The position numbers and the translations under genes were made by a program. Of a DNA stretch of 64,000 bases, positions 1 through 64,000 are shown in pieces (positions within the stretch are counted from its first letter, which is position 1; each line of letters opens with the position of its first letter). The notes under the pieces were generated by a model. The model was not told the DNA's origin. It worked only from the letters and a program-made list of their open reading frames with translations, and did not search any database. Source of the stretch: a phage; assembly GCA_017676145.1 (NCBI GenBank), contig GCA_017676145.1_3628.1. One strand, written 5' to 3'.

Positions 1-385
1 CGACCTTCGGATCAAGTGCCTGGAAGATCTTCTGAACAATGGCTGCAACGATCTGCAGGTAGCCAAGGAGAAGCTTACAAACATCCACAAGGAGGAGGTG
101 ATGAGCACCCTCAGTAAGAGGTCAGTGCACAAAAAGATGATGCTGAACTTTGCAATGGGTATCTACATGGATGGGTATAAGGGTGGGGATCCGATCCTCA
201 AGCTTCGCTGCCCAACACTGTGGGAAAGAGTGGTTGACAGTAAGGACGGTACTGCTCTTCTTGAGCTCCACACTTCGGGTTGGATATGGAAGTATGTGGA
301 CGGATACCCTCTGTGGGCATGTGGAGCTGGCGAGTTTGTTGACAGACCTAGCGCGGTGGTGGACTTGCTATTGCAGTTTGAATAA
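1..385 (+). CDS. hypothetical protein, 5'-truncated at window edge
   Basis: Frame starting at nt 2 is open from the window edge to the stop at 383-385; listed ORF 98..385 is its C-terminal part; no recognisable motif. Confidence 0.5.
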   Translation, partial: DLRIKCLEDLLNNGCNDLQVAKEKLTNIHKEEVMSTLSKRSVHKKMMLNFAMGIYMDGYKGGDPILKLRCPTLWERVVDSKDGTALLELHTSGWIWKYVDGYPLWACGAGEFVDRPSAVVDLLLQFE

Positions 386-441
386 AAGGTGAGTTATAAG
401 GCATTTATACACTTATCAACAATACAACAGGAGAGACTGAG

Positions 442-717
442 ATGACGAAAGAAGAGGCAGATGTATTAGACTTTGCATTAGAAGCTACGCAGGAGGCTTT
501 GGTGTTGGCTTGGAAAATGAACCAGCGTGCTGCAGAATGCAACCGCCGCATCAATGAGATTCTAGGCATGTCTATGTATGATTTCACTATGCATGCTGGA
601 GAGATTCCTGAATTAACTGCTGAGATGAATGATCTTGACAATAAAATTAATATCATTCTGAAGACAGCAGAAACAACTCACCAAACCGCCCGTAAATTTA
701 TCAACGAGAAGGTGTGA
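442..717 (+). CDS. hypothetical protein (91 aa)
   Basis: ORF with purine-rich RBS (caggagag) a few nt upstream of ATG; stop overlaps region of next start. Confidence 0.5.
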   Translation: MTKEEADVLDFALEATQEALVLAWKMNQRAAECNRRINEILGMSMYDFTMHAGEIPELTAEMNDLDNKINIILKTAETTHQTARKFINEKV

Positions 718-719
718 AT

Positions 720-1193
720 ATGGACTACAGCTACTGCGGAGAAGAAGTACCTTTTAACTACAGCAATCTCACCACGAGCAATCCATATGAGACTCGTCAC
801 GGCACACACATCATTGCTATTGACTTTGATGGAACGTTTAATGCGAGCCCTTTCATCTTCTCCCGCCTTATTAAGGACCTGAAGAAGGAAGGGTGGACAG
901 TCTATCTTGTGACTTTCCGATTCATAACTCAAGACAATGTGGACATCGAATACTGGCGCAAGGAGCTAGATGTTGGAGTGTTTTATACTGGAGGTGTTCA
1001 GAAGGCTGCTTATCTGGCTCAGTTTGATATCTACCCGGACATCTGGGTTGATGATTCTCCAGCTTGCATTCCAGCCAAGAATCAGCTAGAGTTTGCAATG
1101 AAGGAGATCAAGTATAAGTCTGACGCTAAACGTAACGGATGGCCCTTTATTATTGAAGATTACCCAGATCCTGAACCGGAGAAAGAGCCATGA
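720..1193 (+). CDS. HAD-superfamily phosphatase-like protein (possible nucleotidase or 3'-phosphatase)
   Basis: ATG at 720 preceded by gagaagg; N-terminal IIAIDFDGT matches HAD motif I (DxDG[TV]); later WVDDSP acidic motif; function inferred from motifs only. Confidence 0.5.
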   Translation: MDYSYCGEEVPFNYSNLTTSNPYETRHGTHIIAIDFDGTFNASPFIFSRLIKDLKKEGWTVYLVTFRFITQDNVDIEYWRKELDVGVFYTGGVQKAAYLAQFDIYPDIWVDDSPACIPAKNQLEFAMKEIKYKSDAKRNGWPFIIEDYPDPEPEKEP

Positions 1194-1360
1194 AACGAAG
1201 ATACCATTACTTGATGTGGAAGTTATATCAGGGTGCTGCTAAAACTTATCGCACCGTGTTTGGTAATGACAATCACTATATTGTGTTACACCTTGCCGCC
1301 ATTAAGCATCACAATGAGTGGATTCGTGCAATCGTAATAGGTGACAAAGACTTTAAGTAA
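1190..1360 (+). CDS. small hypothetical protein (56 aa), translationally coupled
   Basis: ATG at 1190 overlaps stop of upstream gene (ATGA); uninterrupted 56-codon frame ending TAA 1358-1360; below the ORF-track size cutoff. Confidence 0.3.
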   Translation: MKRRYHYLMWKLYQGAAKTYRTVFGNDNHYIVLHLAAIKHHNEWIRAIVIGDKDFK

Positions 1361-1411
1361 GGTATGCCTCAAAAACGTAATAGTGTGGATTTCTAAATGG
1401 AGACTGATTAA

Positions 1412-1792
1412 ATGTGCAAGTGTAAATCCTATAATTGGAAAGTGAAAGGTGCCAAGCATCAAAATGTTATCGTTGATGTGCCTAAAAAGCTCCGTGACGG
1501 CAAAAAACGTGTGTGCCTTGGTAAGTGCATGGCTAAACCTATCATGAGCTTGTGGGCAGCAGGATTGAAGACTCTAAACTGCTGCTGTGGTCATAACAAA
1601 GATGCTCCAAGCATCATTATCCCAGAGGATGCAGACCCTAAAGCTTATGCCAAAATACTGACTCGCTACCCCAGCACCTTTCTGATCGGAAAATGGTGTC
1701 ACGATGAACTTCAATGGTGGATAGCATACGGCAGCATAGGTACTGCTGTTGGCTTTCCAGCTTTGTCAGAGCGCTACGTCAAAGTGTCATAA
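1412..1792 (+). CDS. Cys-rich hypothetical protein (126 aa)
   Basis: ORF with GGAG RBS upstream; CxC...CxxxC...CCCGH cysteine pattern suggests metal binding; no family assigned. Confidence 0.5.
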   Translation: MCKCKSYNWKVKGAKHQNVIVDVPKKLRDGKKRVCLGKCMAKPIMSLWAAGLKTLNCCCGHNKDAPSIIIPEDADPKAYAKILTRYPSTFLIGKWCHDELQWWIAYGSIGTAVGFPALSERYVKVS

Positions 1793-1955
1793 TCGATTTT
1801 AAGGCCTCAAACGAGGCCTGTGCCTTCATAAACTTCCTACCTATGTGCGATTACCCTTCTGAATAAAATACCCTCTCAAATTGCTTAAAATTAAGCTTGA
1901 CACTAACACCAGATTTATATATGATTATCTCACCAACCCAACAGAGGAGATTGTC

Positions 1956-2363
1956 ATGGATAATCTTGCAAGTGTAAACGTAGAAATTGTTAAACTAAAG
2001 TTCTTGGGCTTTCGAGACCCTAATTCTCTAACAGCTATACTGATGGATACCCACTTCACACCGGGGAAAGAGTACACTGCCTTCCGTTATACTCACGGAG
2101 ATCACGAATCGGCCTATAGTGTGAATACAAACCTCGGTGAGGGATATTTCATCAGAGATATCACAGATCACTTGTGGGGTATGTGGGAATTGGTGGGAGA
2201 AGAGAATAAATCCCTTCCCAAAGAGATTTGGGTGCACACCTTCCACACAGGGAAGTTTGGTGGAACGGAGCATAAATCTATCCACTATGATGAAGGAAGT
2301 GCCATCAAGCAACAAGCTGTGCTTGGCGGATCTGTAGAAAAATTTGTTAAATGCGAGGACTGA
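1956..2363 (+). CDS. hypothetical protein (135 aa)
   Basis: Internal ATG at 1956 preceded by gaggag RBS preferred over the listed 1881 start; promoter-like TTGACA-17-TATGAT just upstream. Confidence 0.5.
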   Translation: MDNLASVNVEIVKLKFLGFRDPNSLTAILMDTHFTPGKEYTAFRYTHGDHESAYSVNTNLGEGYFIRDITDHLWGMWELVGEENKSLPKEIWVHTFHTGKFGGTEHKSIHYDEGSAIKQQAVLGGSVEKFVKCED

Positions 2364-2366
2364 GAA

Positions 2367-2567
2367 ATGGCTGATTTTTGTAAAGATTGCTCTGAAGAGT
2401 TGTTTGGCTTTGACTGCAAAGATTTGGAAGGTCTGATCACTGAGGATCAGTGGAAGGAAGGCTATGCAGCACCTGTTATTTGTGAAGGTTGTGGCTATAC
2501 CTATGTTGACCATAAAGGTAAGCGCGTCAAGCCGTCTGAAGATGGGGCATGTTGGGAGTATTACTAA
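2367..2567 (+). CDS. small zinc-ribbon-like protein (66 aa)
   Basis: Paired Cys motifs (CKDC ... CEGCG ... C); followed by a strong hairpin terminator. Confidence 0.5.
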   Translation: MADFCKDCSEELFGFDCKDLEGLITEDQWKEGYAAPVICEGCGYTYVDHKGKRVKPSEDGACWEYY

Positions 2568-2577
2568 CTATAAAAAG

Positions 2578-2603
2578 AAAGGGGCCGTTTGGCCCCTTTT
2601 TTA
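2578..2603. terminator. bidirectional rho-independent terminator
   Basis: GGGGCC-gttt-GGCCCC hairpin flanked by A-run upstream and T-run downstream, between convergent genes ending at 2567 (+) and 2616 (-). Confidence 0.7.
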
Positions 2604-2615
2604 TTTACCCCCTTG

Positions 2616-5600
2616 TTAACGAGAAAAGGTTGCGTAGGCTTCTAGACGATACTGCTGGTCACCAGGGAACATAACACCTATAGAGGCTGTCCCTAGAATC
2701 CTGCCTTCCTTTCCAGACTCCATTCTGAACCCTACCCATCCTGAACTCCTTGCAGCATCGATGTTGTCTCTATACCCGAAAGTGGCAAGATCGTCAACAC
2801 CAGCCCCAAACAGCAACTGAAGCTGACTTCTCGGAAGCCCTATAATTTCAGGAATATACGCACCAAAGTACACCATCTGCCCTACCTTAGGACCGCTGCC
2901 GTACTCCATCGGCTTGCTTGTAGAGAAAGTCTTCATACCAGAAGTCCCTGCCGGATTAGGATATGCCCCGTTTGTTGCTGTACCTATCCACATTCTCCAC
3001 TGTGGTGCCATCTGTTTGACAGTAAAAGATGTTGAAGACGTTTTGCGCCCTGCATCATCTGTAACTACAAACTTTATAGTGACATTCCCAGTAGCTTTAA
3101 ATGTTACCAGCCCTGTGGTAGCATCCACTGTTGCAATGTTGGTATTACTACTTTCCCAAGTCTTTCTGATTCCTGGCACATTGGAAGGGGTAATAGAAGG
3201 TTCCTGCATCTGCAGTTTACCACCTACAATCCCTATCCCGTTTCCTGGATTATACAACGCACCAACCTCGTCTACAATGTTACCTGCCTTGAGGCTGTAC
3301 TTTTTAGAGAAGTTGTAAGTGCCGTTATATGTGTGTGTCCCTGAGAAGGTTACATCTGCTTTTCCGTAAGAGATGCAAACCAAAGCATACTTCCTGTCAG
3401 GCAACGGTGCCCCAGTTTCTGGGTGAGTTTTACCCACCTGAAACACACTCGGGTCAGTGGAGTCTTGGCTATCACTAACGGAGTTTGGACCCCCCATCAG
3501 TTGTGACAGGCAATTCCTTACCCATGTCCAGTTATTATCGCTGGAGAAGTCCACAGTTAAATCAAACACAACCCACTCATTTGGCTTCCACACAGGTGTT
3601 GCAATGGACTTGCCTACACCGCCTCCTTGGAGTGTTGCCGACTGTTCAGTGATCAGGGCCGCGTAGGCCAGAGTTCCTAAACTCAGAGTTTGGCTTGCTG
3701 TCCTCACTACCTTAGAATCAGCATCTGTGAAGTTGTTGATGATCTGGAATGTGCCATAAGTGTTTTTACAGGTAATTCTGGCGTTCAGCGTGTCAATCTT
3801 CCTCACATCTGCCATAGCAGTGTTAGACACAGAGAAGTCAGAAGCTTTAGCTGAGTTTGCCGCAACAGCAGGATCAACGTTAAGAGTTGCGTTGAACTGA
3901 CAAGCTGGGGTAACCAGCAGCTTGTTATCACCTATTTGCTTCCATGAAACACTTTGAACAGGGAGATTCCATTTAATACCTGAGAAAACTTTAGCAACCC
4001 TTGGCCCCAGAGCTCCAGTCCTGGTGTCTTTACAGCACATGGACATGGTGATCGTTGACGGAGTGGCCTGACCAAACAATTGCTGTGCTTTTGCAGAGGA
4101 CATGGTGTAGAAATTGTCCTTAACAAACTCATCAGCCGCCAATGATCCGTCAGATCTCCACCATTGCACCTGGTACCCTGTCTTATCCCAGCCACCGACC
4201 TGCTTCAGGTCCTCCCAGGAGATTTCCAGATCCCCAGTGGTAGGGTTGATTGCAGCAGTTCCTGGTGTTCCAGAGGACCATAATGGGATATCGAACCATG
4301 CTGGTTTAACAGATTGTACTGCGTTCGGTCCTATTGCAGCAGCAAGTTGCTGACCCATCAACACACGAGAATCTTTTACCAAGCCCCATTCAATCATGGA
4401 CCCAGAGTAGCCTTCTTTCTTATAGGCCGAAGATCCGTTCAAATGGATAAGCCTGCTGCAGTCGAAACCATACGCCCCGCCACCGTTAGGATCTGCAAAG
4501 TTAGTTATGATTCTATCCCTTATATTTTTCCATGCCCTGCCTCCAATCTCGTAGTCATGGTCATAACATCTCTGCAGCGTTGTCCAGCAAATGATTGCCA
4601 TTCTTCTGCCACCAGTAAACCCGAAAGCGCCGTCATTCAACTCTTTCCACAGATAGCAGTTAGTTGCCCACATAGCTCTGTGGATATTGAACCAGTTTAT
4701 AGACTTAGCAGAATTGTCCCACTGAGTTCCCGGTAATTCAGGCCACACTGCATTAACCAACATGTCTTCTGTTCCTGCATCAACTAAGAACCCTCTCACC
4801 TTTTTACCCATACCTGCCCTGTCTTTAGCAATCCAATTGCCAAACAGTCTCAGTTTTGGACCATAAACGACATCCTCTGGGTGCTCAAAAGAAACATACT
4901 TTAAGTAGATTGTTGGGTCACCGTAGGTGCCATCACAAACACTTTTGTGCATGTTTTCGCCAAGATCTAGACGAAGCCCTGTCACCACTTTAGACGTGTC
5001 GGTGAATTTGTCTGTTAAATCAAATTCATACCACCACCATCCACCACCAAGCATAAATTTCTTGCATCGAGCATTGTCTGTATCAGATATTCTCTTATCC
5101 CCTGCAAAAGGTGAATCAGCAAACTGATAATGCAGAGCAGTCTCGAATAAATGTGTTGAGGTTCCGTTTTCTGCAAGAACTTGCTTACCTATTAAGTCGC
5201 ACTTAATGATCATCACAACACGTTTGTACCCGTTTGTTACTGGAACTTGCATAGACATGGATGTCCCATCCATGTTTGATCTCAGCACGGTCATGACGAT
5301 ATAAGGGTCAACGGCATTGCCCAGAGTTTCAGGACCAGGGATTATCTTGTACTTCTTAACCTGCCCCATAAACCTGTCACTGGCGTAAGTTGCAGCCTCG
5401 AAGCAAGATCCTCCATTAGGTAGTTCGCCAGGACCCCAGAAAAATGCGCCATAACAGTTATAAAACCACTTGTTAGGATCGTATTTGTTCTTGAAGGTCT
5501 GAACCTCGTTAGCCTGTTTTGTCAAGAAAACCTGAGTATCTGTGAAGATTGCAGGATTCACTCTTGCCTGTCGATCAGCATATCCAGGTTGGTTAAACCA

Positions 5601-8252
5601 CTGATTGCAAGAATAGTCCCGCATATAGTCATAATCAGAGTATTTGTTGTTTGCATCCTCGTTCCAACACATATTAAGGTTGGTGCCGCCCATGCACACA
5701 ATATATTCTTCAACATATTTATCACTTCTGGTGGGAATACCTGTGAACCATCTGTTAACAGGTTCGTTCCAAGCGGTACGCTCATCTTTAACGCAGATCG
5801 CAATCCAGTCATGTGTTCCTGTTTTCTTGCACACATCTCGCTTCATACCATAGTAGAATTCTTTAGTATTCGGCTCAGGTGCGCTTATCAGGTAGCTCCA
5901 CGCTTGGTCTGCATAGGTTCCGTCGGTGCGTGGGTCATGATCAAAAGCGTACATAATGATCCTTTCCCCGCCAAGATGTTCACCAAGAGTAACTTTGATG
6001 TTCACATCCCCGTAACCATTGCGAACAACATCCATATTGTCAATAGAGATGCCTCTGGGTGTGTAGGCAATTTTCAGCGAGTTATCCTCACTGGTGCCGC
6101 CAAGAGTAATCCCAATATTGTTTGTCGTCCCGTCGGCATATCTTACCGTGGCTTCCCAGCGTATTCCGAAATATCCTACGTCATGGCTGACAATTTTTAG
6201 TGTACGAGCACCTGGGTTCGGTTTCCCAGGATCAGGCCAAGGGTTTGGGTGTTCGTGAACAGTCAACGATGTCCCGTTTTGTTCGTTGACCTGCAACATT
6301 TTACCACCTCTGCCGTTTGGGTTGAACTCCCATAAGGCCTGTGTCTGCACCAAGTTATCATAGGTATTTCGTCGCTGATTATAAATCTCTTGGGTAACAT
6401 CAGAAGTTACTGATCCAGCATCCATTCTATGGAGTCTGATCATATACGATGTATCCCCTTCTACTGCAGGCTGAGCCGCATTCAGTCCAAAGTATACGGT
6501 GTCATTAACATGGAACTGTTTGTTTCTACCGGCAGTATGCCATTTACCATCAGACGGGTACGCTGGGACGATAGTGTTCCAGTTCAAATTCCTTGTTGTG
6601 TGGGTCCTGCCTGTGCCATGTTTGTCATGATAGGTTATTTTTACAGAGTACAGGCCACGTCTATTAACATTCCTGTTATACTGGGTAACAATAACTTCGT
6701 TGGCCCCACCGTGGTTCCAGTTGGTAGAGAATTGGTAATTTGCATCTGTAACAACCGTGCCTGCAGCATTTACCAGTTCAATCTTATCAATAATGAACGT
6801 GGCCCCTTCTGGTTGAGGCTTCAATTTCATCTTGACCGTATCACCAATGTAAATATTGCTAACACTGCTAACACCGTTAACGTCGAAAATATCTTCAACA
6901 CCCCAACTATCTACTGGGACATTTTTATACCAATTCTCAGGTACCTCCGTGAACCCTTGGCTATTAAGTCTGCCGCCAAACAGGTTATTAGAGCCTGCAA
7001 AACTTCCCCTTGGGATACCTGACCACCAAAGTTTACCATTAACAACAGTAAAGGTTCCTAAAAAACCCTCCCTGTGAATGCCTTGGAAATAAACACTCTC
7101 TGTCCAGCTAACTGGGAGGCGTTGCTCAACGTATTTGGCTGTGGCAAGAGCTTGGTAGTGGATAAAATTGGCCCTAGGGCTATTGTTTGCAGATTGTGCA
7201 CCAATATCATTACATAAGTTGCGAGAGAATCCACGATACTGCTTAGTGCCATTATTGAAGAAAATACCGCTTGTTCCGTACCCACGAGCCATTATTACTT
7301 CATGGGTGTAGGTAATATTTAAGGAACGCCATGTATCATCTCCCCAGACATTTTGCCCGTAGAATACGTTAACAAGCTGCTGGTCATCAGGTCTGTGCAT
7401 TCTTTGTGTTACAACCACTGCCCCGTTCGGACCGCACATGAACCCTTTCCACTCCTCATCTGCAGGAATACCTCTCAAATCGTCACGGGTAATCTGAGCA
7501 GGAGGCCAAACAAGGTCGTTTCTACTGTTGTTTCTCAGAAAATCGTACCCAGCAATCCAGAAACCTCTAGGACCACCGAAAATAACAGAGTTATCATGCA
7601 CCTCACAGTTGATGCTTGGGTTTTTCCAAGGACCTGTTTCAGGATTTTCCGATGTTTCACCAATCTTTACAGGGGTTGCATGCTGGTTTTTATCCACATG
7701 TAAAGATCCGTAGGTGTTGTTACCAGATCCGTACAGGTGTAAAATGCCAGTGCCTTCTGCCTCTGCAATAACCCAAACAGTGTTGTTAATACCGCCCATC
7801 ACCTCAACAAGACGCTCTGGGTGGGTGTCAAGGTGCAACCCTTTAACAATCTGTTCAGGAAGAGGTGTCCACTCGCTTACGTAAACATCATTACCACCTG
7901 CCGCAGTGGATCCGATAAGACCTGCAGTGCAGCCGATGTAGAAAAACTGGTTATCAAAAGTCCGAATCACAAACGCACGGTCTGCTCTCCACACATGATC
8001 AACATTCCAGGCTGTTTCGCTAGGGTAGTTTATAGGGTTACGATCCCCAGTGCGACACTCCCCGAACTTGTTATAGCCAGTGATATTAAGTTGACCGTCG
8101 TCAAAAAGTATAGCTAAGCTATTTACATAGGCTACTGCAGTGCTTGTACCGTCACTGTTGTCTATTGGGTATGACAGAACAGCAAGTTCCTTAACTCCAC
8201 CCCTCTTATCGAGGAAATGACGACCAAGTTTTAGCAAAGGGATTGGAAGCAT
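2616..8252 (-). CDS. giant virion-associated protein (1878 aa), putative tail fibre/tailspike with C-terminal Ig-like domain
   Basis: Single uninterrupted 5.6-kb ORF at the distal end of the structural operon; C-terminal segment resembles bacterial Ig-like (Big_2-type) folds; Gly/Asn/Thr/Trp-rich composition typical of fibre or depolymerase proteins. Confidence 0.55.
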   Translation of the reverse strand: MLPIPLLKLGRHFLDKRGGVKELAVLSYPIDNSDGTSTAVAYVNSLAILFDDGQLNITGYNKFGECRTGDRNPINYPSETAWNVDHVWRADRAFVIRTFDNQFFYIGCTAGLIGSTAAGGNDVYVSEWTPLPEQIVKGLHLDTHPERLVEVMGGINNTVWVIAEAEGTGILHLYGSGNNTYGSLHVDKNQHATPVKIGETSENPETGPWKNPSINCEVHDNSVIFGGPRGFWIAGYDFLRNNSRNDLVWPPAQITRDDLRGIPADEEWKGFMCGPNGAVVVTQRMHRPDDQQLVNVFYGQNVWGDDTWRSLNITYTHEVIMARGYGTSGIFFNNGTKQYRGFSRNLCNDIGAQSANNSPRANFIHYQALATAKYVEQRLPVSWTESVYFQGIHREGFLGTFTVVNGKLWWSGIPRGSFAGSNNLFGGRLNSQGFTEVPENWYKNVPVDSWGVEDIFDVNGVSSVSNIYIGDTVKMKLKPQPEGATFIIDKIELVNAAGTVVTDANYQFSTNWNHGGANEVIVTQYNRNVNRRGLYSVKITYHDKHGTGRTHTTRNLNWNTIVPAYPSDGKWHTAGRNKQFHVNDTVYFGLNAAQPAVEGDTSYMIRLHRMDAGSVTSDVTQEIYNQRRNTYDNLVQTQALWEFNPNGRGGKMLQVNEQNGTSLTVHEHPNPWPDPGKPNPGARTLKIVSHDVGYFGIRWEATVRYADGTTNNIGITLGGTSEDNSLKIAYTPRGISIDNMDVVRNGYGDVNIKVTLGEHLGGERIIMYAFDHDPRTDGTYADQAWSYLISAPEPNTKEFYYGMKRDVCKKTGTHDWIAICVKDERTAWNEPVNRWFTGIPTRSDKYVEEYIVCMGGTNLNMCWNEDANNKYSDYDYMRDYSCNQWFNQPGYADRQARVNPAIFTDTQVFLTKQANEVQTFKNKYDPNKWFYNCYGAFFWGPGELPNGGSCFEAATYASDRFMGQVKKYKIIPGPETLGNAVDPYIVMTVLRSNMDGTSMSMQVPVTNGYKRVVMIIKCDLIGKQVLAENGTSTHLFETALHYQFADSPFAGDKRISDTDNARCKKFMLGGGWWWYEFDLTDKFTDTSKVVTGLRLDLGENMHKSVCDGTYGDPTIYLKYVSFEHPEDVVYGPKLRLFGNWIAKDRAGMGKKVRGFLVDAGTEDMLVNAVWPELPGTQWDNSAKSINWFNIHRAMWATNCYLWKELNDGAFGFTGGRRMAIICWTTLQRCYDHDYEIGGRAWKNIRDRIITNFADPNGGGAYGFDCSRLIHLNGSSAYKKEGYSGSMIEWGLVKDSRVLMGQQLAAAIGPNAVQSVKPAWFDIPLWSSGTPGTAAINPTTGDLEISWEDLKQVGGWDKTGYQVQWWRSDGSLAADEFVKDNFYTMSSAKAQQLFGQATPSTITMSMCCKDTRTGALGPRVAKVFSGIKWNLPVQSVSWKQIGDNKLLVTPACQFNATLNVDPAVAANSAKASDFSVSNTAMADVRKIDTLNARITCKNTYGTFQIINNFTDADSKVVRTASQTLSLGTLAYAALITEQSATLQGGGVGKSIATPVWKPNEWVVFDLTVDFSSDNNWTWVRNCLSQLMGGPNSVSDSQDSTDPSVFQVGKTHPETGAPLPDRKYALVCISYGKADVTFSGTHTYNGTYNFSKKYSLKAGNIVDEVGALYNPGNGIGIVGGKLQMQEPSITPSNVPGIRKTWESSNTNIATVDATTGLVTFKATGNVTIKFVVTDDAGRKTSSTSFTVKQMAPQWRMWIGTATNGAYPNPAGTSGMKTFSTSKPMEYGSGPKVGQMVYFGAYIPEIIGLPRSQLQLLFGAGVDDLATFGYRDNIDAARSSGWVGFRMESGKEGRILGTASIGVMFPGDQQYRLEAYATFSR

Positions 8253-8300
8253 TGTGTTCTCCAGATAAGAAAACCGCCCCGTCAGGAGCGGTCAGATATA

Positions 8301-10046
8301 TTAACGTTGTGCAATAACCACATCCACAATATCACCAACACCACAATATGTCAATTGTAGCAAGGTAACGCTGTTGGCTTTGTTGTTAATGACAGGGGTA
8401 GCCGACAGTATGGCATATTTATCGTGCAAAGTCACGTTGTGGCCTACAGCATCTTGAATGACATAGATGATTGCAGTAAACGGGTAAGGTTTATCTTCAG
8501 CCGATGTTCCAGGCCATTGGCCTATTGTAAAATCCCCTTTCGCGTGGACAACATACATGCTGGCCTGCCCGTTAGGTGTCCATGTCCCACTAGATGCGTC
8601 AACCTCCTCTAAATCAAAATCTACCTTCCCTGCGTGGAAAGTAGGGGCAGTAATAGTTTTACCAGCCTCAATTTCTTGAGAGGTGGTTATCTTACCACTG
8701 GAGTTAATGCCGTTGCAGACAAAGTTAACATTAGAGAAGTCTGGCAGCCACCCAGTCACCGTGCCGGATATTTCAAGGTTGTGAAGATAAGTGGTTCCCG
8801 TACCTGCTGCGTTTAAACTAACATCTCCATTTACCTGCAAGTTGCGGGTAACGTTGCAGTTTTCAGAGTTTGCAGTTGTTGCAGTTAGAGTAGTGGTTGT
8901 CAGCTCGGTAATTGCACCTTTGTTGGCTGTAAGCCCTTCTCCTTCAAAAGTGGCACGCTCATTCACCCTCAGAGTATTTAAAGATATGTTCTGGACGGAT
9001 GCTGTGCCACGAATGACTATAGATCCGCCAACCTCTAAATCTCCATTGATCAGTGCATCTCCCGTGCTTTCAATATAGCTAGGGTAGATCATGGTGCCAT
9101 CTACAGAGTAGGTTATCCCTGTAACGGTACCTGTCACCTCAAGGTTCTTAACCCTGGTGGTCCCATCAACCTGCAATGTCGGTTCGGTTGCTGCCTTCAT
9201 GGCATTACCACGAATGTACACGTAGTCAAAAAAGTTATTACCTAGACCATCAAAATGCACATCGTTGTTATTAGCCACTGGTTTCCCAGAAGTTATAGTG
9301 TCAGCTATAACTCTGTGGGTGGCTACTTCATGAGGTTGCAGCTCTGTGCTTCTCCAGTCTGCATGCTTAGGATCGCTCCACGCAAAAGTCAGTGTAGAAG
9401 TATTTGCAGTAAGGATTAGGTTCCTGAAGCGTGCAGTAGAATCCGCTCCATTAACAGGCCCGTGTAAGGTAAGGGTGCCACCAACTATGGTGTTAGCAAG
9501 TTCTGTAAGACCTTTTACCACCAAAGACCCTACAGTAACTTTCATCCCCTCCATGGCTTTAAATATGCTATCCACATAGTCCACAACAAACTCTGTGTTT
9601 GCTATAGACTCGGACTTATCGTCCATTGGAGGTGTAGGTACTCGCGGGTCACCTTCGAATCTTGGGCTGTTAAGTTTTGCGTAGTATTTTGCCATTACTG
9701 CAGAATCGGTATATAATCTCCAGTTCGGAGATTGTGAAGGATCTGCTGGCATCCTAACCGGGTTAGATTTTGATGCTGCTGGGGCGTACCACCACTGAGG
9801 GCCTGTATCCCCTTTAAACTCATACAACTGGTTAAAAACTGTTGTGGATGCACCATACGCCCAAGGGATTGGTGGCGTTTTAAAATAAAGGGTGTCAAGC
9901 ATGGCTTTTCGTACCGTAGGGATGGTGGTCCCATCCTCTACGACAACTTCATCCACAGCGTTACCGTTGACAATCAGGTGCAAACGTTCAGAATCAACAA
10001 TTACTTGATCTACCGCCTGCTCAAAGCTTGTCATGTCTTGCGCCAT
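8301..10046 (-). CDS. tail fibre protein (581 aa)
   Basis: Position within fibre gene block; Gly/Thr/Asn-rich repetitive beta-type composition. Confidence 0.5.
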   Translation of the reverse strand: MAQDMTSFEQAVDQVIVDSERLHLIVNGNAVDEVVVEDGTTIPTVRKAMLDTLYFKTPPIPWAYGASTTVFNQLYEFKGDTGPQWWYAPAASKSNPVRMPADPSQSPNWRLYTDSAVMAKYYAKLNSPRFEGDPRVPTPPMDDKSESIANTEFVVDYVDSIFKAMEGMKVTVGSLVVKGLTELANTIVGGTLTLHGPVNGADSTARFRNLILTANTSTLTFAWSDPKHADWRSTELQPHEVATHRVIADTITSGKPVANNNDVHFDGLGNNFFDYVYIRGNAMKAATEPTLQVDGTTRVKNLEVTGTVTGITYSVDGTMIYPSYIESTGDALINGDLEVGGSIVIRGTASVQNISLNTLRVNERATFEGEGLTANKGAITELTTTTLTATTANSENCNVTRNLQVNGDVSLNAAGTGTTYLHNLEISGTVTGWLPDFSNVNFVCNGINSSGKITTSQEIEAGKTITAPTFHAGKVDFDLEEVDASSGTWTPNGQASMYVVHAKGDFTIGQWPGTSAEDKPYPFTAIIYVIQDAVGHNVTLHDKYAILSATPVINNKANSVTLLQLTYCGVGDIVDVVIAQR

Positions 10047-10055
10047 GATTTCTCC

Positions 10056-10322
10056 TTAAGCTTTTTGCTCTTCGTTTTTAACGTGGTCAGGGTGCTGGCA
10101 ACCCCACCGGAGCGAGATGAATTTGCTAATAAGCTGGGGGCAAGCTACTGAAGGTGCGTATATCCACGCATACCATTCAGGAAGCGTATCATTGTACCCC
10201 ATATGAATAAACACCCCAGTCATCACTGCCATGCCTATGTTTGACCATAGCTTAGATTGGGACACTTTTGTAGGGTCATCAGATGCTGCAACCAGTCCCC
10301 ATAAAAACTGAGTTAATTTCAT
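10056..10322 (-). CDS. small membrane protein (88 aa)
   Basis: Hydrophobic segments (LWGLVAA, IGMAVMTGVFI); lies immediately downstream of fibre paralogue A. Confidence 0.4.
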   Translation of the reverse strand: MKLTQFLWGLVAASDDPTKVSQSKLWSNIGMAVMTGVFIHMGYNDTLPEWYAWIYAPSVACPQLISKFISLRWGCQHPDHVKNEEQKA

Positions 10323-10331
10323 TTACCCTCT

Positions 10332-11378
10332 TTAAGCATAAGATATGGTGATCCATTGACCGTTTACAAATTTTTGAATGGCTCCAGTCCAATAGTCGCC
10401 CTGATACGGGTGTTTATATGCGTAATTGCCGGAGCACATTACATGCCCAGGGTATACTCTTGATTCTCTGTAGGTGGTTCTGAAACGGTTTGCTATCCTT
10501 ACATCTTCAACACCTCTACTAGGCATAGGAATAGTAAGGTTACCACTACTGTCTGCGCTACTACCATTTACCCTGCGGACCACGTTTCTTCCACCAACTG
10601 TTGCATATTGACCCCTGGCGGTTTTATCGTTACAATCTACTCTTCCACCTATTTGAGCGCTGCCGCAGGATTGTTGCCCATTAACAGTGGATCTAGGTAT
10701 CGTTACCGCATTAGCATTTGCAGAGGAGCTTTTTGCATCATTGCATTCAAGATTTCCTTGGATAGCCAGTCTTGCACGGTTGGCAGTTATAGCATTGAGC
10801 TTCATAGCCGAAAACACAGGCTGCCCACCAGAAGGTTGAAATCTCCAACGGAAACCGTCTATTTGGTGAGAGGGATCATCAAGGTCTGTGCCGTCAGCAC
10901 CACCGATGTTGTCCATAATCCAGAAATCCATCATCGTCTTGTCTGGAGTTATGGTGGTGTATATCGCCGCACTATCTGTTGACGCGGATGCAAACTCGAT
11001 TCTTTGAAGACCTAAAGTTTGAGTCTGGATCATTGTGTCTCCAGCCTTGTCAACATAAAGGTCATCCATTTCTTCAGGCGAGTATACATTGAGAACTTGA
11101 CGTGCAGCAGCTTTGTCTGGAACGTCTGCCAGATTATTAGTGACCCTTAAGAATCTATTATCCCATCCTGGGACAACATCTTCTGTTAAATGCTTTAGCC
11201 ACGCAGAGAGCATGTGGAGTTCAAAGTTAACAACTTCACATGCTATCCTTTGTGTCATATCCCAACCTTTCAATCTCTCTTCTTTGTTCGGTTGAGATTT
11301 GTTCAACTCTCCTGTATTTTCAAGCACAACATCCTGATTGGCCCAAATATCAAGAGGGATAACTGGTTTAGTCATCAC
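10332..11378 (-). CDS. tail fibre protein, paralogue A (348 aa)
   Basis: Clear paralogue of 12391..13431 (shared PLxIWA N-terminus, GDTM motif, LQRI(E/N)F, FRWRFQP, C-terminal NGQWIT(I/V)(S/N)YA); GDTM(T)G-type motif common in phage tail fibres. Confidence 0.55.
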   Translation of the reverse strand: MMTKPVIPLDIWANQDVVLENTGELNKSQPNKEERLKGWDMTQRIACEVVNFELHMLSAWLKHLTEDVVPGWDNRFLRVTNNLADVPDKAAARQVLNVYSPEEMDDLYVDKAGDTMIQTQTLGLQRIEFASASTDSAAIYTTITPDKTMMDFWIMDNIGGADGTDLDDPSHQIDGFRWRFQPSGGQPVFSAMKLNAITANRARLAIQGNLECNDAKSSSANANAVTIPRSTVNGQQSCGSAQIGGRVDCNDKTARGQYATVGGRNVVRRVNGSSADSSGNLTIPMPSRGVEDVRIANRFRTTYRESRVYPGHVMCSGNYAYKHPYQGDYWTGAIQKFVNGQWITISYA

Positions 11379-11465
11379 GTTCTCCTGAGAAAATTCCTTA
11401 AGGACTATTTTAACACTTTAGAGAACAAAATGCAAGAACGGCATCCTTGCCGTTCTGACCTTTGT

Positions 11466-11780
11466 TTACCTTTTACTATGCTCTACAAGCATGTGTAAAA
11501 TCTTTTGCACATCGGCTCTGATACCGGAGACATCTGTCCTGACATCTTGCTTAAGGTCGTTAATATCGGCCTCTAGCTTACTTAACCGGGTCTCAATAAT
11601 GGAATCAAGTCTATCTTTTGTAACCATGCTATTTTTCACTAAAATGAGGTCTTTCTCCAGCTCATCCAACCTCTTGGAAATGCCTTTCCATTTGGTGTGC
11701 CACTGGTTGAAAGCCCATACACAGATCGGGACAACGGTACCCATGCAGATACCGTACAATGCCGCCAAATCCAACTCCAC
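11466..11780 (-). CDS. membrane-anchored coiled-coil protein (104 aa)
   Basis: N-terminal hydrophobic helix (ALYGICMGTVVPICVWAF) followed by heptad-like charged region. Confidence 0.4.
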   Translation of the reverse strand: MELDLAALYGICMGTVVPICVWAFNQWHTKWKGISKRLDELEKDLILVKNSMVTKDRLDSIIETRLSKLEADINDLKQDVRTDVSGIRADVQKILHMLVEHSKR

Positions 11781-11791
11781 AACACCTCCTC

Positions 11792-12376
11792 TTAGAGGGT
11801 AGGTCGTTCCGGGAAGAAAATGTCAGGGGCTTTAGATGTATCTATTTCAAGAAGTTTTACCCTGTACATTTTCAAATCTCTGATGTTGCGTTTTTGGTCA
11901 TCAGTGAGATCGTATTCAAGGTCAATCATGTCTTGATAGGCACCAATTCTAGCAGTAGCCCAAGCAAGTTCTGTCTCTATGACACCCTCTGCCTGTTGAA
12001 CAAAGAATTCATTGTCTGTGACAAATTCATCACCAACTAAACGCAAAGCGTCGTGGTGGAGCATAATGTTTTCTGGTACCTCTTCTTTTTTGGCGATAAC
12101 CACACGAAGACCTGGAGCAGGCCACAAGGCATCAGGTTCTTCTGTAGATGTCTTAAGAATACCCTTCTCGTCAACAAGTAGGAAGATACAGCCTGGATTT
12201 TCTTGTCGTAGTGTTCGTGATTGCACATACCAATCGCCATCATCATTACGTAAAAAATATCCAGTGTATGCCGTATAATCCTCAACCTCCTGAGGAGTCA
12301 GCTCCTTGGTACCTTTGTTGGTGTGGTATTCGCCAGATCCCGGTTGGTAAAGCTTAAACTCTTGAAGTATTTTCAT
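11792..12376 (-). CDS. tail fibre assembly protein (lambda Tfa-like chaperone)
   Basis: 194 aa; C-terminal KMYRVKLLEIDTSKAPDIFFPERP closely parallels the lambda Tfa C-terminus ([21 protein letters not shown], recalled from memory); sits directly downstream of a fibre gene. Confidence 0.7.
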   Translation of the reverse strand: MKILQEFKLYQPGSGEYHTNKGTKELTPQEVEDYTAYTGYFLRNDDGDWYVQSRTLRQENPGCIFLLVDEKGILKTSTEEPDALWPAPGLRVVIAKKEEVPENIMLHHDALRLVGDEFVTDNEFFVQQAEGVIETELAWATARIGAYQDMIDLEYDLTDDQKRNIRDLKMYRVKLLEIDTSKAPDIFFPERPTL

Positions 12377-12390
12377 GCTAGTCCTCCGAT

Positions 12391-13431
12391 CTACGCATAA
12401 TTAACAGTGATCCATTGACCATTTACAAGTTTCTGTAAAGGCCCTGCCCAGTAGGTTGAACCACGCATCTCTTTTTTATCACCAAAATGCCAACCTGTGA
12501 CAACGTAGCCGTTGCGAACTGGAGATTCAGAAACACCATCAACAAGTCTTGCGCCGATTCTGATATCCTGTACACCTGTCTGCGGGATGGTGATCGTTAC
12601 ATCCCCGTTGCCGTTAGCCGTCACTCCATTCACAGAGCGCACCACATTTCTGTTACCGACAACACAATGCTGGCTTCTTACAACCATACTGTCACAACTT
12701 GCACCGCCATTGACATATACTGACCCAGCCGTCAACTGACTAGCTACATTGCAGTTGGTGAATGTTGCTGTGCTGCTAATGGTGAGGTTATTACATCGCA
12801 TGTTATCAACAACTTCAACATTGCCCACCACTTTCAACAACGCACGATTAGCCGTGATTGCGTTCAGATACATCAAAGTGAACTCTGGGTTAATGTCAGG
12901 CTGAGTTGGCTGAAATCTCCAACGGAACGCATCTACTGTAGAGGTGCCACCATCATCAAACGCCCCAATATTATCACTTAACCCAAAGTCGAGAGTTGTC
13001 TTATCTGGGCCAATAGTTGTCTCTATCCAAGCCTTATCTGTCTCGGCAGCTTTAAAGTTGATACGTTGCAAACCCAATGGGCCTGTCATTGTATCACCTG
13101 TAACTTTCACATACCTGGCGTCTGCCTCTTCCTTAGTAATAATACCAAGGTTTCTACGGGCAACAGGGATGTTCAAAAGATCACTCAAGTTATTATCACG
13201 TACCAGATAACGGCCTTCTTGAGCGGGGATCTGCTCGTCAGCAATGTATTTTGCCCAAGTCCCGAGCATATTGAAAATATAGTTAAGTTCTTCACAGGAT
13301 GGCTTTTGACCAAGATCCCAACCTTTTCTCCACAAATCATCAATCGGGCGTAGCCTGTTCTGTCTGTGGGTGTTAGGCAGAACCTGATCCTCCTCTGCCC
13401 AAATCTCTAATGGAAAACTAGGTTTTGACAT
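12391..13431 (-). CDS. tail fibre protein, paralogue B (346 aa)
   Basis: Paralogue of 10332..11378; contains VTGDTMTGPLGLQRINF fibre motif. Confidence 0.55.
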   Translation of the reverse strand: MSKPSFPLEIWAEEDQVLPNTHRQNRLRPIDDLWRKGWDLGQKPSCEELNYIFNMLGTWAKYIADEQIPAQEGRYLVRDNNLSDLLNIPVARRNLGIITKEEADARYVKVTGDTMTGPLGLQRINFKAAETDKAWIETTIGPDKTTLDFGLSDNIGAFDDGGTSTVDAFRWRFQPTQPDINPEFTLMYLNAITANRALLKVVGNVEVVDNMRCNNLTISSTATFTNCNVASQLTAGSVYVNGGASCDSMVVRSQHCVVGNRNVVRSVNGVTANGNGDVTITIPQTGVQDIRIGARLVDGVSESPVRNGYVVTGWHFGDKKEMRGSTYWAGPLQKLVNGQWITVNYA

Positions 13432-13443
13432 TTTATCTCCTGA

Positions 13444-15516
13444 TTATGAGAAGTCTGGCGGGACAACATCTTCTACATACCCTTTCAGAGCAACCTGCCC
13501 CATATGGAGCACGGTAGAATCCCTAGCGGTAACAGTGATGCTGTCAGACATTACTTGCGGGTATGCCCACACATACTGTTTTACCTCAGGGTATCTATAC
13601 TCTATGGTTGCCATGTTCCCGCAGATACATCTCCATAAAAATTCTTGGTAATTCCTGGTTGGGTCGTAGCCATATACCGGAGCAAGCTCTTTGCTAGGAA
13701 CGAACCCTGCAAGGTATTGTATTTCAGACGGTTGCCAACCTAACTTAACGATAGGTATGTTTACAGACTCTTTTGCCTTTTCAATACCACCCTGCATCAC
13801 CCAATCGTAGCACTCAGTGCAGAAGAAATCAAGAGCACCTGCTTCCTTTTTATATTGGTCAGCAAGGTTCAGCTTTTGCGTAAGCTCGGTTTCCATAATG
13901 GTCGGGAAAAACAGCAAAGCTGTCATCTGAGCCGATGCAGCGTGTGCTTTTATTGCCTTTGAAATAGCTGCAATACGAGCGCCAAGCTTACCACGACAAA
14001 ATGCTACATACTTGTCATAAACACCGCCAGTTTTAGGATCGTCAATAGTCCCAATGTCTAGTGCATATTCACCAGTCTCATCATAAAACGCCTGTTTTGT
14101 AGGGTAGTCATAAATACAAGGCTTACGAGTATCGGTATTGAACCACCACCACGGTTCACCAATCTGCATAATTACTGGCAGGTTGTTTCTCATAGCGGCT
14201 GATGCAAAATTCTTAAATACTGCAGTAAGGAAATTCATACCCTCTTCAATGGTTGGAGACAAGAGGTAACTACAAGGCGTATAGCCTGTTTTAGCATAGT
14301 TATCGTTCCAATCTCTCTGGGTCCATTCCAACGGACAGGCATCGCTATAAAGCTCAAAGCTTACAGACTGCATAACGTCGAAGTCATGTCGCTTGGCATT
14401 ATACATAAAGTCATCGTGCCATTTATAAGCTGCAGCGTTTAGAGCCCCTGTCCTGTTTATAGACCATTGGGTTCCGGACCATGTGTAATCATAATAATGG
14501 CTCATACCAACATAATGGTTTATGGTTCCGGTATAGCCCAGACGCTTGATATTGCTCACCACCCTTAAAGGAGATACGTTCCACATATCGTCATATGCTG
14601 TGCAGATCCCAACGTCGTGCTCTTTCACCTGGATATTGTTAAGTTGCATCATTTTCCAGCCTGTGTCTGGCTGAAGCAGATCTAGACGCAACTCACACTC
14701 TACATTTTCCGTTCTTGGGTCTGTACTATTACTTACCCAATCTTTAGGCATAAGTGGTATTAGAATCCTTCTCACCTGTCGAGGATCAACACCCATCATG
14801 TTGTTGTTCTGGTCCATCCCGACGCAGTCCTCGAAATCAATATGAATTTCTGCAACATTCTTATCCTCTGAGATGCTGACAGCATATTGAGCTAAAGGAA
14901 CATAGATGATTGTGCCATCAACAAGGTCTACAGTCATAATCATCTTTTCAGGGGTGGAGAAGTTGCTGGCATTGGTTATTGACATTCTGAACCAAAGCTT
15001 GGTGTTTCTCATCTCGTAGTGATCATCAAATCCAATGCCGAAATGGTCATACTTGTCAACTGTTTCCCAAATGCACCCAGCCATGCCTCCATATGTTCTT
15101 GACACTAAACGGTTAATACAGCAGTTATTATCTGCAACAATACAGGTGCTTTCAGTCTGCTGGGTAGTTGTAACCCAATATCTTGGGTGAAACATTCTCT
15201 CCTCAACAGTATCCCAAGATATTCTGTCAAGATTCTCATCTGAAACTATTGTGCATTTCGCTCTTTGTGTTCCAATCATAACCCCTTGAGAGTTTGATGA
15301 AAACTCCATAAAGAAGCTTCTTGGCAACCTGTTTGGCAATTTGTCAACAATTTCTACAGGGATCTCAATACTGGTTGCCCCAACCGGGATAGTTACATCG
15401 CCCTCAACATGATCATAATCTCTACCTGGAACTGCAGTATCCTGAACTGTGCGGTAATGAAACCGTGCAGCCATCGTAGAGTAATCACGGTAAGGTTTAA
15501 AAACAGCTGTTGCCAT
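13444..15516 (-). CDS. virion protein with Calx-beta-like N-terminal domain (690 aa), possible tailspike/enzyme
   Basis: N-terminus GRDYDHVEGDVTIPVGATSIEIPVEIVD resembles the Calx-beta motif; large Trp/Tyr-rich body. Confidence 0.45.
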   Translation of the reverse strand: MATAVFKPYRDYSTMAARFHYRTVQDTAVPGRDYDHVEGDVTIPVGATSIEIPVEIVDKLPNRLPRSFFMEFSSNSQGVMIGTQRAKCTIVSDENLDRISWDTVEERMFHPRYWVTTTQQTESTCIVADNNCCINRLVSRTYGGMAGCIWETVDKYDHFGIGFDDHYEMRNTKLWFRMSITNASNFSTPEKMIMTVDLVDGTIIYVPLAQYAVSISEDKNVAEIHIDFEDCVGMDQNNNMMGVDPRQVRRILIPLMPKDWVSNSTDPRTENVECELRLDLLQPDTGWKMMQLNNIQVKEHDVGICTAYDDMWNVSPLRVVSNIKRLGYTGTINHYVGMSHYYDYTWSGTQWSINRTGALNAAAYKWHDDFMYNAKRHDFDVMQSVSFELYSDACPLEWTQRDWNDNYAKTGYTPCSYLLSPTIEEGMNFLTAVFKNFASAAMRNNLPVIMQIGEPWWWFNTDTRKPCIYDYPTKQAFYDETGEYALDIGTIDDPKTGGVYDKYVAFCRGKLGARIAAISKAIKAHAASAQMTALLFFPTIMETELTQKLNLADQYKKEAGALDFFCTECYDWVMQGGIEKAKESVNIPIVKLGWQPSEIQYLAGFVPSKELAPVYGYDPTRNYQEFLWRCICGNMATIEYRYPEVKQYVWAYPQVMSDSITVTARDSTVLHMGQVALKGYVEDVVPPDFS

Positions 15517-16202
15517 TAACCCTCCTGTCTAGTTGCGTTTACTGTAATACTTTCACAATAAATAGTTGTGGTGTCCCAATCAGGTCTTACGTCAGGAACA
15601 TATAGCAAAGTAGCCAACCCACCAACTCCGAACTGGTTTTCTTCCCACACCGATCCGAAGCCGAGAGCTGTAGAATCGCCTTCAAAACCAAAAGCTTGTC
15701 CTTGCGATTCTGTAAGACGCAAATGACAAGGCAGTGGTAGCATATCTAAGATCTGATCTATGGACTGTAATATGTCAAAGCAAGTTTTTCTAATGTTTAT
15801 GTCAAATCTAAAGTTGTCACCTTTCCACGTATCGAAATTGTCTCTTCCGAACAATTGTCGCAAGGTTGAGATGACATCTTCACGAGTCCCGCCCCTCGAT
15901 GCTGCTGCCTGCTGAATAATCAGGGTAGCACGAAAATCAGCATCTGAAAGCCCATTCCGAAGAATACCGAGTTGATTACCAACTTCGTCAAGGTATCTTC
16001 CACTGGCATTGTTAAGCAATCTTCCTTCAGCCAAACCTACCAGCATCTTATCAACATTCTCCAACCTTTTAAGGTACACGGTTAAGAATGTGACTAAATT
16101 AACCTTCTCAGCCAGAAAATCTCCAGGCAGGTAGTCAAGACCCCCCTGAACAAAATCTGGCAGAGTGTGGATGTGGTTAACATCCGACTTAATCTCTGCC
16201 AT
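15516..16202 (-). CDS. baseplate protein (P2 gpI-like, tentative)
   Basis: 228 aa gene overlapping the next by 1 nt directly downstream of a baseplate-J-sized gene; assignment by position and size only. Confidence 0.3.
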   Translation of the reverse strand: MAEIKSDVNHIHTLPDFVQGGLDYLPGDFLAEKVNLVTFLTVYLKRLENVDKMLVGLAEGRLLNNASGRYLDEVGNQLGILRNGLSDADFRATLIIQQAAASRGGTREDVISTLRQLFGRDNFDTWKGDNFRFDINIRKTCFDILQSIDQILDMLPLPCHLRLTESQGQAFGFEGDSTALGFGSVWEENQFGVGGLATLLYVPDVRPDWDTTTIYCESITVNATRQEG

Positions 16203-16214
16203 ATCCCCGCCGCC

Positions 16215-17705
16215 TTAAATAGTTTGTTGGAAAGTTATATTGCTTTCATCGAGGTCAAACACCTCGGTCATGTTCGCAACAACATCGTTTGTAGTGTAAG
16301 CTTCGTCAGAGGCTCCTACAGGTTTAACTTGAATTACCAATCTGTTAAATCTGCCTATCGACACAGCAGCCGATGCAGCACCTACCAATTGGATATTATA
16401 CAACGTATCGGCAACATCTAAGCCGTTAACAACTTGCAAAAGAGCCTCTGTAATGGCATCTTTTTCGGTAGTAGAAAGCGCAGCACCTGAGTAGGTAATT
16501 CTCATATCCAGGCGGTAAGTGTTTGCCTTAGAATAATAAATCCTTTCAGTCTGACCGTCTGATGTGGTAATATCGTAGAAGATATTCCCATAAGTTCTAT
16601 TTGTGCAAGCTATGGTTTGATACAGCGCCTGACAGATATCCTCTGTTGCACCACCGAACACCACCACTTGAAACTTATAAGGTGGTATACCTTTCGCATC
16701 CGTTTTATCGGTGTTGTTAGAGAACACTCTTACTTTCTCAACACCCTTCACCTCGCTTACAGCGCTAAGGATTGCAGGACGGGTAGCTTTAGATGTTAAC
16801 TGTTTAGTGCTGGAAGCTCTTAAGCGATACTCTGAGTCCTTCTCAACATCCCTGCCCTCATTGAATCTTTCTCGGTTGGTAAGCTTGATAAATCCGCTGG
16901 GAGTAGGCGACATTGTTGTCACGGTTTCTGCCTCTCTTGACAGCTCACCAGCCTCGTTAGCTATAACATCTAAGGTGATAGTTCTTTCACCTACAATCGG
17001 GGATACTCTGAAATCTACTCTGCTATTAAGACCAACTTGATCAAGATTCGAATTGTATCCTATCCACAACGTTCCTGTCAACATATCGATCTGAATCAAA
17101 TCGTCGTTCAACAGGGTTGTATTATCTACAATGAATTGCTTAATCTCGCCGTAAAAGCTTGGTAAATCAGAAGAGTCCAGAGACTTATCGGTTAAAACCA
17201 GACTTTTTGTTTTGATACTTCCATCTGTCTGGTTGGTAATTTGAAAGTTGTATTTACCAATCCTTAGGTCTGGAGCATTTATTCTGTGAGCAATAAGATT
17301 CCCTGCTACTTGCACATCGTTGCTAAGAACAAAGTTGCCACTGTCCAGCGTATAAGTTTTGGAATCATAAATCATATTGTACGGCACAGTTGTGTTGATT
17401 GTCAACTGGCAAGTACCCGATGATTTAGAACGGCCTCTTCGGTAAATACCCTGTCTTCCAAGAAGCTCATCCAGGTAAATACCTTCTGCCCCATACAGCG
17501 TCTGTGATGCGTATACAGATGCTGCCATAAGAATAAGTTGATACTCTCGCTCGTTGAAGATAGTGGTCAGCTTATCTGCAACGGAGTTACTCTGTACGTT
17601 GAAGTTTTCGCCAAAAGCACGGATCAGGCTTTGCTTAGTTTCAACGATTAGGTCATTTAGGGTTGGTATAACGAAACCAGCCTCTGTCAATCCATACTTA
17701 GCCAC
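16215..17705 (-). CDS. baseplate wedge protein (gpJ/gp6-like, tentative)
   Basis: 496 aa; position between central fibre gene and gpI-sized gene; no decisive motif. Confidence 0.35.
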   Translation of the reverse strand: MAKYGLTEAGFVIPTLNDLIVETKQSLIRAFGENFNVQSNSVADKLTTIFNEREYQLILMAASVYASQTLYGAEGIYLDELLGRQGIYRRGRSKSSGTCQLTINTTVPYNMIYDSKTYTLDSGNFVLSNDVQVAGNLIAHRINAPDLRIGKYNFQITNQTDGSIKTKSLVLTDKSLDSSDLPSFYGEIKQFIVDNTTLLNDDLIQIDMLTGTLWIGYNSNLDQVGLNSRVDFRVSPIVGERTITLDVIANEAGELSREAETVTTMSPTPSGFIKLTNRERFNEGRDVEKDSEYRLRASSTKQLTSKATRPAILSAVSEVKGVEKVRVFSNNTDKTDAKGIPPYKFQVVVFGGATEDICQALYQTIACTNRTYGNIFYDITTSDGQTERIYYSKANTYRLDMRITYSGAALSTTEKDAITEALLQVVNGLDVADTLYNIQLVGAASAAVSIGRFNRLVIQVKPVGASDEAYTTNDVVANMTEVFDLDESNITFQQTI

Positions 17706-17772
17706 GTCACTCCTCCGGTATGAAAATCTCTACAAGGTATTTTACCAAATTTTGTAACAATAGTCAATCTGA

Positions 17773-17802
17773 GCATAAAAATAAACCCCGCCGAAGCGGG
17801 GC
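17773..17802 (-). terminator. rho-independent terminator
   Basis: On minus strand GCCCCGC-ttcg-GCGGGG hairpin followed by TTTATTTTTAT, immediately downstream of gene ending at 17811. Confidence 0.65.
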
Positions 17803-17810
17803 TTTAAAGG

Positions 17811-20800
17811 TTAGTCGTGAGACTCGTTCCAAGGTCCCTGGAAGCTTGAGTTAGAACGACTAACGATCACAGTGGGACAGGAGATTGTGACACCTGTCAC
17901 GCTAGACGTTGACCACGGTGTGTAAATCTCGATAACAATGTCTATAGTTTGTTCACCCAGACCTGTTATCCCTACCGCACACATGCCGTTGTTGTCGTTA
18001 AAATACTTCTTGCCAGCAAGGATCTGATGACCAGCTATCCATGCATTCAGTTGGGAGCTGGCAAGAGTACCATTCAGTTTAAAGAAGAATGTTACGTTCT
18101 TACCCTGACCTGAAACGTTATCTACGTATCTCCACCTCCAACGGCAAACCCTTTGCTGGGAGTTATATACTGGAGCACAATCCCCGTAAGTCCTGTGTGC
18201 AACAATTGCACCTTCGAACTGGTTAGCGCGGATAACAGAAGCTTCTACACGACCACGGAAGGTACCTCCGGTTGCATCTATGGTGCCTCTAAAGCTACCA
18301 TTATTGGCATAAACATCCCCACGGAAGGTACCACTGGTGGCGTTAACTGCCCCTGTGAAGTTACCTGCACTAGCGTTGATGTTACCTTTCACCCACACAT
18401 CCATAAACTGGGCGTGCCCGTTCTTGTTAATATACCAACCGTATTTGTGGTACCCGTTGCCATCGTAGTTGTTAGACGAAATTTCTTGTGCAATCTTGGC
18501 AGAAGAGATCGTCCCGTTCTCTATAAAGGCATCTTTCAAGAACGCTTGGTTGTTCTTAATTGCGAAAGCAAGGGTTGCTGTTCCATTCCCAGGGTTGTAT
18601 ACCGCAAAGTTGTTTGCACTAACCATGAAGTATGATTGAACTTGGCCTCCAGAACCTTCCATGCCCAATTGGATACCTGCCACATACTTATTCCCTGCGG
18701 AGTCTACCTGTATTTTTGTGCCCCATTGAGCATTTACTTTGCCCTCTAAGTCGGTCACAGCCTTAGATGTTGTAGCCACTGCAGCTCTTAGCTCTGATAC
18801 ATCCCCAACATCATCAATGATCTCCTGCTTAGCAACAGCAAGTTCTTGACGAATAGCTGACGCTGTGCCGTTAATAAGATCCACAGTTGCTTTGTTGGTA
18901 TCGGAGATTGTAGCGTCCAGTGCTGTTTTTGTGGAGGTCAGCTTACCATCCAAATCCGCAATCGCCTGTTTGTTGGTAGAAATCTCCCCACGTGCAGAAG
19001 TTATCTGCTCAGACAGTGCGGAGGTTTTCTGATTCAACAAATCTGTGGTGGCCTTGTTGGTATTGGCAATCAAGGTATTGAGATCAGTTTTTGCGGTAGT
19101 TATCTTACCATCAAGGGTGGCATAGTTCTTAGATACCGTCGCGTTTGTCTGACTGATCTTTTGATCCAGAGTTTCAGAGGTCCTGTTAAGAAGATCCACT
19201 GTCGCCTTATTGGTGCTCAAGATGCTTGCGTCAAGTTCTGTTCTCTGGGTATTGATCTTGCCATCCAGAGTTTTATCTCCGGCAAGGTATCCGCTCTCCA
19301 CTCCACCTATTTGTTCTACCAACTCCCCTTTGGCTGCAACCAATTTCTCGTCTAAAGCCTCTGTCTTTTTGTTCAGAAGATCAGTGGTTGCTTTATTGGT
19401 TGTCTCAATCAGGGATGCCAGTCTTCCACTTTCAGTGTTCAGATCGTTGGTGAACTTGTTCTGTGCAGCAACAAGTTTCTTATCCAGCGCTGTGATATTG
19501 CCATTGACATCCTCAAACTTCTGAGTTGTCTCTGTAACTACAGCACCTATCCTATCCCCAAGTTGTTGGAATGCCTCATCTACCCTTCCGTCCATGTACT
19601 TGTTAAGTTCTGTGACACGATTTTCAACCTCTTCAATAGAGGAATCTAAAGTGCTCATCAACTCTTTATAAGTTTCTGTCTTTTTAAATTCAGCATCTAT
19701 CTGAGGCATCAAATCTTCAATGGAGGTATAGCAGCGTGCAGCACACTCTACAAACTGAGAACTACCAAAAGCATTTGTGGTTCGAATATACCAATAATAA
19801 ATCTTATCGTTCTGCAGACCTTCAGATGTCCAAGTTGAACCAACACCCATGCGGGTGGCTTTTGAAGTAACGGTTGCATCACTTGTGTCCGGCAACCTTG
19901 TCATACCAGATGTCCAAAAGTCATACTGGGTGCTTACACTTGCCAAGTCCCTACTGTGTGGAATCAGGGTGATAGCAAAGTACCCCTGCTTAACTTCTAC
20001 AGAAACCGGAGCTTCAGGTGCCTGAATGTTAAACTCGCAGTACGCTTCTGGAGATACACCGCCTTTATAAGATGTTGCAACCACGGTTGCTGTGTATGAC
20101 CCTTTGGTCAATCCTTCTACGCGGACAAACTGCTCGACTGTTTGTGCTGTCCAAATAATCTCTCCGTTCTTTCTTACCTGCACAATATTTTGAGCGTAAG
20201 TCCCAACGTTGTCCCAAGCTAAAACACCGTGAGTTACTTCTCCAGCTTGGAGAACGGAATATCTGAAGTTTTGCGGTTGAGCTACACCAGATGGGGATAT
20301 CGGAATATCTACATCGCCAGAATCCGGAAGTTGCCCTGTGGCATCATTCCACTCTTTAGCATCTTGACGAAGTTTTACCTTGACACCGCCCTTTTTGGTG
20401 AACTCCCATTCAAGAACCCTCATTTCTTGGCCCACTATACCAATACTTGGGAGGTCCATTGTAACATAACGGCCAGGCTTAAATTTAAAACCTCGCATAT
20501 TGCAGGTGACTTCAATAATCCTGCCAGCTCTAGCACGTCTTAAGAAGATTGCAGAAACACGTTGAGCTTGATAAGGACTGGTAACAAAGCGATAGTCTAT
20601 ATCGATTATCTTTCTTTCTCCATCCTTCTCTATCCACTCTGGTACAAACACTGATGGGAAATCTGTTTCAGAATACCCTTTGGTCGGACTAGTGAATCTG
20701 CCAGTTATCGTGTTAGATCTTTTGTCAAATGAGGCTTCCGGATAGATCTTAACCTCACCACAGACACAGTCCTCACTCAATGTCATTGTTGCCGGACCAT

Positions 20801-21650
20801 AGTATGCACCAACCAGCAAACCATACTTACCAGCAACATAACTAAGGTCTGCACCGCAAGCTTTCAGCATTTCTGCCATAATACTTGCTGGGGCCTCATC
20901 CATGTCAAACTCACCGTTAATGGTGTAACGTCGCTCACTGGTGCCGTCAGCGTTTTTTACCGCCTCGTCGCATATGTTGGCAGCCTCCTTGAAGGACTCC
21001 CAGTTGATGGTTTCGTCAGGACATTTAAGGTACGTTCTTAAATAGTCTAGGATCACCAAGGCCGCGTTATTGGTATACACCTCTTTACTGGTGCGAGGAT
21101 CATAACATTTTTTACCAACCTTGATGAGTGTAACGTTTGGCAACCCAAAAGGAAACTTGTTAGGGTCAAACCTGAAGCTAACACGTAGCCAGCTGATCCC
21201 TCTACCTATCATGTCCGGTGACCACGATGGGCAGTGTGTGCCCATGAAAGGATCAGAGGTTTTTCTGTCGTTATGTAGCTCCCACGATACCAAATCTCCA
21301 TACGAAGAAATAGGATTACCGTCGATAAGTATATCTTCTATACCTTCTAGCGGGTGATTGGCAAGAACAATGGCACAATGGAGGGTTCTGTCTCTATCCT
21401 GCTCCAAAAACGCAAGCAATCCAGATGTGCGTGTCTTCCCATACACTACAGAGCAAGGTGCAGCAGAAGATCTGAGAAGCTTTTGTCTATCTTGCTGACT
21501 TCTGTAAGATTTGTTACCCTCGAAAATCTTATCCAGAGTTCTGGTGGTAACAGTGTTCAGACTGTCAGCCAGAGCTGCCTTGGATGCGTTCCAGTCATAG
21601 CTTGAAGATCTTGCAGAAGCAACGATGTTATCAATCATTGCAATTGGCAT
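17811..21650 (-). CDS. lambda gpJ-like host-specificity/central tail fibre protein (1279 aa)
   Basis: C-terminal half shares collinear blocks with lambda J recalled from memory (KYVAGIQLGMEG...NNFAVYNP vs HYVAGIGLSMED...NRIAFIDP; FN3-like GYFAITLIPH.../YYWYIRTTNAFGSS); central coiled-coil-like repeats. Confidence 0.7.
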   Translation of the reverse strand: MPIAMIDNIVASARSSSYDWNASKAALADSLNTVTTRTLDKIFEGNKSYRSQQDRQKLLRSSAAPCSVVYGKTRTSGLLAFLEQDRDRTLHCAIVLANHPLEGIEDILIDGNPISSYGDLVSWELHNDRKTSDPFMGTHCPSWSPDMIGRGISWLRVSFRFDPNKFPFGLPNVTLIKVGKKCYDPRTSKEVYTNNAALVILDYLRTYLKCPDETINWESFKEAANICDEAVKNADGTSERRYTINGEFDMDEAPASIMAEMLKACGADLSYVAGKYGLLVGAYYGPATMTLSEDCVCGEVKIYPEASFDKRSNTITGRFTSPTKGYSETDFPSVFVPEWIEKDGERKIIDIDYRFVTSPYQAQRVSAIFLRRARAGRIIEVTCNMRGFKFKPGRYVTMDLPSIGIVGQEMRVLEWEFTKKGGVKVKLRQDAKEWNDATGQLPDSGDVDIPISPSGVAQPQNFRYSVLQAGEVTHGVLAWDNVGTYAQNIVQVRKNGEIIWTAQTVEQFVRVEGLTKGSYTATVVATSYKGGVSPEAYCEFNIQAPEAPVSVEVKQGYFAITLIPHSRDLASVSTQYDFWTSGMTRLPDTSDATVTSKATRMGVGSTWTSEGLQNDKIYYWYIRTTNAFGSSQFVECAARCYTSIEDLMPQIDAEFKKTETYKELMSTLDSSIEEVENRVTELNKYMDGRVDEAFQQLGDRIGAVVTETTQKFEDVNGNITALDKKLVAAQNKFTNDLNTESGRLASLIETTNKATTDLLNKKTEALDEKLVAAKGELVEQIGGVESGYLAGDKTLDGKINTQRTELDASILSTNKATVDLLNRTSETLDQKISQTNATVSKNYATLDGKITTAKTDLNTLIANTNKATTDLLNQKTSALSEQITSARGEISTNKQAIADLDGKLTSTKTALDATISDTNKATVDLINGTASAIRQELAVAKQEIIDDVGDVSELRAAVATTSKAVTDLEGKVNAQWGTKIQVDSAGNKYVAGIQLGMEGSGGQVQSYFMVSANNFAVYNPGNGTATLAFAIKNNQAFLKDAFIENGTISSAKIAQEISSNNYDGNGYHKYGWYINKNGHAQFMDVWVKGNINASAGNFTGAVNATSGTFRGDVYANNGSFRGTIDATGGTFRGRVEASVIRANQFEGAIVAHRTYGDCAPVYNSQQRVCRWRWRYVDNVSGQGKNVTFFFKLNGTLASSQLNAWIAGHQILAGKKYFNDNNGMCAVGITGLGEQTIDIVIEIYTPWSTSSVTGVTISCPTVIVSRSNSSFQGPWNESHD

Positions 21651-22087
21651 TAATACCTCCAGACATCAACAACGATAGAATCTTTCATATCGAACGTAAA
21701 GATCCCTTTATCACCTTTCGCCCAAATCTGGTTGTTCCAGAACACACCAGCGGTGAGGCCGTTCAGACCTTCGAAAATAACAATATCGCCACGCTGAACC
21801 TGTTTAGGAGTATCCAGTCTAGTCAAAAAGAGATCAAAAATAGTAGGCAGGTGTGTGGTTTTGAAACGGAGCATGCACCATCTCTTGCTTTCCAACTCTG
21901 TTTTATACGTTCCTTCAAAGTTAGAAAGAAAATCTGTTCCGTATTGGGCATCAACACACTTAGCCGCAAAAGTGCAACAATCGTGGAATCCCCATTCAAA
22001 CGGGACGGTGGCTTCTTCGTCAAATACTTTCCACAATTTTTCTTGCCAGTCTACTAAACGAGGGTGTGTGCTCATTAAACCTCCCAA
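21650..22087 (-). CDS. tail-associated protein with Cys/His motif (145 aa), possible gpK-like peptidase-fold protein
   Basis: Immediately upstream of J-like gene with 1-nt overlap; HDCCTF motif; assignment tentative. Confidence 0.3.
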   Translation of the reverse strand: MGGLMSTHPRLVDWQEKLWKVFDEEATVPFEWGFHDCCTFAAKCVDAQYGTDFLSNFEGTYKTELESKRWCMLRFKTTHLPTIFDLFLTRLDTPKQVQRGDIVIFEGLNGLTAGVFWNNQIWAKGDKGIFTFDMKDSIVVDVWRY

Positions 22088-22641
22088 ATGATCGGGCGGC
22101 TCGCCACCTGATCCACATATTTAAAAAATCTGTCATTATCGTTTCTTGAGCTATGGCTTTCCTCTGTGTATCGGTAAGGAAAACCTCTTAACCAGCTGTT
22201 GAAGATGGAAGAGATGGATATGGACAAAGCACTATTCTCCCCTGTCTGAATAGCCATGTCCGTTATAAGGCCGTCAAACAAGCCATTAGTTGTAACAGGC
22301 AAACCATTCTCCATAGCGGTGATATACAACGTGGCACGGCAACCGGAATACTCAGTCTTCAGAAGATCACCTACATACTTGGGATCAAACCCGTTCAATG
22401 TTGCTACCACAGATCCGAAGTTGGTGGCATCTTTCTCAGACACAGCAGTCAATGTTGCTGATCCACCTATCCCTATAAAATGTTGCCCCTCAATAACCAC
22501 AACACCAGTTCCTGAGCACACCCTGACAGTCCCTGTTGGCAGCTCTAGCTTTGCAGCAATTAAGATCTCAACACCATCAAGCTCTAGCTTTTCAAGAAAT
22601 AAATTATCTAATGGCGCTCTTATCATCTTAGAAATCCTCAA
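22075..22641 (-). CDS. tail protein (188 aa), unassigned
   Basis: Overlapping, co-oriented ORF in tail tip gene block. Confidence 0.35.
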   Translation of the reverse strand: MRISKMIRAPLDNLFLEKLELDGVEILIAAKLELPTGTVRVCSGTGVVVIEGQHFIGIGGSATLTAVSEKDATNFGSVVATLNGFDPKYVGDLLKTEYSGCRATLYITAMENGLPVTTNGLFDGLITDMAIQTGENSALSISISSIFNSWLRGFPYRYTEESHSSRNDNDRFFKYVDQVASRPIIWEV

Positions 22642-23218
22642 AGAAGTTGATAACTATATTGTCACCTTTCTGCATAGCATCAACCTTTTGCTTAATTTTA
22701 TAAAGATCTCGGATATGAAATCTACCCTTCGGAGATTGAGTTATTATTTTCATGGTATCCCCTGCGGCAATGGGTTTCCTAAGTCTTGGGGATATGTTTA
22801 TAACAGCGGCCCCAACACCATCACTTCGTACTGAGGCTGTCACCACTTTCAACTCATCATTGACAGATATTTTATCTCCAGCTCTGGCTATATCCCTGTT
22901 AGGCTCCCAACCAACCGTCTTCAAAAAATCGTCGTTACCAGTCGGTCCTAGAGCGATTGGCTCATTGGAGGTCACTGAATGCCCATAAGCCTTGATAAGA
23001 AAAATGTTTCCATCTTTGTAAACCTGATCAACAAAACTTTTAAGCTCTAACAACTGAGACTCGCTGATATTGGAAACCGTCAAAGTGCCTTTCCAATTAG
23101 GTGTGGCATAGGTTACTTTTTGCGTTTTACCTGTAAACGGGCTTTTAAACGTAACAATATCTGCCAACAACTCCAATCTAATGTCTGGAAGGTATCTAGG
23201 CCTTTCCCATAAAAACAT
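22628..23218 (-). CDS. tail protein (196 aa), unassigned
   Basis: Overlapping, co-oriented ORF in tail tip gene block. Confidence 0.35.
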   Translation of the reverse strand: MFLWERPRYLPDIRLELLADIVTFKSPFTGKTQKVTYATPNWKGTLTVSNISESQLLELKSFVDQVYKDGNIFLIKAYGHSVTSNEPIALGPTGNDDFLKTVGWEPNRDIARAGDKISVNDELKVVTASVRSDGVGAAVINISPRLRKPIAAGDTMKIITQSPKGRFHIRDLYKIKQKVDAMQKGDNIVINFFEDF

Positions 23219-23281
23219 TGTGCCTCCAGGTTAAACAATCATGATAATTATTTTACCAGATTTTAAGTTAATACGCAATAT

Positions 23282-23310
23282 AAACAAAAAGCCCCCGCCG
23301 AAGCGAGGGC
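23282..23310 (-). terminator. rho-independent terminator
   Basis: On minus strand GCCCTCGC-ttcg-GCGGGGGC hairpin followed by TTTTTGTTT, directly after stop of 23318..27124 gene. Confidence 0.65.
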
Positions 23311-23317
23311 AAAACAG

Positions 23318-26300
23318 TTACTTCAATTTTCCTTGTAACTCGGTGACAACCTCTGTCAATTTTTTAACCTGTTCCTCAAGGGAGGTTATTCTATCATCTT
23401 GTTCTCTGCAAACCTGAACAAGCAATCCTGTTACAGCAGCATAGTCAACATTATAGAATCTTTCCTCGGTCATCAGAGGAATACCATCTTGAGTAGGACC
23501 AGGAACCTCTTTCCTTTTCACGAAAGAACCAACCGCTTCAGGTAATGCTTCCATAACCTCTTGAGCAATTACCCCCGCGTGAGGCATACCATTCTCTTTT
23601 AGAGTGTAGGTATAGCCTTTCATCTTACGGATAGCTTCCAGCGCGTTAGGAATAACCTCTATGTTATCCTTCAGGTCACGGTCAGAGCTCTGGCTGACAG
23701 CAGTGCACTCTACTACGCCGTTAACAGCAAGGTACCTTGACTTGGCCTCATCTGTCTTAGCACCACAATGCCATACCCAACTGGCAGATGTAGCGTTGTC
23801 GTTTATCTGGAACTCAAGCACGTTCTTCCTGTCTGCGCCATTACCCCAGTAGTACATTCTGCCTGTATTAGAAGGCATGTTGGAAGTGTTGGTAACATCA
23901 GTCCCACCACCTGTATGTATCATGAACTCCGGGTCAAGATTGGAGCCTGCGGTTTTAAGAGTAATTCCCTTACCACCAAGCTGCTGCCAAGGTCCCCATG
24001 TGAAAACACTACCTATTGTTGTTCCATAACGCAGGAATTTTTCCCCAAGATATGATATATACTCCTGTACGCAACTCTCTGGAACATTGGCGTAGTTCCT
24101 GTACACTATAAGCGTACCTGCTCGGGAGCATGGGTAGTTTCTATCAGGTGTGGCTTGAGCATTGGCCTCCTGATGATAAAAACCTTCCCTATCCCCTTTA
24201 TAGTCGTTAAGGTCATTAACCCCCAGACCTTGCCCTCTGTGTTGTATGACCTTGTTCCACGCTCTATGGTTACCACCCTCGATAGACCTGGTGTATAACT
24301 GATCAAGGCGACCAGCCATTTGGAAAGCATAGTTCCCAGAAAAAGCCACAGACAGTCCACCAACAACCATCGAACCTTCTGGTCCGTTGACGTTGCCAGC
24401 CATTATTTTGGACGGGTTATTAGGCCCAAACTGGTTGTTCCAGTCTGCACCAGTGTGGCATACAAAACCACCAGGAGCTGAGAAAGTGCCATCTTTGTTG
24501 AAGTTGTAGAATCTGTGAGCAGAACCTACAACATCACGAACAATAACTTGACCAGCCTCTGGAGTAGATCTGAACTCTGCCTGTCCTTGCAGTCTTGCGC
24601 CATTACCGCATTTAGAGGTAAAGGTATTGTTGATCAGATCCTCTGTTCCTTCCGATGCAGCTTGGAACCCTGCGTTAGAGAACAGTGCTTTTCTAGTGGT
24701 TTGGCTACCCGGGCAAATGTAGTTAAGACCGTTGTACCACATCTCTACAGGGGGCATTTCTGTCTTACTCATCAGAACCATTCGGTCAGGTGTGCCTATA
24801 TAGTGCCGATCTGTACTACCGCCTGTATAGAACCCAGGTGTTCCCTTGAACTCCGCAAGAGTCCTAGTGTTTGTTACATCATCACCTTTAATTGCAAGGC
24901 TTAAATTATCCGACGCAAGAGGGGCGCAAAACTTGACACCATCTTGGTTATTAGTAACATTTCCTACCTGCCAGTCATTTTCTCTGGTAAATACCTCAAG
25001 AACGTTTCTGCTTGTGTAGACACTGACAGGGAAAGCACGCGACTCAACATAGAATGCAACATACTCCTGCTTTCCTCTGGTTGGGGATACACATCCAAGA
25101 ATTGCTTTCTCGTTTTGGTAGAAATTAATAACCCCTTGGAAAGAATCCCCTCTGTCTGTCCACCCACCGGTTCTATAGTGACACTGTAAGGTCGCACAGT
25201 TCATAGGGTCACTGCCAGATGACGATCTGGTAACTATAGTAATATCAGTACCAGTTGTGGGCGCATAGTATGGATCTGTTCTAACGATGATTGGGTAGTA
25301 TTTCCCATCTTCCATTCCTGCAGTTCTTGGCAGTGTTAAGAAATCTTTTACGCCTGCCGCTACAGGAACTTTGAACAGATTCTGAGCATCTGCTAAAGTT
25401 GTAGCTCCAGTGCCACCTGCGGCCTGAGGTAAAGGTTCCCACTTGGCCTTCCGGTTGTTATAAACACCCCATTCCAGAGTACCATTACCGGACTCATCCA
25501 TCCCTCCATCCCAGACGACCATCTTGGCGGCTTTCTTGGAACCCCAGAATCCTCTTTCTGCCCCTGAACTACGAATCCATTCTCCAAGTCCCCAGTTTGT
25601 CAGCTGACCAGTGAGATCCCCGACCTGCATGTACTTAGGACAATCTAATACACCATCTTCACGGAATCCTAAATACCGATGAGTTTCAGATCCTTTTGCG
25701 CCTTTGTGCAGGTGGACTGTTAACCAAGTCTTATTGTCGTTTCTTACCTCGGAGTAGATCCTATACCCATGCTCAAGGACACCGTCAGCACTGTATTTGT
25801 CCCCGTTAACAATACCTGATGCCGACTTAACATCAGCAGAGCTTTGAGACAGGTAAAGGTGCCCGAAGGTAGGGGAATTTCTAGACCCAAGACCGATGTG
25901 CGATCTAAAAGTATCATCGTTACGAGGTCTGACCATTGGCTGCCATGCAGTCCACTGGTTTGTGTTGGCCTGATAGGTTCTTAAATACCAAACATCTACG
26001 TTAGAGAATGGATAGTATTCCTGACGACAGCCAGTGCCACCGTTAGCATTGTTCTGCCAAACAATCAAGTGACCAGCACCAGAACCTGCAGGATAACCAT
26101 TTGCCTCAGTTGCATTAGCTGTCATCGGCTGGTAGTATATGCCGTCCTGATTACCAGTCAAGTTATTGATATTGAAATTTGCCTCAAGGGCTGCACGTTG
26201 CTTATAGAAAGCACCGATATTGATACGGACTCCAGCGGCATCTCTGGCTCCTGTACCGCCTTGCTCTATAGCAAGAGGTTGCCACGAGGCTGTTTGCTGG

Positions 26301-27124
26301 TTCCACATACCCCAACGGCCTGTTGCATCAAGCTGCAAGTACCCTGCCGTGTTTAAATCATCTCCAGCACGGATAACTGTTCTTGTTGGGTTGTTTGCCT
26401 CCAGGCGTTTAAATTCATCACGAAGTGCTATTCTTTTTGTTGTTGCTACACCGTTGGTTACTGCAATGGTATACATGGCTCCAGAGGTAGCGCCACGGAA
26501 AATACCATCAACAGTCGTAGTATCACGACGAGATACCACACCGTTCAAAAATTTTTCACCAGCTGCTTCAGAGGGGTAGTTAGTAGTTCTTCCCTCTTCA
26601 ATAACTGCAGGACCAACAAAGTTGACAAGGTGAATAACATCGCCTACAGTATGCACTGTACCAAAATCTACCCGCTGTGCAAGTGCTTTAGCATCGTTGG
26701 CTGTCTGAACCGTAACATCCATTACATCCTGGACAGACTGCCCTTCGGCTGTCATGATCATAGATGCGCCAATGGTAGACTCCAACTCCTCCCTTAAGGA
26801 CGGGTCTGTATATACCATCCATGCAGCATCAGTAATCCCACCATCAGAGTACGGTGAAGACAGTGCAGGCACAGTGTGTGGAAATTCGCCTTTCCAACGC
26901 AGGTAGAGGTCTTCCTCTTCGAAGTAGGCAAAATCCATTGGGCCGTTTAACTTACCACCTTCCTTAAAGGAGATTACATGAGAAACAGTCCCATCCACAT
27001 GGACAACATCGCCAATTTTTACACGACGGGTCAGGTCTGGTTGTTGAACAACCAGGTAATCATCCTCTGTCACTGCGGTAGTGGCAGGAAGAGATTCAAT
27101 TCTGACAACTTTAATATCAGCCAT
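23318..27124 (-). CDS. tail fibre/tailspike protein (1268 aa)
   Basis: Large ORF; N-terminal domain homologous to N-terminus of 29759..30427 product (DD[YF]LVV.Q.D.TR..KI.DVV...EGG.L...DFAY); coiled-coil terminus. Confidence 0.5.
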   Translation of the reverse strand: MADIKVVRIESLPATTAVTEDDYLVVQQPDLTRRVKIGDVVHVDGTVSHVISFKEGGKLNGPMDFAYFEEEDLYLRWKGEFPHTVPALSSPYSDGGITDAAWMVYTDPSLREELESTIGASMIMTAEGQSVQDVMDVTVQTANDAKALAQRVDFGTVHTVGDVIHLVNFVGPAVIEEGRTTNYPSEAAGEKFLNGVVSRRDTTTVDGIFRGATSGAMYTIAVTNGVATTKRIALRDEFKRLEANNPTRTVIRAGDDLNTAGYLQLDATGRWGMWNQQTASWQPLAIEQGGTGARDAAGVRINIGAFYKQRAALEANFNINNLTGNQDGIYYQPMTANATEANGYPAGSGAGHLIVWQNNANGGTGCRQEYYPFSNVDVWYLRTYQANTNQWTAWQPMVRPRNDDTFRSHIGLGSRNSPTFGHLYLSQSSADVKSASGIVNGDKYSADGVLEHGYRIYSEVRNDNKTWLTVHLHKGAKGSETHRYLGFREDGVLDCPKYMQVGDLTGQLTNWGLGEWIRSSGAERGFWGSKKAAKMVVWDGGMDESGNGTLEWGVYNNRKAKWEPLPQAAGGTGATTLADAQNLFKVPVAAGVKDFLTLPRTAGMEDGKYYPIIVRTDPYYAPTTGTDITIVTRSSSGSDPMNCATLQCHYRTGGWTDRGDSFQGVINFYQNEKAILGCVSPTRGKQEYVAFYVESRAFPVSVYTSRNVLEVFTRENDWQVGNVTNNQDGVKFCAPLASDNLSLAIKGDDVTNTRTLAEFKGTPGFYTGGSTDRHYIGTPDRMVLMSKTEMPPVEMWYNGLNYICPGSQTTRKALFSNAGFQAASEGTEDLINNTFTSKCGNGARLQGQAEFRSTPEAGQVIVRDVVGSAHRFYNFNKDGTFSAPGGFVCHTGADWNNQFGPNNPSKIMAGNVNGPEGSMVVGGLSVAFSGNYAFQMAGRLDQLYTRSIEGGNHRAWNKVIQHRGQGLGVNDLNDYKGDREGFYHQEANAQATPDRNYPCSRAGTLIVYRNYANVPESCVQEYISYLGEKFLRYGTTIGSVFTWGPWQQLGGKGITLKTAGSNLDPEFMIHTGGGTDVTNTSNMPSNTGRMYYWGNGADRKNVLEFQINDNATSASWVWHCGAKTDEAKSRYLAVNGVVECTAVSQSSDRDLKDNIEVIPNALEAIRKMKGYTYTLKENGMPHAGVIAQEVMEALPEAVGSFVKRKEVPGPTQDGIPLMTEERFYNVDYAAVTGLLVQVCREQDDRITSLEEQVKKLTEVVTELQGKLK

Positions 27125-27159
27125 TCTTTCTCCTGAAAGGGGGCAAACAGCCCCCTATG

Positions 27160-29757
27160 TTAAAGGTACAATCCACGGTATTGAGCATAAAGTCCCAGAC
27201 CGCGAAGGATTTCGCCAGAGTGATAGCCTACCGGATCAGAAACTGCCCAGCAGCCGTTTAAAACATTATCCCCGTTAATGAAGTGGTGCTTTTGCAGTAA
27301 CTTCACACAGGCTTCTACAACAATATCTATTTGAGGTATTGTCTCTGAATACCCGCAAAGACCTAGCCAGCAGCAACCTGCAAGCCATTCACCTACCACC
27401 CACATCCTGTCACCTCTGTCTTGATAAGAATATCCTCCTGAGGTGTTAAAGTCTGTAGGGAGATTTCCGGAATGAGATGACTGGAATCTGTTGAGGAACC
27501 ATGCCCATTTCTGGCAGAACAGGAACAGTCTTTCGTCAACAGGTTCTTTATGTTTCTTAAGCTCATATAGTGTGCGGCACGCAGCAACAAAGGCTCTTGA
27601 TTGGAGTTTAGAGTTATCTACCATCTCCCACCAACCAGTCAACCCTTCATTACCCCTCTGCCATACGTAGCGGGATGCAACTGGTCCTTCTGTTTTAAAT
27701 GTGTTATTATACCAAACTTGGGAGTCGTACATAAATCCAATTGTATTTGCCAATCTTTGACGATCTATGTTTTCCGCACCCATACAGTAGACTACCGGAT
27801 ATTGCATTCCGGGATAGGGCCAATTTGGCCTTTCCTCTAGAAGATAATTTTCCTTATCTATCACCTTTCCGGCAGGGAACACACCTGGAGTGTGTCTGTA
27901 TGCGCCTTGCTTGTAGTTTCTGACATAGCAATCACCAACCTTGGCGGTTGATTCTGTCTTGCTTGCCATCCATACACTAAACCAGATCAGATAAGCATCC
28001 CTATCTGCAACATAAAATTGCGGCAGCGTGTTGACGCAATACAGATCGAACAAGCCATTACCTATCTGCCTGTCGCTCAGACTGAAATCTACAGAGGTAA
28101 TTCCTTTAGGGTTGGCAAAGAAAGGTTTAATCTCATCTTCTGTGTGATGAGGTTGTGTTGGATCTAGTTTAAAATCACCTAGGGTAAGAGTTTCTGTTAT
28201 CCATTGTCCGTTAGTGGCATATAGATCAGCATACCATAACCAACGGTCTTTGTCAAGAAATTTGACCCTTACCATCTCATCATCTGATCGATAAGTTACT
28301 GAATTTAAAGAAATCTCTCTTCCAAAATTGAAAGTTACTTTGCCTCTTACTATGTTGCAACGGGTGAAGTTGTCGGAGTGGTTGTAAATGTCGGTATCAT
28401 ACTGCATACTAACACTAGCGCCACCGCTTACGGCAATGTTTTCCTCTTTTGGCAAGAGATACGGGTTACCGTCTTTACCAACCACCTCTACGAAATCAGT
28501 AACTTTGGCAACTGTCTCTGTTACTTCTGACCCTCCAAAAGGGACCCCTATCCTATACTGTTTTTTGTTATTGTTGCCATCATTAAGGATGAAATGTGGC
28601 TGGAACAGAACCCCCTCTCCTCCGAAATTCATAACAATTTCAGCATCTCTGCCTATCTTGTATGTAGTCCCTTTTTGGATTATTTCGCAAGGCTGGCGTG
28701 CGTTCATTCTAAAATTGATATACCCGTCGCTGTCCCTACTCATGACAGGAACTGTTCCTGCAACGAGACAAGTACCATCTGTGAACGGTGCCTTAATCAA
28801 CGTGGTCTTTCTAAACAACTTGTCGTAGGCATTTATATCACTGAAATTAAGCAACTTGTTGTAAGACTGTTTAAACGCGGTGTAATACTTTTCCTCGCCT
28901 GTCAAAGTGTAGAGTTGATAACAAGCGTCACACCACATTTCTTCCCCGTCCAACTCTGGGGCTTGATTGTCTGCAACCACATTTATAGGGTTTACAATTA
29001 CAGGGGATCCAGCAGGTATCACCGATCCACCCTGCTCTTGTGGCAATCTCACACAGTAGGTTACCTTGTGGCTGCCTGTAACACCCTTATCCTGCAGTTG
29101 GATTGTGCCGAACTCTGCAGACGTATGACCACTGTCGGCTATGCTACCGTTGGCCCAATAGCGGTTACCATCCCATGCTATATACCACTCAACCCACCAA
29201 CTTAATCCAGATGTTGTCCAATTTGGGTTAGCATCCGTGCCGCCGTAAACATCAGAGTCTACAGTGTTTCTTCCTAGCACACCGTTATACGCTTGAAATG
29301 CCTTGTCTAGGTATTCACCCCATGTCGGAGATCCAGCTGGGATTTTTCCTCTACCATTGGTAAAAGACACCACTACATCTTTAAACCCACCATGTGATGG
29401 GACCCCGTCTGTAGATAATGGGTAGTGGGACAATCTTTGCATTTTACTTTCTACTGCATATGCACCCAGAAGATGACTGTTGTAGGCTTCCCAGGCTTCT
29501 TTGGCCCTATCTAGATAAAAATCGCTTTTCGATGCCCTGTATGCTTCAATGTATCCCAGAATCAACACAGCCTGAGCTTCATGCATTGCCCAATCATTAT
29601 TTATCTTACTCCCTGACCAACCTGACGCTATAAGTCCATCCTGGTTTACCAGCTTGTTCTGCGTGGAGAGATTGGTAATGCCTGTGTTATTATCGAGGCA
29701 CTTCCTGTGCCCCTCAATCATCTGAAATACGTTATCAATGTTGTGTTGAATACGCAT
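27160..29757 (-). CDS. tailspike-like virion protein (865 aa)
   Basis: Large Trp/Tyr/Asn-rich ORF in fibre block; possible glycosidase-type tailspike, unverified. Confidence 0.4.
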   Translation of the reverse strand: MRIQHNIDNVFQMIEGHRKCLDNNTGITNLSTQNKLVNQDGLIASGWSGSKINNDWAMHEAQAVLILGYIEAYRASKSDFYLDRAKEAWEAYNSHLLGAYAVESKMQRLSHYPLSTDGVPSHGGFKDVVVSFTNGRGKIPAGSPTWGEYLDKAFQAYNGVLGRNTVDSDVYGGTDANPNWTTSGLSWWVEWYIAWDGNRYWANGSIADSGHTSAEFGTIQLQDKGVTGSHKVTYCVRLPQEQGGSVIPAGSPVIVNPINVVADNQAPELDGEEMWCDACYQLYTLTGEEKYYTAFKQSYNKLLNFSDINAYDKLFRKTTLIKAPFTDGTCLVAGTVPVMSRDSDGYINFRMNARQPCEIIQKGTTYKIGRDAEIVMNFGGEGVLFQPHFILNDGNNNKKQYRIGVPFGGSEVTETVAKVTDFVEVVGKDGNPYLLPKEENIAVSGGASVSMQYDTDIYNHSDNFTRCNIVRGKVTFNFGREISLNSVTYRSDDEMVRVKFLDKDRWLWYADLYATNGQWITETLTLGDFKLDPTQPHHTEDEIKPFFANPKGITSVDFSLSDRQIGNGLFDLYCVNTLPQFYVADRDAYLIWFSVWMASKTESTAKVGDCYVRNYKQGAYRHTPGVFPAGKVIDKENYLLEERPNWPYPGMQYPVVYCMGAENIDRQRLANTIGFMYDSQVWYNNTFKTEGPVASRYVWQRGNEGLTGWWEMVDNSKLQSRAFVAACRTLYELKKHKEPVDERLFLFCQKWAWFLNRFQSSHSGNLPTDFNTSGGYSYQDRGDRMWVVGEWLAGCCWLGLCGYSETIPQIDIVVEACVKLLQKHHFINGDNVLNGCWAVSDPVGYHSGEILRGLGLYAQYRGLYL

Positions 29758-29758
29758 C

Positions 29759-30427
29759 TTAGATAGCTCCTGCTATAATCAGTGCCCCGTACCAAGTTAA
29801 CCCGTTGTCGTAGGTTTCTAACTTGAAAATATCTGTTGCACCAGCTGTAAATGTTAGGATAGGATCTCTTCCGTATGCCCATTTAACATTATCAGGCCAA
29901 TAGACTTTGTTACCGCCAGAGGTCTGAGTAATGCATACGGTTATAGTTCTCGCTACCCCTTCAAGACCTTCTGTCTGATTTTCAAAAGAGATTGTGGTAT
30001 TTGAAGTTAGTCGAACTTTAAAAGTGTCCGCAACTTCAAGATCCATATCAAGCTGACCACCAATAGATCCGTAATCAACTATTCTGCCAGAAGAAGTTGC
30101 AGCAAGCTCCCCAAAAACAGACCAGGCTTTTGCAGACACACCCCCAGCACCCTCTACAGTAGAGTCTGGGAGGATTATTTTAGGATAATCCCCGTTCCAC
30201 GTGTAGTAGCGCTTAGTTTCTGGATCATAAGCAAAGTCCTTCTTGCTCTTAAGATAACCACCCTCTGTGAAATAGACTATCTTAGTAATGCTAAGATCGT
30301 TGACAACATCGTCAATCTTAGCCTTTCTTGTCCCATCAGTCTGGTTGACAACCAAGAAGTCATCACTCAGGACTGTTTCTGCATCTTCAAGATCTGGAAT
30401 TGGTATTGTAGGATAAGCTACAGCCAT
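29759..30427 (-). CDS. fibre-anchor domain protein (222 aa)
   Basis: N-terminus shares the conserved attachment-like domain with the 1268-aa fibre. Confidence 0.4.
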   Translation of the reverse strand: MAVAYPTIPIPDLEDAETVLSDDFLVVNQTDGTRKAKIDDVVNDLSITKIVYFTEGGYLKSKKDFAYDPETKRYYTWNGDYPKIILPDSTVEGAGGVSAKAWSVFGELAATSSGRIVDYGSIGGQLDMDLEVADTFKVRLTSNTTISFENQTEGLEGVARTITVCITQTSGGNKVYWPDNVKWAYGRDPILTFTAGATDIFKLETYDNGLTWYGALIIAGAI

Positions 30428-30436
30428 GATTTCTCC

Positions 30437-31153
30437 TTAGTTAACATCAATAGCACGACCAGACTGGTTGGCAATAGCCTCATCATTAGAGGTAGCAATA
30501 ACACCAGAGTATTCGCGCTCATCTGGAGCAAGCGTCCAGGTATTGCGGTTAATGGTTTGTTCTGCCTCGGTCATCAGTAGATCTTTATCCTGAGTCAACA
30601 GAGAGCCTACAGGGATTGGGTTTTCCATCTCAGGACCAGCATACTGGTTCCACCATGTGGCATCCCCGGTTCTAGGCAACCTGAAGTTGATCAGGTAGTA
30701 CAGCTTATTAGCCCACTTAATCCAGCCTTCATCATCACAGAGAGAAGTTGTCCCAGCATCAGGTTGTGGATAGGTAAACTGATCAAGACCTACGAAAGCA
30801 AGTCTTACAATCTCGTTCTCCTTGGTAACAACCTCGAAGAACGCTTGATATGTTCTCGATCTTCGATCCATGGTAGATTGGAAGTTTATGATGTTTAGCA
30901 CATCCGGCTCTTGTCTTGCCACTTCCATAATCTTGTTATCAAGAACAGTCTTCATGACCTTCTTGCTAAGAAAGTCCATATAAGGGAAGCCAAACAATTC
31001 GTCAAAGTACCAGCTCCCTTTCCAGGTATTAAACCTCATCCACAGGCGCTGGCGCAGACTTACCTGGTTTGAGTCTATCAACTCAAGACCTTTGTCTATC
31101 GCCAAATCGCCTGTCTGTGGGTCCATCAATATATCACTATAAAGCGTAGCCAT
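30437..31153 (-). CDS. baseplate protein (238 aa), unassigned
   Basis: Position immediately after spike gene. Confidence 0.35.
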   Translation of the reverse strand: MATLYSDILMDPQTGDLAIDKGLELIDSNQVSLRQRLWMRFNTWKGSWYFDELFGFPYMDFLSKKVMKTVLDNKIMEVARQEPDVLNIINFQSTMDRRSRTYQAFFEVVTKENEIVRLAFVGLDQFTYPQPDAGTTSLCDDEGWIKWANKLYYLINFRLPRTGDATWWNQYAGPEMENPIPVGSLLTQDKDLLMTEAEQTINRNTWTLAPDEREYSGVIATSNDEAIANQSGRAIDVN

Positions 31154-31165
31154 GCAAGCCCTCTA

Positions 31166-31843
31166 TTAGTGCGGTCCACTTGTCTCACCATCAGGGCAAG
31201 AGTGGGTATGACCTTTATATTCTGCATAGAATGAGTCCAAATCCACACCAGCAGCAGTTATGATTCTACCCGATGGGTCTATTGTGGCACCATTCATTCT
31301 AATATTTCCATCCACAGCAGCTCGTAAATTGGCAGCTCCGTTGGTGAAAGAAAACTCCCCGCTACTGTCGCACCGTAATGTCCCACCAGGTGTTTGAAGC
31401 TCAAAATCACCAGAAGGTGTCAGCTTAAAATAAACCCTATCATTCCATAACTCTACATTATCAGGATCGATCTGCAGAGCATTAGAGTCTGAATGAACAG
31501 AGGTTATTGCCCACCCCGGAAACAGGCCGTGAGTTTGTTGATCATCGTTATTGTTTTCATTTCTCTCTGAAAACTGCAACCCTACAACATCTCCAGCCTT
31601 AATAGGGAGTGTTAACCTTGCCTTCCCACTGTTTGCAGACATCACCTGGATTGGCACATCATAGATAAGAGGGTATCTCTCAACATCTCCGTCATCAAAC
31701 GTGGTTTCAGCTATTGGCTGCACGGCTGCGGAAGGGATACTGTAATCTACGCTGACAACTCTAGCCCTGATACTGGTGTGGTAGTCCCTCATTATTTTTT
31801 CTATAAAGGATCTTACGGCAGCATCTTTCCTATTTATTGCCAT
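31166..31843 (-). CDS. baseplate central spike protein (P2 gpV / Mu gp45-like)
   Basis: 225 aa; OB-fold-like N-terminus and C-terminal YKGHTHSCPDGETSGP apex motif (HxH) typical of gpV-type spikes. Confidence 0.55.
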   Translation of the reverse strand: MAINRKDAAVRSFIEKIMRDYHTSIRARVVSVDYSIPSAAVQPIAETTFDDGDVERYPLIYDVPIQVMSANSGKARLTLPIKAGDVVGLQFSERNENNNDDQQTHGLFPGWAITSVHSDSNALQIDPDNVELWNDRVYFKLTPSGDFELQTPGGTLRCDSSGEFSFTNGAANLRAAVDGNIRMNGATIDPSGRIITAAGVDLDSFYAEYKGHTHSCPDGETSGPH

Positions 31844-32841
31844 TATACCTCCTCAGTTTTGTCAACAACTCCACCTATTGTTTCCCCAAGGCCAAGCTCT
31901 GTAGTGTAATCACCGCCCTCTATGGTGCCCTTATGGTGCACCGTGATCACCTTATAGAAGCCTGTGTATTGCCTGCTTTTAAGATAAATGGTGGACTCTG
32001 GGAGGATAGCTCCGTTAAGGCATGTTGTTACAGTAAGACCAACATCCTCTCTCGGGTTTTTCTTTTTCTTACTTGTGCCACCCTTCGCAGCAGCTTTAGC
32101 TTTTCGTTTTTTAGCAGGTTCTGGGTTTTTAGGGGTAGGTGATCCGTGCATCCCAGACTCTGCACTTATTTCAAACACAGAGTCCTTGAACCTTTTTCCA
32201 ACCTTGGTCCAATACAAAGCCCCATCCTGAACGCTAAACGTCGAGTTGGTCAGCCTTGCAAACCTGCGGAGGTTCTCTGCAGTGTTTCCAGAGAAAGCCA
32301 TGGAGTATTGCAGAGTCTGGTTTCCAAAACCAACAACCCTACCTTTTGGCAAGTTCATATCCTTCAGCAGGTCATTAAGCACAGAGTTCAGAGGTGTGCC
32401 TTTCTGATAAGATCTTGTGCTTTGGCACTTAATGATGTTCTCAGTGCCATCACCAAAGATGAACTTAGTTTTTCTGGTCGGGCCTTCCCATCTGTCCTCA
32501 ACAAACTCTACAGTTCCGGAGAATATCAACTGGTTCTCATTATCATAGCCAGCCTCAAACATAACTGCAAGAGCATCAGCTTGATGCATATCTAGATAGT
32601 TGACTGTATCGTCAGACAGATTGTAAACTGTCACATAGCCTTTGTTTGGCTCTTTAGTATTGTCCTTTTGTATGTCAAACTCTATATTGGCAGCACCAGT
32701 GTCCGAGCTAATCTCATAAACTCCGGAATCACTCTCTCCTTTCTTTTCAACAGATTTTGGGATATTGGTTTTTGATTTACCGCCATGCTCTACAGGGCGA
32801 CCAAACAACAGTCGCCATGTTCTACGTCTGTACTCTGCCAT
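31843..32841 (-). CDS. baseplate hub/assembly protein (332 aa, tentative)
   Basis: Position between tape measure-proximal genes and spike; Lys-rich C-terminal tail. Confidence 0.35.
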   Translation of the reverse strand: MAEYRRRTWRLLFGRPVEHGGKSKTNIPKSVEKKGESDSGVYEISSDTGAANIEFDIQKDNTKEPNKGYVTVYNLSDDTVNYLDMHQADALAVMFEAGYDNENQLIFSGTVEFVEDRWEGPTRKTKFIFGDGTENIIKCQSTRSYQKGTPLNSVLNDLLKDMNLPKGRVVGFGNQTLQYSMAFSGNTAENLRRFARLTNSTFSVQDGALYWTKVGKRFKDSVFEISAESGMHGSPTPKNPEPAKKRKAKAAAKGGTSKKKKNPREDVGLTVTTCLNGAILPESTIYLKSRQYTGFYKVITVHHKGTIEGGDYTTELGLGETIGGVVDKTEEV

Positions 32842-33221
32842 TATTCTAACCCTTGCTGTTCCTTGTAAAGATCAACTGGGGTACCGTATACAAGTTGCAG
32901 CTCAGATCTTGCTCCAAGGTTGTATCTTCCAACCCGTCCCCAATATTGATCGTCTTTAAACGACAGCACCATCAATCTACCTTTCGGTAAGTCGTCTCTG
33001 TAATGCAGTCCGTCTAGAATATCTTGACAAGCTGTTACTTTTCTGGTTACTAAAGGGCTGTCACCTACCGGACCAAGAGATAACCACCAGGACTCATCCC
33101 TCTCATTCCATTGCATACGCATTTCATACGTCTCATTGTCTAAAACAACACGCATGGTTTGATCAGGAAAGCCGTCAATGTCCCACACAAAGGTGATTAT
33201 GCACCAATCTTTAAGCTCCAT
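32841..33221 (-). CDS. tail/baseplate protein (126 aa), unassigned
   Basis: Overlapping co-oriented ORF. Confidence 0.35.
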   Translation of the reverse strand: MELKDWCIITFVWDIDGFPDQTMRVVLDNETYEMRMQWNERDESWWLSLGPVGDSPLVTRKVTACQDILDGLHYRDDLPKGRLMVLSFKDDQYWGRVGRYNLGARSELQLVYGTPVDLYKEQQGLE

Positions 33222-33233
33222 TACACGCTCCCC

Positions 33234-34145
33234 TTATTTTCCGTTAACTTTGTTGTAGTTTCCCTGTTCAGATGGGACTATGGTAGAAGGTCTTCCATAT
33301 TCCTGATAATACCAATCCGCAGCAGATTGGGTAACACCGTTTTCATCCGTCCACATCATAGATTTGTATGGCTGCCACTCTTCTGCAGCATTTGTGGATG
33401 CAGTGTCTGCAAATGCCCCTGTGTCCCTCTTGTTACCTACGTTACTGCCATTCTTACAATCGTTGACAGCACCTTTTTGCTGGGTCTTGCCTACTTTCTT
33501 AGGGTTGCTGTATACAGTTGCATTAACAACCTTGTTCAAGTAGAATGTGCGGAACTCTGTGAGTTCTACATCAAACACCATCGCAGCGCCTTCACCAACA
33601 GACTTGTTGGCAGAAAGACTGGTTATGATGTAGTTCTCAAGGAGTCTCTCCTCGGTAACCAAAGAAACCAATTGGCGCTTATTAATGATCTCAGTCAAAG
33701 CCTCCAGTGCAGCGCCCGGTCGCATAGATGCTGCAGGGTTTTTAGAGTCAGTATTCCTGTCAATGTAGTTTTGCTCATAGATTATATGTGGTGATGTATT
33801 TACCCTACCAGTAAAAGAAAATACACCATCTTTAATTACAGCGTGGTCTGACAGGGTAGATTTATCTTCCACCGCAAAATCAGTCTTATCAACAGAATGT
33901 TTGAAAGAGTAATTCTCAACCTGATCGAAGATAATGGCAAGATCGTTAGTAAAGTTTTTACCCTTCATCTCCGTATTGCGACCACCATAGTTAAGACCGC
34001 TGACAAACATAGTGTATTTTACATCACTTTCAGTTTGCTGCTCTGCCTTTTCAGCCTTTGGAGATTTAACCTCTTGAGGCTTGTACAGGTCTTTTTCATC
34101 AACTATATTGCTTGGCATAACCTCTCCAGGACACTCCGATACCAT
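33234..34145 (-). CDS. tail protein (303 aa), unassigned
   Basis: First gene downstream of tape measure; co-oriented. Confidence 0.35.
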   Translation of the reverse strand: MVSECPGEVMPSNIVDEKDLYKPQEVKSPKAEKAEQQTESDVKYTMFVSGLNYGGRNTEMKGKNFTNDLAIIFDQVENYSFKHSVDKTDFAVEDKSTLSDHAVIKDGVFSFTGRVNTSPHIIYEQNYIDRNTDSKNPAASMRPGAALEALTEIINKRQLVSLVTEERLLENYIITSLSANKSVGEGAAMVFDVELTEFRTFYLNKVVNATVYSNPKKVGKTQQKGAVNDCKNGSNVGNKRDTGAFADTASTNAAEEWQPYKSMMWTDENGVTQSAADWYYQEYGRPSTIVPSEQGNYNKVNGK

Positions 34146-34184
34146 CTAAATATTGTATCATAAAATAGCCGTTTTTACAACACC

Positions 34185-34211
34185 GATAAAATAAAGGGGG
34201 CCGGAGCCCCC
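34185..34211 (-). terminator. rho-independent terminator
   Basis: On minus strand GGGGGCTCCGGCCCCC hairpin followed by TTTATTTTATC, just downstream of tape measure gene. Confidence 0.6.
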
Positions 34212-34216
34212 GTTTA

Positions 34217-36556
34217 TTACCAAAGGTCGGTAGACATGAAGTTGATATCTTTATTGTTCTCCCACTCAAGTTTTGCATCAAACATTTTGTTAAACTCACC
34301 CTCATCTATTGAAATCGTGATTTTCCCATCACTGATCTCTAAAGGTAGCATTTCCATAGTTCTTAATTGAGAAGCAAAACCAGGGCCACCTGGCAACGGA
34401 AGAGTACCGCCCGGTAAGGTATCCAAAGGATCAACAAACCCGTTACCTCCCGATATGATATCTTTGCGAATCATATCGCTGATAGTATCCAGTTGCTGAT
34501 TTCTCTCACTCAGTGGGTTGAAACGGTCATTAAATAACTCCCCGGCACTTAATATTGTACCGATAATACCAAGCTTACCAAGCAGGCCAACTTTACCACC
34601 AGGTGTCTTGAGGCCACCTCCTCCTTTTCCTGCTGCACCCCCACCAGAACCTTCTGTGGTAGCTGCACCCGCTGCTGCTGCTCCAGCTGCACCTCTTATA
34701 GAGCTAAGGAATTTGAAGGTTTTTACAAGCATAGATGCCATGACAAAACCTTTTGTCAGGGCGTTGACTACCAGCATGATGGCAGCAGCAAACCCTGCCC
34801 ATCTAGCATAGCTAAAGGTGTCATGAAGCTCTTCAGAGTATTCCTTCGTCTTAGCTGTTATGAATCCCCATTTAATCCCCCATTCAAGGAAAAACATGCG
34901 GATCTTGACTATAGTGTTGTTTAGTTCACCAACTACCCAGTTAAGGCCTCTCACAAACCCGCTAACAAAATCACCAGAGGCATCCCACACAAATTGCAGA
35001 GTCTCACCAGTGCGGATTAGTGTATAATAGAACTCTGTTAGTTCGTCAGACCAACGGGTGAATAGTTTCTGACGAGTCAGTTCGATGAAGGTTTTCAGTC
35101 TGTTTTCTGCCAGCACGTTAGACTTCTGCATTCTTTCATAACCAGCTGCAGATGCCTCGTTCATGTACTTAGCCACATACTTCATGATCTTGGCTGTTTT
35201 AACCTCACCTTTCTTCATCATATCCATGAACTGATCCATGGAGAGTTCAGAAAGACCAAAAGCCTCTTTGGTGGCCTTGATAAAAGGTTCGTATGCACCA
35301 GGCAATGCTTCAGCAAGTTGTTGCTTCAGTTCTTCGGACATTACTTGTCCTTTACCGAGCATCTGTTGGATTGCCATGATACCACGCTGGTATTTTACCT
35401 CATCGGCACCATAAGCAGCAGCATACTGGGAGTATGCAGAAAACAGCTCATGCACTTCCTGATTTGTCATCTGGTTTTTGGCGTTTACCGACATCTGGGC
35501 GTAACCTTGAAGACCAGATTTGAGATCAAAACCAAGACGCATAGCCTCTTGCTGGACAAACGCAACCTCACTGTTGGCTTTGTTTGGATCTCCAGTAACA
35601 GCAGTAAGAGCAGCACTTGCCCCCTCCATCATGTGACCGGATCTGTTAACCGCAGCAAATCCAGAAAAAGCTGTATACGCAGCTGTTGCATTAATAACAG
35701 ATCTACGTAAGTCTCTCATGGCATCGCCTAGTGTAAGCGTTTGGCTGGTGGCGCTTTTAAACCCGGACTGCAGCGCTGACAGGTGGGCGTTAAAGGTTGA
35801 CTTCTTCATCTCCCCGCGAGCAAACCTGGACTCTAACTCTGAGTATCCTGGCAAGCTTCCACGGAATCCGGCCCCATACTTGGCAGAAAGTCTTATCGCG
35901 GAGTTGTAGAGGTGGGTTCTCCTTGCCTCACGATCCGACATAAGCTTATTATCCATACCAGCTTTACTGTCTCTTCTTAGCTGTCTATGATAACGATTCA
36001 TAGCGGCTGTCTGAGCTTTCACAAGGTTAGGGTCGGAAGCCACACCACCCATATTAGGGTTACCTGGGATATACTTGAAAGATTTAGCATTAGCCAAAAC
36101 TCTTGCCTTGGGTGCCTTATAGCCGCCGTAAGACACTGGTGCAGATTTGGCAGCCTTTTTGGCCTCTTTAGCTTGCTGCTGGTAGAACTTACGCATCCTG
36201 GCCATTTCTGGATTTTTAGCGGTAAGATTACCTACAGCCTGTTTACGTCTTGCGTTCTCCCTACGTTCTATTGCAGCCCTTACTGCAGCCTCTTTCTTGG
36301 CTTGTGCTACGCTCTCCCTGTGAAGTTTAGCATTTGCCTGAGATTGCTGTCTGGCAACCCGCTGCATTGTTTGCTGAGTTTTAACAGCCACTGCTTGCCA
36401 TCTACTCATTGGGTTGGCTGAGTTAAAATCCTCGCCCAGTTTCCTGAACTCCCTCCCAATACTGCGAATTTTCTCTACAGCTTTTTTGTAGGAGGAGTTC
36501 TCTATCTCAAAGCCAATCTTGTTGACTGTTGTGGCAACTATTTTGTTTGTAGCCAT
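34217..36556 (-). CDS. tail tape measure protein (779 aa)
   Basis: Long Ala/Gln/Lys-rich alpha-helical N-terminal part, Gly-rich middle (GAAGAAAAGAATTEGSGGGAAGKGGGGLK), preceded by chaperone pair with frameshift. Confidence 0.7.
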   Translation of the reverse strand: MATNKIVATTVNKIGFEIENSSYKKAVEKIRSIGREFRKLGEDFNSANPMSRWQAVAVKTQQTMQRVARQQSQANAKLHRESVAQAKKEAAVRAAIERRENARRKQAVGNLTAKNPEMARMRKFYQQQAKEAKKAAKSAPVSYGGYKAPKARVLANAKSFKYIPGNPNMGGVASDPNLVKAQTAAMNRYHRQLRRDSKAGMDNKLMSDREARRTHLYNSAIRLSAKYGAGFRGSLPGYSELESRFARGEMKKSTFNAHLSALQSGFKSATSQTLTLGDAMRDLRRSVINATAAYTAFSGFAAVNRSGHMMEGASAALTAVTGDPNKANSEVAFVQQEAMRLGFDLKSGLQGYAQMSVNAKNQMTNQEVHELFSAYSQYAAAYGADEVKYQRGIMAIQQMLGKGQVMSEELKQQLAEALPGAYEPFIKATKEAFGLSELSMDQFMDMMKKGEVKTAKIMKYVAKYMNEASAAGYERMQKSNVLAENRLKTFIELTRQKLFTRWSDELTEFYYTLIRTGETLQFVWDASGDFVSGFVRGLNWVVGELNNTIVKIRMFFLEWGIKWGFITAKTKEYSEELHDTFSYARWAGFAAAIMLVVNALTKGFVMASMLVKTFKFLSSIRGAAGAAAAGAATTEGSGGGAAGKGGGGLKTPGGKVGLLGKLGIIGTILSAGELFNDRFNPLSERNQQLDTISDMIRKDIISGGNGFVDPLDTLPGGTLPLPGGPGFASQLRTMEMLPLEISDGKITISIDEGEFNKMFDAKLEWENNKDINFMSTDLW

Positions 36557-36611
36557 GCTTTCCTCATAATAAAAAAGGGCCAGATCCCAGAAAAGGAATC
36601 CGGCCCTTAGA

Positions 36612-36860
36612 TTATCCTCTCCTGCGCTTAGCTTTCGCAGCAGCTGCGGCAGCCTTCTGCTCCCGCTCCATTTCTCTGTTTTGGACGGTATCTAGGAATT
36701 CTTCGATATCAAGATACTCACAGAGCTTCAGGAAATACGCCATATCTGCAAGATTTAGCGATTCAAAATTTTCCCCTTTGAAATTCTTGAGCACCCTGCA
36801 CCAAAGAAAGTCGAACCAGTTAAGTGAACTGTTCTTGGCTGCCCACTCACTGGCCCTCAC
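36612..36860 (-). CDS. tail assembly chaperone, -1 frameshift extension (GT-like C-terminal part)
   Basis: ORF in -1 frame relative to 36872..37345; its frame is open upstream through the end of the upstream ORF and past a UUUUUUC slippery heptamer. Confidence 0.55.
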   Translation of the reverse strand: MRASEWAAKNSSLNWFDFLWCRVLKNFKGENFESLNLADMAYFLKLCEYLDIEEFLDTVQNREMEREQKAAAAAAKAKRRRG

Positions 36861-36871
36861 AACAACCTTGC

Positions 36872-37345
36872 TTATTCCTGCTCTTCCGGAGTCTGATCCA
36901 GATTGTTCACCTGCTGGATCATACCCATCTGCTGTAACATCTCCAGAAGGCTTCCTAAACCGTCTTGTGTGAAAAAACAGCCGTAGTTAACCTCCAGAAC
37001 CTTACCTGCCAGCTTAATCATCTCCAGCAGATGCCCTGCAAACACAACATCAGGGTTAAGCTTATCCACACCATCCACGGTAATATCTTCGAACAAGATT
37101 TTAAATAACTCTTCGATAGAGTTATCATCAAGTTCTTGGAACAGGTAAGCCAGGGCTGTAGGAAGGACCTCTGCCATATTCTGACCGCCTGAGAGAATAG
37201 ATCCACCGATAGCACCTAGCGGGACAGCTACAATCTTACCGATTTTAGGCATGTTTTTCATTGCTTTCATCGGTCCCCAGTGGGTGATCACAAAGTTGTG
37301 CCCTGCTAAATCAATCTCTGTTGTAGGTCTAAAGTTTATAGCCAT
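36872..37345 (-). CDS. tail assembly chaperone (G-like)
   Basis: 157 aa acidic protein immediately upstream of tape measure; classic chaperone position. Confidence 0.55.
   Translation of the reverse strand: MAINFRPTTEIDLAGHNFVITHWGPMKAMKNMPKIGKIVAVPLGAIGGSILSGGQNMAEVLPTALAYLFQELDDNSIEELFKILFEDITVDGVDKLNPDVVFAGHLLEMIKLAGKVLEVNYGCFFTQDGLGSLLEMLQQMGMIQQVNNLDQTPEEQE
36971..36977 (-). other. candidate -1 programmed ribosomal frameshift site (U UUU UUC)
   Basis: Heptamer TTTTTTC in the X XXY YYZ register of the chaperone frame (codons tgt ttt ttc), ~30 codons before its stop; -1 frame open from here into 36612..36860. Confidence 0.45.
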
Positions 37346-37388
37346 TTTATAGCATCCTTATTAGTCATGTTGTGCACCATATTTGTGT

Positions 37389-37417
37389 ATTTTACCATGA
37401 TTATGGTGCATTGTCAA
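37389..37417 (-). promoter_or_regulatory. sigma70-like promoter (TTGACA-17-TAAAAT) with flanking inverted repeat
   Basis: On minus strand TTGACAatgcaccataatcatggTAAAAT; inverted repeat TGCACCATA / TATGGTGCA brackets the -10; located upstream of chaperone/tape measure genes. Confidence 0.5.
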
Positions 37418-37454
37418 TTTAACCTTTCAAGCAATTCAAGAACGTGTGTCAAAA

Positions 37455-37489
37455 CCATAAAAGCAAAAAGCCCCACCCGAAGGTGAGGC
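37455..37489 (-). terminator. rho-independent terminator
   Basis: On minus strand GCCTCACC-ttcg-GGTGGGGC hairpin followed by TTTTTGCTTTTATGG, downstream of 157-aa tube-like gene. Confidence 0.65.
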
Positions 37490-37507
37490 CTATGCTAAAG
37501 TGTGCCC

Positions 37508-37981
37508 TTAGATAATACCTGCAAGACCTGCGAGGCCAGTGAGAGCACCAGTGATGTTGTCACGGTTGAGCCATGCATCCAGAATACCGATATCCCAGTC
37601 CAGTTGACCTACTTCGGTTCCGTAAGTCAGGTCAGGCTGCTTCTGAATCCAACCGATTGTGGAAATACCAGGACCCTGGCTGCCCTCCAGCAGAACTGGG
37701 AAGAATACCAGACCAGTAATCGATGCCTGTTTCTGCCAGTCAGAGAGGTAAGCGTTCCATACAGAAGTGTTCTGCAAAGACACAGTCATAACACCTGATT
37801 GGTTACGAGACAGTGCCGCAGACATTTCGCCATCCACACCAACATGAGGGTAGATGTTGTCTTCGTTTCTTGAAACAACGATCTTGGTGTCAGCAGCGAA
37901 GCCAGTGACACGCTGCTGCATCAGATACAGTTTGACCTTTTTAGGGTCATACGCATAAGGAGTTAAAATTTGAGTTTCCAT
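37508..37981 (-). CDS. tail tube protein (tentative)
   Basis: 157-aa gene immediately downstream of a 458-aa sheath-sized gene and followed by a terminator; pattern typical of contractile tails. Confidence 0.45.
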   Translation of the reverse strand: METQILTPYAYDPKKVKLYLMQQRVTGFAADTKIVVSRNEDNIYPHVGVDGEMSAALSRNQSGVMTVSLQNTSVWNAYLSDWQKQASITGLVFFPVLLEGSQGPGISTIGWIQKQPDLTYGTEVGQLDWDIGILDAWLNRDNITGALTGLAGLAGII

Positions 37982-37991
37982 CTAGGCTTCC

Positions 37992-39368
37992 TTATTCAGT
38001 CATTGCAACAGCATTGGTGGATTTAGAACCAACTTTGTCCAGAAGGACGTTGATCCGGATACGAACGAAGTGCAGGGCGTTGTTATACACCAGTTCTACT
38101 TTCACACCTTCCAGAACACGAGCAGCCAACTGATTGGTTGGGATCTCTGCACGTTTAGGAACTGTGATGATCGGGTCGTAGAACACATTGTTGTCTTCGT
38201 CAAAACCTGTCAGGATCGCGCCATTCTTAATGCCAGTATTGATCGGGTTGTTCATCAGAACAGACTTGATAACCGGAAGATCATCATCAGACATCTTCAT
38301 GCTTAAACCCATATTGGAGCGGCGATGCATGTACCCGAACATGGATTCTTCAGATCTGAACTTGATCCAGTGTGCAAAACGAATAGCGTCTGCATACTGA
38401 CCTGAAGCACACTTACCTTCCCAGAAAGCGCCAACACCGTTAATCATTCTATAGAAGTTAACGTGGTTTTCCCAAATCGCCATGCGCTGAGTTAAAGTCA
38501 GAGATGGTGCAATCACACCCGGCATCTGTTTTAAGTGCAAGCTGTCACCGTAAGACGGATCGTTGGATGCCATAGCGCCTACGATACCACCCTCTGGAAA
38601 ATCTTTATCAGCACGAGGATCGTACATGCCGACACTGTCATACTGTGCAGCCATCAGTTTGGTGGCGATGTTATTATCTTTGCCAGTCACATCTTCTGCA
38701 GTAGAGTAGACATGCAGCTTGTAGTTAGCCTGAGCCCACTTGGCACATGCTTCAATGTCGGTGTGGTCTTCATGGCACAGGAAGTACCAATTGTCACGCT
38801 CAGCATTGATCTTATCAACTACTGTAGAAGGTTTTTCAGCATTGGCGATATTTTTGATTGTGTAGTTACCAGTATGATAACCAACAGTGCAGTTACCAGT
38901 GATGGTGAGAACACCTTCAGCAGCCTCTACAGTGATATCGTTCAAGCTATCATCTGCTTCAATTTTAGTCTTCATTGACTCTGCAATCTGAGTTGCACCT
39001 GTTCCACCAGAGATAGGCACTATCAAAGAAGTATTGTAGCTACCTTTTGCAATAGTCATTACAACATCGGTATCAGCTGCGGCAGCAATACCTTTAAAAT
39101 CTACAGTGGTCTTTTCTTTGGCCTGTCTGCCGATCATAACGTATTGTGGAGGGAATACACCACCAAAAGCTTTTGCTGCAAACTCATACGCTGCAGAGCC
39201 TTGTGCGAAACCATCTTCCACCATCTGATCCAGCTCTGCATATACGCGAGCTCGCTCAGTAAAGTTGTTGTGGATAGCGATGAACAGGGGAGTTTCGAAA
39301 CCTACAGTGTCAATAGGCTGGGTTCCGAGGTTAACTGTAACATCTACCACTTTATCTAAATATGGCAT
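37992..39368 (-). CDS. tail sheath protein (tentative; alternatively a large major tail protein)
   Basis: 458 aa, first gene of tail block with its own promoter-like region; assignment by size, order and downstream tube-like gene. Confidence 0.45.
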   Translation of the reverse strand: MPYLDKVVDVTVNLGTQPIDTVGFETPLFIAIHNNFTERARVYAELDQMVEDGFAQGSAAYEFAAKAFGGVFPPQYVMIGRQAKEKTTVDFKGIAAAADTDVVMTIAKGSYNTSLIVPISGGTGATQIAESMKTKIEADDSLNDITVEAAEGVLTITGNCTVGYHTGNYTIKNIANAEKPSTVVDKINAERDNWYFLCHEDHTDIEACAKWAQANYKLHVYSTAEDVTGKDNNIATKLMAAQYDSVGMYDPRADKDFPEGGIVGAMASNDPSYGDSLHLKQMPGVIAPSLTLTQRMAIWENHVNFYRMINGVGAFWEGKCASGQYADAIRFAHWIKFRSEESMFGYMHRRSNMGLSMKMSDDDLPVIKSVLMNNPINTGIKNGAILTGFDEDNNVFYDPIITVPKRAEIPTNQLAARVLEGVKVELVYNNALHFVRIRINVLLDKVGSKSTNAVAMTE

Positions 39369-39440
39369 TTGTTTCCTCTTAATATCTGTGCACGGATATC
39401 AAACACGCAGTGTAATCATTACACTACACAATTATAACGA

Positions 39441-39992
39441 TTACTGACCACTGTCTGTAACCGCTTTACCAGAATTGGGTGAAGGGAAGTGTGTGGTTAT
39501 TTCAGCCTTAATTCCCTGAAGATCCTCAAAAGCCCCAATGTCTGTCTCAACAAACCTTACGTTAAATGTCAGCATCACAGTGGCTCTATTTTCATACGTC
39601 TGCTTATTCAACGGCACTCTTTGAGGTGAGATTGTTGAATTGTTAGAGTAGGCAAAGCACGATCCCAGAGGGAAATACTTGTCATAAAACATTGGAAGAT
39701 TTATTGCTTGCAATACTCTGCTAAGTGCAGCATATGCCCTGCCACGATAAGCTGTTAGCAGATAGGTAACAGTATAGCTGTGGGTGACGTAAGCATTACC
39801 CTCCGCATCTTGAAACTCATTATCTTCCCAAGTGGTAGGATTGATCGCCAAGGTTTGTAAAAGTACAAACTCACCTTCCGGCTTCGGTATGGTAGAGCTT
39901 TCTGCCAGAACTACAGTTCTTCCTGTGGCAACCTTGACAAGCTTAGCAATGGTTGTTTCAAGATCAGAAAAAACTTTTTCGAAAGCTTCCAT
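39441..39992 (-). CDS. head-tail joining/tail completion protein (183 aa), unassigned
   Basis: Position between head and tail modules. Confidence 0.35.
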   Translation of the reverse strand: MEAFEKVFSDLETTIAKLVKVATGRTVVLAESSTIPKPEGEFVLLQTLAINPTTWEDNEFQDAEGNAYVTHSYTVTYLLTAYRGRAYAALSRVLQAINLPMFYDKYFPLGSCFAYSNNSTISPQRVPLNKQTYENRATVMLTFNVRFVETDIGAFEDLQGIKAEITTHFPSPNSGKAVTDSGQ

Positions 39993-40417
39993 TAGTTTTC
40001 TCCTTCAGGCTCTTCTACCACAAAAAATCTATATCTCCCACCACCAGAGGTAACATATGCATCGCATTTTAAAACGGTAAACCATTTCAAGTCACCACGG
40101 ATGTCAGGAAGTTGAATTTGATCAGCCATTGCGTATGTTCCTTCATCCGGACTATACAACTTGGTTGAGGAGTAAACTGTAAAAGCCTCGTACTGTCTGT
40201 CACCTTCAGGGTTTATTTGAGAGGAATAATCTTTAGCCGCCCTTCCTGTCAACGGCTGCACAACACACTCTAAGACATCAAACTCTTCATACTCAAGTTC
40301 TAACCCCTCGTTGGCAAAAGGGCCACCAACTGTTTTGTTATACACTCTGTGGCGACCTTTGAATGTTTTACGAGGTATTAGTCTGTTCTTTCCTATCAGC
40401 TTATAACCTGCTGCCAC
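39992..40417 (-). CDS. head-tail joining protein (141 aa), unassigned
   Basis: Position; 1-nt overlap with downstream gene. Confidence 0.35.
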   Translation of the reverse strand: MAAGYKLIGKNRLIPRKTFKGRHRVYNKTVGGPFANEGLELEYEEFDVLECVVQPLTGRAAKDYSSQINPEGDRQYEAFTVYSSTKLYSPDEGTYAMADQIQLPDIRGDLKWFTVLKCDAYVTSGGGRYRFFVVEEPEGEN

Positions 40418-40432
40418 TCAACCCCCTTATTT

Positions 40433-40903
40433 TTACTGTCCGATTTTAAAGGTTGCAGATTCAAGCAGCACATCGTAATGCCGCATAGCCTCGTTGAAGC
40501 CTTTCTCTTGTGCCCACTGCTCGCTAACAGTAGGATTACTAAACTGCCCAGCCTCAATAACAAACTGGATAGCTTTGGCCCCTGTGTCCCCCATCTGCTT
40601 AAGAATAGCCTCTGCACTTGATCCTCTAGCCATAGCTCTCAACAATTTTTCTGTCAAGGTCTGTAGTTGAGTGCTGTGAAATGCAAAGGCTGTCTCCATG
40701 AAATTGCGAACAGGCAGCCCGTTCCAACCGAAGTTGTGAATGGCTGCCAATGTTGCCATATTTAAGCCTGACGGGTGAGGTTCGTCATAAAAGCCGTAGG
40801 TTATTGTTTTACTTTCAAGTCTCACAAGTTCTTTGTAGAAGCGATCTAAACGCTTTAGGTTGAACCTTGTTTGACATTTAACCTTTAGCATTATATCCCT
40901 CAC
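40433..40903 (-). CDS. head completion/neck protein (156 aa), unassigned
   Basis: Position between capsid and tail genes. Confidence 0.35.
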   Translation of the reverse strand: MRDIMLKVKCQTRFNLKRLDRFYKELVRLESKTITYGFYDEPHPSGLNMATLAAIHNFGWNGLPVRNFMETAFAFHSTQLQTLTEKLLRAMARGSSAEAILKQMGDTGAKAIQFVIEAGQFSNPTVSEQWAQEKGFNEAMRHYDVLLESATFKIGQ

Positions 40904-40944
40904 TAATGTATTTTACCACAAAGATACATCAAAAGCAACAATTT

Positions 40945-41565
40945 TTAAAAACTGCGTTTGCGTCTTGGGTGGCGAGGAGGTTGGTTATTTAGACCACTGA
41001 TAGGTGTAATCCCCTGGACATCGAACGGTCCGTTGCTGTTTTCATTAAATTTAACCCGAATTCCTTCGTCTACACGAACACCACCAATGATAATCATTCT
41101 GCTGTAAGCATCTAACTCAGAATCTACATAGTCTGGGTGTGCCAGCAGCCAATCAAGGAAATCTTTCCATTGGGCGTAGGAAGATCCACCACGAATCTCT
41201 ATGGTCTCATCACCTATTTTTTCCAGACGGGAAGTTATACTTGCATTACCGCTGGACACTTCCTGCATCATCAGCCACCGCACAAGCTGCACAAGCACAT
41301 TGTACTTAAGCAGAGGCAGCTTATCAGGATCTGCCGGATAATTTAGTTTCAACTTCTCCATGTCAAGGAATGTTTTAATTACCTCGTCAGGGAGGGTTTC
41401 CTCATCAACATTGCCAAGCAACAACCTCATAATATTAATAAGAGGTTGGTCTGGATCAGGTTCCGGAGGTACAGGATCTTCTTTTGGTGGTTCTTCTGGG
41501 GTATCTACTGCACCATCATGGTTAGGCGGGGACGGGATAATCTCTTCATCTTCATACCATGCCAT
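40945..41565 (-). CDS. head-associated protein (206 aa), acidic Pro-rich N-terminus
   Basis: Position; N-terminal acidic/Pro-rich segment. Confidence 0.35.
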   Translation of the reverse strand: MAWYEDEEIIPSPPNHDGAVDTPEEPPKEDPVPPEPDPDQPLINIMRLLLGNVDEETLPDEVIKTFLDMEKLKLNYPADPDKLPLLKYNVLVQLVRWLMMQEVSSGNASITSRLEKIGDETIEIRGGSSYAQWKDFLDWLLAHPDYVDSELDAYSRMIIIGGVRVDEGIRVKFNENSNGPFDVQGITPISGLNNQPPRHPRRKRSF

Positions 41566-41624
41566 TTGAAAATACCTCGTAAAAATAAAGCCCCATTCCT
41601 AATTTGGAAGGGGCCTTAACAAAA

Positions 41625-42467
41625 TTATGCCAGTGCAGCCTCAAAATCTTTCATCATATTTTGGAAAGTTTTTGCCTTACTTAAGGTAACACCGTGCTCT
41701 TTGGCGAAGGTTTGGAGTGCATCTTTTGAACCACTTTTGTCATCTTCGTTGTTAAGAGCTGCGGCCTGCTGTAGTAGGGCATCAACATCACTGCGAGAAG
41801 ATCTTGATTCTTGTGCCTGTTCAGGATCCTGCTCAGTGCCTCCCTCCGGTACAGTCGGACCTTGGGATTCTTCACCACCAGGTTCAGTAGGACCTACAGG
41901 CGGCTCCGGCTCTGGTTGAGGCGGTGGAGCTATCGTAGAGACCAGCCCAAGATTTACAACCTGAGAACGTTTCTTAGGCCACTCAATGGTGAAAGTTTGG
42001 GTATCTTCTTCATAAACAACGTTGCATTGCTCATCGTTTATGGTCACCTTTTTAGGCATCCCTACAGGGTCCCATAGATGGCCCTCTGCCACTGAAACTT
42101 GGAAAGCCGCATCTACCTCTTTAAACACTGACGGGGTGAGTGTGATATTGACATCCCCACTTTGCAGTGTTAAAGTGCTTTCATCAAGGTTCTCTGTGAA
42201 GAACAGAAGAATAACACCCATACGGATAGTTGAAATACCAGTATCAATTGGCAGGCCTGTGTGTTTTGCAATCTTCTGGAAGAAGTCTACAATCGTTCTG
42301 CATGGATAGTGCACACTGCCAATAACGAATTCTGTTGGCGGCAGCAGGGCTGATAAACCAACATTGATTTCTGGGTTATATTGTGCTAAAAATTGATAAA
42401 AACTTAACTGATTGTTGAAAACTCTTAATAGAGGATCATACTCGACTGGGTAGACGGTTCGCTTCAC
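41625..42467 (-). CDS. head-associated protein with Pro-rich linker (280 aa)
   Basis: First gene after capsid terminator; internal PPPQPEPEPPVGPTEPGGEE linker. Confidence 0.35.
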   Translation of the reverse strand: MKRTVYPVEYDPLLRVFNNQLSFYQFLAQYNPEINVGLSALLPPTEFVIGSVHYPCRTIVDFFQKIAKHTGLPIDTGISTIRMGVILLFFTENLDESTLTLQSGDVNITLTPSVFKEVDAAFQVSVAEGHLWDPVGMPKKVTINDEQCNVVYEEDTQTFTIEWPKKRSQVVNLGLVSTIAPPPQPEPEPPVGPTEPGGEESQGPTVPEGGTEQDPEQAQESRSSRSDVDALLQQAAALNNEDDKSGSKDALQTFAKEHGVTLSKAKTFQNMMKDFEAALA

Positions 42468-42490
42468 GGGACACTCCTGTTAAACCCTAA

Positions 42491-42524
42491 TAAATAAAAA
42501 GGGGAGGGGGAGAACCCCCTCCCC
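42491..42524 (-). terminator. strong rho-independent terminator
   Basis: On minus strand GGGGAGGGGG-ttct-CCCCCTCCCC 10-bp GC hairpin followed by TTTTTTATTTATT, directly after the capsid gene. Confidence 0.75.
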
Positions 42525-42548
42525 ATATGGGATGAATCACATCAGTGA

Positions 42549-43559
42549 TTAGCCACCGTTTTTCAGAGTTACTTTAACAACCAGCTCTGGACGGGTGTTA
42601 ACTGCCAGCATGGAAGTTTCAGATTCAATCTTCTCTTCACGCAGGTATGCAGAGTGTTTATACCACATGTACAGTTCCTGGGCTGGGGTATTTGCTTCGT
42701 TAACATCATCTGCTGGAGCAAAGTGCAGCTGGAACATCTGATCAATACCCATAGGCAGAATGCGAGCTTCTTTCTTCGGAATATTGCCAGAGATATCTTC
42801 GATAAAGGTGATACCTTTATGCTCAAACACACGGTATACGCTGTCTTGACCGCCAGCACCCAGACGGCGACGCAGAGGTTCCTGAGCAGAGCCGTAATAT
42901 GTGTATGCCAGTTCTACCAGAGGGTGATGGGTAATAGCACTGAAGAACTCTGGTGAGCACAGGGCTACGATGCGATAGCCAGCTGCATTATCGCCAGCTT
43001 GCAGTGCGATGTGCAGACGAGCTTCTTCCAGAACCTCCATAGGATCCTGATCTGCTTTTGCAGGGTCGATCTCAACAGATTTCTGAGACACACCCCACAG
43101 AGTGTAGTAATCATACTGGCAGGTAGCGTCACCAGGTGCATAGGATTTACCCAGAATAGCCTGGAACAGAGCTTTCTCACGCAGTGCTTCATGAGAAACA
43201 CGGATACGACGAACAACGCGGGTTACTACGTCCTGAACAGTTTTCGGAGCATCAGGAGTGAAGTAACGACGGAAGTTCTGAACATCTGCGGCAGTGATGC
43301 CTTTGTCCAGAGGGAAGAACGGGATGTTCAGGTTTTTAACCTGAGCACGTTCACTACCAACATAGTTACGTTCACCACCACGACGGCGTGCCGGAATGTC
43401 GGTTACAACTTCATCAACACGCTCGATCTGAGCAATTGTTGAGGTGCCGAGACGGGTTTCGAACAGATCCATACCGGTGATCAGTCGGAATTGGCGCGGA
43501 ACAAGGTCCAGAGTAGCACCTAAATCGACAATGCCAAATTCATCTTTACGAGTAATCAT
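42549..43559 (-). CDS. major capsid protein (putative)
   Basis: 336 aa gene following scaffold and a small decoration-like gene and followed by the strongest terminator in the window. Confidence 0.55.
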   Translation of the reverse strand: MITRKDEFGIVDLGATLDLVPRQFRLITGMDLFETRLGTSTIAQIERVDEVVTDIPARRRGGERNYVGSERAQVKNLNIPFFPLDKGITAADVQNFRRYFTPDAPKTVQDVVTRVVRRIRVSHEALREKALFQAILGKSYAPGDATCQYDYYTLWGVSQKSVEIDPAKADQDPMEVLEEARLHIALQAGDNAAGYRIVALCSPEFFSAITHHPLVELAYTYYGSAQEPLRRRLGAGGQDSVYRVFEHKGITFIEDISGNIPKKEARILPMGIDQMFQLHFAPADDVNEANTPAQELYMWYKHSAYLREEKIESETSMLAVNTRPELVVKVTLKNGG

Positions 43560-43610
43560 TTATTTCTCCAAAGTAAAACTTAAATATTTTCCCGAACAAT
43601 TTAGGGCTTA

Positions 43611-43997
43611 TTATTCACCAAGAGTCTGGACGTGAACTTTGTTACCTAAAGCTTCCAACTTATCCAGAATTCTTTGGTCTGCTTTAGCTCCATCTGCACC
43701 TAACAGCATATCTTTTGCAAAGGTAACACCATGGACGGCAACAACCAGGTTATAGGATTGACCTACTTCTAAAGGTTTTGCAAGATGAACCGTACCAGCA
43801 TCTTTGACAAGAGCACGGTCAACAATAACGCCGTACACATCAGAACCGTCTGCGTTAGCGATGGTACCTGTTTTTGTTACAACAGTACCAGCGTGGTGAT
43901 GCTCTGTCAGTGTTACCTTAATCTCTTTAAAATTGTAGCCAGCATCGCTAGAATCAACTTTGCCGAGCACGATATCAGAATATTGAGCGGTAATCAT
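43611..43997 (-). CDS. head decoration-like protein (128 aa, tentative)
   Basis: Small beta-rich protein between scaffold and capsid genes. Confidence 0.35.
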   Translation of the reverse strand: MITAQYSDIVLGKVDSSDAGYNFKEIKVTLTEHHHAGTVVTKTGTIANADGSDVYGVIVDRALVKDAGTVHLAKPLEVGQSYNLVVAVHGVTFAKDMLLGADGAKADQRILDKLEALGNKVHVQTLGE

Positions 43998-44017
43998 TTA
44001 TTTCCCCCGTTAATGTC

Positions 44018-44995
44018 TTATTTGTTAGATTCTGCACGTGCACGAGCAAGTGCTTTTGCAACGTTTTCAGCAAGAATTTCTTCTGCGGATTTTGCAATAT
44101 CATCCACAACAGGTTCGCCATCATTACCATGTTCAGTGGTGGCAAACTCTTCTTTAGTTTTATGCACCTCTGCTTCCAGCTCTTCAATTTTTGCTTGAGC
44201 TTTCTCCAGCATAGCTACGATAGGTTCGTTAGCTTTCTCCAGCATGAAGTCAACCAGGGTTGCGTGATCTTCTTCACCAACAAAGCTTAAAGCTTGAGCC
44301 TTAGTCAGCATTTTAGCTTTTTCAACTTCAACCTGGGCCTTGATGATTTCTTCAGCTTTACTCTGGGTTGCTTTCAGCTCTTCTACTTGCTTCAGCAGAT
44401 CCAGATACTCTTTAGTTTTGGTTACGTCCACCGGATTCTCCTCGGTATTTGCGGATTTTGCAACATCATCCACCTCGGTAGTTTTATCCACCTCAGTAGG
44501 TTCCTGTACCGCCTTGATCAGGTTCCCTTCTTTATCGAAGAGATCAGCGGTTACTTGTTCAAAAATCTGTTGTGTTTTTAGCAGGCTGTACTGATCTACC
44601 ACACTAAGCTGCTTGCCTTCTTTTGCAGCTTTATGAATGGTCACGTTATCACAACGCTCTTCCAGCCATGAAATACAAGACTCTGCGTCAGCTTGCGCCC
44701 ATTCCCAATCAGGATGCTCTTTAGCCCAAGCTTCCTCTTCAATCTCAAAACCAAGCATGTGTGCAAGTGCTTTGGCATCATCATACCACATATCGAAGAA
44801 ACGACGCAGGTATTCTTCAAAACTAAGCTCCACAGTAACTTGGCGAAGTGCCTTAACAATATCTTCTGTTAACTGCTCAGGCTGAAGATCACTCTTCATC
44901 AAAAGAGATACAGGTCTGTTGTTAGCGCTATAGCCTTGAGCCTTATGGCACAGGGCAATCCCCTTCTCTTTAATAGTAATCGTTTTTTCAGACAT
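44018..44995 (-). CDS. scaffolding protein (putative)
   Basis: 325 aa, highly acidic, Glu/Lys/Ala-rich coiled-coil composition; position after portal. Confidence 0.55.
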   Translation of the reverse strand: MSEKTITIKEKGIALCHKAQGYSANNRPVSLLMKSDLQPEQLTEDIVKALRQVTVELSFEEYLRRFFDMWYDDAKALAHMLGFEIEEEAWAKEHPDWEWAQADAESCISWLEERCDNVTIHKAAKEGKQLSVVDQYSLLKTQQIFEQVTADLFDKEGNLIKAVQEPTEVDKTTEVDDVAKSANTEENPVDVTKTKEYLDLLKQVEELKATQSKAEEIIKAQVEVEKAKMLTKAQALSFVGEEDHATLVDFMLEKANEPIVAMLEKAQAKIEELEAEVHKTKEEFATTEHGNDGEPVVDDIAKSAEEILAENVAKALARARAESNK

Positions 44996-45426
44996 TATTC
45001 ATTGCCCTCTTCTACAACACTGATCCCGAAGTTTACGTTGGTAATTTCACCAGTCTCTTCATCAACATTACCTGTTGCCTGAATGCTTAGGCCACCAACA
45101 ATGCCAGCCTTCTTAGCTTCCCATAATTCAGGATTATTGTATTTAACTTTAGCAACCCAAGAGCCAGCCTTGATGACCTGCTCAGTGCCAATCACTACAA
45201 CATCAAACTCTTCTTGAATCCACGTCTTTTCAATGGTGAAAGCATCTGTAGAGGTCAAGTGAAAAAGGTTTTCAGAAACTAGGCCTGCGGCGTATGCTGC
45301 GTCCCAGTTATCTTTAGCCTTTTTGATGGTGTCTTTACTCATCCACTCGCCGTGAGCATCTTTAGTGTCAGGTTCGTAGATGATTTCGTAGGAAATCATT
45401 TCTTCCTGTGGCATCTTATTCCCCAT
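44995..45426 (-). CDS. head maturation protein / possible prohead protease (start uncertain)
   Basis: ORF overlapping the portal 3' end; internal start near MGNKMPQ preferred over the listed 45570. Confidence 0.3.
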   Translation of the reverse strand: MGNKMPQEEMISYEIIYEPDTKDAHGEWMSKDTIKKAKDNWDAAYAAGLVSENLFHLTSTDAFTIEKTWIQEEFDVVVIGTEQVIKAGSWVAKVKYNNPELWEAKKAGIVGGLSIQATGNVDEETGEITNVNFGISVVEEGNE

Positions 45427-45481
45427 GTGGATTATTTTATCACGCCAAAGGAGGTTTTGCAACCCCCTGTGTTGATAATTT

Positions 45482-47038
45482 TTAATTTTCCATGTTAGAT
45501 ATGGAGTTATCTCTGGTTGATGACATCTTAGAAGTGCCGTTGCCAGTGGATCCTGCAGCCATTCCATCACCAGCTCTACTGATGTCCTGGCCCAAGAGCT
45601 TCATTAGCTCTTCCTGATCCATGTCCTCGTCAAATCTTTCATCAAACCCGCCTACTTCAAGAATCTTATTAATTACTGCAGGAGTTTTTGGCAAGTAACC
45701 TACAGCACCGATCCTCTGGACAAACTTGGAGAAGCTCTCCATGTCCACTTCTTCAATCAGACCAGGTTTCAGTTTAGGCATATCATCATCTTCAAGGATG
45801 ATACCATTCAATGCCAGAAGCTGTGGAATAAGATCTTTATTGAAGGCCTCAGTGATAATATCTATATCACGCTGAACAAAATGACCATGGATAGATTGTT
45901 TTGACTCAGACAGCGAGAAAGATCCAACGTTATCGTTACCGAGGTTAATAAAGCCAGCACCGAAACGGTCAAGAATCGCCTTCTTACGGGCATCAATCAA
46001 ATCTTTAGTGGAATACTGCTTACCCATGCCGTCAACCCCCTTCAGGGTCATGGAGTAAAGCTCTTTACCAGACTTATCTCTATCAGACGGAAGTATAAAG
46101 AAACTTTGCTCCCCGCTATGGGCATTTGCTGCGTCAAGCATAAGATCTGCAACCATTCTCCCTTCCATTGAATTCGGGTCAATGCTGGCCTTGTTCAGAA
46201 TATTGGAAGGAATTTTCAGCTCAAGCACACCACCAAGGTCTTTGGAGCAGCCAACAACCTCAAGGTTTTCAATCAGAACTTTCTCACGGAAAGATCTGTA
46301 GCAACCTATCATTGGTGACACACCTGCAGGGTTAGATTCTGTTCCTGACAGGGTCATAAGCATAAGCTTTTTAGCAGGGATGAAAATTTCAGGCTCATTA
46401 AAGCCTTTTGAAGGCATTGCAGCAAGAGGTCCAGCCCAGCGTGCATTCTGCGTGTTTAGAAATGCATTAGGTGATTGATAAATACCTGTCAGTGTTCTAC
46501 TATTCTTGTCAAAGACAAACGGCTCTGATCTTGACAAACTGGCCTGAGGTCGAAATGCAATTTTATCAATAAGAAGCATCCCGGCGTATTTACCTTCTTT
46601 CTCTCTGCGGTATACTTTCTCAAACAGTGAAAAACCATACTCGTTAAAGGTAGCTGCGCTTCTTGCAATATCTCGAAGAGTTTGTTGGTTTGCCAAATTA
46701 CGTAAAGAATACTCTATAAGCTCGGCAGCTTTCTTAGAGTCTTCACTTTTAACATTATAAAGGATCTTAAAATCATTGAATGCTTTCGTGATGAAAACAT
46801 ATTTTGTATCTAAGGCAGTAGCAACTGTGGAATCACATTTCATAGTCTCCACTGTAGCAATCAGCTGAGGCCAACGCAATTCCTCAACCATCATAGATTG
46901 TGATTCTGCCATAATTTGGGAAAGTGCGCCAGAACCGATCTCACTCATACGAACATTATGAGTTGGTGCGCCTGCGTTCCCAGATTTATTCACAGTTTTG
47001 GCTGTGGCGTTGTGTTTCCTGCGGTTCTTTTTGGACAC
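45482..47038 (-). CDS. portal protein (putative)
   Basis: 518 aa gene immediately downstream of terminase large subunit. Confidence 0.55.
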   Translation of the reverse strand: MSKKNRRKHNATAKTVNKSGNAGAPTHNVRMSEIGSGALSQIMAESQSMMVEELRWPQLIATVETMKCDSTVATALDTKYVFITKAFNDFKILYNVKSEDSKKAAELIEYSLRNLANQQTLRDIARSAATFNEYGFSLFEKVYRREKEGKYAGMLLIDKIAFRPQASLSRSEPFVFDKNSRTLTGIYQSPNAFLNTQNARWAGPLAAMPSKGFNEPEIFIPAKKLMLMTLSGTESNPAGVSPMIGCYRSFREKVLIENLEVVGCSKDLGGVLELKIPSNILNKASIDPNSMEGRMVADLMLDAANAHSGEQSFFILPSDRDKSGKELYSMTLKGVDGMGKQYSTKDLIDARKKAILDRFGAGFINLGNDNVGSFSLSESKQSIHGHFVQRDIDIITEAFNKDLIPQLLALNGIILEDDDMPKLKPGLIEEVDMESFSKFVQRIGAVGYLPKTPAVINKILEVGGFDERFDEDMDQEELMKLLGQDISRAGDGMAAGSTGNGTSKMSSTRDNSISNMEN

Positions 47039-47140
47039 AAGCTTTACCCCTCAAAACAGTATAACAAAATAGCCCTCGTGTTAGAGGGCTAGTATCTCCG
47101 ATTACTCTATTCTACCACATCTAATTAAGATTGGCAACAC

Positions 47141-47920
47141 TTAGATAAAACGCTTGAACATAGAAGGTGATGAGATTGATGGAATCACACAAGGAAGTGC
47201 TACCTCCTCTTTCTCCAGGAAATTAATCGCAGAAGCCACACAGTCGGCCCAGTCGTCTTTTCTGTTAAATGTTGATCTTTCCCCGTTGAATTTTTCAAGT
47301 TCAGTCAGAAATGCTTCCAGAGTATCAGGATGGAAACTGGATTTTACAATCCTCACCATTCCTTGTTGGGCAAGATTGGCAAAAGGTGAGAACCTTGTTA
47401 GTTTAGATTTGTTGGAAGGCATTGGATCTTCTTCAACCCTAAACCCTTCGGCGAGTAAGGATCTGGAGGAGGTTAAGAACTCACTCTTACCTGCCTGACC
47501 TGGGTCCACAGAGAATACGATTATACAATCATCACCATCAAACTGCGCCTGTTTCCTGATGATCACATCTCGTTCACCAGCCTTTTTACAGAACTTACCT
47601 TCCAGACCTGTGGAATATCTCCCGTCATCCACGTTCTCAGGACAATAATCACCGGACAGGTAATAAAAGCCGTCGCTATCTTTACTTACCTTAACACTGG
47701 CGGTAAAGTCAGGAAATTTATTACCGGAAGTTCTCTCGGTTCCTGCCTTATCCCATGCCCTACAAGATACTGATCCAAGGGGTACTCTATCGGCATCACG
47801 AAGGAAAGATCTTTGAAAATAGTTTGCACCCTCAGGCTTTGCAAACCAGTTACCATGAAGAAGCTGAGCTTTTTCCAGTTCCGGCAGACCTTCAAGGAAA
47901 GCAAGGTATTCGGGGTTGTC
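47141..47920 (-). CDS. terminase large subunit, exon 3 (nuclease domain); 5' boundary approximate (+/-30 nt)
   Basis: Frame is open upstream of the listed 47632 start back to a stop at 47948-47950, reading ...DNPEYLAFLEGLPELEKAQLLHGNWF...RAWDKAG...; continues terminase after intron 2. Confidence 0.65.
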   Translation of the reverse strand, partial: DNPEYLAFLEGLPELEKAQLLHGNWFAKPEGANYFQRSFLRDADRVPLGSVSCRAWDKAGTERTSGNKFPDFTASVKVSKDSDGFYYLSGDYCPENVDDGRYSTGLEGKFCKKAGERDVIIRKQAQFDGDDCIIVFSVDPGQAGKSEFLTSSRSLLAEGFRVEEDPMPSNKSKLTRFSPFANLAQQGMVRIVKSSFHPDTLEAFLTELEKFNGERSTFNRKDDWADCVASAINFLEKEEVALPCVIPSISSPSMFKRFI

Positions 47921-48923
47921 TCTTAAGCAGACAGGATTATCGAATCCTTATATTCAAAGGTGGTCGCAACACCACCTTCCGCACCTTTACGTGCTGCTGC
48001 ATGTTACCATGCAGAGTAGACTATATCACCACCCATCTCAGGGTGCTTCGCTTTTCGAGCGCCATAAGCTTGCGCCCTACTCCCTCTCGGGATAGTCGTT
48101 GAACTACATTACCAATCGTAATTGTTTGAAATATAGGTGTAAGTCTTACGATCTTTTATTCCTTTAACAACACTAAAACTTACTCCCCACTTCTTAGCTA
48201 TTTTATTTACACACAAAACCCTGTCGCTAAGATCCTCGCAGATACCTATTATCTTGTGCTCACTTATCCTATTAGAGGTTGGCACTTTTCTAAAGTTAAA
48301 CTCTTTAGAAATATCTGGGTATACTGAGCCATTCTTTATACCACTTACAAGTGGTTGATTGACACCAAACATTTCACAAATGTCTTTTACCCTTGCACCT
48401 TGCTCTAACAGCCTACATATTTCAAGAGCAGTGGCATCATCTAGGGACCTGTATCTATTGATATAGTCCTTTTTAAGTCCCATTTCATGAGCGTGATGTG
48501 TGTTTTCCTCAGGCGTTGTCCACTCAAGGTTCCATGCGGCGTTATTCAACTTATTACCATCCAGGTGGTTTACTTGAGTTTTCACGCTGGGATTATCATT
48601 ATCAACAAAAGTCATAGCAATCACTCTGTGGACTAGCACTTGGAACTTTTTACCGCCCTCGCACAAAGTTACCATAGCATAGCCAGTCTTTTTCTGCACA
48701 TTAGGATGGAGGAATTTATTAGAATACAGACTGTAAATTCTTCCATCGTATGTAGCACAATAATGATTGTAACCTAAAAAGCCTAAATTTTTCATTTCAA
48801 ACATCTCCCTACTACAGGTTCGGAAGGGTAATTATAGCTGCTGATTGTCCGTTTAGCAATCGGATTTTCCAGCAATTAACGAAGTTATTCGACGTGCATT
48901 TCTGCACGAAGCCACTATCATTT
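47921..48923 (-). mobile_element. group I intron 2 in terminase large subunit gene, carrying an HNH homing endonuclease ORF; ends approximate
   Basis: Minus-strand core elements P AATTGCTGGAAAA (48866-48878), Q AATCAGCAGC (48837-48846), R GTTCAACGACTA (48083-48094), S GATATAGTC (48019-48027) in canonical order; in-frame stop right after the exon; ORF between Q and R. Confidence 0.75.
48109..48804 (-). CDS. intron-encoded HNH homing endonuclease (231 aa)
   Basis: NHLDGNKLNNAAWNLEWTTPEEN HNH motif; located inside intron 2 between Q and R elements. Confidence 0.8.
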   Translation of the reverse strand: MFEMKNLGFLGYNHYCATYDGRIYSLYSNKFLHPNVQKKTGYAMVTLCEGGKKFQVLVHRVIAMTFVDNDNPSVKTQVNHLDGNKLNNAAWNLEWTTPEENTHHAHEMGLKKDYINRYRSLDDATALEICRLLEQGARVKDICEMFGVNQPLVSGIKNGSVYPDISKEFNFRKVPTSNRISEHKIIGICEDLSDRVLCVNKIAKKWGVSFSVVKGIKDRKTYTYISNNYDW

Positions 48924-49241
48924 AATGGTTGCGCCTATAAACGAGAATGACAACGGTCTTGGCTTAATCTCCACACCTAGTCCGTTAACCGTGGTGTATT
49001 TCTCTATTAACTCCTCTTTAGAGTCTCCCCAGATAAATTCACCGTCGCGCCGGATAAAATATCTTTTCTTACCACATTTCTCCGGATCTGGATACCCTTC
49101 ATCGTCCAACCACCACCTAACCAGTTTGGCAAGCATGTGTTCTGAGTCGGGGTTACAGCTGATAACCATTCTTGATGGATACTTTGACTGAGATCGCAGA
49201 CGAGACATTAGATAGTCTATCTGCTCCCATTCGAATTGCGT
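48924..49241 (-). CDS. terminase large subunit, exon 2; boundaries approximate
   Basis: In-frame segment ...(T)QFEWEQIDYLMSRLRSQ...VISCNPDSEHMLAKL...; bounded upstream by intron 1 and downstream by a stop at the start of intron 2. Confidence 0.6.
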
Positions 49242-49560
49242 CGTTTATGTTCAGGCAAGGTCGCTAGTCTTGCCCCGCCATTTTCAGGCAGCTGCATGTC
49301 TCCATGCAGACCAGACTATATCTTATAAGCTATAACAACAGCTTACCCTCCCGTTTCGAATCGCTTGATTCTACGTCTTTCGACTAGTCGTTGAACGTTC
49401 ATCCTCTCGGATGCTTCGCTGCGGATTATCTAAATCAACACTCTGTTACCATACCTTCGATCTCTCTTCGAAGCCTCTATTATGTTACCATAACAGGTTG
49501 GTGGTGTTAATAATAAAGATTTCCCCGCAATTAGGGAGGTTTTACGAGAGCTACAAATTA
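49242..49560 (-). mobile_element. group I intron 1 in terminase large subunit gene (no ORF)
   Basis: Minus-strand P AATTGCGGGGAA (49521-49532), Q AATCCGCAGC (49418-49427), R GTTCAACGACTA (49385-49396), S GATATAGTC (49316-49324); exon ends GGT followed by TAA, as in T4 td-type introns. Confidence 0.75.
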
Positions 49561-49986
49561 ACCCTCATCGAAGCAAACCATGGTGTACTCAAGCCCTTGA
49601 TGGTTAAGCTTATCTTGGACATACTCCATGTGGCAGTATTTTACAACGGCCCCTTTTTTGCTCCTGTCCCACTTGCCAGTGCTCGGATCAAACCGTGGAA
49701 AAATAAACTTATGATCCTTCTCTCTGAACTTTGGTTTAATGTTTTCAGGCAGATCACTGTAAATAGCTACTGCTTTAGGCCATAGACCTCCTTCACCCTC
49801 CAGCTGCGGGGTTGTTCTTCGGAACATAACCACAGAGCTGTGTGGGTCATCAATAATTTTAAGTGGCATTAGCTGCAAGAGGAACGACTTGCCAGAACCG
49901 GCTGCACCTCCGATCACCAAAATATCTGCATCGTTCTCAAGGATCATCTTCTGCTTTTCAGAACACGGTCCGTAAATCTTAGACAT
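49561..49986 (-). CDS. terminase large subunit, exon 1 (ATPase domain)
   Basis: Walker A GGAAGSGKS and Walker B MVCFDEG; start ATG overlaps the o-spanin stop (TAATG). Confidence 0.75.
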
Positions 49987-50273
49987 TAACCTCTCTCCTT
50001 TGGAAACAGTGTTCTTATATAGTCTTGCAAAATGATCAATTTAGCTCTATCATTACTACAAGACAGGTTATTATCCCTCATAATGCCAGAATTCACCGCA
50101 TCTGGCGCACCTTTCTTCAAAGGGATAGCTTTAGCAGGTGGTTTCATAGCACCCTCGGGAGGTTTAACAATCAACCTTCCTACATCCGGAGGGTCAATCT
50201 TATATTCTTTTTCGACACTTGTCGCACATCCGCACAGCAGTAAGCAAGCAACTAACAATACGGTGGCTCTCAT
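49986..50273 (-). CDS. o-spanin (Rz1-like outer-membrane lipoprotein)
   Basis: Signal peptide with lipobox-like LLLCGC, Pro-rich mature region, 95 aa; 4-nt overlap with upstream i-spanin gene. Confidence 0.6.
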   Translation of the reverse strand: MRATVLLVACLLLCGCATSVEKEYKIDPPDVGRLIVKPPEGAMKPPAKAIPLKKGAPDAVNSGIMRDNNLSCSNDRAKLIILQDYIRTLFPKERG

Positions 50274-50668
50274 CTACCCTCCTGATTAATGCTCTCGTTA
50301 TAGATATCTATAAGCTGGTCAGGTAGTGTTGACTTCTTACCTTCAGGTGATTGGAGGTAGATAATCTGCTTTTCTTTACCTGCCTTCTCAGCCATATTTA
50401 ATTTATCCTGTAAGTCAGAAAGAGATTTTTCAAGGTTTTTAACCTCCTCTGCGTGGCCCATTTTAATTTTGTCGGCCTGCTTTTGTTGTTGGTCAAGGAT
50501 CCGTTCCCACTTTAACTCTGTTGCTGACACACCTTCCTGATAAGCATCATTGAGCTTAGAGTTAAACCAATACACGGCCCCAAGATAAGTCATGCCTATA
50601 GCCGCTGCAAAAACTAAACCTTTTATGATCCCTCTGTATTTACTCATCAATGTTAAAACTGAAATCAT
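50270..50668 (-). CDS. i-spanin (Rz-like)
   Basis: N-terminal transmembrane helix (GLVFAAAIGMTYLGAVYWF) then coiled-coil charged region; followed by the lipoprotein gene. Confidence 0.6.
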   Translation of the reverse strand: MISVLTLMSKYRGIIKGLVFAAAIGMTYLGAVYWFNSKLNDAYQEGVSATELKWERILDQQQKQADKIKMGHAEEVKNLEKSLSDLQDKLNMAEKAGKEKQIIYLQSPEGKKSTLPDQLIDIYNESINQEGR

Positions 50669-50685
50669 TTTAAGGCTCCAGAAAC

Positions 50686-50717
50686 GAAAAAACCCCGCAG
50701 CTATGCAGCTAACGGGG
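50686..50717 (-). terminator. rho-independent terminator
   Basis: On minus strand CCCCG...CGGGG hairpin followed by TTTTTTCGTTT, between the 89-aa gene and the spanin gene. Confidence 0.55.
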
Positions 50718-50773
50718 CGGGTTAAAATTGAGTAACCTAAATAGATCGAAACTAACTAAAAGGAGACTAATAC

Positions 50774-51043
50774 TTATCGAGGCACTCGGTGGATGATTCT
50801 GACAGTAACTGCATTCTCATTCATCAAGTATGCATCCACATCTCTGTAAATATAAAACTTCTGCTCGCTATCAACAACACAAGCCACTGCCCCTTCAGAG
50901 TTGTCTTCAAAGAAGACCACAACTGCATCGCAGCTTAGTTCATGATACGACTCTCGAAGATTTACAGCAAGAGGGTTGAAATCGTCACGAAAATCTACAG
51001 TATGGGTTGGATTTACACGTTCTACAATTTTAAGTGTATACAT
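50774..51043 (-). CDS. hypothetical protein (89 aa)
   Basis: ORF downstream of tRNA array with AAGGAA RBS. Confidence 0.45.
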   Translation of the reverse strand: MYTLKIVERVNPTHTVDFRDDFNPLAVNLRESYHELSCDAVVVFFEDNSEGAVACVVDSEQKFYIYRDVDAYLMNENAVTVRIIHRVPR

Positions 51044-51089
51044 TTTAAAGGTTCCTTTTGTGTGTATATATTTAAAGTATAACTAAAGG

Positions 51090-51166
51090 TGGTCTCCACG
51101 GAGTGATTCGAACACTCGACCTCCTGATCCCAAATCAGGCGCTCTACCAAGCTGAGCTACGCGGAG
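51090..51166 (-). tRNA. tRNA-Pro (anticodon UGG)
   Basis: Manual cloverleaf: acceptor CTCCGCG/CGTGGAG (C1-G72), D-arm GCTC/GAGC, anticodon loop TTTGGGA, T-arm GAGTG-TTCGAAT-CACTC, encoded CCA. Confidence 0.8.
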
Positions 51167-51177
51167 TATTTATAATT

Positions 51178-51252
51178 TGGTGGCCCTGGGTGGAATTGAA
51201 CCACCGTCTGGCGATTATGAGTCGCTTGCTTGAACCTTCCAGCTACAGGGCC
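51178..51252 (-). tRNA. tRNA-Met (anticodon CAU; elongator Met or Ile2 type cannot be distinguished)
   Basis: Manual fold: acceptor GGCCCTG/CAGGGCC, anticodon loop CTCATAA, T-arm GGTGG-TTCAATT-CCACC, encoded CCA. Confidence 0.75.
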
Positions 51253-51253
51253 A

Positions 51254-51329
51254 TGGTGCTGATGGCAGGACTTGAACCTGCAACCTATTGATTACAAATC
51301 AATTGCACTACCGATTGTGCTACATCAGC
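51254..51329 (-). tRNA. tRNA-Thr (anticodon UGU)
   Basis: Manual fold: acceptor GCTGATG/CATCAGC, D-arm GCAC/GTGC, anticodon stem ATTGA/TCAAT with loop TTTGTAA, T-arm GCAGG-TTCAAGT-CCTGC, encoded CCA. Confidence 0.8.
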
Positions 51330-51335
51330 AAAAAG

Positions 51336-51440
51336 GTGCTAGGTGATGGAATCGAACCACCTATGTATTCAACGACTACCTCGTCTATTTTCAGGATTAA
51401 AAATCCTCGCCCTTGCCAAAGGGCTTACCTAGCGCAATAT
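51336..51440 (-). ncRNA. tRNA-like element, non-canonical (pseudo-tRNA or small stable RNA)
   Basis: Has 7-bp acceptor-like stem GCTAGGT/ACCTAGC, D-like arm GCCC/GGGC and T-arm GGTGG-TTCGATT-CCATC, but no 7-nt anticodon loop and ~30 nt extra between anticodon-like and T arms; CCA not fully encoded. Confidence 0.35.
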
Positions 51441-51531
51441 GTTGACCATGTGGCTAGTCGGCGATGACGACTGTAACATTTGATAATCCGGTTCTGCTTC
51501 CGGCTTTCGCTTAATTACAAGGTCAACAATG

Positions 51532-51622
51532 TGGCGGAGAGTAATGGAATCGAACCATCATCGAGTCATCCTCAACGGGACGGTTTTCAAGACCGCTTGA
51601 GCACCATTGCTCCCTACCCTCC
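51532..51622 (-). tRNA. tRNA-Ser (anticodon UGA), type II with long variable arm
   Basis: Acceptor GGAGGGT/ACTCTCC, anticodon arm GCGGT-CTTGAAA-ACCGT nearly identical to E. coli tRNA-Ser(UGA) as recalled, ~20-nt variable arm, discriminator G, encoded CCA. Confidence 0.75.
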
Positions 51623-51736
51623 TTTATAAATTACACTGATAATGACACTGATTTTCGAGCAGTTAGTGACTAGTATAAACGACGATAAATATCAATGCCA
51701 TTATCTGTATGATTTATGCATTTAAAAATATAAATT

Positions 51737-51824
51737 TGGTGGTGAGTGATGGAGTCGAACCACCCGAATCGCAATGATAACAGATTTACAGTCTGCCCCG
51801 CTACCCCTACGGAATTAACTCACC
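51737..51824 (-). tRNA. tRNA-Tyr (anticodon GUA), type II
   Basis: Acceptor GGTGAGT/ACTCACC, anticodon stem CAGA/TCTG with loop CTGTAAA, long variable arm, T-arm GGTGG-TTCGACT-CCATC, encoded CCA. Confidence 0.75.
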
Positions 51825-51954
51825 TAAATACTAATATTTAAATTCTTTTTAAAATAGCTAGTGTTCTCACCACTAACTATGAGGTATCGGTAAAGTGGTT
51901 ACCGCCACTTGCCGAAGATTTACTCTGCTAAAGTAAGCTACATTAAAAAGAACT

Positions 51955-52029
51955 TGGCACCCCGTACTGGACTCGAACCAGTGTCAACGGCTTAGAAGGC
52001 CGCTGCTTTATCCACTAAGCTAACAGGGC
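51955..52029 (-). tRNA. tRNA-Arg (anticodon UCU)
   Basis: Acceptor GCCCTGT/ACGGGGT (two G-U pairs), D-arm GCTT/AAGC, anticodon stem GCGGC/GCCGT with loop CTTCTAA, T-arm ACTGG-TTCGAGT-CCAGT, encoded CCA. Confidence 0.7.
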
Positions 52030-52087
52030 ACTGGGTGGCTTTCTTTTACACCTGAGCCGCCAGAAAAGGTGGGAGACCATGTTTACA

Positions 52088-52116
52088 ATATTACACTGTT
52101 AAGCAAAGTTTGTCAA
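52088..52116 (-). promoter_or_regulatory. sigma70-like promoter for the tRNA array (TTGACA-17-TAATAT)
   Basis: On minus strand TTGACAaactttgcttaacagtgTAATAT, ~55 nt upstream of the first tRNA 5' end. Confidence 0.55.
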
Positions 52117-52125
52117 GAAAATATT

Positions 52126-52464
52126 TTAACTATTGCCAACAGGCTGTATCTCTGTGGTAAATGGCATAAAAGGTGCTGGTTTTTCAGCCTCTTCTACTAC
52201 CACCTCTTCCTCTTCACCAAACATCTCATCATATTCTTCCTGCATTCGGTCTGCCTTATCAAGGACATACTCTGCAATGCTTTGACGAATATTTTGCTTG
52301 GTTTTCGGATCCAACATCAGCTCTCTTAAAACTTTGTGAGCTTCTGGAACCATCGCTATAAAAGATTCCTTCATATCAAGAATGTTCTTCTCTAGCTGAA
52401 TGGCGTTGGACTCCTCTTTCAGAGGTCTGCCTCTACGGCGACGCTTTTTAGTTGTATCCGCCAT
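52126..52464 (-). CDS. basic/acidic bipartite protein with AT-hook-like KKRRRRGRP motif (112 aa)
   Basis: ATG at 52464 with GGAGG RBS preferred over the listed 52584 start; highly acidic C-terminus; directly upstream of the tRNA array. Confidence 0.5.
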   Translation of the reverse strand: MADTTKKRRRRGRPLKEESNAIQLEKNILDMKESFIAMVPEAHKVLRELMLDPKTKQNIRQSIAEYVLDKADRMQEEYDEMFGEEEEVVVEEAEKPAPFMPFTTEIQPVGNS

Positions 52465-52492
52465 GTTTCCTCCATTATCACGTGATAGGTGG

Positions 52493-52521
52493 ATTTTATC
52501 ACGGCAAATACTGATTGTCAA
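52493..52521 (-). promoter_or_regulatory. sigma70-like promoter (TTGACA-17-TAAAAT) with downstream 12-bp perfect palindrome
   Basis: On minus strand TTGACAatcagtatttgccgtgaTAAAAT; palindrome TATCACGTGATA (52476-52487) lies between the -10 and the RBS. Confidence 0.55.
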
Positions 52522-52809
52522 GTTCGCCGCAGGGTGGTATTCCCTGCGACTTGCCCAGCGTCCTGGACCAGAAAGACCCAACAAGTGGGTTACCAGAGAC
52601 CCATTACCGCGCTTTGGCTCGACCTTATTACAGGTTGGCTGGGGTCACATCGTCATGTGCTGGCTGCCCCTACCATTTTAAGTGTGGTGCACTATCAAGC
52701 CCTCTAAGGGGAACTCAGCATTCTCCGAACCCTGTTTCAAAGCATCCGGAGATAAAGCCATCAAACTCATCTTTAAATTGGATATTCATCATGATACACG
52801 AAAACAACC

Positions 52810-53052
52810 TCATTGTAAAGCACAAATAAATAAAACATACTTAATTTGTTTGTTATCGGGCTCAGGGTAGAAGTAGAAGATCTTGCTATCACCAATCTGA
52901 ACACCACCATCCCAACAACATAAACCATAACCCGTATTCATACAAGCTAAGTCGTTGGCAAAATCTATTGCATCATCTAGTGCACGAAATTCACCTTCAT
53001 CTTCTAAATAATCCTCATTCATGGAACGGAAAACGAGCTTAACCTTAAACAT
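52810..53052 (-). CDS. hypothetical protein (80 aa)
   Basis: Co-oriented small ORF. Confidence 0.4.
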   Translation of the reverse strand: MFKVKLVFRSMNEDYLEDEGEFRALDDAIDFANDLACMNTGYGLCCWDGGVQIGDSKIFYFYPEPDNKQIKYVLFICALQ

Positions 53053-53128
53053 AGCATTACCTGTAGACCTCGTAAGTTAAAATTGTATCACATCATATTG
53101 CAGATCTTATCAGGTAACATTATTTTTG

Positions 53129-53317
53129 TCAACAGATTCCGGCCTTATCCCTCCTGTCTGCGTATTCTTTAATCGCAACCTCACCTGCATTGGTAACCAG
53201 ATCTTCAAAGTAATTCTCAAGCTCCTCGTCAATGTCCGGTGACCAGCTCTTTTTCCTGTCAGTGTGAATTGCAGACTTGTTGAACTTATTACAGTTCTTT
53301 GCTACCGGATTGTTCAT
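53129..53317 (-). CDS. hypothetical protein (62 aa)
   Basis: Co-oriented small ORF, acidic. Confidence 0.35.
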   Translation of the reverse strand: MNNPVAKNCNKFNKSAIHTDRKKSWSPDIDEELENYFEDLVTNAGEVAIKEYADRRDKAGIC

Positions 53318-53327
53318 TAAGCTCTCC

Positions 53328-53906
53328 TCAACGTTCGTAGTAAATCTTATTCAACATTACCTCATCGTTTGCAGAAAGGATATCAAGATATGCATCACCA
53401 AATCTGCCTGCAACAACCTCTGCATGATACATCACTTCGTCAACATCGTCAAGAGTGATAACCGGATGACCATATCTTTCTGAATATTGCCTCAGGGTGC
53501 GATGTAACGAGTCGTCATCATATGCAGACTTTTTAATATCACAAACACGACGAATGGCCTTGATGTCGAAAAAACCTGTGCGATACCACCCAAGAAAAAA
53601 GTTCCGTGTGGTGTCAACATCTACATCAATACCATCAAGAACTTTATCTACAAGATAGCTGTCATCCTTTGGACCAGCGTCCTTAGTGCGAATGTAGTTG
53701 CCATCTTTTCCAGGCGATAGCTCCTTCTCATCACCAACCTGCATGCCATCATTTGGCGGTGTTAGCCACTTATCCGGATGCTTACGATCACGAGCGTTAG
53801 AATGATTACGCTGGAAACCTGGCTTCCACTTGAAAGTTTTCTCCATCTGTTCTTCATTCTGATAACGTTTTGCAATCTTTTCGCGGTCATCTTTGCGTGA
53901 ACTCAT
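53328..53906 (-). CDS. hypothetical protein (192 aa)
   Basis: ORF with strong RBS (gaagaggagg) immediately upstream of the ATG; charged, no recognised motif. Confidence 0.5.
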   Translation of the reverse strand: MSSRKDDREKIAKRYQNEEQMEKTFKWKPGFQRNHSNARDRKHPDKWLTPPNDGMQVGDEKELSPGKDGNYIRTKDAGPKDDSYLVDKVLDGIDVDVDTTRNFFLGWYRTGFFDIKAIRRVCDIKKSAYDDDSLHRTLRQYSERYGHPVITLDDVDEVMYHAEVVAGRFGDAYLDILSANDEVMLNKIYYER

Positions 53907-54410
53907 AACTGCCTCCTCTTCAAGTTATAGAAAAACTCACTGTATCGCTTTGTAACGAGCTTTTCTATCAAACTGGTGCGATTGCCTTACTTGGTATAGT
54001 TTACGCAGCTGTGTGGCGATTTAGGGGCCTTCCTGTCCGTTTCCACACATAAACTTTAACTAAACTCGCGCGGGAGGCTCTCAACCGACTCCTTACGGCG
54101 CTGGCAAGCTTTCGTCGGTGGTCCACATTAGTGCTCGGCCTTTGGCCTGCGCTATCGCTTCGCTCCCACACATGTTAACAGTCCTGCATGTATGCACTCC
54201 TGTCATTGTGTGCACTATGGAGGCCCGGCATCTCGCCCCTCGTAGGCGAGTGCCAATGAAGGGCCGACACTACCAATAGTAAGTAATAAATTTAAAACAT
54301 GGTACTTAGGATCTAGTATATTCTACATAAGTTAAGTATATGTACTTTAGTACCATAAGTACTAGATCTTTTATTTTTTATTATTTAGTTATTTTAGTTA
54401 TATTCTTTAT

Positions 54411-54496
54411 GTGTCCGTATTGCGGACAGTTAGTGTCCGTATTACGGGCAGATGTGTCCGCGTGACGGACAGTAGTGTCCGTATCACGGACAGTTA
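54411..54496. repeat. array of four tandem ~21-22 bp repeats, each an imperfect palindrome TGTCCG-N5-CGGACA (iteron/operator-like)
   Basis: GTGTCCGTATTGCGGACAGTTA / GTGTCCGTATTACGGGCAGAT / GTGTCCGCGTGACGGACAGTA / GTGTCCGTATCACGGACAGTTA; roughly two-helical-turn spacing; adjacent to a ~120-bp AT-rich tract (54290-54410). Confidence 0.7.
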
Positions 54497-54567
54497 CTAC
54501 CCTCTGCTCTTGGATGGACATAAAACATACGAATCCTTATAGTGCAGATATTTAAGTTTTCACTGGT

Positions 54568-54918
54568 CTAACCAGTTGTTGACATTCGAATAACCTCTTC
54601 TGGTGGCAAAACTTTGGAAAATGTGCATCTTTTACCTCTCCCTTGTGTGGATATTTCAACCACTCCTGCACATTCTAAAGTTTTAACGCACGCTGCTGCT
54701 TTTGTTTTCTTTATCCCAACATCTGCTGCAATTTTCCTTGTGCTGGGTGTGAAGCGTGAATTTCCTCCAAGCTTATACCAGTTGTGCAGGTAGCAGTATA
54801 CGATCTTGTCATACAAGTCAAGAACAACAACCTCCCCGGTTGTGTCATTCAAAACTTTTGACATAGACAGTATTTCAAGGGGGACTTTAAGATATAGCAG
54901 CTTATCCCCATCTTTCAT
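54568..54918 (-). CDS. small putative DNA-binding protein (HTH-like, 116 aa; assigned from sequence appearance only)
   Basis: Segment STRKIAADVGIKKTKAAACVKTLECAGVV reads as a helix-turn-helix recognition region; gene ends ~70 bp from the repeat array. Confidence 0.45.
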   Translation of the reverse strand: MKDGDKLLYLKVPLEILSMSKVLNDTTGEVVVLDLYDKIVYCYLHNWYKLGGNSRFTPSTRKIAADVGIKKTKAAACVKTLECAGVVEISTQGRGKRCTFSKVLPPEEVIRMSTTG

Positions 54919-54965
54919 ATCTCCTGATTCTCCTTGTGTGGCAATTTTCTTTAAAATAGCAGGGA

Positions 54966-55520
54966 TTACTCCCCGCTGTCAATAGCAAGACTCATTGCAA
55001 TACGGTATGCCTCTTCTAATGGTAAGAGTCTCCCCCACACATCCCAACCGACATCAAACTGCCTGCCAAACAACTGTTGCGTGGTTCCGTGAGCATGACC
55101 GAACAGTTGGACTGATCCGTGATGCTTTCTGTTCCACGTTGCAAACTGGTAATGACTCATACAGATCAAATTCTTGTTGTGGCGAAACTCGTAATAATCT
55201 ACAACCTCATGATAGAACTCTTTCATAATTCTGACAGTCGTCCTTGTGTCATGGTTGCCACGAACAAGAATAATATGTCCGTTCAACATATTTAGAATAT
55301 CTGGAAGTAAGTTGTTGATATTCTTATCATTAGTGCACGCAATATCCCCCAAGTGGAACACAGTGTCTGCAGGTGACACAACAGAGTTCCACTCGGTGAT
55401 GATTCCAGCATTCATACTGTCAAGATTGTGATCATACTGAGATCTGTGTTTTTGACACGAGTCAAACTCCATGACCCGCTGGTGGAGAAAGTGTGTGTCA
55501 CTTGTTACAAAGTATTTCAT
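54966..55520 (-). CDS. calcineurin-like metallophosphoesterase (phosphatase)
   Basis: Internal start MKYFVTSDTHF preferred over the listed 55625; motifs D-x-H (SDTHF), GD (LGDIA), GNHD, GHAH typical of the metallophosphoesterase fold. Confidence 0.65.
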   Translation of the reverse strand: MKYFVTSDTHFLHQRVMEFDSCQKHRSQYDHNLDSMNAGIITEWNSVVSPADTVFHLGDIACTNDKNINNLLPDILNMLNGHIILVRGNHDTRTTVRIMKEFYHEVVDYYEFRHNKNLICMSHYQFATWNRKHHGSVQLFGHAHGTTQQLFGRQFDVGWDVWGRLLPLEEAYRIAMSLAIDSGE

Positions 55521-55527
55521 ACATTCC

Positions 55528-55938
55528 TCATTTAAGTTTAATGCAGTTTTTAAGCTGGCGTTCCATACGATCCACGACCATGTCTGGAACATCATGAATG
55601 CTTTTATTACCGTGGCGGTTTTCAACCACGATTACGGTATAACTATACCCATGACTGATTGCCATGTCAACATATTCTTGCACATGTTTTTCTTTTGTAA
55701 ACGTATTACTTACCACGATACGGTCGTATCCCATACGCATCATATCTTCTACGTTATCTTTGCACCATTTTGCTGCAAGTGTTACTTTACTTGCATCCCA
55801 GTTGTAATTGCCGTCATCGTCGTACCAGAACATGTCGTTCTCAAAATGTGGATACAGACCTTCTAAAGATAGCGCATTTGCCAGTGTTGATTTGCCAGAC
55901 CCTGGTAGACCACGCACGATATATAGCATTTTAGACAT
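55528..55938 (-). CDS. P-loop polynucleotide 5'-kinase-like protein (T4 Pnk kinase-domain-like)
   Basis: ATG at 55938 with GGAGG RBS preferred over the listed 56094; LPGSGKST Walker A, ENDMF Asp, VVSNTF and VPDMVVDRMERQ blocks parallel T4 Pnk kinase motifs recalled from memory. Confidence 0.6.
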   Translation of the reverse strand: MSKMLYIVRGLPGSGKSTLANALSLEGLYPHFENDMFWYDDDGNYNWDASKVTLAAKWCKDNVEDMMRMGYDRIVVSNTFTKEKHVQEYVDMAISHGYSYTVIVVENRHGNKSIHDVPDMVVDRMERQLKNCIKLK

Positions 55939-55966
55939 AGCGGCCCTCCGTTTTAATTTTAATGAT

Positions 55967-55995
55967 AGTATAGCGTGCTCTTTTGAACATTTCAA
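55967..55995 (-). promoter_or_regulatory. candidate promoter (TTGAAA-17-TATACT) in divergent control region
   Basis: On minus strand TTGAAAtgttcaaaagagcacgcTATACT upstream of the kinase gene; a plus-strand TTGACA (55998-56003) faces the RNA ligase gene. Confidence 0.4.
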
Positions 55996-56038
55996 GTGTT
56001 GACATGATGCTGTTTGTGTGGGAAGATTGTGGAACAAA

Positions 56039-56974
56039 ATGACAAATGAGGAACGTATGATGAAGTATTTTAATGCAGACGACCTAGTTGACAAAGGTCT
56101 TGTAACCAGCAGATATTACCCAGATCTTGGATTAAAGATCTATAAATATGCCAGAAAAGTATTTTACAACAATTTATGGCATTTGTCTCCTCGTTTGCTG
56201 GAGTGCCGGGGAATTGTTGTCGGTAATGAAGGAAATGTTGTGGCATGGCCCTTCACAAAAGTGTTTAACTTGGGAGAAAACTCCACCAACCTGCCTGACA
56301 ATAAGCTTGTGACGGCGGTAGAGAAAAAGAACGGATTCCTTGGTGTGGTATCATCTCATAAAGGTGAACTATTGTTCTCAACAACCGGATCTCTTGATTC
56401 TCCATATTGTAACCTCGCAAAGGAAACCATCCAGGAGCAATGTGGTAATTTAGATCTTATCAAGAAGGTTATGGGCAAAGAAAACATGACATTCATGTTT
56501 GAAATTTGTCACCCTTCAGATCCGCATATTGTTCAGGAAGATCATGGCGCATATTTGATAGGCTGCAGATATAATGATTCTGGAATAATGCTACCAGAAG
56601 CAGCTTTAGATGGGATTGCCAAACACCTTGGTGCAAAACGTCCTCACACTGTGCGTGAAATTCCGTTCAGCTATGCAAAAGAATTAGCTGCAGAAACAAG
56701 AGGTGAAGGGTATATGATTCGTAAGCCTTACTACCCTTATGACCTGCAGCTGAAGATCAAGTCTCCATACTATCTGGCACGGAAGGCCGTAATGAGGGGT
56801 AAGGCTTGGAAGATTTGGGATGATGATATCTTTAAACGTATTGACGAAGAGTTTTACGGCATGGTAAACTTCATTCGTAGCAATTACACAGAGGATGTGT
56901 GGAACTGCCTCCTGGAGCAGGAACGCCGTGAGATACTTGATTGCTATTTCCACAACGAGGACTATATGCAATGA
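56039..56974 (+). CDS. RNA ligase, T4 RnlA (Rnl1)-like
   Basis: Blocks LECRGIVV, KVFNLGENS, motif I VEKKNGF (K-x-N-G), motif IV EGYMIRK, motif V LKIKSPYY align with T4 Rnl1 as recalled; start may be the ATG at 56039 or 56057. Confidence 0.7.
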   Translation: MTNEERMMKYFNADDLVDKGLVTSRYYPDLGLKIYKYARKVFYNNLWHLSPRLLECRGIVVGNEGNVVAWPFTKVFNLGENSTNLPDNKLVTAVEKKNGFLGVVSSHKGELLFSTTGSLDSPYCNLAKETIQEQCGNLDLIKKVMGKENMTFMFEICHPSDPHIVQEDHGAYLIGCRYNDSGIMLPEAALDGIAKHLGAKRPHTVREIPFSYAKELAAETRGEGYMIRKPYYPYDLQLKIKSPYYLARKAVMRGKAWKIWDDDIFKRIDEEFYGMVNFIRSNYTEDVWNCLLEQERREILDCYFHNEDYMQ

Positions 56975-57321
56975 AGAAGTTGATTGTGTGGCTTGATGAT
57001 TTTAGAGATCCGTCAGATTATGGACTCCCAGACGCTCTGTGGCTAAAGAATTCTTCTGAGTTTATGGATTTCATCGATGACAAGGGAAAGCTATATAGAC
57101 GCGTTTCTGAGTGGCATTTTGACAGCGACTTGGGAGAAATTTTTGAAGGATACGATTGCTTCTGCATACTAGAGGAAAAATTTGTATTTGGTAAGCCTCC
57201 TGTAGTTGACAACGTGAAGATTTTCGTGCATACTTCTAACCCATCAGCGGCTCGTAAATTCATGCTTGCTGCTGACTCGTTTAAAAAGTTTGGAATAGAG
57301 ATTAAACAAAACATCTACTGA
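56971..57321 (+). CDS. hypothetical protein (116 aa)
   Basis: ATG at 56971 overlaps the ligase stop (ATGA); no motif recognised. Confidence 0.5.
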   Translation: MKKLIVWLDDFRDPSDYGLPDALWLKNSSEFMDFIDDKGKLYRRVSEWHFDSDLGEIFEGYDCFCILEEKFVFGKPPVVDNVKIFVHTSNPSAARKFMLAADSFKKFGIEIKQNIY

Positions 57322-57329
57322 GGACACTT

Positions 57330-58091
57330 ATGCGACGACTGATCATTATCTCCGGCGCTGGTTTGAGCGCTGAATCTGGTATCCCAACTTTCCGATCTGG
57401 TTGCACTGCAATGTGGGAGAATTTCAGCATCGATGAGGTGTGTAACATCCACACCTTTGCCAAGAACTACTATAAGGTGCATGACTTTTACAATGCACGG
57501 CGTGTAGCTCTGGGCAGTGTTGATCCTAACATTGCACATCTCCGGATCGCTGAGTGGTATTCCCGCTGGTCTGGTCGTGTGATCAACCTGACCACCAATG
57601 TAGATGATTTGCTGGAGCGTGCTGGTGTAAAACATGAAGATATTTTACATGTCCACGGATATTTGCCAGAAATAGTCTATGAGGATGATGAAGGGAGTGA
57701 CGTCATTAAAGACATTGGATACTCTGAGGTAGATGCAAGCGAGTATACTTGGGTCAAGCCTAATGTGGTGTTCTTCGGAGAAGTAGCTCCGAAGTATACA
57801 GACATGTATGACCTGTTGACTTCTCTTACGAGTAATGATATGGTTATCCTTGTAGGGTGTTCCAACACAGTTATCAATTTTAACTGGGAGCTATTCCCTG
57901 CCTGCAATAAGGGAACCAAACTGCTGATCGTTAACAAATACGACTCACAGCAGCTAGGGGAGAATGGTATTTCACGTAGTGATATTTACCAATATGAGGA
58001 TCGCGGCATCCCAGTTTGGTTTAACGGGGCGGTTGATGCTTTCTCTGATAAAACATTCATTGAGACCGTAGAAAACTTTATGGAACTTTAA
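57330..58091 (+). CDS. Sir2 (sirtuin)-like NAD-binding protein lacking the zinc ribbon
   Basis: ISGAGLSAESGIPTFRS (GAGxSxxSGIPxFR), TTNVDDLLERAG (TQNIDxL-type), HVHG catalytic-His context, VVFFGE and GCS blocks; no CxxC pairs between them. Confidence 0.7.
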   Translation: MRRLIIISGAGLSAESGIPTFRSGCTAMWENFSIDEVCNIHTFAKNYYKVHDFYNARRVALGSVDPNIAHLRIAEWYSRWSGRVINLTTNVDDLLERAGVKHEDILHVHGYLPEIVYEDDEGSDVIKDIGYSEVDASEYTWVKPNVVFFGEVAPKYTDMYDLLTSLTSNDMVILVGCSNTVINFNWELFPACNKGTKLLIVNKYDSQQLGENGISRSDIYQYEDRGIPVWFNGAVDAFSDKTFIETVENFMEL

Positions 58092-58104
58092 AAGGAGACC
58101 TTTA

Positions 58105-58818
58105 ATGCTGAATACCAAATTAATTGACAACCTGGAAAAACTGTCCCAACCTGAAAACTACCTTTGGTCTGCCAACTGGGTGGAAAACTGGAACCGTGTG
58201 GCAGCTAAAGTGAAAAAATCATACACACCATTCGAATTACAGCTTAGCTTCATTGAGGAAGAGTTCAATGAAGTTTTGGAAGAGCTGGAGAAAGGTGATG
58301 GCGGAGATCACCTGCTAAAAGAGGCCTGCGATCTTCACGTTGTCACAAGTTATGCCGCTTATCTTGTTAATGATAATCACGAAAAGTGGTCAAACCTGTT
58401 TGATAATCCACAGGGTCTTAAGTTCAAGATCGGTGAGTTCTATGATACACTGATCGCTGCGAAAAACACCTCTAAGCAAAAAGCGTCCGCTTACCGCTTA
58501 GCAGAGTTGTCAACAGCTTTGCTGTTCCAGCTTCGCGGCGATGTGTGCGGGATGATGCGTAAGGTTCTCAAATCGAATGACAGCAAGTTTGCACGAGTCA
58601 ACCATCTACGGTATTCACACGGTGCCAGTGCAGATATGCCTGCTGAACAACTCATCGAGTTGGAGATTAAAGATCTTGAGCGACGCTTTGATGGTCGATA
58701 TGAAGGTTTTGTTGCTAAGGAAGAATTCTACAACGGAAATAAAGTTATCATATTCCTCGACAGTAAAGGTAAGATTATGAAGCCTTCAAGCTTCAAGGAT
58801 GTAACAGAATATATTTAA
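58105..58818 (+). CDS. hypothetical protein, possibly MazG-like nucleotide pyrophosphohydrolase
   Basis: Acidic helical EEEFNEVLEELEKGD...LLKEACDL segment resembles MazG EExxE/D motifs; weak. Confidence 0.35.
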   Translation: MLNTKLIDNLEKLSQPENYLWSANWVENWNRVAAKVKKSYTPFELQLSFIEEEFNEVLEELEKGDGGDHLLKEACDLHVVTSYAAYLVNDNHEKWSNLFDNPQGLKFKIGEFYDTLIAAKNTSKQKASAYRLAELSTALLFQLRGDVCGMMRKVLKSNDSKFARVNHLRYSHGASADMPAEQLIELEIKDLERRFDGRYEGFVAKEEFYNGNKVIIFLDSKGKIMKPSSFKDVTEYI

Positions 58819-58824
58819 CAACAT

Positions 58825-58855
58825 AGCCGGGGCGATCCCGGCTTTACTTGTTTCG
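58825..58855 (+). terminator. rho-independent terminator
   Basis: AGCCGGG-gcgatc-CCGGCT hairpin followed by TTACTTGTTTC after stop of 58105..58818. Confidence 0.5.
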
Positions 58856-58882
58856 GAAAGTATGCAAGTGAGGTAGAAAGTT

Positions 58883-59191
58883 ATGTACAAGCACTCCAGA
58901 GACCTTGAAAACGATGCTGTGTTTGGAGATCAGATGAAAGAATTGGTTAAACTTATAGGTAGGATAGAGGATAAGTTTGACACTAAGATCTACATCGACA
59001 GCAAAGTATTCAACCACAAAATATGGACAAATCTGTGTGTTGGACTACATGGAGATAAGGATGTGGTAAATTTAGTTGTAATTAAGTTCATAGTGTGGCA
59101 GAATAGAACCATAAGTTATTACGATCCGCACCTACTTGTTTACCCGATAAAAGATCTATTAGAGAAGGAGGACTGCAATGCCGTTATTTAA
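58883..59191 (+). CDS. hypothetical protein (102 aa)
   Basis: ORF with upstream AGGTAGAAAG RBS-like sequence. Confidence 0.45.
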   Translation: MYKHSRDLENDAVFGDQMKELVKLIGRIEDKFDTKIYIDSKVFNHKIWTNLCVGLHGDKDVVNLVVIKFIVWQNRTISYYDPHLLVYPIKDLLEKEDCNAVI

Positions 59192-59447
59192 TCTTGCTAA
59201 ACCTGTAGAAGCACACCAGTTTGATGGAAGCTCTTCATCAGTATCTGATCTGCAACGGTGGATTGATACAGGTGTGTTTACATCGTCACCTGTTCGAACC
59301 AGAGATATTCTTCGCATGTGTGAGCTTGTCGAGCCGTTTGGTAACCTTGTCTTGTACCAAGGGGATTGGTTAGTTGACTTTATGGGAGACTGGTTGGTAA
59401 TGAGCAAAGAAGAGATGTTTAAAATTTTTAAGGAAGAGGCTGAGTAA
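59178..59447 (+). CDS. hypothetical protein (89 aa)
   Basis: Overlapping co-oriented ORF; stop overlaps ligase start (TAATG). Confidence 0.45.
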   Translation: MPLFNLAKPVEAHQFDGSSSSVSDLQRWIDTGVFTSSPVRTRDILRMCELVEPFGNLVLYQGDWLVDFMGDWLVMSKEEMFKIFKEEAE

Positions 59448-60730
59448 TGCATCAGATCAAAACAACACTGTACGCACTGAACAAAGATGGCAGCTACCAA
59501 CAGTGGAAAGTATTCACGGATGGTGATAAGGTTATCGTAGAGTTTGGCAAGCTTGATGGTAAACTGCAATACAAAGAGACGATCTGCACACCTAAGAACG
59601 TTGGTCGTGCCAATGAAACTACAGCTGAGCAACAGGCTGAGCTGGAAGCGATCAGTAAGTGGGAAAAACAAGTCCGTCTGGGGTATGTTGAAAATATGGA
59701 AGATTGCGAGCAGGGTGTTGACCTTTTACCCATGCTGGTGCATGACTACCTGAAGCGTGGAAAGGCACTTAAATTACCTTGCTGGATCTTGCGTAAGTTA
59801 GATGGCCTTCGTCTACTTGTTGTTTTCCAAAATGGTGAGCCTAAATTTATTTCCCGTGGTAATAAGTCCTACCCTATTCAAGGAAAGCTTCTGGAGCAAC
59901 TTCGTTCTTTCCACTTCACCACCGGGATTAAACAGCTCGACGGAGAGATCTATATTCATGGCCTGCCTCTGCAGAAAATAGTGTCTCTTGCTAAACGGTG
60001 GCGCACACAGGAAGAGATTCAGGCCGAGATCGATAAAGACTACGAGGCAGATAAAAAACGCCGTCATGCCGCAATTAAGGCAGGCTTATCAACATACAAA
60101 AACTTCAACAAGGTAGATATTCCTGTTGATGTTGAGCCTGTTCGTGATGATTTGCGTTACGGTGGGTACTGTAGCTACGATCTAGAGTATCACATTTTTG
60201 ATATTCCTAGTGACAAGGTGTGGTGGGATCCAGAAACAGAATCTGGACGCTGCAAGGATCTTATGGATGTAGAAGATACCATTACCACTCTGATGCTTGA
60301 CCATATCAAGGTTGTTGACGCAGAGCTTGCGTACACAGTTGATCATTGCGAAGAATCTGTCGGTGTATTCATGTCCGAAGGGTATGAAGGTACTATCATG
60401 CGTAACTTCTGTGGTAAATACGAATACGGTCAGCGAACATCTGAAGCATTGAAATGGAAAAAGTTCAACGATGCTGAGGTGAAAGTTATTGACGTTGAGA
60501 AAGATAAGAATGATGAAGGTGTTCTTATCTGTGTTGACAAGGAAGGTATTGTTGTTAAAATGAAGATGAAAGGTACGCACGAGGAGCGTAGCTATGACAG
60601 GATGCAGGAAATGATCGGCAAGTTTGTCACCTTCAAATATCAAGCAAGGACAGAAGACAACAACTACCAATTCCCTGTCGGTATCTGCGTCCGAAATGTT
60701 AACCCAGACACTTGGGAGGTGCTGGAATAA
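59447..60730 (+). CDS. ATP-dependent DNA ligase
   Basis: Nucleotidyltransferase motif I KLDGLR, motif III LDGEIYI, motif IV EGTIMR, motif V LKWKK; 427 aa. Confidence 0.75.
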   Translation: MHQIKTTLYALNKDGSYQQWKVFTDGDKVIVEFGKLDGKLQYKETICTPKNVGRANETTAEQQAELEAISKWEKQVRLGYVENMEDCEQGVDLLPMLVHDYLKRGKALKLPCWILRKLDGLRLLVVFQNGEPKFISRGNKSYPIQGKLLEQLRSFHFTTGIKQLDGEIYIHGLPLQKIVSLAKRWRTQEEIQAEIDKDYEADKKRRHAAIKAGLSTYKNFNKVDIPVDVEPVRDDLRYGGYCSYDLEYHIFDIPSDKVWWDPETESGRCKDLMDVEDTITTLMLDHIKVVDAELAYTVDHCEESVGVFMSEGYEGTIMRNFCGKYEYGQRTSEALKWKKFNDAEVKVIDVEKDKNDEGVLICVDKEGIVVKMKMKGTHEERSYDRMQEMIGKFVTFKYQARTEDNNYQFPVGICVRNVNPDTWEVLE

Positions 60731-60871
60731 TTTAGGTATGTTTAGTAGATAACGGTAGCCAATTGAATGAGTGTTTTCAATTGGCACCTACATATGCCCT
60801 GATGTATGCACTGTGCAACCTAGCCACGTGCTGATCAGGGCTCGTTATGAGTGAACTGGAGAGTATGAAAA

Positions 60872-61342
60872 ATGAAACTTGATAAAAATGTTCAACGAAA
60901 AGCTTTCTTGGATATGATCGCATATTCAGAAGGTACAGATAATGGTAGACAACCTACCAAGGATCGGGGCTACGATGTCATAGTCGGGGGCAAGCTGTTT
61001 AGCGATTACAGTAAGCATCCAGGTGTTTACGTTAAACTAAATGCTAAACTTACCTCCTCTGCTGCTGGGCGTTACCAGATTCTGGAGAAGTTTGCTAAAC
61101 ACTATATGAAACAGTTAGGATTACCAGATTTTGGCCCTACCAGTCAGGACAAGATTGCGTTGCAACTGATCCGTGAGTGTAAGGCGCTCGATGATATTGA
61201 TGAAGGTCGTATTCACCAGGCCATCCATCTTTGCAGATCCCGATGGGCAAGCCTTCCAGGTGCAGGGTACGGTCAGCACGAACAGAAGATCGAAAAGTTG
61301 ATCGAGGTGTTTAAAAAGTCAGGCGGCGTTGTCCTGGATTAA
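60872..61342 (+). CDS. endolysin, lambda R-type lysozyme (lytic transglycosylase)
   Basis: QRKAFLDMIAYSEGTDNGRQ...GYDVIVGG...AGRYQ...WASLPGAGYGQ is near-collinear with lambda R as recalled. Confidence 0.85.
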   Translation: MKLDKNVQRKAFLDMIAYSEGTDNGRQPTKDRGYDVIVGGKLFSDYSKHPGVYVKLNAKLTSSAAGRYQILEKFAKHYMKQLGLPDFGPTSQDKIALQLIRECKALDDIDEGRIHQAIHLCRSRWASLPGAGYGQHEQKIEKLIEVFKKSGGVVLD

Positions 61343-61405
61343 TCATTGACATAACCATACGGATGTGGTATTGTTGCCTCATAGAATGTTCAGGAGGGTT
61401 TAACC

Positions 61406-61612
61406 ATGAAAGATTTTCTGTTGGCAATTTTGTTCATGGCAGCATGCCTTGTCTGTGGTGTCGTGTTTGCAGGTGAGACAGCGTACCTTGTAGATGTATA
61501 TCGGGACAATGGTAAACGTATTTGCCTTTATGAGACAAGCCAAGGTGAGCTATATGAGCTTGTGAAACAAGGTGAGGCAGGTTCCTGCCCTCGCACCCAT
61601 TTCTTTGAATGA
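61406..61612 (+). CDS. small secreted/membrane protein (68 aa), possible lipoprotein or lysis accessory protein
   Basis: N-terminal hydrophobic segment LLAILFMAACLVCGVVFAG with a possible lipobox-like Cys; directly downstream of the endolysin gene. Confidence 0.4.
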   Translation: MKDFLLAILFMAACLVCGVVFAGETAYLVDVYRDNGKRICLYETSQGELYELVKQGEAGSCPRTHFFE

Positions 61613-61621
61613 GGAGGATAC

Positions 61622-62086
61622 GTGGAAGACGGACGTTTAATGAAGTCTGAACGCAGGCTTATTGTGCAACTGATCCCAGAAACAGCTTGGTATAATAACC
61701 TCCGAAACGCTGTGAAGAAGAGTGAGTGGGATAAGATCCGTAAGAAGTGCTACAGAGAAGCCAACTACACTTGCGAGGTGTGTGGTGGCAAAGGTAGCAA
61801 ACACCCTGTGGAGTGTCATGAACTTTACACCTTCGAAGAGGGGGTGATCCGGCTTGTCGGACTGATAGCCCTGTGCCCAGATTGTCACACATCGGTGCAT
61901 CCTGGGTTAGCAAATATCCGTGGGAAATATGCTCAGGCAGTTAATCAGTTGGCTAAGGTAAATAAGATCACTAAGGGCATGGCTGAAGCTTATTACCGAG
62001 ACTGCTTTGCAGAGTGGCGGGAGCTTAGTAAAGTTCCGGAATGGAAGACCGACTTTTCGTGGATAGAGGGTTACCTTGATGGCTAA
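61622..62086 (+). CDS. HNH-type zinc-finger nuclease-like protein (free-standing)
   Basis: CEVCGG...HPVECHELY...LCPDCH arrangement (CxxC...H...CxxCH) resembles HNH nucleases; GTG start with GAGGAGGA RBS. Confidence 0.45.
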   Translation: MEDGRLMKSERRLIVQLIPETAWYNNLRNAVKKSEWDKIRKKCYREANYTCEVCGGKGSKHPVECHELYTFEEGVIRLVGLIALCPDCHTSVHPGLANIRGKYAQAVNQLAKVNKITKGMAEAYYRDCFAEWRELSKVPEWKTDFSWIEGYLDG

Positions 62087-62369
62087 GAAACCTGTAAAAG
62101 AAAAATTTGATAAGACAGCTTTTGTATTCGATACACCTCTGGACGACATTATTAGAGGTATGCAATCATTGTACCGGAAGGCTGAATCTGATCAGTTGTC
62201 TGAATCAGAACTTTACTGGCTTGGTTGGTGGGAGCTAAACCTTCCTAAAGCTGAAAGTTCTTGTCTGAGAACTGTTAAAACGTGCGCCCAAGAAAACGCT
62301 GCACTTGGAATCTACCACAAAAGGAAAAGATCAACAAAAAGCTCTCCAAGGAAGACTAAAAAGTCTTGA
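62076..62369 (+). CDS. hypothetical protein (97 aa), basic C-terminus
   Basis: Overlapping co-oriented ORF. Confidence 0.4.
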   Translation: MMAKKPVKEKFDKTAFVFDTPLDDIIRGMQSLYRKAESDQLSESELYWLGWWELNLPKAESSCLRTVKTCAQENAALGIYHKRKRSTKSSPRKTKKS

Positions 62370-62395
62370 CAAAAGTGTTATTAATCTGATATTAT
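62366..62395 (+). promoter_or_regulatory. near-consensus sigma70 promoter (TTGACA-18-TATTAT)
   Basis: TTGACAaaagtgttattaatctgaTATTAT about 35 nt upstream of the ATG at 62429 with AGGAG RBS. Confidence 0.6.
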
Positions 62396-62428
62396 CATTC
62401 AGATATTTATAAACCAGGAGAACTAGAT

Positions 62429-62737
62429 ATGCTTAAAATTTTTATTGTTGAAGATAAAGATATTGTCCAGTTGTATGCAAACGAGAATCATAAAGGTATG
62501 ATCCTGAAGAAGGCAAGCAACCTTCATGAAAACACCATTCAACCTGGCGATGTAATTAAGATCTGTGGCTATCTGATACCAGACTCCTTGATGAAAATAA
62601 CCCACCACTGGGGGTCTAATCCGTTCCTTTTTGAAAAATATTGGGATGTTGAGTCGCTTATTGCAGAGAGTGATGATGCATTCCATTACAGCATCCAACC
62701 ATCTTGCAGAGTAACTAACAGGAGGGTCTTTGAGTAG
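62429..62737 (+). CDS. hypothetical protein (102 aa)
   Basis: ORF with CCAGGAGAA RBS downstream of the consensus promoter. Confidence 0.5.
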   Translation: MLKIFIVEDKDIVQLYANENHKGMILKKASNLHENTIQPGDVIKICGYLIPDSLMKITHHWGSNPFLFEKYWDVESLIAESDDAFHYSIQPSCRVTNRRVFE

Positions 62738-63869
62738 AGAATATCCACTTATTGAGTCCATAGATTGTCTAGCTAATCTTCTTGAACCTGACGCTATAGT
62801 TTATTATGACTTCGATCAGGTTGCATATCAAGCTGCAGCAAGTTGCGAAAAAAGGACAATTGAGGTAACACACAAAGCCTCCGGACGTAAGAAGATGTTT
62901 AAAACACGAACAGAGTTCTGGGGGCGGCAGAAGAACACAGTTGGTGGTTGGTTAAAAGCTGAGAATACCAACCGTGAAGCTGCATGTAAAAAGGCTGGCA
63001 AGGAGTTTATTCCGTGGACACGAGAAGATTTCGATGTCTTGGATATCCAAACCCCTGATCCTGTAGAGAACTGCTTGCACACAATTAAGTGTAAAGCTAA
63101 TGCAGTCCTTAATTATCTCGGTATTCCGGAAGATCGGTGCGTGGGGGTACTTGGAGGCACAGGTAATTTCAGACTAGATCTTCCCATGCCGGAAAGATAT
63201 AAAGCCAACCGTAACAACACTCTTCGACCACTGCTGCTTGGAGATGCAAGACAGTATCTCCAAAAGCAGTATAATGCTCAAGTGATCAACGGTATCGAGG
63301 CTGACGACTGGTTAGCTATCCAGCAATTTGAAGGTTGGAACCACTACCAAAAAACAGGTAAGTTCAACAAGTTTATTATCTCTATTGATAAGGACCAAAG
63401 AACACTACCGGGGCTTGTGTTCGATCCCATGCGAAACGATAAGGGAGATTTTGTAAGGGAAACCCCTATGCTGATCGATAACGGTATGGGGAACATCTTC
63501 ATGAAGCCTAATGGAGAGGTTGGTGGTTACGGGATGCTGTTCTTCGGATACCAAATGCTGTGTGGTGACTCTGCTGACAATATCAAGCCGTATCAAGGAC
63601 TTATCGGTAAGGGTAAGTTCGGGGATGCCTCAGCATTCTACCTACTGTCTCAGTGCAGCACTCCAAAGGAGATGTGGGTGGCTATTATTGATCAGTACAA
63701 GAAGTGGTTCCCGAAAGGTGTTGTTAAGTATACTGACTTCAATGGTATTGATCGCAGAATTTCCGTAGGTCAATGGATGAGTATAATTTTTGACTGTTTG
63801 TATATGAAGCGAACATTCAATGATCAAACAAAACTTGTTAACGTTCTTAGAAATGTTGGAGCAATTTGA
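62730..63869 (+). CDS. 5'-3' exonuclease / flap endonuclease (FEN-family)
   Basis: GIEADDWLA (G[IV]EADD motif) and CGDSADNIKP (GDxSDNIPG-like) signature blocks of 5'-nuclease family. Confidence 0.7.
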   Translation: MSREYPLIESIDCLANLLEPDAIVYYDFDQVAYQAAASCEKRTIEVTHKASGRKKMFKTRTEFWGRQKNTVGGWLKAENTNREAACKKAGKEFIPWTREDFDVLDIQTPDPVENCLHTIKCKANAVLNYLGIPEDRCVGVLGGTGNFRLDLPMPERYKANRNNTLRPLLLGDARQYLQKQYNAQVINGIEADDWLAIQQFEGWNHYQKTGKFNKFIISIDKDQRTLPGLVFDPMRNDKGDFVRETPMLIDNGMGNIFMKPNGEVGGYGMLFFGYQMLCGDSADNIKPYQGLIGKGKFGDASAFYLLSQCSTPKEMWVAIIDQYKKWFPKGVVKYTDFNGIDRRISVGQWMSIIFDCLYMKRTFNDQTKLVNVLRNVGAI

Positions 63870-64000
63870 TGACTAAAAATGCTGTAGATAACGCAATTAT
63901 GGAAGCTGTTTTTGAGGATGATCATACAACAGGGACACTTAAAACAAAAAACACATTCGTTGTTGCCACAGGTGTGTGGCGGTTGTATGAAGATGACACC
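63869..64000 (+). CDS. hypothetical protein, 3'-truncated at window edge
   Basis: ATG overlapping upstream stop (ATGA); frame open to the end of the window. Confidence 0.4.
   Translation, partial: MTKNAVDNAIMEAVFEDDHTTGTLKTKNTFVVATGVWRLYEDDT

What the first reader, a model, noticed from the sequence alone, without database searches (positions are those of the whole stretch)
51090..52116. Six-gene tRNA array driven by its own consensus-like promoter
tRNA-Arg(UCU), Tyr(GUA), Ser(UGA), Thr(UGU), Met(CAU) and Pro(UGG) are co-oriented on the minus strand behind TTGACA-17-TAATAT. The anticodons include ones that read codons typically rare in enterobacterial hosts (AGA, ACA, CCA, UCA) and potential targets of anticodon nucleases, which fits the nearby RNA-repair genes.
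Basis: partly seen in the sequence, partly recalled or inferred. Interest (0 to 1): 0.4.

Follow-up and report, generated by a model that had tools for sequence, protein, structure and literature searches.

The report
Known rV5-type phage tRNA operon
This is the already published tRNA gene cluster of an rV5-like E. coli phage, which mainly supplies tRNAs for codons that the phage uses far more than its host; the gaps between the tRNAs also hold three conserved folded RNAs that nobody has annotated.

Summary
All six tRNAs and the TTGACA-17-TAATAT site are at the stated coordinates. The window is a Vequintavirus (99% identical to phage NHEP1). The 2013 rV5 paper already lists the same six tRNAs, the codon-usage argument and this exact promoter ('PtRNA'), so the finding as stated is already known.

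Refinements:
- The 'Met(CAU)' tRNA is almost certainly a lysidine-type tRNA-Ile2 that reads AUA.
- The codon test supports supplementation strongly for AGA/AGG (11x, 9x), AUA (6x) and ACA (4.4x). Support is weak for UCA, CCA and Tyr codons.
- An Rnl1-like RNA ligase, a kinase and a metallophosphoesterase do lie 3-5 kb away. Any link to anticodon nucleases remains inference.

- A seventh, tRNA-shaped RNA (51335-51433) is conserved across Vequintavirinae with compensatory changes, but its 'anticodon' hairpin has a 5-6 nt loop.
- A ~116-nt four-way-junction RNA (51840-51955) came in as a cassette with tRNA-Tyr. It is shared with Phapecoctavirus, phi92-like and some T5-like phages.
- A ~90-nt structured element (51440-51528) follows tRNA-Ser(UGA). 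It also occurs in P7, P1-like prophages and phage lambda.
- A long AT-rich hairpin lies between Tyr and Ser.

None of these matches Rfam.

The parts
52088..52116 (-). Sigma-70-like promoter: -35 TTGACA at 52116-52111, 17-nt spacer, -10 TAATAT at 52093-52088. It is identical to the predicted 'PtRNA' of phage rV5.
   Evidence: Consensus scan, 10 of 12 matches. The same 29-nt string is listed as PtRNA in Table S4 of PMC3606486. It is annotated as a sigma70-type promoter in phage ECML-10. It is predicted only; no transcript start has been mapped.
52030..52087 (-). Leader between the promoter and the first tRNA.
   Evidence: Read from the sequence. Its fold is no better than shuffled sequence (z = +0.98).
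51955..52029 (-). tRNA-Arg(UCU), which reads AGA/AGG. CCA is encoded.
   Evidence: ARAGORN. Rfam tRNA 67.8 bits. AGA is 11.3x and AGG 9.2x enriched in phage ORFs.
51840..51955 (-). Element A: a ~116-nt structured RNA forming a four-way junction. It has an 18-bp outer stem and three hairpins and sits directly upstream of tRNA-Tyr. Most Vequintaviruses lack it.
   Evidence: On 13 distinct sequences, 38 pairs are 97.6% paired and 7 pairs have changes on both sides; 0 of 500 shuffles reach this. Covariance model R2 scores 132.9 bits on the sense strand and 41.6 on the antisense strand. The fold has z = -3.4. No Rfam match.
51740..51824 (-). tRNA-Tyr(GUA), Phapecoctavirus-type allele with a 3-nt acceptor-D connector. 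CCA follows at 51737-51739.
   Evidence: Rfam tRNA 39.0 bits. Not called by ARAGORN. 100% identical to ESCO13 and 85.5% to T5 tRNA-Tyr. Alignment.
51623..51736 (-). AT-rich spacer that folds into a long imperfect hairpin of about 30 bp. Found only in Vequintavirus. It may be a processing site.
   Evidence: Fold z = -4.5; 0 of 200 shuffles fold as well. Homologs occur only in Vequintavirus, nearly all at >=95% identity, so covariation cannot be tested.
51532..51622 (-). tRNA-Ser(UGA), class II. CCA is encoded.
   Evidence: ARAGORN. Rfam sees it only as tRNA-Sec at 41.5 bits, below the threshold of 47. 89-90% identical to tRNA-Ser(UGA) of P7 and prophage contigs and 75% to T5 tRNA-Ser1.
51440..51528 (-). 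Element B: a ~90-nt structured element 3' of tRNA-Ser(UGA). A terminal helix encloses a conserved 68-nt core with two hairpins.
   Evidence: The core is 85-88% identical to lambda 44866-44934, to P7 and to P1-like and lambdoid contigs. At least 5 unrelated terminal-helix sequences all pair, and hairpin 2 shows a G-C to U-A change. Fold z = -2.2. No Rfam match. Never annotated in the 426 E. coli genomes that carry it.
51335..51433 (-). Seventh gene: a tRNA-shaped RNA with five arms. The acceptor, D and T arms are canonical. It has a large extra arm flanked by invariant strands, and an 'anticodon' hairpin with a 5-nt loop. Relatives annotate it variously as tRNA-Lys, tRNA-OTHER, tRNA-??? or tRNA-TERM.
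   Evidence: ARAGORN 'tRNA-???'. Rfam tRNA 35.5 bits. On 7 distinct sequences, 22 pairs are 100% paired and 8 have changes on both sides, including the tertiary pair G19:C56 changing to U:A. All homologs fold to the same shape. Model R1 finds it only in Vequintavirinae.
51254..51329 (-). tRNA-Thr(UGU), which reads ACA. CCA is encoded.
   Evidence: ARAGORN. Rfam 79.5 bits. ACA is 4.4x enriched.
51178..51252 (-). CAU tRNA, best read as tRNA-Ile2 (lysidine-modified, reads AUA). It lies 1 nt after Thr. CCA is encoded.
   Evidence: ARAGORN and Rfam 60 bits. Its best matches in 5413 of 5426 E. coli genomes are annotated tRNA-Ile in all rows shown. 77% identical to E. coli Ile2 against 60% to metT. 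It has the C4:G69 and C5:G68 pairs that E. coli TilS uses as identity elements. AUA is 6.0x enriched and AUG 0.84x.
51090..51166 (-). tRNA-Pro(UGG). CCA is encoded.
   Evidence: ARAGORN. Rfam 66.4 bits. CCA is 1.48x enriched.
50774..51043 (-). 89-aa ORF of unknown function (rV5 gp68 family). It is probably co-transcribed with the array, because no terminator lies between them.
   Evidence: ORF list. phrog_8729, unknown function, 148.9 bits. No Pfam match.
50695..50708 (-). Terminator-like hairpin followed by a T run. It is the first candidate end of the transcription unit.
   Evidence: Consensus scan. Not verified.
54966..56974 (.). Context: an RNA-repair-type gene trio. Metallophosphoesterase 54966-55625 (-), P-loop kinase 55528-56094 (-), Rnl1-like RNA ligase 56018-56974 (+).
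   Evidence: Pfam Metallophos 28.1, AAA_33 39.8 and RNA_lig_T4_1 57.2 bits. PHROGs phosphoesterase 178.8; the ATPase family plus polynucleotide kinase 37.8; RNA ligase phrog_562 223.3.

Best explanation
The interval is the polycistronic tRNA operon of a Vequintavirus (an rV5-like myovirus). Host RNA polymerase probably starts at the sigma-70-like PtRNA site, and read-through from upstream promoters is also possible. It would transcribe Arg(UCU), Tyr(GUA), Ser(UGA), a tRNA-shaped RNA, Thr(UGU), Ile2(CAU) and Pro(UGG), probably on into an 89-aa ORF. Host RNase P and the 3'-processing enzymes would then release the tRNAs.

The main job of the tRNAs is to top up the isoacceptors for codons that the phage uses much more than E. 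coli does (AGA/AGG, AUA, ACA; weakly CCA and UCA). The array sits directly upstream of the large late structural gene block. The CAU tRNA would be converted by host TilS to a lysidine tRNA-Ile2.

Processing would also release three non-tRNA structured RNAs (elements A and B and the tRNA-shaped RNA). These are under selection for their fold, and their function is unknown.

Shown here: gene identities, folds, covariation, codon bias, homology and cassette exchange. Inferred: promoter use, co-transcription, processing, lysidinylation, and the benefit to translation.
For: - tRNA calls by two programs.
- The window is 99.2% identical to Vequintavirus NHEP1, and the array is annotated in many relatives.
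- The same six tRNAs, the same promoter string and the same codon argument were published for rV5.
- Codon test: the cognate codons rank 1, 3, 4, 13, 14, 19, 20 and 35 of 61 by phage/host ratio (Mann-Whitney p = 0.001). With AGG added and AAA dropped, p = 2.5e-5.
- Ile2 identity of the CAU tRNA.
- Six of the seven genes encode CCA.
- No terminator-like site lies between Pro and the 89-aa ORF; the first one follows that ORF.
- The structural gene module lies immediately downstream.
Against: - No expression data were available, so the promoter, co-transcription and processing are all unverified.
- Promoter-like matches are not enriched in the region.
- CCA, UCA, UAC and UAU are only 1.5-1.65x enriched, so supplementation explains three tRNAs well and the other three weakly.
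- The E. coli reference is only 34 ORFs from one 50-kb region.
- The Tyr allele has an atypical 3-nt acceptor-D connector and may be a poor tRNA.
Confidence: 0.85

Rival explanations
1. Anti-defence supply. The array exists mainly to replace, or to outcompete, host tRNAs that are cut by tRNA-targeting immune nucleases. Examples are retron-Eco7 PtuAB acting on Tyr, PARIS AriB acting on Lys(UUU) and Thr(UGU), and PrrC acting on Lys. The nearby ligase, kinase and phosphoesterase would reseal cleaved tRNAs. This rival does not exclude codon supplementation.
For: - T5 tRNA-Tyr rescues phage from retron-Eco7, and the window Tyr is 85.5% identical to it.
- Tyr codons are barely enriched, so supplementation explains Tyr poorly.
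- AriB targets Lys(UUU) and Thr(UGU).
- An RNA-repair-type gene trio is present.
- tRNA cassettes are exchanged between unrelated E. coli phages, as expected for accessory counter-defence genes.
- The hairpin of the seventh RNA reads U36AAUC-C41. This is the AriB site of tRNA-Lys with the A41->C change that substantially inhibits cleavage.
Against: - The phage tRNA-Thr keeps the unmodified host cleavage sequence UAAUC|A, whereas T5 and prophage Thr alleles differ there.
- Arg(UCU), Ile2 and Thr match the three most over-used codons, which supplementation explains without any defence.
- No Asn(GUU) gene and no canonical Lys(UUU) tRNA is present.
- No experiment links any Vequintavirus tRNA to a defence system (none found).
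Confidence: 0.3
2. The seventh gene (51335-51433) is a working tRNA-Lys(UUU), as tRNAscan-based annotations say. It would have a 4-bp anticodon stem, a 7-nt loop UUUUUAA, discriminator A73 and an unusually long variable arm. It would decode AAA/AAG. In Av-05 the anticodon would have switched to UAU, which reads AUA.
For: - BASEL and other records annotate it as tRNA-Lys.
- UUU plus A73 are the main E. coli LysRS identity elements (established knowledge, not tested here).
- AAG is 2.3x enriched.
- The Av-05 loop UUUAUAA would give UAU, which reads the 6x-enriched AUA, and no CAU tRNA was found in the 3-kb Av-05 locus.
Against: - The loop-closing pair covaries (U-A in 4 sequences, C-G in 3), so it forms. 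That leaves loops of 5 nt (Vequintavirus, Avunavirus) or 6 nt (Seunavirus), never 7.
- The Seunavirus loops CAUCCA and CAGCCA have no U33-type anticodon loop.
- The 27:43 pair is absent.
- The 3' ends differ: A-CC-U, U-AC, U-CCA.
- AAA is not enriched (1.0x).
- The most conserved parts are the strands that flank the extra arm, not the anticodon.
Confidence: 0.12
3. The spacer elements A and B and the AT-rich hairpin have no function of their own. They would be recombination scars, degenerate tRNA remnants or mere processing spacers that travel with neighbouring tRNA genes.
For: - Most Vequintaviruses do without element A.
- Element A travels with tRNA-Tyr and element B with tRNA-Ser, so hitch-hiking is possible.
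- One natural hybrid (L063) lacks the terminal helix of B, and in L025 the 5' strand of the outer stem of A is displaced by an insertion.
Against: - Compensatory changes keep every helix of A across three phage groups at 71-99% identity.
- B keeps a terminal helix built from at least five unrelated sequences.
- The score for A is strongly strand-specific.
- B persists in lambda-type prophages that have no tRNA next to it.
Confidence: 0.25

Closest known systems
tRNA cluster of Escherichia phage rV5 (Kropinski et al. 2013, PMC3606486) and other Vequintavirus genomes
   Same: It has the same six tRNAs in the same order, the same predicted promoter string (PtRNA), and the same position upstream of gp68, the spanins and the intron-containing terminase. 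DNA identity is 96-99%.
   Different: The window belongs to a minority of Vequintaviruses that carry element A plus a Phapecoctavirus-type tRNA-Tyr between Arg and Tyr. The paper calls the CAU tRNA Met. It does not mention the seventh tRNA-like gene or the structured spacers.
Phage T4 tRNA cluster (eight tRNAs plus the stable 'species 1' and 'species 2' RNAs of unknown function). This comparison is from established knowledge and was not examined here.
   Same: The anticodon set overlaps (Arg UCU, Thr UGU, Pro UGG, Ser UGA, Ile CAU). Thr and Ile are adjacent in both. Non-tRNA stable RNAs are embedded in both clusters. Both phages carry Rnl1-type ligase and polynucleotide-kinase-type repair genes.
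   Different: No sequence homology of the spacer RNAs to T4 was tested. The repair phosphatase here is a separate metallophosphoesterase and is not fused to the kinase.
Phage T5 tRNA region with annotated stable RNAs (RNAI, RNAIII, RNAIV, and the tRNA-like RNA1, RNA2 and RNA3)
   Same: It is a dense tRNA region with sigma-70 promoters, homing endonucleases and several 'stable RNA with unknown functions' features, some called tRNA-like. T5 tRNA-Tyr and tRNA-Ser1 are homologous to the window's genes. Some T5-like phages (HildyBeyeler, Spc35, E22) carry element A directly upstream of tRNA-Tyr.
   Different: T5 itself has no match to element A or to the tRNA-shaped RNA, by BLAST or by covariance models. 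The window RNAs are therefore not members of the annotated T5 stable-RNA genes.
tRNA clusters of P1/P7 and of lambdoid or P1-like prophages of E. coli
   Same: tRNA-Ser(UGA) is 89-90% identical and is followed by element B at 88% identity. Some contigs hold Arg(tct)-Tyr(gta)-Thr(tgt)-Ser(tga)-[B]-CAU, almost the same set as here. Tyr is 89% identical.
   Different: These are temperate elements. They lack Pro, the tRNA-shaped RNA and element A. The terminal helix of B has a different sequence and is longer (15 bp) in the P1 type. In lambda, B stands alone between orf-64 and S with no tRNA.

Membership tests
   Thr 79.5, Arg 67.8, Pro 66.4, CAU 60.0 and Tyr 39.0 bits, against a gathering score of 29. 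Ser is accepted by ARAGORN, but Rfam scores it only as sub-threshold tRNA-Sec at 41.5 against 47.
tRNA-Ile2 (lysidine, reads AUA) as opposed to elongator tRNA-Met | Acceptor-stem pairs C4:G69 and C5:G68, the major identity elements of E. coli TilS | tested here: met
   The window has GGCCCUG/CAGGGCC, which gives C4:G69 and C5:G68. E. coli metT has U4:A69 and A5:U68. The determinants are quoted from PMC11947777.
tRNA-Ile2 (lysidine, reads AUA) as opposed to elongator tRNA-Met | Overall similarity to known Ile2 genes rather than Met genes, and an Ile2-type anticodon stem-loop | tested here: met
   77.3% identical to E. coli Ile2, 60% to metT/metU and 49% to T5 Met and fMet. The stem-loop GCGACUCAUAAUCGC is identical to E. 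coli Ile2. Every listed E. coli match is annotated tRNA-Ile.
tRNA-Ile2 (lysidine, reads AUA) as opposed to elongator tRNA-Met | C34 is actually converted to lysidine, and the tRNA is charged with isoleucine | not testable with these tools
   This needs mass spectrometry of the tRNA, or TilS and IleRS assays.
Sigma-70 promoter | -35 and -10 hexamers close to consensus with 16-18 nt spacing | tested here: met
   TTGACA-17-TAATAT, 10 of 12 matches. It was predicted independently for rV5 and ECML-10.
Sigma-70 promoter | Transcription starts there in vivo | not testable with these tools
   No transcript data were available. Matches of this quality occur at roughly the chance rate in the region (14 against 10.1).
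Decoding tRNA-Lys(UUU): the seventh gene | A 7-nt anticodon loop on a 5-bp stem that presents UUU | tested here: not met
   The covarying closing pair (U-A to C-G) leaves 5- or 6-nt loops. Infernal has to delete position 27 to force a 7-nt loop. Homologs carry UUAUA, CAUCCA or CAGCCA loops.
Decoding tRNA-Lys(UUU): the seventh gene | tRNA L-shape: acceptor, D and T arms plus the D-loop/T-loop tertiary pair | tested here: met
   100% of 154 cells are paired. 8 pairs have changes on both sides, including G19:C56 changing to U19:A56.
T4-type RNA repair (Rnl1 ligase plus polynucleotide kinase/phosphatase): the neighbouring genes | An Rnl1-family ligase domain and a P-loop polynucleotide-kinase domain are present | tested here: met
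   RNA_lig_T4_1 57.2 bits and phrog_562 223.3 bits. The kinase matches AAA_33 at 39.8 bits, phrog_505 polynucleotide kinase at 37.8 bits, and the kinase end of phrog_8238.
T4-type RNA repair (Rnl1 ligase plus polynucleotide kinase/phosphatase): the neighbouring genes | A T4 Pnkp-type phosphatase fused to the kinase, and demonstrated repair of cleaved tRNA | tested here: inconclusive
   The phosphoesterase is a separate calcineurin-like metallophosphoesterase (Pfam 28.1 bits; PDB 1xm7, E = 1.8e-11). The kinase and the ligase have no PDB sequence match. Activity cannot be tested here.
Any Rfam 15 family: elements A and B, the tRNA-shaped RNA and the AT hairpin | A match to a curated covariance model | tested here: not met
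   In E-value mode on 50900-52300 and on the lambda, ESCO13, HildyBeyeler and phi92 loci, elements A and B match no family. The one match in the AT-rich Tyr-Ser spacer is a chance-level microRNA hit (MIR5380, 19.5 bits against a threshold of 150, E = 0.91). The seventh gene matches only the general tRNA model.

The most novel reading that the evidence does not exclude
The 'spacers' of this tRNA operon encode at least three undescribed families of structured RNA.

1. A tRNA-shaped, non-decoding RNA is conserved across Vequintavirinae. In the coliphages its hairpin copies the tRNA-Lys anticodon arm with a change that resists AriB cleavage. It could act as a decoy or competitor for tRNA-targeting nucleases or tRNA-binding enzymes.
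2. Element A is a mobile ~116-nt four-way-junction RNA. It moves as a cassette with tRNA-Tyr or tRNA-Lys between Vequintavirus, Phapecoctavirus, phi92-like and T5-like phages.
3. Element B is a ~90-nt RNA tied to tRNA-Ser(UGA). It also sits unannotated in the late-operon leader of phage lambda and in about 8% of complete E. coli genomes.

If these RNAs are functional, they would be sequence-defined counterparts of the unexplained 'stable RNAs' of the T4 and T5 tRNA clusters, and genetics could be applied to them.
Probability: 0.5. Interest if true: 0.55.

Novelty: already known. Interest (0 to 1): 0.3.

Why it matters
As stated, the finding adds nothing to the 2013 description of rV5. It is a textbook case of a large lytic phage carrying tRNAs for codons that are rare in its host.

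What could matter is inside the array.
- The CAU tRNA is still labelled Met in many GenBank records, and the rV5 authors found it puzzling. Read as an AUA decoder it makes sense.
- Three conserved, covarying, unannotated RNAs lie between the tRNAs. They give a concrete, alignable handle on an old question: what do the non-tRNA stable RNAs of phage tRNA clusters do?
- One of them is present in phage lambda, where genetics is easy.
- The clear cassette exchange of tRNA-plus-RNA modules between unrelated coliphages fits the newer view that phage tRNA regions are accessory, possibly counter-defence, islands.

Tried and rejected
- I tested whether the promoter stands out statistically. It does not (14 promoter-like sites against 10.1 expected). 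Near-identity among close relatives makes conservation uninformative. Distant relatives have other sigma-70-like sites in differently arranged arrays.
- I looked for homologs of element A and of the tRNA-shaped RNA among the annotated T5 stable RNAs, by BLAST and with two covariance models. None was found.
- I considered the seventh gene as tRNA-Sec-like (possible 6-bp D stem with a 4-nt loop, long extra arm) or as a SerRS or LeuRS substrate. I rejected this as unsupported: the acceptor/T arrangement is 7/5, the discriminator varies (A or U), and the extra arm is separated from the core by long single strands.
- I scanned IMG/VR and metagenomes for more variants of the seventh gene. Only the same three loop types turned up, and the remaining pattern hits failed the model.
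- I could not decide between the two competing pairings of the GCUA segment of element A (inner outer-stem or long hairpin 4). Both are fully paired and the deciding positions do not vary.
- I did not make a formal pair count for the terminal helix of element B, because the helices are out of register in the MAFFT alignment. I relied on per-sequence folds instead.
- A literature search for earlier descriptions of these RNAs found nothing, but the library lacks most older subscription papers.
- PDB sequence searches gave no match for the kinase and ligase ORFs.
Full report
**Observation.**
- ARAGORN finds Pro(tgg) 51090-51166, Met(cat) 51178-51252, Thr(tgt) 51254-51329, Ser(tga) 51532-51622 and Arg(tct) 51955-52029 on the minus strand.
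- Rfam finds Thr, Arg, Pro, the CAU tRNA and Tyr(GUA) 51740-51824 above the tRNA gathering score.
- Tyr is missed by ARAGORN. Ser is seen by Rfam only as a sub-threshold tRNA-Sec match. Each is accepted by the other program and has close homologs that are annotated as tRNAs elsewhere.
- TTGACA-17-TAATAT lies at 52116-52088.

**Identity of the window, and prior knowledge.** The region is 99.2% identical to Escherichia phage NHEP1 and 96-98% identical to about a hundred other Vequintavirus genomes.
- The rV5 genome paper reports 'six tRNAs': Arg AGA, Tyr TAC, Thr ACA, Met ATG and Pro CCA by tRNAscan, and Ser by ARAGORN. It compares their codons with E. coli O157 usage and describes the intron in the terminase gene.
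- Its Table S4 lists a promoter 'PtRNA' whose sequence, TTGACAAACTTTGCTTAACAGTGTAatAT, is identical to the window.
- The finding as written is therefore already in the literature.

**The CAU tRNA.** The rV5 authors called a phage tRNA-Met 'seemingly unwarranted'. The evidence points to tRNA-Ile2 instead.
- In 5413 of 5426 complete E. coli genomes the gene has a match, and every listed match is annotated tRNA-Ile.
- It is 77% identical to E. coli tRNA-Ile2 against 60% to metT. It shares the anticodon stem-loop GCGACUCAUAAUCGC.
- It has C4:G69 and C5:G68, the pairs that E. coli TilS uses as major identity elements. tRNA-Met has U4:A69 and A5:U68.
- BASEL phage records already annotate the homolog as tRNA-Ile reading ATA.
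- Lysidine formation itself cannot be tested here.

**Codon test.** I compared 56 non-overlapping window ORFs (18,026 codons) with 34 long ORFs from a 50-kb stretch of E. coli K-12.
- By phage/host frequency ratio, AGA ranks 1 of 61 (11.3x). AGG, read by the same UCU tRNA through wobble, ranks 2 (9.2x). AUA ranks 3 (6.0x) and ACA ranks 4 (4.4x).
- UCA (1.65x), CCA (1.48x), UAC (1.65x) and UAU (1.46x) are only mildly raised. AAA is unchanged (1.0x).
- The cognate codons rank higher than the rest (Mann-Whitney p = 0.001; p = 2.5e-5 with AGG added and AAA dropped).
- Supplementation of scarce isoacceptors thus explains Arg, Ile2 and Thr very well, and Pro, Ser and Tyr only weakly.
- The array sits directly upstream of an 89-aa ORF, the spanins, the terminase and the whole structural module on the same strand. 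No terminator-like site occurs until after the 89-aa ORF.

**Defence and repair.** They are an Rnl1-family ligase (56018-56974), a P-loop kinase with polynucleotide-kinase similarity (55528-56094) and a calcineurin-like phosphoesterase (54966-55625).
- Published work shows that T5 tRNA-Tyr protects against retron-Eco7. [quoted passage not shown]
- The window Tyr is 85.5% identical to T5 Tyr, so an anti-retron role is plausible.
- The window Thr keeps the unaltered host cleavage sequence, which argues against it being an escape variant.
- No experiment connects Vequintavirus tRNAs with any defence system, so this part of the interpretation remains inference.

**The seventh gene.** Relatives annotate it inconsistently, as tRNA-Lys, tRNA-OTHER, tRNA-???(atcc) or tRNA-TERM.
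- Homologs exist only in Vequintavirinae: Vequintavirus, Avunavirus Av-05, Seunavirus KE22 and a few metagenomic contigs.
- Across 7 distinct sequences, all 22 proposed pairs are always paired. 8 pairs show changes on both sides. These include the D-loop/T-loop tertiary pair, G19:C56 in five sequences and U:A in two. Each homolog folds by minimum free energy into the same five-arm shape.
- It is therefore a selected, L-shaped tRNA mimic and not a pseudogene.
- Its 'anticodon' hairpin is not an anticodon arm. The closing pair covaries (U-A to C-G), which leaves loops of 5 nt (UUUUA here, UUAUA in Av-05) or 6 nt (CAUCCA or CAGCCA in Seunavirus). The 3' tails also differ.
- The best-conserved parts are the strands GAAAAUAG and UGAAUACAUAGG, which flank a variable extra hairpin.
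- In the coliphage version the hairpin reads UUUUUAAUCC. This is the tRNA-Lys AriB site with A41->C, a change reported to inhibit cleavage substantially. That is suggestive, not evidence.
- I read this RNA as a non-decoding tRNA mimic of unknown function. A working tRNA-Lys is a low-probability rival.

**Element A (51840-51955).** Most Vequintaviruses have Arg, 4 nt, then Tyr. The window and a minority instead carry a ~126-nt insert plus a different Tyr allele.
- The insert and this Tyr allele are 98.5-100% identical to Phapecoctavirus ESCO13, where the Tyr gene is unannotated. The junctions lie at the shared GCCAAGTT and at the 3' end of Tyr. This is a recombinational cassette swap.
- Diverged copies (71-90% identity) lie in the tRNA clusters of Phapecoctavirus and phi92-like phages and of some, but not all, T5-like phages. 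They always sit directly upstream of tRNA-Tyr or of tRNA-Lys-Tyr.
- On 13 distinct sequences, a four-way junction (an 18-bp outer stem and three hairpins) is 97.6% paired, with 7 pairs changed on both sides. A covariance model scores 133 bits on the sense strand against 42 on the antisense strand, and finds nothing in T5.
- Rfam has no match.

**Element B (51440-51528).** The 68-nt core is 85-88% identical to lambda 44866-44934 (between orf-64 and S), to P7, and to many lambdoid and P1-like contigs.
- In P7 and P1-like contigs it follows a tRNA-Ser(UGA) that is 89-90% identical to the window's gene. Some of these clusters read Arg(tct)-Tyr-Thr-Ser-[B]-CAU, nearly the same set as here.
- At least five unrelated sequences form the enclosing terminal helix, and one internal hairpin shows a G-C to U-A change. 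One natural hybrid lacks the helix.
- B occurs in 426 of 5426 complete E. coli genomes and is never annotated.
- The Tyr-Ser spacer folds into a long AT-rich hairpin (z = -4.5) but has no diverged homologs.

**Verdict.** The refinements are Ile2 instead of Met, seven tRNA-shaped genes instead of six, and modular exchange of tRNA cassettes. The three unannotated structured RNAs are the only parts with some novelty. Their function is not established by anything done here.

Noticed in passing
window 49292-49570 (-), with ORF 48109-48804 (-): A group I intron (Rfam RF00028, 85.2 bits) interrupts the terminase large-subunit gene, and an HNH endonuclease ORF (Pfam HNH_3) lies nearby. This is already described for rV5 ('Introns in terminase', PMC3606486).
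   Followed up: partly
L011:601-669 (lambda NC_001416 44866-44934): Phage lambda carries the conserved core of element B, enclosed by its own 9-bp helix, in the unannotated gap between orf-64/tR' and gene S. No tRNA is adjacent. The same element is in 426 of 5426 complete E. coli genomes (chromosomal prophages and ~95-kb plasmids) and is never annotated.
   Followed up: partly
L152:791-877 (P7 AF503408 72257-72343): P7 has an unannotated tRNA-Ser(UGA) gene, 90% identical to the window's gene, between its annotated tRNA-Thr and terB. Element B follows it.
   Followed up: partly
L008:1335-1419 (ESCO13 KX552041): The Phapecoctavirus ESCO13 record lacks an annotation for a tRNA-Tyr(GUA) gene that is 100% identical to the window's gene. 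ARAGORN misses it there too, probably because of the 3-nt acceptor-D connector.
   Followed up: partly
L004:2570-2911 (phage 241Ecol014PP): In this close relative an HNH endonuclease gene sits where tRNA-Pro lies in the window, and no tRNA-Pro is annotated there. This suggests homing-endonuclease traffic in the array, as in the T5 tRNA region.
   Followed up: no
window 51623-51736 (-): A long AT-rich imperfect hairpin of about 30 bp lies between tRNA-Tyr and tRNA-Ser (z = -4.5). It is conserved only within Vequintavirus. One relative (phage nomo) annotates part of it as a 'repeat_region'. It might be an RNase III-type processing site, but this is unexplained.
   Followed up: partly
and one search hit lists: About 18 records named 'Campylobacter phage' (MG0656xx) are 97-98% identical to E. 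coli Vequintavirus across this array. They are probably mislabelled or contaminant assemblies.
   Followed up: no
L025:7213-7390 and L063 (IMG/VR contigs): Natural variants disturb the proposed helices. In L025 the 5' strand of the outer stem of element A is displaced by an insertion of about 60 nt. L063 is a 5' P1-type / 3' lambda-type hybrid of element B that lacks the terminal helix.
   Followed up: no
window 52493-52521 (-) and ORF 52126-52584 (-): A stronger sigma-70-like site (TTGACA-17-TAAAAT with an extended -10 TG, 11 of 12 matches) lies upstream of the preceding ORF (phrog_3330, unknown function). No terminator separates that ORF from the tRNA promoter, so read-through into the array is likely.
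   Followed up: no

Follow-up and report, generated by a model that had tools for sequence, protein, structure and literature searches.

What kinds of RNA genes does a phage tRNA array hold? Such arrays are currently interpreted as a means of countering immunity that cleaves tRNAs, with only canonical tRNAs counted. The array in the DNA analysed here (a stretch of 64,000 nucleotides, the window) was described in an earlier note as holding two structured segments that are not standard tRNAs, and that could be processed small stable RNAs, nuclease decoys or a degenerate or interrupted tRNA. Both segments are indeed present at the positions given in the note, and they read on the minus strand. 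We refer to them as element 1 and element 2 and report their structures, conservation, covariation, distribution and operon context. Our analysis favours, with moderate confidence, a reading in which both are independent structured RNA genes, maintained by selection, transcribed with the operon and processed to stable RNAs, and in which element 1 is a tRNA mimic that does not decode.

Results

Two structured RNAs within a tRNA operon

The window is from the genome of a Vequintavirus (rV5-like) coliphage, with 98-99% identity to Vequintavirus genomes. The minus strand carries its tRNA operon, arranged as Arg, Tyr, Ser, element 2, element 1, Thr, Met, Pro, and the two elements share the strand of the tRNAs (Table 1). 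All six ordinary tRNAs of the array encode their CCA. A promoter-like site and a terminator-like hairpin bracket the array, and the same promoter-like site is annotated as a promoter in the record of phage ECML-10. From this arrangement we infer that elements 1 and 2 are transcribed within the operon, from a promoter near 52116 to a terminator near 50700. All spacers of the array are strongly structured: a 117-nt spacer folds into a hairpin of some 25 bp (z = -4.5), and a 130-nt insert is closed by a helix of 11 bp. The tRNA arrays of related phages are mosaic, and HNH/homing endonucleases adjoin element 1 in some genomes.

Table 1. Features of the tRNA operon and of elements 1 and 2, in window coordinates
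Feature	Position	Strand	Basis or remark
Sigma-70-type promoter-like site, TTGACA-17-TAATAT	52088..52116	-	upstream of whole array
tRNA-Ser(UGA)	51532..51622	-	ARAGORN; directly upstream of element 2
Terminator-like hairpin	50695-50708		site scan; brackets array with promoter-like site
Element 1, tRNA-shaped RNA, ~97 nt + CCU	51334..51433	-	model R1, 99.8 bits
Acceptor stem, 5' strand GCUAGGU, 7 bp with ACCUAGC	51427..51433, partner 51338-51344	-	31-sequence alignment
D arm GCCCUU-UGGC-AAGGGC, 6-bp stem, 4-nt loop as in tRNA-Sec	51409..51424	-	folds
Anticodon-arm equivalent AGGA(U)-UUUUA-(A)UCCU	51393..51407	-	folds; stem covaries
5' linker GAAAAUA	51386..51392	-	alignments
Extra (variable-region) hairpin GACGA-GGUAG-UCGUU	51371..51385	-	fold
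3' linker GAAUACAUA	51362..51370	-	alignments
T arm GGUGG-UUCGAUU-CCAUC	51345..51361	-	sequence, fold
Discriminator A73, then CCU	51334..51337	-	read from sequence
Element 2, closing helix + 68-nt core with two small hairpins	51440..51528	-	folds, alignment
Closing helix, 5' strand UGUUGACC with GGUCAACA	51521..51528, partner 51440-51447	-	fold
Conserved core AAUUAAGCGAA...AGCC	51449..51516	-	alignment
Core hairpin CCGG-AAGCAGAA-CCGG	51488..51503	-	alignment, folds
Core hairpin (A)GUCG-UCAUCGC-CGAC(U)	51456..51472	-	alignment

Element 1 joins a canonical acceptor branch to a rebuilt anticodon half

The 7-bp acceptor stem (GCUAGGU/ACCUAGC), D-like arm and T arm with its TTCGATT loop (UUCGAUU in the RNA) that had been noticed in the first segment were all confirmed. 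So were two pentaloop hairpins (UUUUA and GGUAG). The variable region is 31 nt, with long unpaired linkers. The anticodon arm is not simply replaced, as had been proposed; the first hairpin stands in its place and can be drawn either as 5 bp with a 5-nt loop or as 4 bp with the 7-nt loop UUUUUAA. Linkers beside the two hairpins account for about 16 nt in total between the D and T arms. The D arm is preceded by A8 and A9, and since A73 is followed by CCU, CCA is not encoded. The minimum free energy is -34.2 kcal/mol (z = -4.5; equalled in 0 of 200 shuffles), in a predicted fold that closes the anticodon-equivalent loop to 3-5 nt. The acceptor stem, T arm and elbow of element 1 are canonical, and its anticodon half is not.

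GAAAA of the 5' linker is near-invariant in the family, one member reading GUAAAA, and AAUACAUA of the 3' linker is invariant in all BLAST-collected members; a Justusliebigvirus member, found later, reads AAAUACGAAA. Between the linkers, the extra hairpin changes from ACGA/UCGU to ACGG/CCGU in Avunavirus, a compensatory substitution, and other genera carry longer or different hairpins.

The description of the segments as something other than standard tRNAs holds: no tool resolves a conventional tRNA, and loop length (5-8 nt), loop sequence and discriminator differ among orthologues. ARAGORN reports element 1 as 'tRNA-??? (atcc)', with a four-base anticodon and no assignment, and makes no call on the Avunavirus and Seunavirus members. 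The Rfam tRNA model RF00005 gives element 1 35.5 bits against a gathering score of 29, and finds no match to the Seunavirus members at E <= 0.1. GenBank records label element 1 tRNA-Lys, tRNA-OTHER, tRNA-TERM or nothing at all; those of the BASEL collection annotate a 97-nt tRNA-Lys recognising AAA.

We compared element 1 with the known tRNA classes trait by trait. It shares with canonical elongator tRNAs the 7-bp acceptor stem, 5-bp T stem and T loop (U54 U55 C56 R57 A58). It departs from them in the anticodon arm, which among orthologues does not keep a 5-bp stem and a 7-nt loop with U33 and purine 37, and in having A8 and a 6-bp D stem with a 4-nt loop in place of U8 and a 3-4-bp D stem with a 7-11-nt loop. 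Within the family, the combination of a UUU anticodon (in the 4-bp-stem reading) with A73 is confined to Vequintavirus. The 6-bp D stem, 4-nt D loop and long extra arm are traits of tRNA-Sec, and the extra hairpin is present in all members. Element 1 does not have the 13-bp branch (8/5 in bacteria), UCA and G73 of tRNA-Sec, however; UCA is found only in some of its relatives, and family scores on RF01852 are 23.7-37.6 bits against a threshold of 47, with the best from an Erwinia phage member (37.6 bits). The 8/4 or 9/3 configuration of allo-tRNAs is also absent: the T stem is 5 bp in all members, and A8 faces C65, which makes an eighth acceptor pair impossible.

Three other identities were considered and set aside. 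ARAGORN finds no tmRNA in the window, and the sole tmRNA-type Rfam match (17.4 bits) lies elsewhere in the array. A YrlA/Y-RNA reading was rejected after a permissive Rfam scan. Homology to the rnaC and rnaD RNAs of T4 was rejected as well, as R1, the model of the element 1 family, run over the T4 tRNA region with filters off, scores 7.5 bits on rnaC and nothing on rnaD.

Element 1 defines a covarying RNA family

Comparison of homologous arrays, which the earlier note had suggested, places the element 1 family in several large-phage groups (Vequintavirinae, a Justusliebigvirus and one Schitoviridae phage), always inside a tRNA array and as a single copy per locus searched. Model R1 separates its members (76-124 bits) from ordinary tRNAs (31.5 bits at most), and a search of 185,579 bacterial genomes for a conserved 22-mer of element 1 gave no exact match. 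The family is previously undescribed: literature searches on Vequintavirinae with 'tRNA-like' and on phage tRNA-like decoys found no description of element 1, and the rV5 genome paper lists six tRNAs without mention of it.

Among 31 distinct sequences, pairing holds in 98.7% of alignment cells, with compensatory changes at 13 of 24 pairs. The acceptor stem pairs in every cell, with compensatory changes at five of its seven positions; the T stem likewise pairs throughout, and three of the six D-stem pairs are compensatory. G19 of the D loop covaries with position 56 of the T loop (G:C in 21 sequences, U:A in 10) without exception. A MAFFT alignment of 12 sequences, drawn from five Vequintavirinae genera and a Schitoviridae phage, gives a similar picture, with 99.3% of cells pairing and 11 of 24 pairs compensatory, a result matched by 0 of 500 shuffles; pairing falls to 34-47% when the partners are slid. 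Because our A7 alignment was model-fitted and drew its metagenome members through a pattern containing AUACAUAGG, invariance of that linker is partly circular there; the BLAST-collected set is unaffected. Covariation of the stems and of the 19:56 pair across genera and phage families indicates that the structure is under selection. This speaks against the proposal of a degenerate or interrupted tRNA, and no intron-like insertion is evident.

The anticodon-equivalent loop is specific to the genus in both length (5-8 nt) and sequence: CAUCAAA, CAUCCA, UUUUUAA, UUUAUAA and GUGAUA are all found. Most 7-nt loops have A33, as in CAUCAAA. Position 8 is A in all members, and the discriminator is U, A or C. 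Most members encode U73 and CCA, while L012 encodes A-CAU and the window copy A-CCU; this loss of CCA in Vequintavirus could mean a relaxed need for a tRNA-like 3' end. In Avunavirus the anticodon position reads UAU and the discriminator is C or U; in other genera, CAUCCA or CAUCAAA goes with U73. Relative to the widespread CAUCAAA/U73 form, then, Vequintavirus has changed both loop and discriminator, and its UUUUUAA loop is constant in every copy examined while other positions vary. In other genera, the region of about 190 nt downstream of element 1 shows no conservation and no conserved partner ORF or RNA. In the Schitoviridae phage, the flanks of element 1 contain only short ORFs without gene annotation.

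Element 2 is a helix-enclosed module also present in lambda

The complementary ends reported for the second segment are real (51528-51521 with 51447-51440). Taken alone, this closing helix is weak evidence, with fold z-scores of -1.8 to -2.7 and a helix as long in 450 of 5000 shuffles. The core that it encloses is common to the window, lambda, P7, D6 and Salmonella phage ST1UNAM, and is 85.5% identical to lambda 44866-44934 and 88% to P7 72367-72434. In five contexts (the window, L012, lambda, P7 and ST1UNAM) the core is enclosed by a helix placed 0-6 nt away, and the helix sequences differ. Because a MAFFT alignment put these helices out of register, we assessed them sequence by sequence through folding and shuffling; the chance of an equally long helix in the five contexts was 0.09, 0.05, 0.055, <0.0002 and 0.0002. 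Enclosure by helices of different sequence in four other genomes marks the closing helix as a conserved feature, although the helices of P7 and ST1UNAM are related, and those of the window and lambda partly so, which leaves about three independent versions rather than five. The G.U pairs of the P7 helix fit the tRNA-sense strand.

Within the core, the CCGG stem is invariant in all contexts and its loop differs by one G-to-A change in ST1UNAM (AAACAGAA); a hairpin so nearly identical carries no covariation information. The GUCG/CGAC hairpin has U:A in the window where lambda, P7 and ST1UNAM have G:C, a compensatory change, but one lambdoid variant breaks this pair and makes the register of the hairpin uncertain.

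Element 2 travels together with tRNA-Ser(UGA). In P7 a near-identical, unannotated tRNA-Ser precedes the core. The lambda copy lies between tR' and S, and ARAGORN finds no tRNA near it. The two segments had been presented as a pair, but they are independent modules: most genera have element 1 without element 2, and lambda, P7 and a Salmonella siphophage have only element 2.

Several assignments for element 2 were rejected. P7 and some prophages have a 24-codon frame in element 2, but AAG in the window and AUA in lambda stand in place of its AUG, and the second frame is shifted by a 1-nt indel, so we rejected coding. An intrinsic terminator was rejected too; there is no terminator-like site in 51440-51528, and the closing helix is followed by AUAUUGC. 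A link to the tRNAs of Stx phages was also dropped, as 933W carries ileZ, argN and argO in its Q-to-S interval yet has neither the core nor the CACAAC/GUUGUG helices. A permissive Rfam scan of 51000-52150 returned nothing over 51440-51531 at E <= 10, the lambda copy of the core returned nothing at E <= 0.1, and a literature search on the core sequence found no description or function of element 2.

Discussion

Of the possibilities raised in the earlier note, processed small stable RNAs are the best-supported reading, to judge from the operon context, the tRNA-like acceptor stem, T arm and elbow of element 1, and the closing helices. Element 1 has retained that half of a tRNA which would be read by the enzymes that process and handle tRNAs, namely the acceptor stem, T stem, T loop and D-loop/T-loop elbow. 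Given these parts, RNase P should cut its 5' end at 51433, and the 3' end should be trimmed and possibly receive CCA. The other half is rebuilt, with A8, a tRNA-Sec-like D arm, a short hairpin that varies with the genus, and an extra hairpin between invariant A-rich linkers. With an anticodon half rebuilt in this way and variable between genera, the family cannot consist of ordinary decoders. Element 1 would most likely work through some tRNA-binding factor that takes it for a tRNA, and the UUUUUAA loop and A73 of the Vequintavirus form may imitate tRNA-Lys(UUU). Action of the segments as nuclease decoys is a possible, putative role. Element 2, as a helix-enclosed module, moves with tRNA-Ser(UGA) between the tRNA and late-leader regions of phages, and would be either a stable small RNA or a cis-acting element in processing or stability.

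That the Vequintavirus form is a functional tRNA-Lys(UUU) whose variable arm is oversized, charged by LysRS, reading AAA and AAG and perhaps serving as a surrogate resistant to anticodon nucleases specific for tRNA-Lys, such as PrrC or PARIS, strikes us as improbable. Its attraction is clear from the tRNA-Lys (97 nt, AAA) of the BASEL-collection records and from the 4-bp stem, which yields UUUUUAA with U33, UUU at 34-36 and A37. Features of the UUU anticodon loop together with A73 are the identity elements of E. coli LysRS; loop and A73 were both changed in the Vequintavirus lineage, where the loop is constant in all copies examined, and the 7/5 acceptor branch and T loop are canonical. An anticodon stem of only 4 bp is nevertheless unpromising, as are a predicted fold that shrinks the loop to 3-5 nt, A8, a 31-nt variable region with long unpaired linkers, a CCA left unencoded where six of six neighbouring tRNAs encode it, and the absence of an anticodon assignment by ARAGORN. 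UAU with a C or U discriminator in Avunavirus, and non-decoding loops in other genera, mean that decoding is not the conserved function of element 1. A purely cis-acting role of both elements as processing punctuation is about equally improbable; element 1 would then be an RNase P entry point, element 2 and the hairpin spacers would be sites for RNase III or RNase E, keeping the flanking tRNAs apart and stable, and the excised pieces would be functionless. In T4, RNase P matures the precursors of the tRNA cluster, and RNase III cleaves species 1 RNA. The strong structure of all array spacers, including the 117-nt spacer and the 130-nt insert, suits such a role, and so does the position of element 2 directly after the CCA of tRNA-Ser in the window and P7. 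But an RNase P handle would need no invariant linkers, covarying extra hairpin or conserved genus-specific loop, the neighbouring tRNAs have RNase P determinants of their own, and the core of element 2 is also conserved in lambda, with no ARAGORN tRNA call in its vicinity.

Least probable among these explanations is that the elements are decaying remnants (a tRNA pseudogene and a hitch-hiking spacer), or sites of recombination or homing-endonuclease action at the DNA level. Mosaic arrays and the HNH/homing endonucleases beside element 1 in some genomes would be expected under it, as would the lost CCA of the Vequintavirus copy; element 2 might simply have been co-transferred with tRNA-Ser, and its lambda copy fits a leftover. 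A pseudogene would not, however, show covariation at 13 of 24 pairs and a tertiary pair, with no broken stems, across distant phage groups. Nor would a remnant be expected to have its closing helices re-created with different sequences, as in element 2, or to carry G.U pairs that favour one RNA strand.

A bolder version of the mimic reading makes element 1 an undescribed class of tRNA mimic acting in trans and, separately, element 2 a functional small RNA in lambda. We regard it as speculative and rather unlikely in full. In this version, a tRNA-Sec-like body with intact acceptor stem, T arm and elbow and a genus-tunable anticodon half would be aimed at the host tRNA machinery. It might decoy or inhibit anticodon nucleases or other defences that sense tRNAs, or it might be a surrogate that resists cleavage. 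Retuning would have made the Vequintavirus form resemble tRNA-Lys(UUU), which PrrC and PARIS target, and the CAUCAAA/U73 forms would imitate an opal-reading tRNA. Lambda, for its part, would have carried element 2 unnoticed in its late leader.

Element 1 occurs in all sampled genera of Vequintavirinae and in at least one Justusliebigvirus. Many therapy phages and many phages of the BASEL collection belong to these groups. Annotation pipelines miss element 1 or label it inconsistently (Lys, TERM, OTHER, '???'). The 'tRNA-Lys' annotations of Vequintavirus should be treated with caution in analyses of codon usage and tRNA complement. If element 1 is a mimic and not a decoder, it would be a new kind of player in the conflict over tRNA-cleaving immunity, and its genus-specific loops, with their matching discriminator changes, offer hypotheses on which host factor each version addresses. 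Element 2 draws its significance from the presence of the same module in phage lambda.

Comparison with known systems

Replacement tRNAs in phage arrays are known to counter several defences: the tRNA-Lys of T5 evades PARIS (PMC11464382), its tRNA-Tyr evades retron Ec78 (PMC11555353), and phage tRNAs with variant anticodon loops evade tRNA-targeting defences (PMC10264068). Element 1 is likewise an RNA of a phage array, and its Vequintavirus loop resembles that of tRNA-Lys(UUU). Replacement tRNAs are canonical and decode, whereas element 1 is structurally aberrant and its orthologues have no common anticodon. The classical target of both PrrC and PARIS is tRNA-Lys.

Class II tRNAs share with element 1 the 7/5 acceptor-T branch, UUCGAUU, the 19:56 elbow pair and an extra arm, but not A8, the 6-bp D stem, the 4-bp 'anticodon' stem, the unconserved loop or the invariant unpaired linkers. 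The 6-bp D stem, 4-nt loop and long extra arm recall tRNA-Sec (RF01852) and selC*, and the widespread form of element 1 has UCA at the anticodon position and U73; selC* tRNA-Cys combines U73 with a GCA or UCA anticodon (Mukai et al., 2017, PMC5389517). Unlike tRNA-Sec and allo-tRNAs (8/5, 8/4, 9/3), element 1 has a 7/5 branch and sets its extra arm behind linkers of 7-10 nt. The widespread form also differs from tRNA-Sec in having A33, not U33, and the window copy in having UUU, not UCA.

The closest analogues in our comparison are the species 1 and 2 RNAs of T4 (rnaC and rnaD). These are small stable RNAs inside a coliphage tRNA cluster, directly after a tRNA and on the tRNA strand, and elements 1 and 2 resemble them in position within the cluster and in orientation with it. 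T4 rnaC has a tRNA-type T arm (CCGGG-UUCGAAU-CCCGG) near its 3' end, as element 1 has its T arm. Both T4 RNAs are longer, measuring 139 and 119 nt, and rnaC is without a full cloverleaf, whereas element 1 has all four arms and an extra one. If element 1 is indeed a mimic, it would offer a tractable modern counterpart of species 1 and 2 RNAs, whose function has been unexplained for about 50 years.

The tRNA array and two non-standard elements

The earlier note had singled out two structured segments between tRNA-Thr and tRNA-Ser that are not standard tRNAs, and our analysis confirms this observation. The surrounding 1.15 kb shares 98-99% identity with many Vequintavirus (rV5-like) coliphage genomes. 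ARAGORN and Rfam scans of the window place all tRNA genes of the array on the minus strand, and CCA is encoded in all six ordinary tRNAs. The array is bracketed by a promoter-like site and a terminator-like hairpin. Element 1, a tRNA-shaped RNA, and element 2, a helix-enclosed module, are independent modules. Both are probably stable RNAs, one of the options raised in the note; its further suggestion of a degenerate tRNA is rejected for element 1.

Features of the array region, in RNA order (window coordinates)
Feature	Position	Strand	Remarks
Promoter-like site	52116-52088	-	TTGACA-17-TAATAT; same promoter annotated in ECML-10 phage record
tRNA-Arg(UCU)	52029-51955	-	First tRNA
130-nt insert	51825-51954	-	Between tRNA-Arg and tRNA-Tyr
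tRNA-Tyr(GUA)	51824-51740	-	Rfam 39 bits; missed by ARAGORN in the window; annotated in relatives
117-nt hairpin spacer	51623-51739	-	Between tRNA-Tyr and tRNA-Ser
tRNA-Ser(UGA)	51622-51532	-	Followed by element 2, then element 1
Element 2	51528-51440	-	Ends UGUUGACC (51528-51521) and GGUCAACA (51447-51440)
Element 2 core	51516-51449	-	68 nt
Element 1	51433-51334	-	tRNA-shaped RNA; two segments flagged by terminator scan are listed below
Element 1 D arm	51409-51424	-	Flagged by terminator scan; followed by GAGGAUUUUU
Element 1 T arm and acceptor 3' strand	51340-51363	-	Flagged by terminator scan; followed by GCACCUUUUU
tRNA-Thr	51329-51254	-	After element 1
tRNA-Met/Ile(CAU), then tRNA-Pro		-	Last two tRNAs
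Terminator-like hairpin	50708-50695	-	Terminator scan
Group I intron	49292-49570	-	RF00028, 85.2 bits, full-length model match; ~1.5 kb from array

Element 1 belongs to a conserved family of tRNA-shaped phage RNAs

Read on the minus strand, element 1 is GCUAGGU AA GCCCUU-UGGC-AAGGGC G AGGAU-UUUUA-AUCCU GAAAAUA GACGA-GGUAG-UCGUU, continuing to its 3' end as GAAUACAUA GGUGG-UUCGAUU-CCAUC ACCUAGC A CCU. This agrees with the note's description of an acceptor stem, D-like arm and T arm around a replaced anticodon arm. The fold is well beyond chance (MFE -34.2 kcal/mol, z = -4.5, 0/200 shuffles). ARAGORN finds no conventional tRNA here, only a 'tRNA-???' with a four-base anticodon; the Rfam tRNA model scores it at 35.5 bits (gathering score 29), in an alignment that has a 4-bp anticodon stem, a UUUUUAA loop and a 26-nt insertion. 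Public records disagree on its identity: it is tRNA-Lys reading AAA in BASEL phages, tRNA-OTHER, tRNA-TERM or tRNA-???(atcc) in others, and absent from some. It goes unmentioned in the rV5 genome paper, where six tRNAs are listed (PMC3606486).

Comparison with related arrays, which the note had proposed, yielded orthologues that each lie inside a tRNA array. BLAST found them in Avunavirus and Seunavirus; a second search with the Seunavirus copy as query added Mydovirus, Henunavirus, other Seunavirus hosts and the Schitoviridae phage Salmonella UTK0002, and a third round added Justusliebigvirus. Every locus searched has one copy, always within the array, and most copies lack annotation or coincide with spurious small CDSs. 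In a MAFFT alignment of 12 members, cloverleaf pairing holds in 99.3% of cells and changes occur on both sides in 11/24 pairs, a number reached by 0/500 shuffles; sliding the 3' partners by 1-3 columns lowers pairing to 34-47%. A covariance model built from this alignment separates family members (76-124 bits) cleanly from ordinary tRNAs (at most 31.5 bits). A metagenome pattern scan brought the set to 31 distinct sequences, with pairing in 98.7% of cells and compensatory change in 13/24 pairs; this alignment was fitted to the model and so leans towards the structure, but the independent MAFFT result agrees. Across the 31 sequences, positions 19 (D loop) and 56 (T loop) form a tertiary pair that is G:C in 21 and U:A in 10, without exception; hence the L-shaped elbow is maintained in addition to the secondary structure. 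Among 185,579 bacterial and archaeal species, each represented by one genome, no exact match to a conserved 22-mer exists, so that our searches found the family in phage sequence only.

The 7/5 acceptor-T branch, T loop and elbow are canonical, and most genera encode U73-CCA. Other features, conserved throughout the family, are non-canonical. Position 8 is A, and the D arm, like that of tRNA-Sec, forms a 6-bp stem capped by a 4-nt loop. A single nucleotide separates it from a short hairpin at the anticodon position, which is followed by a GAAAA(A)UA linker, then by an extra hairpin and an (R)AAUACAUA linker. The extra hairpin (15-24 nt) covaries and has at least three designs. Linkers are constant across genera in the BLAST-collected set, bar the Schitoviridae member (GUAAAA), and differ slightly in Justusliebigvirus. 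An Erwinia phage member scores best on Rfam tRNA-Sec (37.6 bits, threshold 47). The 7/5 branch rules out both tRNA-Sec, which is 8/5, and the 8/4 or 9/3 allo-tRNAs of Mukai et al. (PMC5389517).

The 'anticodon' hairpin is genus-specific. Four base pairs with CAUCAAA (A33, 'UCA') occur in Henunavirus, Justusliebigvirus, the Schitoviridae phage and many metagenome contigs, a form labelled tRNA-TERM in one Erwinia phage record; Seunavirus and Mydovirus have 5 bp with CAUCCA, Vequintavirus 4 bp with UUUUUAA, Avunavirus UUUAUAA and one metagenome contig GUGAUA. Because loop length and sequence vary between genera, often with A33, the hairpin has no conserved decoding function.

Could the Vequintavirus version nevertheless be a true tRNA-Lys? 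Relative to the widespread form, its loop has become UUUUUAA (U33, UUU, A37) and its discriminator has changed from U to A. These are identity elements of E. coli LysRS, which explains the tRNA-Lys annotations, and the loop is constant in all Vequintavirus copies examined, while there is variation at A9, in the extra-hairpin loop, at one T-stem pair and at the last acceptor pair. However, the hairpin at the anticodon position has a stem of just 4 bp and a loop predicted to close further; the 3' end is encoded as CCU in the window and as CAU in a divergent Vequintavirus, unlike that of every neighbouring tRNA; and the sister genus Avunavirus has UAU with discriminator C or U. For these reasons we retain tRNA-Lys as a rival but consider it improbable; the Lys-like features would reflect mimicry rather than decoding.

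Element 2 is a helix-enclosed module shared with lambdoid phages

Element 2 is a real helix-enclosed RNA module and is not tRNA-like; its complementary ends, already recognized in the note, pair UGUUGACC with GGUCAACA. Identity of the core is 85.5% with lambda 44866-44934 and 88% with P7 72367-72434; the core also occurs in D6, many lambdoid prophages, P1-like plasmids and the Salmonella siphophage ST1UNAM. In P7 it lies directly 3' of an unannotated tRNA-Ser(UGA) (1092-1178 of the P7 locus, L006) almost identical to that of the window; tRNA-Ser and element 2 hence move together. In lambdoid phages, the core sits on the late-transcript strand ~110 nt past tR' and ~250 nt ahead of S. 933W carries ileZ, argN and argO in the matching interval; ARAGORN detects no tRNA in the lambda locus or the three prophage loci fetched.

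The flanks of the core are non-homologous between contexts, yet a helix encloses it in each, always 0-6 nt away. The stem of the core hairpin CCGG-AAGCAGAA-CCGG is invariant; a second hairpin shows one compensatory change (U:A in the window, G:C elsewhere), at a pair that is broken in one lambdoid variant. The core alignment contains no conserved reading frame, the terminator scan no terminator-like site in element 2, and Rfam scans no family match.

Helices closing the element 2 core, with the frequency of an equally long helix in shuffled flanks
Context	5' strand	3' strand	Shuffle frequency
Window	UGUUGACC	GGUCAACA	0.09
Divergent Vequintavirus (L012)	GAGGAUCAU	GUGAUCCUU	0.05
Lambda	GUUGUGCUG	CAGCACAAC	0.055
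P7	UAAGAGUAUUUGGCU	AGCCAAGUGCUCUUA	<0.0002
ST1UNAM	AAGAGCAUUUAGCU, extended by CACAAC	AGCUGAGUGCUCUU, extended by GUUGUG	0.0002

Other structured modules and neighbouring sequences

Long helices of the form CACAAC-A-GGUAAGAGCA ... UGCUCUU(U/A)CC-GUUGUG, each with a different insert, recur in the lambda (L005, 44266-45534), P7 (L006) and ST1UNAM (L042, 700-1560) loci. ST1UNAM also has a tRNA-like remnant uncalled by ARAGORN (T arm GCAGG-UUCGAUU-CCUGU), and downstream of its element 2 copy P7 carries an STnc100-like sequence, which scores 43 bits in Rfam (threshold 47).

Many Vequintavirus genomes lack the 130-nt insert. In its predicted fold, several hairpins are closed off by an 11-bp helix (GUUCUUUUUAA/UUAAAAAGAAU; z = -3.4). 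Homologues of 115-130 nt (73-88% identity) occur in unrelated phages, namely Phapecoctavirus, Justusliebigvirus, T5-like Demerecviridae, Salmonella SP1a and a Pseudomonas phage. The insert matches no Rfam family and seems to be a third structured RNA module that moves among phage tRNA arrays. The 117-nt spacer forms a near-perfect hairpin of ~25 bp (MFE -26.1 kcal/mol, z = -4.5, 0/200 shuffles); RNase III cuts long helices of this sort. The tRNA-Ser(UGA) is itself unusual: the Rfam tRNA model misses it, tRNA-Sec scores 41.5 bits (threshold 47), and its acceptor and T stems can be drawn with 8 and 4 bp, respectively, thereby resembling the (8/4) tRNA-Ser reported from phages (Mukai et al., 2017; PMC5389517).

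About 19 'Campylobacter phage' GenBank records (MG0656xx; e.g. C15, C7, A12a; 135-143 kb; host Campylobacter jejuni) share 97-99% identity with E. coli Vequintavirus in the array region, which suggests that these genomes are mislabelled or contaminant.

Proposed workings and precedents

We have documented structure, conservation, distribution and operon context for both elements, and propose the following for how they may work. RNase P would cut the operon transcript at the 5' end of element 1, since the acceptor/T/elbow half that it reads is intact; the 3' end would then be trimmed, and a stable L-shaped RNA of ~97 nt would accumulate. The U run 3' of element 1 stands where other genera have CCA-AAA and could cause partial termination before tRNA-Thr. 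The rebuilt anticodon half may be the working surface, bound by a putative tRNA-recognising factor. More speculatively, an irregular A-rich helix can be drawn from the linkers, in which A.A and A.G oppositions are interspersed with two A-U pairs; it would lengthen the extra arm and make it a long, rigid projection suited to protein recognition. Element 2 may be freed as a small RNA or act in cis on transcript maturation and stability.

Phage tRNAs counter tRNA-cleaving defences (PMC10264068, PMC11464382, PMC11555353), and one preprint describes Vequintavirus phages as sensitive to one variant of the anticodon nuclease ApeA. By analogy, a decoy or surrogate role for element 1 is plausible. As a kind, non-tRNA structured RNAs of phage tRNA clusters are already known; the element 1 family itself appears to be undescribed, as judged from Rfam 15 and the literature searched. 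The closest precedent is the pair rnaC and rnaD, small stable RNAs of the T4 tRNA cluster; rnaC has a tRNA-type T arm, but neither RNA is homologous to element 1.

Follow-up and report, generated by a model that had tools for sequence, protein, structure and literature searches.

The 346-bp interval at 52465-52810 of the window (the whole 64,000-nt stretch of phage DNA that was analyzed) is probably a composite of three elements: the end of a coupled small ORF, a structured non-coding RNA of ~190 nt, and the promoter P074. Its most notable content is a family of structured RNAs without an entry in Rfam; the promoter itself had been predicted previously. An initial annotation had presented the interval as a long untranslated leader of ~350 bp without an ORF. 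Neither description fits. The 346 bp hold part of a 32-aa ORF (52813..52715), and the promoter abuts its gene, with a predicted leader of ~22 nt rather than 350. The sequence upstream of the promoter comprises the ORF end and a separate candidate RNA. The coordinates of the features are collected in Table 1.

Table 1. Features of the interval, its flanking gene and the comparison promoter P051
Feature	Position	Strand	Remarks
Promoter P051, inverted-repeat arms 37410-37402 and 37381-37373	37373..37417	-	sequence, rV5 listing
Gene gp074, 112 aa	52126..52464	-	phrog_3330
Shine-Dalgarno (SD) GGAGG, 4 nt before ATG	52469..52473	-	
12-bp perfect palindrome TATCACGTGATA	52476..52487 (52487-52476)	.	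covers predicted start ~52486; includes -10-like GATAAT
7-bp inverted repeat CGTGATA (52503-52497)/TATCACG (52487-52481)	52481..52503	-	brackets the -10
Promoter P074: TTGACA, 17 nt, TAAAAT, TG extended -10	52493..52521	-	sequence, rV5 listing
Candidate structured ncRNA, ~190 nt conserved	52523..52714	-	G+C 52-56%
Three 3' hairpins, 52590-52576, 52566-52555 and 52548-52528	52528..52590	-	weak U-rich tail on the first only
44-nt core motif, three helices	52598..52641	-	covariance model 63.7 bits
Helix GGGG/CCCC enclosing hairpin CACAU-GACG-AUGUG	52641..52670	-	structure kept in T4, WG01 and L023
5' domain CCCCUUAGAGGGCUUGAUAGUGCACCACACUUAAAAUGGUA	52671..52711	-	nearly identical in the divergent L023-L026 clade
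32-aa ORF (MRLFSCIMMNIQFKDEFDGFISGCFETGFGEC)	52715..52813	-	ATGA start/stop coupling to gene 52810..53052
Weak promoter-like site TTTACA-17-TATCAT	52791..52819	-	

Genomic setting

The 1.4 kb around the interval was 96-99% identical to 119 full-length genomes of Vequintavirus (rV5-like) coliphages, and by its sequence the window is from an rV5-like coliphage of this genus. Genes in this part of the window run on the minus strand, with a tRNA cluster (51090-52029) just downstream of the interval. Eighteen GenBank records of the MG0656xx series, labelled 'Campylobacter phage' (A135, C9, C2 and others), were 97-99% identical to rV5-like coliphages here; these labels look wrong, or samples were mixed. 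A literature search covering Vequintavirus transcript maps, the sequences themselves and vs.8/denV gave nothing relevant.

Two side observations concern the tRNA cluster and its surroundings. A group I intron (49292-49570, minus strand; Rfam RF00028, 85 bits) lies ~1.5 kb from the cluster, and the annotation of ECML-10 has an HNH endonuclease near that position. Within the cluster, both on the minus strand, 51335-51433 is a 99-nt tRNA-like gene called by ARAGORN with a 4-base anticodon, and 51740-51824 is a tRNA (Tyr in relatives) that was found by Rfam and missed by ARAGORN.

At the 5' end of the interval, the 32-aa ORF of locus L022 carries three synonymous third-position differences from that of the window, and its last codon has an amino acid replacement. 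This codon also varies in L001, L002 and L021. We read this part of the interval as the end of a small ORF that would be translationally coupled to the upstream gene. The ORF is annotated in NHEP1 and not in ECML-10. The following stretch, 52714-52523, contains no ORF, and its G+C content exceeds that of the surroundings (~40% elsewhere). Folding of the entire 346-nt region was not better than that of shuffled sequences (z -1.4), with neither strand significant.

A candidate phage-specific structured RNA

The middle part of the interval would be a structured non-coding RNA of ~190 nt built around a 44-nt core. In the core, helix P1 pairs 52638-52636 with 52603, 52601 and 52600, leaving G52602 bulged; P3 pairs ACCU (52635-52632) with AGGU (52625-52622), and P4 pairs GC (52618-52617) with GC (52610-52609). 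The hairpin flanking the core on its 5' side keeps its structure with varied sequences, namely CCUCAU/AUGAGG in T4, CCUCAC/GUGAGG in WG01, CACAU/AUGUG in rV5 and CUACG/CGUAG in L023.

By blastn, the core was 91-95% identical to intergenic DNA of T4-like phages. There the element lies directly upstream of vs.8 or internal-protein genes, regardless of the preceding gene, and its T4 version matches more than 1,000 GenBank phage records, fully or partly. Klebsiella phage K65 has two copies. In the T4 reference (L099, NC_000866) the annotated vs.8 gene (64253..64912) spans the element (L005 1248-1291), and in the WG01, JS10, KIT03 and RB14 annotations vs.8 starts after it. The true start of T4 vs.8 is probably ~93 nt further downstream. 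The conserved RNA likewise suggests that the ~31 leading codons of this gene model represent RNA structure instead of protein.

A search of IMG/VR with a pattern for the core returned 68 stretches. Five were discarded as probable chance matches, and the others include contigs that have no relation to T4 or rV5. In the resulting alignment (A2, 53 distinct sequences), the P1 pairs 4-42, 5-41 and 6-39 were 98% paired with three to four pair types each, and the P4 pair 25-32 occurred as CG, UA and GC. Covariation in this alignment scored 0.381; shuffled controls scored 0.10, and slid partners no higher than 0.064. Mutual information picked out the three pairs that close the motif, with the bulged G, together with one pair in the second hairpin. 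The 'invariant' bases of the core were fixed by the search pattern, and the unbiased evidence consists of the covarying positions and the BLAST-derived T4-like set. P3 (ACCU/AGGU) is accordingly invariant in A2, its bases being pattern-fixed. The covariance model found divergent second copies in L055 and L064, and the L055 copy has GCCU/AGGC in P3, a compensatory change of the first pair from A-U to G-C. These compensatory changes support the predicted helices P1 and P4 (from A2) and P3 (from the second L055 copy). G-U pairs place the motif on the strand of the genes and tRNAs. L055 (5095-5249) and L064 (9022-9177) are Karamvirus-like T4 relatives with two tandem units ~110 nt apart, the second of which has a shorter junction and G-C replacing A-U.

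Rfam 15 gave no match in the region, whether the gathering thresholds or a cutoff of E<=10 were applied, nor did any family match the motif in 15 other loci. To our knowledge none of the known small ribozymes and riboswitches compared (twister, hammerhead, HDV-like, pistol, preQ1 and others) fits the core, in agreement with its absence from Rfam. A tRNA or tmRNA remnant was rejected on empty ARAGORN and Rfam tRNA-model searches of 52523-52714, and mimicry of a host RNA on a blastn search of 5,426 E. coli genomes, which gave no match. Scanning 596 Gb of bacterial genomes for the pattern returned four matches, all with GGTCCAG in G+C-rich sequence; judged by eye, they lie in coding-looking sequence and were read as chance. 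A second match of the model in the window (60276-60318, minus strand, 27 bits) is antisense within the 427-aa ORF 59447..60730 and has a broken P3, and is probably spurious despite its low nominal E-value. On the sequence comparisons, the 44-nt core probably belongs to a phage-specific family of RNAs that has no Rfam entry.

Possible roles of the RNA

Outside the T4-like phages, nearly all loci had tRNA genes close to the motif, which without exception shared their strand. In L079 it starts 45 nt past tRNA-Ser and ends in an apparent intrinsic terminator (G+C stem, U run). L023-L026 have a TTGACA-17-TATACT promoter directly upstream of the RNA, and the gp074 promoter follows the RNA. Both layouts argue for a separate RNA gene. 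The window has no good promoter directly upstream, so here the RNA would come from P075 or from the weak site at 52819. Other Vequintavirinae genera carry a tRNA gene in this position, and the model finds no copy in them.

We considered that the conserved RNA might be a cis-acting leader of the next gene, serving as a riboswitch, a protein-binding operator, or an antitermination or mRNA-stabilizing element. In T4-like phages it always stands 15-90 nt before a start codon (of vs.8 or an internal-protein gene) within a polycistronic unit, these copies carry a conserved 3' hairpin near the SD sequence, and alternative pairings of the CCCC/UUCCC strand exist. However, no protein family shared beside the motif across phage types was found: the downstream genes are unrelated, as are vs.8 and gp074. 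The separate promoter of the next gene after the RNA in L023-L026, the terminator after it in L079 and the two tandem copies in some phages also speak against a leader. We regard a cis role as possible though rather doubtful, and weakly favor a trans-acting RNA.

The shared 44 nt could also act as DNA, either as a recombination site or mobile cassette or as a homing-endonuclease target exchanged between co-infecting coliphages. This would account for the high identity of the core between the unrelated T4-like and rV5-like phages and for its site in the hyperplastic internal-protein/vs region of T-even phages, ahead of differing genes. It is nevertheless very unlikely in view of the compensatory changes with their strand-specific G-U pairs, the constant placement of the motif on the tRNA/gene strand, and its occurrence in widely differing uncultivated phages with co-variation confined to the helices.

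Returning to a trans-acting RNA, our guess is a stable molecule co-expressed with the phage tRNAs. We tentatively propose, as one possibility among those considered, that the core is the center of a new phage-specific class of small RNAs (in T4, rV5-like phages and uncultivated tRNA clusters) that acts in trans on a conserved host component. It could, for example, be a decoy for a defense or modification enzyme that targets tRNA or other RNA; one lead in that direction is a UGU conserved within a hairpin loop.

Small stable RNAs encoded with phage tRNAs have a precedent in the species 1 and 2 RNAs of T4 (rnaC and rnaD). Like the motif, these are non-coding and structured and lie on the tRNA strand in or next to tRNA clusters. 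The motif has no sequence relation to them, and the single T4 copy of the motif is near vs.8, outside the tRNA region. In contrast to rnaC and rnaD, the motif core is shared across unrelated phage groups. The abiF RNA motif in L042 (3624-3655, minus strand; RF03085, 45 bits), an uncultivated phage that also has the new motif, lies beside a tRNA and is another non-tRNA RNA inside a phage tRNA cluster.

A decoy RNA from a related phage group is the pseudo-ToxI of the Vequintavirinae phage PhiTE (PMC3594212). Pseudo-ToxI resembles the motif in being a small phage non-coding RNA with possible action in trans. ToxI-type RNAs are tandem 36-nt repeats that copy a bacterial antitoxin, whereas the motif mostly occurs as one copy and the bacterial searches gave no credible counterpart.

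Promoter P074 and its gene

The consensus-like promoter proposed in the initial annotation was found where it had been claimed, on the minus strand, as a sigma-70 promoter. The -35 hexamer TTGACA occupies 52521-52516 and the -10 hexamer TAAAAT 52498-52493, with TG before it. The order on this strand is TTGACA-17 nt-TAAAAT-CCACC-TATCACGTGATA-AAT-GGAGG-AAAC-ATG (52464), and the hexamers match the sigma-70 consensus at 11/12 positions. With at most one mismatch, TTGACA-N17-TAAAAT occurred six times in the window against 0.5 expected, an excess which indicates that the promoter class is real. The -10 element lies 28 nt from the ATG of gene 52126..52464. Judged from the spacing, transcription would start at ~52486, 7 nt past the -10 and inside the palindrome. 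P074 would thus be a sigma-70 extended -10 early promoter that provides gp074 with the short leader given above.

Conservation of the site extends to four other clades. Upstream of the gp074 homologue in Mydovirus, Seunavirus, Certrevirus and one unclassified clade, TTGACA-17-TGnTAAnAT stands at a distance of 20-30 nt from the ATG, and the place of a P074-type promoter is kept in five clades altogether, before orthologous genes. The rV5 genome paper (Kropinski et al. 2013, PMC3606486, Table S4) predicts this same site as P074, with two different spacer bases, and also lists 37389-37417 as P051, 53132 as P075 and 52116 as PtRNA. The rV5 promoters P074, P075 and PtRNA share with P074 here TTGACA, a 17-bp spacer, TGnTAAAAT and a place just before an early gene. 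Nothing of substance differs between P074 in the two phages, and in both it is a predicted promoter.

The gp074 protein has a basic N-terminus (KKRRRRGRP), three predicted helices and an acidic tail. KRRRG-GRPLKEESNAIQLEKN is conserved in its N-terminal part and PFTTEI at its C-terminus. A Pfam search found no domain, and the AlphaFold model, which has three helices, is of low confidence (pLDDT 67, pTM 0.33). The only matches in profile and Foldseek searches were non-significant ones (E 0.19 and 0.25) to the small terminase of phages NV1 and PaP3, which we treat as a lead only. Given the lack of a domain, the low-confidence model and the sub-threshold level of the terminase matches, gp074 could not be recognized as a repressor.

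The second promoter cited in the initial annotation, at 37389-37417, also has the TTGACA-17-TAAAAT design with a different inverted repeat bracketing its -10, as claimed. This promoter, P051 (37417-37389), has the same hexamers as P074 and a 9-bp inverted repeat, TGCACCATA/TATGGTGCA, around the -10. The two sites share generic sigma-70 hexamers only and their inverted repeats are unrelated, so the idea of a common repressor-controlled class is not supported. P051 has a strong terminator ahead of it and serves a different gene block, and PMC3606486 lists it also among the late-type TGGTAAAATA promoters. The inverted repeat of P051 favors neither strand, and its right arm is upstream of the SD sequence and does not cover it. 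P051 fits neither an operator nor masking of the ribosome binding site (RBS).

The palindrome and the operator question

A perfect palindrome between the -10 and the RBS had been proposed as an operator. The palindrome, TATCACGTGATA, is present; it is not statistically unusual, and the operator role was left unsupported. The window held seven perfect 12-bp palindromes, fewer than the 15.0 ± 3.6 of Markov-1 simulations. Matches to TATCACGTGATA with at most two mismatches numbered two against 2.6 expected, and the exact copy is single. What is notable about the palindrome is only its position at the predicted transcription start. Among the 119 close Vequintavirus genomes the promoter segment was 96.7-100% identical, so conservation there carries no information. 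The palindrome is missing in Mydovirus, Seunavirus, Certrevirus and the unclassified clade, all of which keep the promoter and the gene; loci L016-L020 lack it. In the nearest outgroup (L023-L026, from IMG/VR, with gp074 69-73% identical), TATCATATGTTC stands in its place and the dyad is degenerate.

An operator would imply a dimeric repressor of phage or host origin, possibly gp074 itself, that blocks RNA polymerase at +1, with P051 in the same class. The perfect dyad symmetry over the start site is in keeping with this, as are a two-mismatch copy, TATGATGTGATA, at the equivalent place after the -10 of P075, the local frequency of GTGATA (52.4-54.5 kb) and the basic, AT-hook-like N-terminus of gp074. 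Across the window, however, GTGATA is not enriched (41 against 32.6 ± 5.8), and neither a helix-turn-helix nor a Pfam DNA-binding domain was seen in gp074, whose model is of low confidence. With a single site, near-matches at chance level, an unrelated repeat at P051, and no palindrome in any clade beyond close Vequintavirus despite retention of the promoter and gene, we consider an operator decidedly unlikely.

Lambda-type operators have the half-site TATCAC... and a length of 17 bp. TATCAC likewise occurs in each half of the palindrome, a resemblance that is not evidence. The palindrome differs in being 12 bp long with no central spacer and in being a single site rather than a tandem set, and no cI/Cro-like gene was seen. 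Identity with a Fur box or a lambda operator was rejected on by-eye comparison for poor match or wrong spacing.

Elsewhere in the window, four tandem 21-22-bp units with the dyad TGTCCG-N5-CGGACA lie at 54411-54496, just after gene 54568..54918, which is annotated in relatives as a transcriptional regulator, replication initiation protein or DNA-binding protein. Beyond the array come a stretch of 22-31% G+C (54270-54400) and then an ORF-poor block of 56% G+C (53990-54275; RNA fold z -2.4). The array and its flank resemble an origin or a set of operators, possibly with another non-coding RNA alongside. Such a repeated protein-binding layout contrasts with the operator reading of the single palindrome.

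The palindrome may also be functionless, either a chance dyad or a by-product of three overlapping CGTGATA copies that also form the TG-extended -10. Palindromes of 12 bp are commoner in random sequence than in the window, this one is not conserved past close relatives, and CGTGATAA is present both at the -10 and at the palindrome. Set against this, a chance fall exactly at the +1 of a strong promoter has a probability of ~3% by our rough estimate, and relatives have an inverted repeat of different sequence at the same place. We view lack of function as somewhat improbable, though less so than an operator.

A proposed sense-strand hairpin over the ribosome binding site

Our preferred reading is that the palindrome, at approximately +1 to +11, is not an operator and would form part of a sense-strand inverted repeat that connects the -10 region and promoter spacer with the RBS and ATG. 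In RNA read through from upstream, a hairpin comprising 52505-52460 is predicted that includes the 7-bp repeat. The spacer segment GCCGUG pairs with CAUGGC at the start codon, UCCA pairs with UGGA of the SD sequence, and the palindrome is the apical stem. In such read-through RNA the hairpin would cover the RBS or serve as a site of processing. Transcripts beginning at P074 would be free of the 5' arm and open to translation. RNase III-type processing is a second possibility, raised by the length of the hairpin.

The predicted fold was stronger in the sense strand of the window (-15.2 kcal/mol, z -2.95) than in the antisense strand (-11.3, z -1.4). L023 and L025 have no palindrome but do have a 21-bp hairpin that involves the promoter spacer, -10 and 5' UTR and ends on the SD sequence. 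Its sense fold reached -27.0 and -25.8 kcal/mol (z -5.6 and -4.8), respectively, against -16.5 and -15.2 for antisense, a difference that arises from several G-U pairs. At L020, a locus from a Pectobacterium phage, the fold reached -24.4 kcal/mol (z -3.9), and folds of L016, L017 and L019 were non-significant (z -0.4 to -1.5). The spacer variants GCCGUG, GCUAUG (rV5) and GCUGUG (L022) all still pair with CAUGGC. The RBS or start codon is thus complementary, on the sense strand specifically, to bases upstream of +1 in the window, the L023 clade and L020; L016, L017 and L019 show this only weakly. Complementarity that is kept while the sequence changes and that is specific to one strand points to RNA rather than to a protein operator.

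The modelled probability of a paired SD sequence was 0.65 in read-through RNA and 0.19 in promoter-initiated RNA for P074, and 0.91 and 0.43, respectively, for the neighboring P075, a contrast which is only suggestive since longer RNAs pair more in general. P075 (53104-53132) shows a P074-like promoter-in-hairpin layout, its spacer UUACCUG being complementary to CAGGUAA before the gp075 start codon (53053-53075, minus strand). Only weak terminator-like sites were found upstream of P074. The hairpin of the window is itself modest in strength, and RBS masking fails for P051 and leaves the perfect 12-bp palindrome at the apex unexplained. With modest confidence, we find that an RNA hairpin masking the RBS in read-through transcripts fits the folding models better than a shared operator does.

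RBS-occluding hairpins with an internal promoter occur at T4 gene e (lysozyme), gene 49, soc and I-TevI. As in the hairpin predicted at P074, their 5' arm precedes the transcription start and their 3' arm covers the RBS or start codon. Translation in these T4 devices is limited to RNA that begins at the internal promoter, and the same logic is proposed for P074. The T4 internal promoters are late and give temporal control, whereas here the upstream and internal promoters both look like early sigma-70 promoters. The hairpin predicted in the window is also weaker than the T4 hairpins.

Implications

P074 is an ordinary early promoter, predicted before, and the operator idea can be dropped. The interval instead contributes a conserved RNA, absent from Rfam, that is common to two of the best-known coliphage groups and many uncultivated phages. 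This motif adds a recurrent non-tRNA member to phage tRNA clusters, and the RNA is directly testable in T4 and in the rV5-like phages of the BASEL collection.
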